Source of the DNA: a phage
Length of the DNA: 64,000 nucleotides
Direction: 5' to 3' (one strand)
Sequence record: PZ019084.1
This document shows, piece after piece, positions 1 through 64,000 of the stretch; position 1 is the stretch's first letter; each line of letters starts with the position of its first letter. The notes below the pieces were generated by a model. It had not been told where the DNA came from. It ran no database searches and was given only the letters and a program-made list of their open reading frames with translations. The position numbers and the translations under genes are program-made.

Positions 1-34516: not shown

Positions 34517-34529
34517 TTTATTCTCCTTT

Positions 34530-34575
34530 GTTTGTGTAAGATAATACTATCACAAAGGAACCATACTGTAAACAA
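34530..34575 (-). promoter_or_regulatory. T4-type early promoter (minus strand GTTTAC-N18-TAGTATTAT)
   Basis: Minus-strand sequence TTGTTTACAGTATGGTTCCTTTGTGATAGTATTAT upstream of the 122-aa ORF. Confidence 0.5.
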
Positions 34576-34597
34576 CTTTGTGCAATCTTTGGAAAAT

Positions 34598-34627
34598 AAA
34601 AAAAAAAGGACTCCCGAAGGAGTCCTC
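34598..34627 (-). terminator. intrinsic terminator (GGACUCC-UUCG-GGAGUCC followed by U9 on the minus strand)
   Basis: Perfect 7-bp stem with a poly-U tract immediately 3' of the 58-aa ORF. Confidence 0.75.
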
Positions 34628-34630
34628 AAC

Positions 34631-34807
34631 TTATGCTTTCTGCTTACCAAAACGAGAAGCATCATCTCGAAGAACCGCACGTGCTCGACGCATGATCTTC
34701 TCAACAGTTTGATTGATACGAGAGTTCGACCCACGCTTGTAGCCAGCGCGTTTAGAATCACCAACTTTCTTTTCAACTGCTTTCTTTGCTTTAACTTGTT
34801 TTGCCAT
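34631..34807 (-). CDS. small highly basic protein (58 aa from ATG; track ORF extends to 34849)
   Basis: MAKQVKAKKAVEKKVGDSKRAGYKRGSNSRINQTVEKIMRRARAVLRDDASRFGKQKA; Lys/Arg-rich, followed by a strong terminator. Confidence 0.55.
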   Translation of the reverse strand: MAKQVKAKKAVEKKVGDSKRAGYKRGSNSRINQTVEKIMRRARAVLRDDASRFGKQKA

Positions 34808-34849
34808 TATAAATTCTCTTTTAAATGAAAATGCAGGACTTATTGGCAT

Positions 34850-35200
34850 TGCCTGCGCAAGCCCTCAAGGGGAACATAGGTTTTGGATATTTAACGACAG
34901 GATAACCATAAACCCGTCATCATACCTTATAGCTCTTATCTGTTGCACACCGTTAGCTTAAAGGTTCCGGGTCCGATTTCTCGAGGATAAGATATATACT
35001 GATGGATATATAGGCCTTGAGGCGTACTCCCGATTGGCCATCACCTCGGGGTAGCATGCACTTGCCGCTATAAGAATAACATTCAAGAGGTACACCGTAA
35101 AACTGCCGGGGTCTTAAAACTATAATGATTCGCAAATCATTAATCAGACAGTTCGACGGCTCCTCGTTTTAACTTCACACTAAGGCAGTGACTCTCCAAT
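34850..35200 (-). other. GC-rich ORF-free island with multiple hairpins (candidate structured RNA or cis-acting element)
   Basis: About 50% GC against a window background near 35%; no convincing ORF; several stable helices. Confidence 0.35.
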
Positions 35201-35203
35201 AAA

Positions 35204-35452
35204 TTACTTCAGTGTTACCACAAAGTGACGAACTGCTTTTCGTGCGGCAGAAGCCAAAGGCTTAGCATATTTAAGTTCATCTTTTTCCTGAAGCTCAGCA
35301 GCTAATGCAGTTTGAGCGGGATTCAGATGTTTGAAATAACGCAGGATTTCAAGAGCTTCGGCTTCAACATCAATAGATGCGCCATAGTTTTCGTGACCAT
35401 TATTCCATGCGTTTCGTTGCAGTTCAAGAGCGTGTTGTAATTGTTTAATCAT
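35204..35452 (-). CDS. rIII: rIII lysis-inhibition accessory protein (82 aa)
   Basis: Length and sequence match T4 rIII; position just before gene 31. Confidence 0.85.
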   Translation of the reverse strand: MIKQLQHALELQRNAWNNGHENYGASIDVEAEALEILRYFKHLNPAQTALAAELQEKDELKYAKPLASAARKAVRHFVVTLK

Positions 35453-35599
35453 TTAAAAATTCTCGTTAGAGATTAAAACTCGGTAGTCACGTTCTTCTGA
35501 ATTTCATCTTCTTTCGACAGATCTCTCAGTTGTAGACTACCACGTAGAATTGTTCGGTTAACTTATTATTCCGACACCCAATTCATATTATTATTTATA

Positions 35600-35935
35600 T
35601 CACTTATAAAGACACGGAATAGCTTTATAGTGACAGGTAACAAATTTTTGTTTAATTTCTTTTGGCTGCTTAAGACCCAGAGCTACAAAAGGATGCGGAA
35701 CGTTTCGAATTTGACCAACTGGAAGAGAAGTCAAATCACCAACTTCGCAGAAACCTTCAGGAACATCAGGACCAACAGAGTGAATTACACACAGTTCGGG
35801 AACTTCACCTTGAACACGTTTACCGATAATAAGTCCTGATTCTGTAACTTCTTCATCACCGGCTTGTGCAGGTTCAGAAACTAAAATAACATATTCACCG
35901 ACAGCACGAATTGGTAGCTGTTGTACTTCAGACAT
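35600..35935 (-). CDS. 31: co-chaperonin gp31 (GroES analogue, 111 aa)
   Basis: Length and sequence match T4 gp31. Confidence 0.9.
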
Positions 35936-35991
35936 CGTTTTTCCTTTTTGTTAACAGATGAGTTAATAATAACAAATAATTCTTAAAGCAT

Positions 35992-36300
35992 TTATTTACC
36001 AATAAATTGAAGCAAATGCTCAACTTTCATACCATTAACGGAAATCAATTTGTTAATAGAAAAACCTCGCCATGCACCAAGTTCAACATCAAATACTGGA
36101 ATCATATCAGTAGATTCTTTCCGAGTAGATTCAGTCAATTTACCGGTTTGCATGGTTGGCATAAAGTCAGCATCGCGAGTACCTTTCATAGTACGAATAG
36201 TACCATCAGACTTTTCAAAAACCACGTTTGAAATACCCATGGACAATTTAGTTTTCAAAATTTCACGAATTGCTACTTTTTGTTCAGTCGTCAGTTTCAT
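35992..36300 (-). CDS. hypothetical protein (102 aa), positional equivalent of T4 31.1
   Basis: ORF in track. Confidence 0.55.
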   Translation of the reverse strand: MKLTTEQKVAIREILKTKLSMGISNVVFEKSDGTIRTMKGTRDADFMPTMQTGKLTESTRKESTDMIPVFDVELGAWRGFSINKLISVNGMKVEHLLQFIGK

Positions 36301-36537
36301 TTATTTACCTATTACAGTTTTAATATGGGTTGTTCCACGTTCTTTAAGAGTGGAAAGCAATTTTTGGCATTTTTCTAAATCAGATTTCCAACTATATGGT
36401 CTATCAATACAAACCCATTCTGACTTATAATACTGTTTCCATTTAGAGAAAAAATATTTCTTATACTCTACAGCAAATGAAATATTCTCATTAGAATAAG
36501 AACTAATTGCTGTGAGTTGTACCAAACGAAATTTCAT
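36301..36537 (-). CDS. hypothetical protein (78 aa), positional equivalent of T4 31.2
   Basis: ORF in track. Confidence 0.5.
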   Translation of the reverse strand: MKFRLVQLTAISSYSNENISFAVEYKKYFFSKWKQYYKSEWVCIDRPYSWKSDLEKCQKLLSTLKERGTTHIKTVIGK

Positions 36538-37118
36538 TATTCACCACAGAATTCGTTGATATTTTCCCAGTTTAACTTATTCAAGTTTTTCTTAGGAACA
36601 TTAAACACTTCAATACCTGCATTTCGCAGAATATCATCCCAGCCAGGTTTATTCTTATCGTATGTTTCGCAATAAACCAGCTTTTTAATTCCAGATTGAG
36701 CTATGGCTTTTGCACAATCTGGGCAAGGAGAAAGTGTTACATACATAGTAGCACCTTCAATTGAAGAACCGTTTCGCGCAGCAAACAAAATTGCATTTAG
36801 CTCAGCATGAATTTCATTTTTAGACGACCATTCAGAGTGAGCGCCGCGATGTTCTTTCGCCAAAACAAAACGATCAGTTGAACCAAACGATACACATTCG
36901 GGCTTATGACCTTGAATGATAGTATGTTTAGGTTTATTCAACAACCAACCTTGCTCGGCAGCATAATCGCAGCAGTTCACACCACCTGCCGGAGAACCAT
37001 TATATCCGGTAGAAATAATACGTCCATTCTTTTCAATTACTGCTCCTACCTTCCAGGAGCAACATTTGGATTCTTGTGATACTAAATATGCAATTTGAAG
37101 TACTGTACTCGCTTTCAT
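36537..37118 (-). CDS. cd: dCMP deaminase (193 aa)
   Basis: Zinc-dependent deaminase motifs HAE...PCxxC; length and sequence match T4 Cd. Confidence 0.9.
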   Translation of the reverse strand: MKASTVLQIAYLVSQESKCCSWKVGAVIEKNGRIISTGYNGSPAGGVNCCDYAAEQGWLLNKPKHTIIQGHKPECVSFGSTDRFVLAKEHRGAHSEWSSKNEIHAELNAILFAARNGSSIEGATMYVTLSPCPDCAKAIAQSGIKKLVYCETYDKNKPGWDDILRNAGIEVFNVPKKNLNKLNWENINEFCGE

Positions 37119-37453
37119 TTCATAATCACCAGATAAGCAGATTTAGCAGTTTCAACACGATAAATTTCATGACGAAGTTTAGTTATACTTTTAATAACAG
37201 AACTAATTATATTCTGCCCATCTTTAAAGCGGTTTTTCTTATCAATAAAAATTGCACCAACCATCTTTTTGTGAAGCTCAACTGGATACTTCGTCACAAT
37301 AATAGCATCATACACAGAAGGATGAATACTATTCACTAGAGTGTCATTCATTAAAGTTATTCTAATGAACTGTGCTGTGTCAGAGTCAAGCGCTCTATGA
37401 TCGCCAGTATCATTTTCAAGACAATTATCAATTATATCAGTTAAATTCATCAT
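37115..37453 (-). CDS. hypothetical protein (112 aa)
   Basis: ORF in track, cd-pseT small-ORF cluster. Confidence 0.5.
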   Translation of the reverse strand: MMNLTDIIDNCLENDTGDHRALDSDTAQFIRITLMNDTLVNSIHPSVYDAIIVTKYPVELHKKMVGAIFIDKKNRFKDGQNIISSVIKSITKLRHEIYRVETAKSAYLVIMK

Positions 37454-37686
37454 AGTACGCCATACACCCTTTGTGCTTCAACTAATCCATCAAAATCCAA
37501 TTTGAGATGCGTTATTTGGTCACCATCACCTGGATTCACAATTACTAATACTGAACGAGGAGTTTCGGTAATAACGCGAACCGATGTTTCAGGAAATCGT
37601 TCAGAAACCTTATTTACCAATTCCTGAGCAAATAGTTTAACTTTTTCTTGGAATTCTTTAATAGTAATTGGTTTTTCACTTAGCAT
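37450..37686 (-). CDS. hypothetical protein (78 aa)
   Basis: ORF in track. Confidence 0.5.
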   Translation of the reverse strand: MLSEKPITIKEFQEKVKLFAQELVNKVSERFPETSVRVITETPRSVLVIVNPGDGDQITHLKLDFDGLVEAQRVYGVL

Positions 37687-38207
37687 GTTGATCCCAGCTC
37701 CTTACTTTCAACGTTTTTAACTAATTTGACAGAAACTAATTCGGCATCTTGGGTAATCATTACCGGGCCTTCTTTATACTCTTCAAGATATTCTAGAGCT
37801 TTCTTTTTAGCTTCTTCCTTCGTATCAGTTTGAGCATAGATATAAAACATGCAACCAGTAATACCTACTACTTTCCACTTAATTTCTTTATCAGTTTTAA
37901 TTTCAAATTTACTAACAGAATCATCTTTTTGAACTTCTTCGAAAAAAGAATATTCTAACATATAAGCAATTGAAAATAACGGGCTAACTTTATAGGATTC
38001 GCCCATTACATCAACAGCTTTATACCAACAGTCATCAATTTCGCGTTTAATGCTAATAACATTTTTCGCAGGATCTATTTTTACTTTAAATGAATTTTCC
38101 CCAATAAACTGGGCAATTCGTTTATTAGCCCCGCAAGTTTCATTAAAAATATCTTTATATCCAGCTTTAAAGCGATAAACCTTATCTTCTTCAAACCATT
38201 CGCTCAT
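37680..38207 (-). CDS. hypothetical protein (175 aa)
   Basis: ORF in track; early promoter upstream (about 38225-38270). Confidence 0.55.
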   Translation of the reverse strand: MSEWFEEDKVYRFKAGYKDIFNETCGANKRIAQFIGENSFKVKIDPAKNVISIKREIDDCWYKAVDVMGESYKVSPLFSIAYMLEYSFFEEVQKDDSVSKFEIKTDKEIKWKVVGITGCMFYIYAQTDTKEEAKKKALEYLEEYKEGPVMITQDAELVSVKLVKNVESKELGSTC

Positions 38208-38269
38208 TTCAATTTCCTCATTTGTTTTGGTAGAGCTATAATATCACAACTCTACTGTAAAGTAAACTA

Positions 38270-38545
38270 TTAAATTGCTTTGAATTCTGATGTCTGCGAT
38301 TCAAAACTAATATCGCCTTTGATAACTAACTCAGCATCAAGACCGAATACGACAATGATATGCGCGGAACCTGGATACAGCGTAATTGCAATAGAATCCA
38401 CCTGGTCTGGAAGCAAAGTGTTCAATACATGAGTAACTTGAGCATGAATTCGAAGCTCAGCTGCATTATCAAACTTTTCAAACATATTATTAGCGATAAT
38501 TTGGCTAAACACTACTTCTACGATTTTAGAGTAAGTCGGAAACAT
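38270..38545 (-). CDS. hypothetical protein (91 aa)
   Basis: ORF in track. Confidence 0.5.
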   Translation of the reverse strand: MFPTYSKIVEVVFSQIIANNMFEKFDNAAELRIHAQVTHVLNTLLPDQVDSIAITLYPGSAHIIVVFGLDAELVIKGDISFESQTSEFKAI

Positions 38546-38547
38546 AT

Positions 38548-38748
38548 TTACCTCACATAATTTTCTTCAAGCCAATCAATAACATCCAACGCATTATCAA
38601 AAGTTGAACCATCTACTCTGTCTTCTGTTTCATAATCAAGAACATCTAAGCCTACTCTTCCATCAACAATAGGCCATAAACAAAATAGATATTTCTTTTC
38701 TTTTTCAATTTTATCACAAAGTTGATAAATCTTTTCTATGTTATTCAT
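38548..38748 (-). CDS. hypothetical protein (66 aa)
   Basis: ORF in track. Confidence 0.45.
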   Translation of the reverse strand: MNNIEKIYQLCDKIEKEKKYLFCLWPIVDGRVGLDVLDYETEDRVDGSTFDNALDVIDWLEENYVR

Positions 38749-38937
38749 AAGTTTTCCATGGTAAAGGCAGTTTAGTTTTCTTTACTGTTAGTTCAACATC
38801 AGGATTCTTTTCTCTTAATTTAAGACATTCCTCCCAAGCTCTGTATTCACTAGTGAATACACAAAATTGCCCATTACTAGTACCAACTAAACCGCTATTT
38901 ACAATAACAATAGACCAAGTTTCATGATGCCACGCCA

Positions 38938-38938
<1 letters not shown>
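38741..38938 (-). CDS. hypothetical protein (65 aa)
   Basis: ORF in track. Confidence 0.45.
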
Positions 38939-40163
<1,225 letters not shown>

Positions 40164-40166
40164 TTA

Positions 40167-40397
40167 TTATTTCTCAACTAATGATTGAATATAATCATGC
40201 AGGTCTTTAGATGCTTTACCCCACTTATTTTGGTATTCATTTTTAAGATTAGCCCGAGATTGAGCTAATAAAACATCATTAGTTGGAGGTAAAGATTCTA
40301 ATCGTTGAATCTGGCGTCCATAAATCATTGCAGCCATCTCGGATTCATAAATCAATCCTTTGAGATGTTCAAATTGATGCCATGAAATCATTTGCAT
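40167..40397 (-). CDS. hypothetical protein (76 aa)
   Basis: ORF in track. Confidence 0.5.
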   Translation of the reverse strand: MQMISWHQFEHLKGLIYESEMAAMIYGRQIQRLESLPPTNDVLLAQSRANLKNEYQNKWGKASKDLHDYIQSLVEK

Positions 40398-40687
40398 TTA
40401 TCCTCTTTTAACTCTTGGCGATAATAACATATCATAGTTTTCTGATCATGTACATATCGTTTTACATCATTGAGCCAAATACGAAATTCCTGGGAATCTT
40501 CGAATGGCATACCGACCCAAGCTTTACCATCAATAACTTTAACTTGCCAGGATAGTTTAGCTTCATCGTATGACTTTATTTGTACTGGCCAATTAGGATG
40601 AACTGTTTCTTTCTTTACTTCTAGAGGCTTTGTCGAACAACCAACTAGAAGACCAATAGATAATATTACTGCTGATAGTCTAATCAT
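40388..40687 (-). CDS. outer-membrane spanin component (lipoprotein, 99 aa)
   Basis: Signal peptide with lipobox LLVGC; overlaps the upstream coiled-coil membrane protein gene. Confidence 0.7.
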   Translation of the reverse strand: MIRLSAVILSIGLLVGCSTKPLEVKKETVHPNWPVQIKSYDEAKLSWQVKVIDGKAWVGMPFEDSQEFRIWLNDVKRYVHDQKTMICYYRQELKEDKCK

Positions 40688-41037
40688 TTAGAAAGGTCCT
40701 GGATGTCTTCTGCGAACTTGTTGAAGGAGTTGTTGATTTGTTTTTCAACCAATCCTGGCTTATGAGCCACCACATCCGCCTTCTTTGCGTCTTTGCGCAG
40801 TTTTTCATTTTCACGCTCAATAGCAGCAATTGCCTCACGATTTTTATTATTCATCGCATCAATATAATTATATTGAATTTTTAAATCATTTAATGCTAAA
40901 GCGTTTTCATTGGCCGTTTTTGTAATTTCTACAACAGACGTTTCTAATCTTTCAATTTTACTTTTTAAAATTAAAGAAGTTCCGCCCAATGCAATTACAA
41001 TTAATAGCAAGCCTGCTGTCGTATTACTTAATTGCAT
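40684..41037 (-). CDS. inner-membrane spanin component (N-terminal TMD plus coiled coil, 117 aa)
   Basis: Hydrophobic N-terminal segment AGLLLIVIALGG followed by a heptad-rich helical region; paired with the lipoprotein gene. Confidence 0.7.
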   Translation of the reverse strand: MQLSNTTAGLLLIVIALGGTSLILKSKIERLETSVVEITKTANENALALNDLKIQYNYIDAMNNKNREAIAAIERENEKLRKDAKKADVVAHKPGLVEKQINNSFNKFAEDIQDLSK

Positions 41038-41531
41038 AAAGTTTTAATAACCTCTACAATATCGTCTTGAGAAAGACCGTTAATTAAAATATGATGTTCA
41101 GCCGGAGATTTAGAAATTTTAAAGCATGCCTCAACATCTTCTGCCATATCTGATGCGCTACGATTTGGATTACTAATTCCAAGACGATGTTTTCCCGTTA
41201 AAGGATTAACGATGATATAACATTTACAGTTGTTAATATGAACATTAGGTTGAGTCTGATTAATGAACACTTCGCAGTCGTATTTCGCAAGCTGATTTTC
41301 TAAAAAGACTTTCATCTCCTCAACCGCATCAGGAAGCATATCACGGGCTTGCTCAAGACGACGATTTCGATATTCTTTAATGGTCGTTTTCCGCTTTGCT
41401 TTCTTAGCTAAATCTTTCTTAAGATCAGTGATATATCCAACTCGACGATTTCCTTTAAATACAGAAATCCCATCTGTAGTATCACCGTATGCTTCAACGA
41501 CCATCTCAGTAGTAATAAGCTGCAAATCCAT
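41028..41531 (-). CDS. alc: Alc, inhibitor of host transcription on cytosine-containing DNA (167 aa)
   Basis: Length and sequence match T4 Alc; position before rnlA. Confidence 0.85.
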   Translation of the reverse strand: MDLQLITTEMVVEAYGDTTDGISVFKGNRRVGYITDLKKDLAKKAKRKTTIKEYRNRRLEQARDMLPDAVEEMKVFLENQLAKYDCEVFINQTQPNVHINNCKCYIIVNPLTGKHRLGISNPNRSASDMAEDVEACFKISKSPAEHHILINGLSQDDIVEVIKTLCN

Positions 41532-41539
41532 CATAAAGT

Positions 41540-41592
41540 CCTCATGTTATGTCAGTAAGATTACTATAACACAACACGAGGGACTTGTAAAC
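41540..41592 (-). promoter_or_regulatory. T4-type early promoter plus leader for alc; near-identical copy of 25540-25592
   Basis: 53-nt block identical except 1 nt to the promoter at 25540-25592. Confidence 0.6.
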
Positions 41593-41595
41593 AGC

Positions 41596-43183
<1,588 letters not shown>

Positions 43184-43210
43184 AATAAAATGGGCCTTGC
43201 GGCCCACTCC

Positions 43211-44380
43211 TTAAAAATATTTTTTAAAACTCATCATAACTTTATCATCAACATCATTATCAATCTGTGCTACAAGATAAGATGATAGTTCTACTTCTTG
43301 TGGCGCGGATTGAACATTATCAGAATTAAGATATTCACGAATCCAAGGATACGGGTGTTTAACCGGAGCATCGGTAATTGGGCATGGAAGACCGCACTGT
43401 TTCATACGAGATACAGTTAAGTAATCAATAAAGCTCCACATGCTATTTGTATTTAATCCAGGAACATCGCCATCTTTAAATAAATGAACTGCCCAGTCTT
43501 TTTCTTGACGGTTAACTTCCATGAAAATATCAACTGCTTCTTGTTCACACTCTTGGGCAATTTTAACCCATTCATCGCCATCAGTGCCAAGTTGAAGTTG
43601 ACGAATAATATATTGAGTGCCTTTAAGGTGAAGCTGTTCATCACGAGCAATGAACTTCATAATCTTGGCATTACCTTCCATGATTTCCATGTTTTTATGG
43701 AAGTTAAAGGTACATGCGAAAGATACATAAAAACGAATAGCTTCCAATGCGTTGATTACATGAAGGCAAAGATAAAGAGATTTCATTAATGCTCGTTTAG
43801 TACATTCAACAACTTTGCCTAACTCTTCTTTACGAAATCCTTCTGATAAAATTCCTTCATAATCTTCAACCGCATTCTGATATTCACGAGTCTTAACTAG
43901 AACATCATCATAATAGCGACCAATGGACTCGGCACGTTTCATAATAGCTTTATCTAATACAATCTCATCAAACACCTTTGACGGATCAGTATAAAGATTT
44001 CGCATAATATGAGTGTATGAACGACTGTGAATAGTTTCACTAAAAGTCCATGTAGCAACCCATGTATCAAGGCTTGGGTCTGAAATTAATGACATAAGTA
44101 CAGCAGACGGTGCACGACCCTGAATGCTATCCAAAAGTGATTGATACTTCAGGTTATTAGTAAAAATATCTTGCTGATACTGAGGAAGCTTGTTAAATTG
44201 TGCAGCATCCATCATTAAGTTTACTTCTTCAGGACGCCAGAAAAATGACAACTGCTTTTCAGTTAAATCTTCAAAAACTTTATGGCGTTGAATATCATAA
44301 CGCGCAATACCAAGACCTGAACCGAAGAACATAGGTTCTTTTAAAACATCAACTGGATTTGTATTAAAAACTGTAGACAT
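43211..44380 (-). CDS. nrdB: ribonucleotide reductase small subunit NrdB (uninterrupted, 389 aa)
   Basis: Single continuous ORF of the length expected for spliced T4 NrdB; no intron. Confidence 0.9.
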   Translation of the reverse strand: MSTVFNTNPVDVLKEPMFFGSGLGIARYDIQRHKVFEDLTEKQLSFFWRPEEVNLMMDAAQFNKLPQYQQDIFTNNLKYQSLLDSIQGRAPSAVLMSLISDPSLDTWVATWTFSETIHSRSYTHIMRNLYTDPSKVFDEIVLDKAIMKRAESIGRYYDDVLVKTREYQNAVEDYEGILSEGFRKEELGKVVECTKRALMKSLYLCLHVINALEAIRFYVSFACTFNFHKNMEIMEGNAKIMKFIARDEQLHLKGTQYIIRQLQLGTDGDEWVKIAQECEQEAVDIFMEVNRQEKDWAVHLFKDGDVPGLNTNSMWSFIDYLTVSRMKQCGLPCPITDAPVKHPYPWIREYLNSDNVQSAPQEVELSSYLVAQIDNDVDDKVMMSFKKYF

Positions 44381-44414
44381 ATTATTCTCGCTTATTATAG
44401 GTTTAAATATTTAA

Positions 44415-45206
44415 TCACATATTATGTATAAGCACTTCAGTCTGAAATGATGCACCTTTCTTTTGCTTCCTGTACATGGTTTCAAAATATTCGATTTTGA
44501 AATTATTAGAAAGGGCCCAATCTTTTAGAATATAATTATTAATATCGTCTGATAGATTATTAGTGATAATAAATTTAGACTTTGAGCGTTTAATTTTATC
44601 TAATAATTCTAATTCATCCTTTTCTTCCCATCCTGAATATTTAAATTTAGTAGAAAGATATGGCGGGTCAATGAATAAATTTTTGTTTTCAAAATCTAAA
44701 TCTTTGAATGATTTATTACTAAATGTAAATCGGTGCTGTCTATTTTTAAATTCAGAAAATTTATCCTGTTGAGACTTATTAAAAGAAGTTCTAGAATACT
44801 TGGCTCTATTGGCGAAAGCCGCATTATAGTTACCATTACTAGAAAATCGGATTAACGAACTGAATGAAAATAAATGTAAAACATAAAGATATAGTCCATT
44901 TTTGGTTTTATCATACTCTTTTGACAGATTATAAAAGGGTGCTGAATCTTTGTCATTCAAATTGAAGTCTTCAATAATTTGAACTATATCATTGATTGAA
45001 GATACTTTCATCTTTTTATACATGTCTATAAGAGGAGTGTTAATATCATTACATATAACATCTCTCTGGCAATTCATAGAAAATCCAAGACCGCCACAAA
45101 AAGCATCCAAAACAGGCTTATCGTCAAAGCGGTTTGAAAATTGTCTAATAAATGGCATATACTTGTGCTTTGCACCCGGATATGTTATTGCAGGTAGGTC
45201 TTTCAT
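44415..45206 (-). CDS. Dam-like N6-adenine DNA methyltransferase (263 aa)
   Basis: Motif order Y-x-G-x-K (ITYPGAKHKY), SAM-binding DAFCGGLGF, catalytic DPPY (LFIDPPYL); AT-rich coding sequence. Confidence 0.75.
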   Translation of the reverse strand: MKDLPAITYPGAKHKYMPFIRQFSNRFDDKPVLDAFCGGLGFSMNCQRDVICNDINTPLIDMYKKMKVSSINDIVQIIEDFNLNDKDSAPFYNLSKEYDKTKNGLYLYVLHLFSFSSLIRFSSNGNYNAAFANRAKYSRTSFNKSQQDKFSEFKNRQHRFTFSNKSFKDLDFENKNLFIDPPYLSTKFKYSGWEEKDELELLDKIKRSKSKFIITNNLSDDINNYILKDWALSNNFKIEYFETMYRKQKKGASFQTEVLIHNM

Positions 45207-45250
45207 GTTATTTCTCGTTTGTTAGTGACTCGTCCGTGAGTCAAATTATA

Positions 45251-64000: not shown

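Follow-up and report, generated by a model that had tools for sequence, protein, structure and literature searches.

In phage T4, the slot between nrdA and nrdB carries mobE (gene order nrdA-mobE-nrdB.1-nrdB), and the canonical T4-type dam gene maps elsewhere, between primase gene 61 and dCTPase gene 56, the position at which it was found here in phage vB_Eco_BGP (BGP). A preliminary description of the phage DNA analysed in this study (the window, a stretch of 64,000 nucleotides), which had given both of these map positions correctly, reported a gene for a Dam-like N6-adenine methyltransferase in the nrdA-nrdB slot. The locus raises the question of whether this gene is a relocated canonical dam, an additional dam paralogue, or a methyltransferase cassette installed at a hotspot of mobile elements. 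We refer to the gene and its product as dam2 and Dam2, which are labels coined here for the methyltransferase at 44415-45206 of the window. On the evidence described below, we consider it likely that dam2 encodes a functional orphan SAM-dependent N6-adenine methyltransferase of the D12/alpha class, with the T4Dam-type fold and of a lineage present only in T4-like phages, and that it is an accessory cassette exchanged by homologous recombination and independent of canonical dam.

Results

Location and junctions of dam2

The coding sequence of dam2 (44415-45206, minus strand) has an ATG start and a TGA stop at 44417-44415 and encodes 263 aa. It shares the orientation of its neighbours and is tightly spaced to them on the same strand, with 44 nt separating it from nrdA upstream (45251-47515, minus strand; 754 aa, uninterrupted, forming the upstream flank and recombination substrate) and 34 nt from nrdB downstream (43211-44380, minus strand; 389 aa, no intron, forming the downstream flank). 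In the window, denA and rnlA lie further downstream of nrdB, and the neighbours of dam2 were nrdA, nrdB, denA and rnlA in all loci. The td gene of the window (48073-48933) is uninterrupted, as are nrdB and nrdA, and neither group I introns nor I-TevI, I-TevIII or mobE were found in this nrdB/nrdA/td region. In 236Ecol005PP, the closest dam2-carrying relative, nrdA is split by a 'putative mobile endonuclease' (locus L001, 6232-6942), and nrdB of BGP has an intron with a homing endonuclease (locus L003, 5648-6457).

The nrdA side of the insert begins with the pre-existing nrdA-nrdB spacer (45223-45250, minus strand), which is common to empty-slot phages and contains, after the nrdA stop codon, the element TATAAT at 45250-45245 and a hairpin at 45243-45226 (minus strand; 6-bp stem, 6-nt loop, -7.5 kcal/mol, z -2.6). 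The nrdB middle promoter has been placed in the nrdA-nrdB spacer in phages that lack mobE (PMC2790892). The hairpin is kept in both empty-slot and dam2 phages, was found at the same position in loci L011, PhiKpNIH-6 (L005 and L006) and L004, and has changed in a compensatory manner in Marfavirus-type loci (GACTC/GAGTC versus GGCTC/GAGCC); its conservation suggests that it may serve the nrd operon as a functional element at the RNA or DNA level. Compared with the empty-site phage Sf25, the window diverges exactly at 45222, where an insert of ~820 nt starts that extends to ~44401. The insert opens with a cassette-specific 5' leader (45207-45222, minus strand; ACAAACGAGAAATAAC) containing a GAGA Shine-Dalgarno-like element. 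In several dam2 alleles, gene callers take as the start an in-frame ATG that lies four codons further upstream (MRNNMK...); the corresponding codon of the window is ACG, and translation must therefore begin at 45206. On the opposite side, the downstream spacer with the nrdB ribosome-binding site (44381-44414, minus strand; TTTAAACC...GAGAATAAT, followed by ATG TCT) is kept in all dam2 carriers and, together with codon 2 of nrdB (TCT in carriers, AGC in Sf25), is unlike the empty-site type. The layout of the junctions was identical in all carriers, in the order of nrdA stop, TATAAT, hairpin, short leader, dam2 and spacer.

As an optional insert in the same slot, situated within the nrd transcription unit and showing presence/absence polymorphism in T-even phages, dam2 resembles mobE, a free-standing HNH homing endonuclease gene (PMC2790892), although the two are unrelated in protein and function and Dam2 is without an endonuclease domain. 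Their insertion junctions also differ, because T4 mobE directly adjoins the stop codon of nrdA whereas the insertion point of dam2 is at 45222, past the hairpin, and the two inserts therefore entered the spacer at different points. Furthermore, mobE comes with a terminator inside it and an nrdB promoter of its own (PMC2790892), whereas the dam2 cassette is without a terminator-like site, none having been found in 44250-45450. With the nrdA-proximal promoter/hairpin on its upstream side, nrdB immediately after it and no terminator, dam2 would be co-transcribed with nrdA and nrdB.

Family assignment, predicted fold and maintenance of Dam2

The assignment to the adenine methyltransferases with the motif order of Dam, which had been proposed on the basis of three short motifs, was borne out. 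Y9-P-G11-A-K13, D34-A-F-C-G-G-L-G-F42 (FxGxG, 36-40) and D180-P-P-Y183 were all present and matched T4 Dam and EcoDam column for column in an alignment, and the linear order was that of the alpha class (Y9-G11-K13; F36-G38-G39-G41; a recognition hairpin at 115-134, from about F115 to R134; D180-PPY183). The Pfam search that had been proposed as a check gave a match to PF02086 (D12-class N6-adenine methyltransferase) with 85.1 bits against a cut-off of 22 (E = 8e-24), in which residues 9-245 of Dam2 covered profile positions 1-251 of 253. The PHROGs match was 'DNA methyltransferase' (phrog_56, E = 4.5e-36), and the best PADLOC model was 'orphan methyltransferase', no restriction endonuclease gene, as would be expected for a type II restriction-modification system, being found beside dam2 in any locus.

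The best solved relative of Dam2 was T4 Dam (1yfj, E = 4e-37). The AlphaFold model of Dam2 (pLDDT 87.5, pTM 0.87) matched the T4Dam chains with a TM score of 0.83 (Foldseek E = 4e-21); by Foldseek, the TM score was ~0.74 against EcoDam and 0.72 against DpnM. Dam2 thus shares with the T4/T2 Dam (PDB 1YFL/1YFJ/1Q0S) the PF02086 domain, the alpha-class order, a similar length (263 versus 259 aa) and the fold, and both are orphan enzymes of T-even-type phages in which the Lys loop, the intercalating Phe, the guanine-reading Arg and DPPY are conserved. With EcoDam and DpnM (PDB 2G1P, 2DPM), it shares the D12 class and the fold (TM 0.72-0.74), but the identity is 16-18%, and Dam2 is phage-borne and without a mismatch-repair or replication-control context. 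The curated Dam profiles set it apart. For NCBIfam TIGR00571 'dam', Dam2 scored 92.8 bits and the alleles of groups B and D 70.2 and 87.4 bits, respectively, all below the cut-off of 114.85, whereas the T4-type Dam passes with 234.8 bits; for NF008152, the EcoDam equivalog, the score was 31.5 bits against 441. Thus, Dam2 is a member of the D12 class with a predicted Dam fold, outside the curated Dam subfamily.

The gene was intact in all of the 10 alleles, with pairwise dN/dS values of 0.03-0.18. The pN was zero across codons 171-220, which include the DPPY region, and across codons 131-150, and pN/pS peaked in the hairpin codons 111-130 (0.57-1.05 versus ~0.15 overall, in a single 20-codon window and without a significance test). 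T4 Dam is dispensable in the laboratory, and dam2 is missing from ~99% of related phages; these facts would fit a catalytically dead or re-purposed Dam-like protein, such as a DNA-binding regulator or a decaying remnant. We regard this as highly improbable because DPPY, FxGxG and the full-length fold are intact in every allele, the dN/dS is low with no non-synonymous change around the catalytic motif, and the model is confident. As judged from these patterns in the alleles, dam2 is a real, intact and selectively maintained DNA adenine methyltransferase gene.

Lineage and distribution of Dam2

The alternative that dam2 is a canonical dam gene in another place proved wrong. Dam2 is 34% identical to the T4/T2-type Dam and forms a separate lineage and, with this identity and its location between nrdA and nrdB, is not an orthologue of the canonical T-even dam of genes 56-61. 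Scanned exhaustively with HMMER, a set of 1.84 billion representative proteins contained only one cluster at E<=1e-30, that of Dam2 itself, and the next match was the Dam of Pseudomonas phage PspYZU05 (34% identity, E = 6e-28), a protein that shares 54% identity with T4 Dam. When 5.8 billion proteins were searched by word index, four close clusters were found, with 99, 80, 78 and 76% identity, and none above 33% beyond them. In a neighbour-joining tree built by a fast distance method, the Dam2 alleles were monophyletic in 100 of 100 bootstraps and were placed beside, not within, the clade of T4-type Dam. The Dam of Alcaligenes phage Afa-NA1 (PV550095.1) was the sister of the Dam2 clade in 99 of 100 bootstraps; with 40.6% identity, it is closer to Dam2 than any other protein outside the clade and, like Dam2, falls below the TIGR00571 cut-off (91.4 bits), but it belongs to an unrelated 78-kb phage and adjoins topoisomerase genes instead of lying between nrd genes. 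By sequence comparison, then, dam2 did not arise as a recent copy of T4 dam. Dam2 is a narrow new subfamily of a well-known kind of enzyme in a known hotspot; dam2 is already annotated as 'DNA adenine methylase' in several GenBank records, and no prior description of the gene or of methylation in the carrier phages was found in the literature.

All members found share the nrdA-dam2-nrdB arrangement. The carriers are the Tequatrovirus phages 236Ecol005PP, T4_ev240, vB_Eco_NR1, ECO07P2 and BGP, the unclassified EP02SG and fDHCT2, Gelderlandvirus CF-SP2, Marfavirus PhiKpNIH-6 and three metagenomic contigs. The record of PhiKpNIH-6 (MN395284.1) opens inside dam2 (locus L005, 1-624, and the end of L006), which is why the gene is annotated there as a misc_feature only; the joined ORF misses three residues (KSK) at the junction, probably as an artefact of the assembly ends. 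No relative of Dam2 was found in IMG/VR contigs, in 185,579 representative bacterial and archaeal genomes (GTDB), or in complete E. coli genomes or PLSDB plasmids, and the JGI metagenome contigs gave one fragment with 30% identity and otherwise none. Among phage records matching the flanks, 8 of 694 carried dam2. In an evenly spaced sample of the flank-matching records, most had the empty slot (981-982-nt configuration), as does T2, and ~15% had the mobE configuration (1567-1660 nt), including T4, T6 and RB10. Dam2 is thus encoded by a rare alternative occupant of the nrdA-nrdB slot.

The preliminary description had also taken the AT-richness of dam2 as a sign of acquired cargo. The AT-richness itself is real, as the GC content of dam2 is 0.294 versus a window mean of 0.361 and falls within the lowest 1.1% of 792-nt windows, but its value as a sign of recent acquisition is weak, given that the GC3 (0.254) is like that of the neighbours (0.269 in nrdA and 0.251 in nrdB) and that no relative was found outside T4-like phages. 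Because the GC3 values are equal, the low GC is attributable to the amino acid composition of a protein rich in Lys, Asn, Phe and Ser, not to foreign codon usage, and low GC was rejected as an indication of foreign origin. Another stretch of lowest GC (~52100-52950, GC ~0.28) overlaps a 217-aa ORF (52272-52925, minus strand) beside a 302-aa ORF (51264-52172).

Exchange of the cassette between phages

The proposal that dam2 is a cassette at a mobile-element hotspot was upheld by its occupancy of the slot of T4 mobE and by mosaic patterns of exchange. Compared with the window, EP02SG was 78% identical in nrdA and 80% in nrdB but 95% in dam2 at the nucleotide level (97.7% aa identity in Dam2), whereas BGP and ENA contig ERZ9426318 showed the opposite pattern, with 96-98% in nrdA, ~91% in nrdB and 80.7% in dam2 (~80% aa identity in Dam2). 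The patch exchanged with EP02SG (44364-45284, minus strand; 95% identical) was delimited at nucleotide resolution, with its edges 31 nt before the nrdA stop (45284) and ~17 nt into nrdB (~44364). Alleles of group B had 94-96% aa identity across BGP (Tequatrovirus), CF-SP2 (Gelderlandvirus) and fDHCT2, and the Marfavirus-type dam2 alleles diverge about as far as their own flanks (75-76%). These identities show that the cassette moves between T4-like genera, and homologous recombination via the conserved nrd flanks is the simplest mechanism.

The sharp boundaries of exchange, within ~30 nt of the flanking genes, together with the sporadic occurrence of dam2 across genera and its location in a documented endonuclease hotspot (PMC2790892), could also point to a selfish cassette spread by endonuclease homing, either by its own enzyme or in trans, as by MobE for I-TevIII, with the methyltransferase as a passenger or protective cargo. 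This reading is quite unlikely, as the insert holds just one ORF, with PF02086 as its one Pfam domain and no HNH, GIY-YIG or LAGLIDADG endonuclease found in it, and enters at 45222, not next to the nrdA stop as mobE does. The nrdB-side edge of the EP02SG patch also lies at the nrdB start, not at codon 42, the MobE nick site (PMC2790892); coincidence of the patch boundary with the nick site had been hinted at by 60-nt bins and was rejected at nucleotide resolution. Moreover, strong purifying selection preserves dam2 as a methyltransferase gene, and plain recombination between co-infecting T-even phages is enough to explain the pattern. Apart from this, codon 42 of nrdB in the window (44255-44257), upstream of the FFWRPEE codons, is AAG, as in T2 and Sf25. 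AAG at this codon is the MobE-nicked type, described for T2, and T4 has CGG (PMC2790892); the phage of the window should therefore be a recipient of mobE homing, in which dam2 would be replaced.

Relation to canonical dam and sequence specificity

To place dam2 in relation to canonical dam, we compared the occurrence of the two genes. A tblastn search with Dam2, which also picks up T4-type Dam at ~1e-22, gave 457 places in 455 records, and the records with two places were PhiKpNIH-6, in which dam2 is split across the record ends, and BGP, in which Dam2 and canonical Dam occur together. The canonical dam of BGP is at 33963-34742. BGP was alone in this respect among the carriers, since 8 of 9 INPHARED carrier records had no second dam homologue; direct inspection of 236Ecol005PP and T4_ev240 revealed no dam between genes 56 and 61. 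No second dam was found within the window, which spans structural genes through gene 37 and has the canonical 56-61 locus outside it. Thus, the suggestion that dam2 is an extra dam was weakened, and Dam2 is the sole dam homologue in most carriers. The canonical locus is itself polymorphic for presence or absence. Phages without dam have a ~270-bp spacer between genes 56 and 61 with a small opposite-strand ORF only (PP434423.1, locus L002, 5154-5423; LR597657.1, locus L015, 3050-3318), and this interval in BGP has an extra 186-aa ORF and dam (OZ035849.1, locus L007, 9107-10803). T4-type Dam was present in ~182 of ~504 Tequatrovirus-grade records (~36%), about two thirds being without dam. Because so few of these records carry it, its absence from 5 of 6 Tequatrovirus carriers of dam2 is not evidence of compensation and fits chance (binomial P ~0.3), leaving it unproven that the two genes exclude each other or that dam2 replaces canonical dam in a compensatory way.

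The putative recognition residues of Dam2 were compared with those of EcoDam, whose sequence in the alignment was identical to PDB 4gol. In EcoDam, the first base pair is contacted by K9 and Y138 and the third by L122 and P134, the guanine of the fourth pair is read by R124, Y119 is the intercalating residue, and N120 forms a hydrogen bond with a base (PMC4417163). The EcoDam contact residues K9, Y119, N120, L122 and R124 (PMC4417163) have equivalents in Dam2. In the alignment, EcoDam K9 corresponded to T4 Dam K11 and Dam2 K13, Y119 to F111 and F115, N120 to S112 and S116, L122 to M114 and L118, R124 to R116 and R120, P134 to P126 and A130, and Y138 to R130 and R134, respectively, so that F115, S116, L118, R120, A130 and R134 are the residues of the Dam2 recognition hairpin. 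Dam2 differs from T4 Dam in having Ala in place of P126 and a 6-residue insertion after the equivalent of R130. This insertion, (A/D)KYSR(T/N), is conserved in the clade and follows the hairpin as residues 135-140 (A135-T140 in the window allele), with a low model pLDDT of 63 there. In addition, alleles of group B (BGP, fDHCT2, CF-SP2 and the ENA contig) have Lys at the position of the guanine-reading R120.

Because the window allele retains the main GATC-reading residues, GATC or a close variant is our best guess for the target, with the balance about even. Since Dam2 scores below the TIGR00571 cut-off and T4-type Dam above it, GATC specificity is not to be assumed from family membership, and the failed cut-off, the change of Pro to Ala and the insertion make another specificity possible. 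The Lys of group B and the pN/pS peak in the hairpin give a hint that recognition may have diverged. In the window (1-64000), GATC was the most depleted palindromic tetranucleotide, with 73 occurrences observed where a maximal-order Markov model predicts 217 (O/E 0.34; CTAG came next, with 0.66), and dam2 itself is without GATC; with this 3-fold depletion, a GATC enzyme would find few substrates.

These features bear on the reading that Dam2 is an additional paralogue beside canonical T4-type Dam, methylating a non-GATC sequence and thereby widening anti-restriction protection. The coexistence of both genes in BGP is consistent with it, as are the score below the NCBIfam Dam cut-off, the Ala for Pro and the invariant 6-aa insertion beside the recognition hairpin, the replacement of the guanine-reading Arg by Lys in group B and the highest pN/pS of the gene in codons 111-130. 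We nevertheless consider it rather unlikely because most carrier records lack a second homologue, K13, F115, S116, L118, R120 and R134 of the window allele align with GATC-reading residues, the closest solved relatives (T4Dam, EcoDam and DpnM) are all GATC enzymes, and the hairpin value comes from one untested 20-codon window.

Discussion

From its context, dam2 would most likely be transcribed with nrdA and nrdB before replication. By analogy with T4 Dam and EcoDam, Dam2 may read its site by the N-terminal Lys loop and the beta-hairpin, with the target adenine flipped into its DPPY pocket. It may thus methylate newly replicated phage DNA at GATC or a similar site, and such methylation could shield the DNA from restriction that is sensitive to adenine methylation. 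The mosaic patterns show that the cassette is swapped between T4-like genera through the conserved 3' end of nrdA and 5' end of nrdB. The gene dam2 has one insertion architecture in all carriers and is allelic with the empty slot and with mobE. No unusual mechanism is indicated, and Dam2 is a mechanistically ordinary orphan enzyme of the Dam family unless its specificity proves new.

It is also conceivable, although we think it doubtful, that Dam2 represents a diversifying anti-restriction cassette, in which allele groups with different and partly non-GATC sites circulate among T4-like genera via the nrdA-nrdB hotspot and act as an epigenetic 'coat' that can be exchanged. If this were true, the hairpin would be evolving fastest, the Arg-to-Lys swap in group B would belong to this diversification, and the 6-residue loop would add a new DNA contact.

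With dam2 as an orphan methyltransferase cassette, the homing-endonuclease hotspot between nrdA and nrdB of T-even phages has a third allelic state, which crosses genus boundaries by plain homologous recombination. Adenine methylation in T4-like phages would therefore come from two or more independent genes, each with a sporadic distribution. For the genomics of phage therapy, 'dam' annotations in Tequatrovirus are not all one gene, and near-identical phages may differ in methylation-dependent host range, both in their protection from restriction-modification and in their sensitivity to m6A-dependent Type IV systems.
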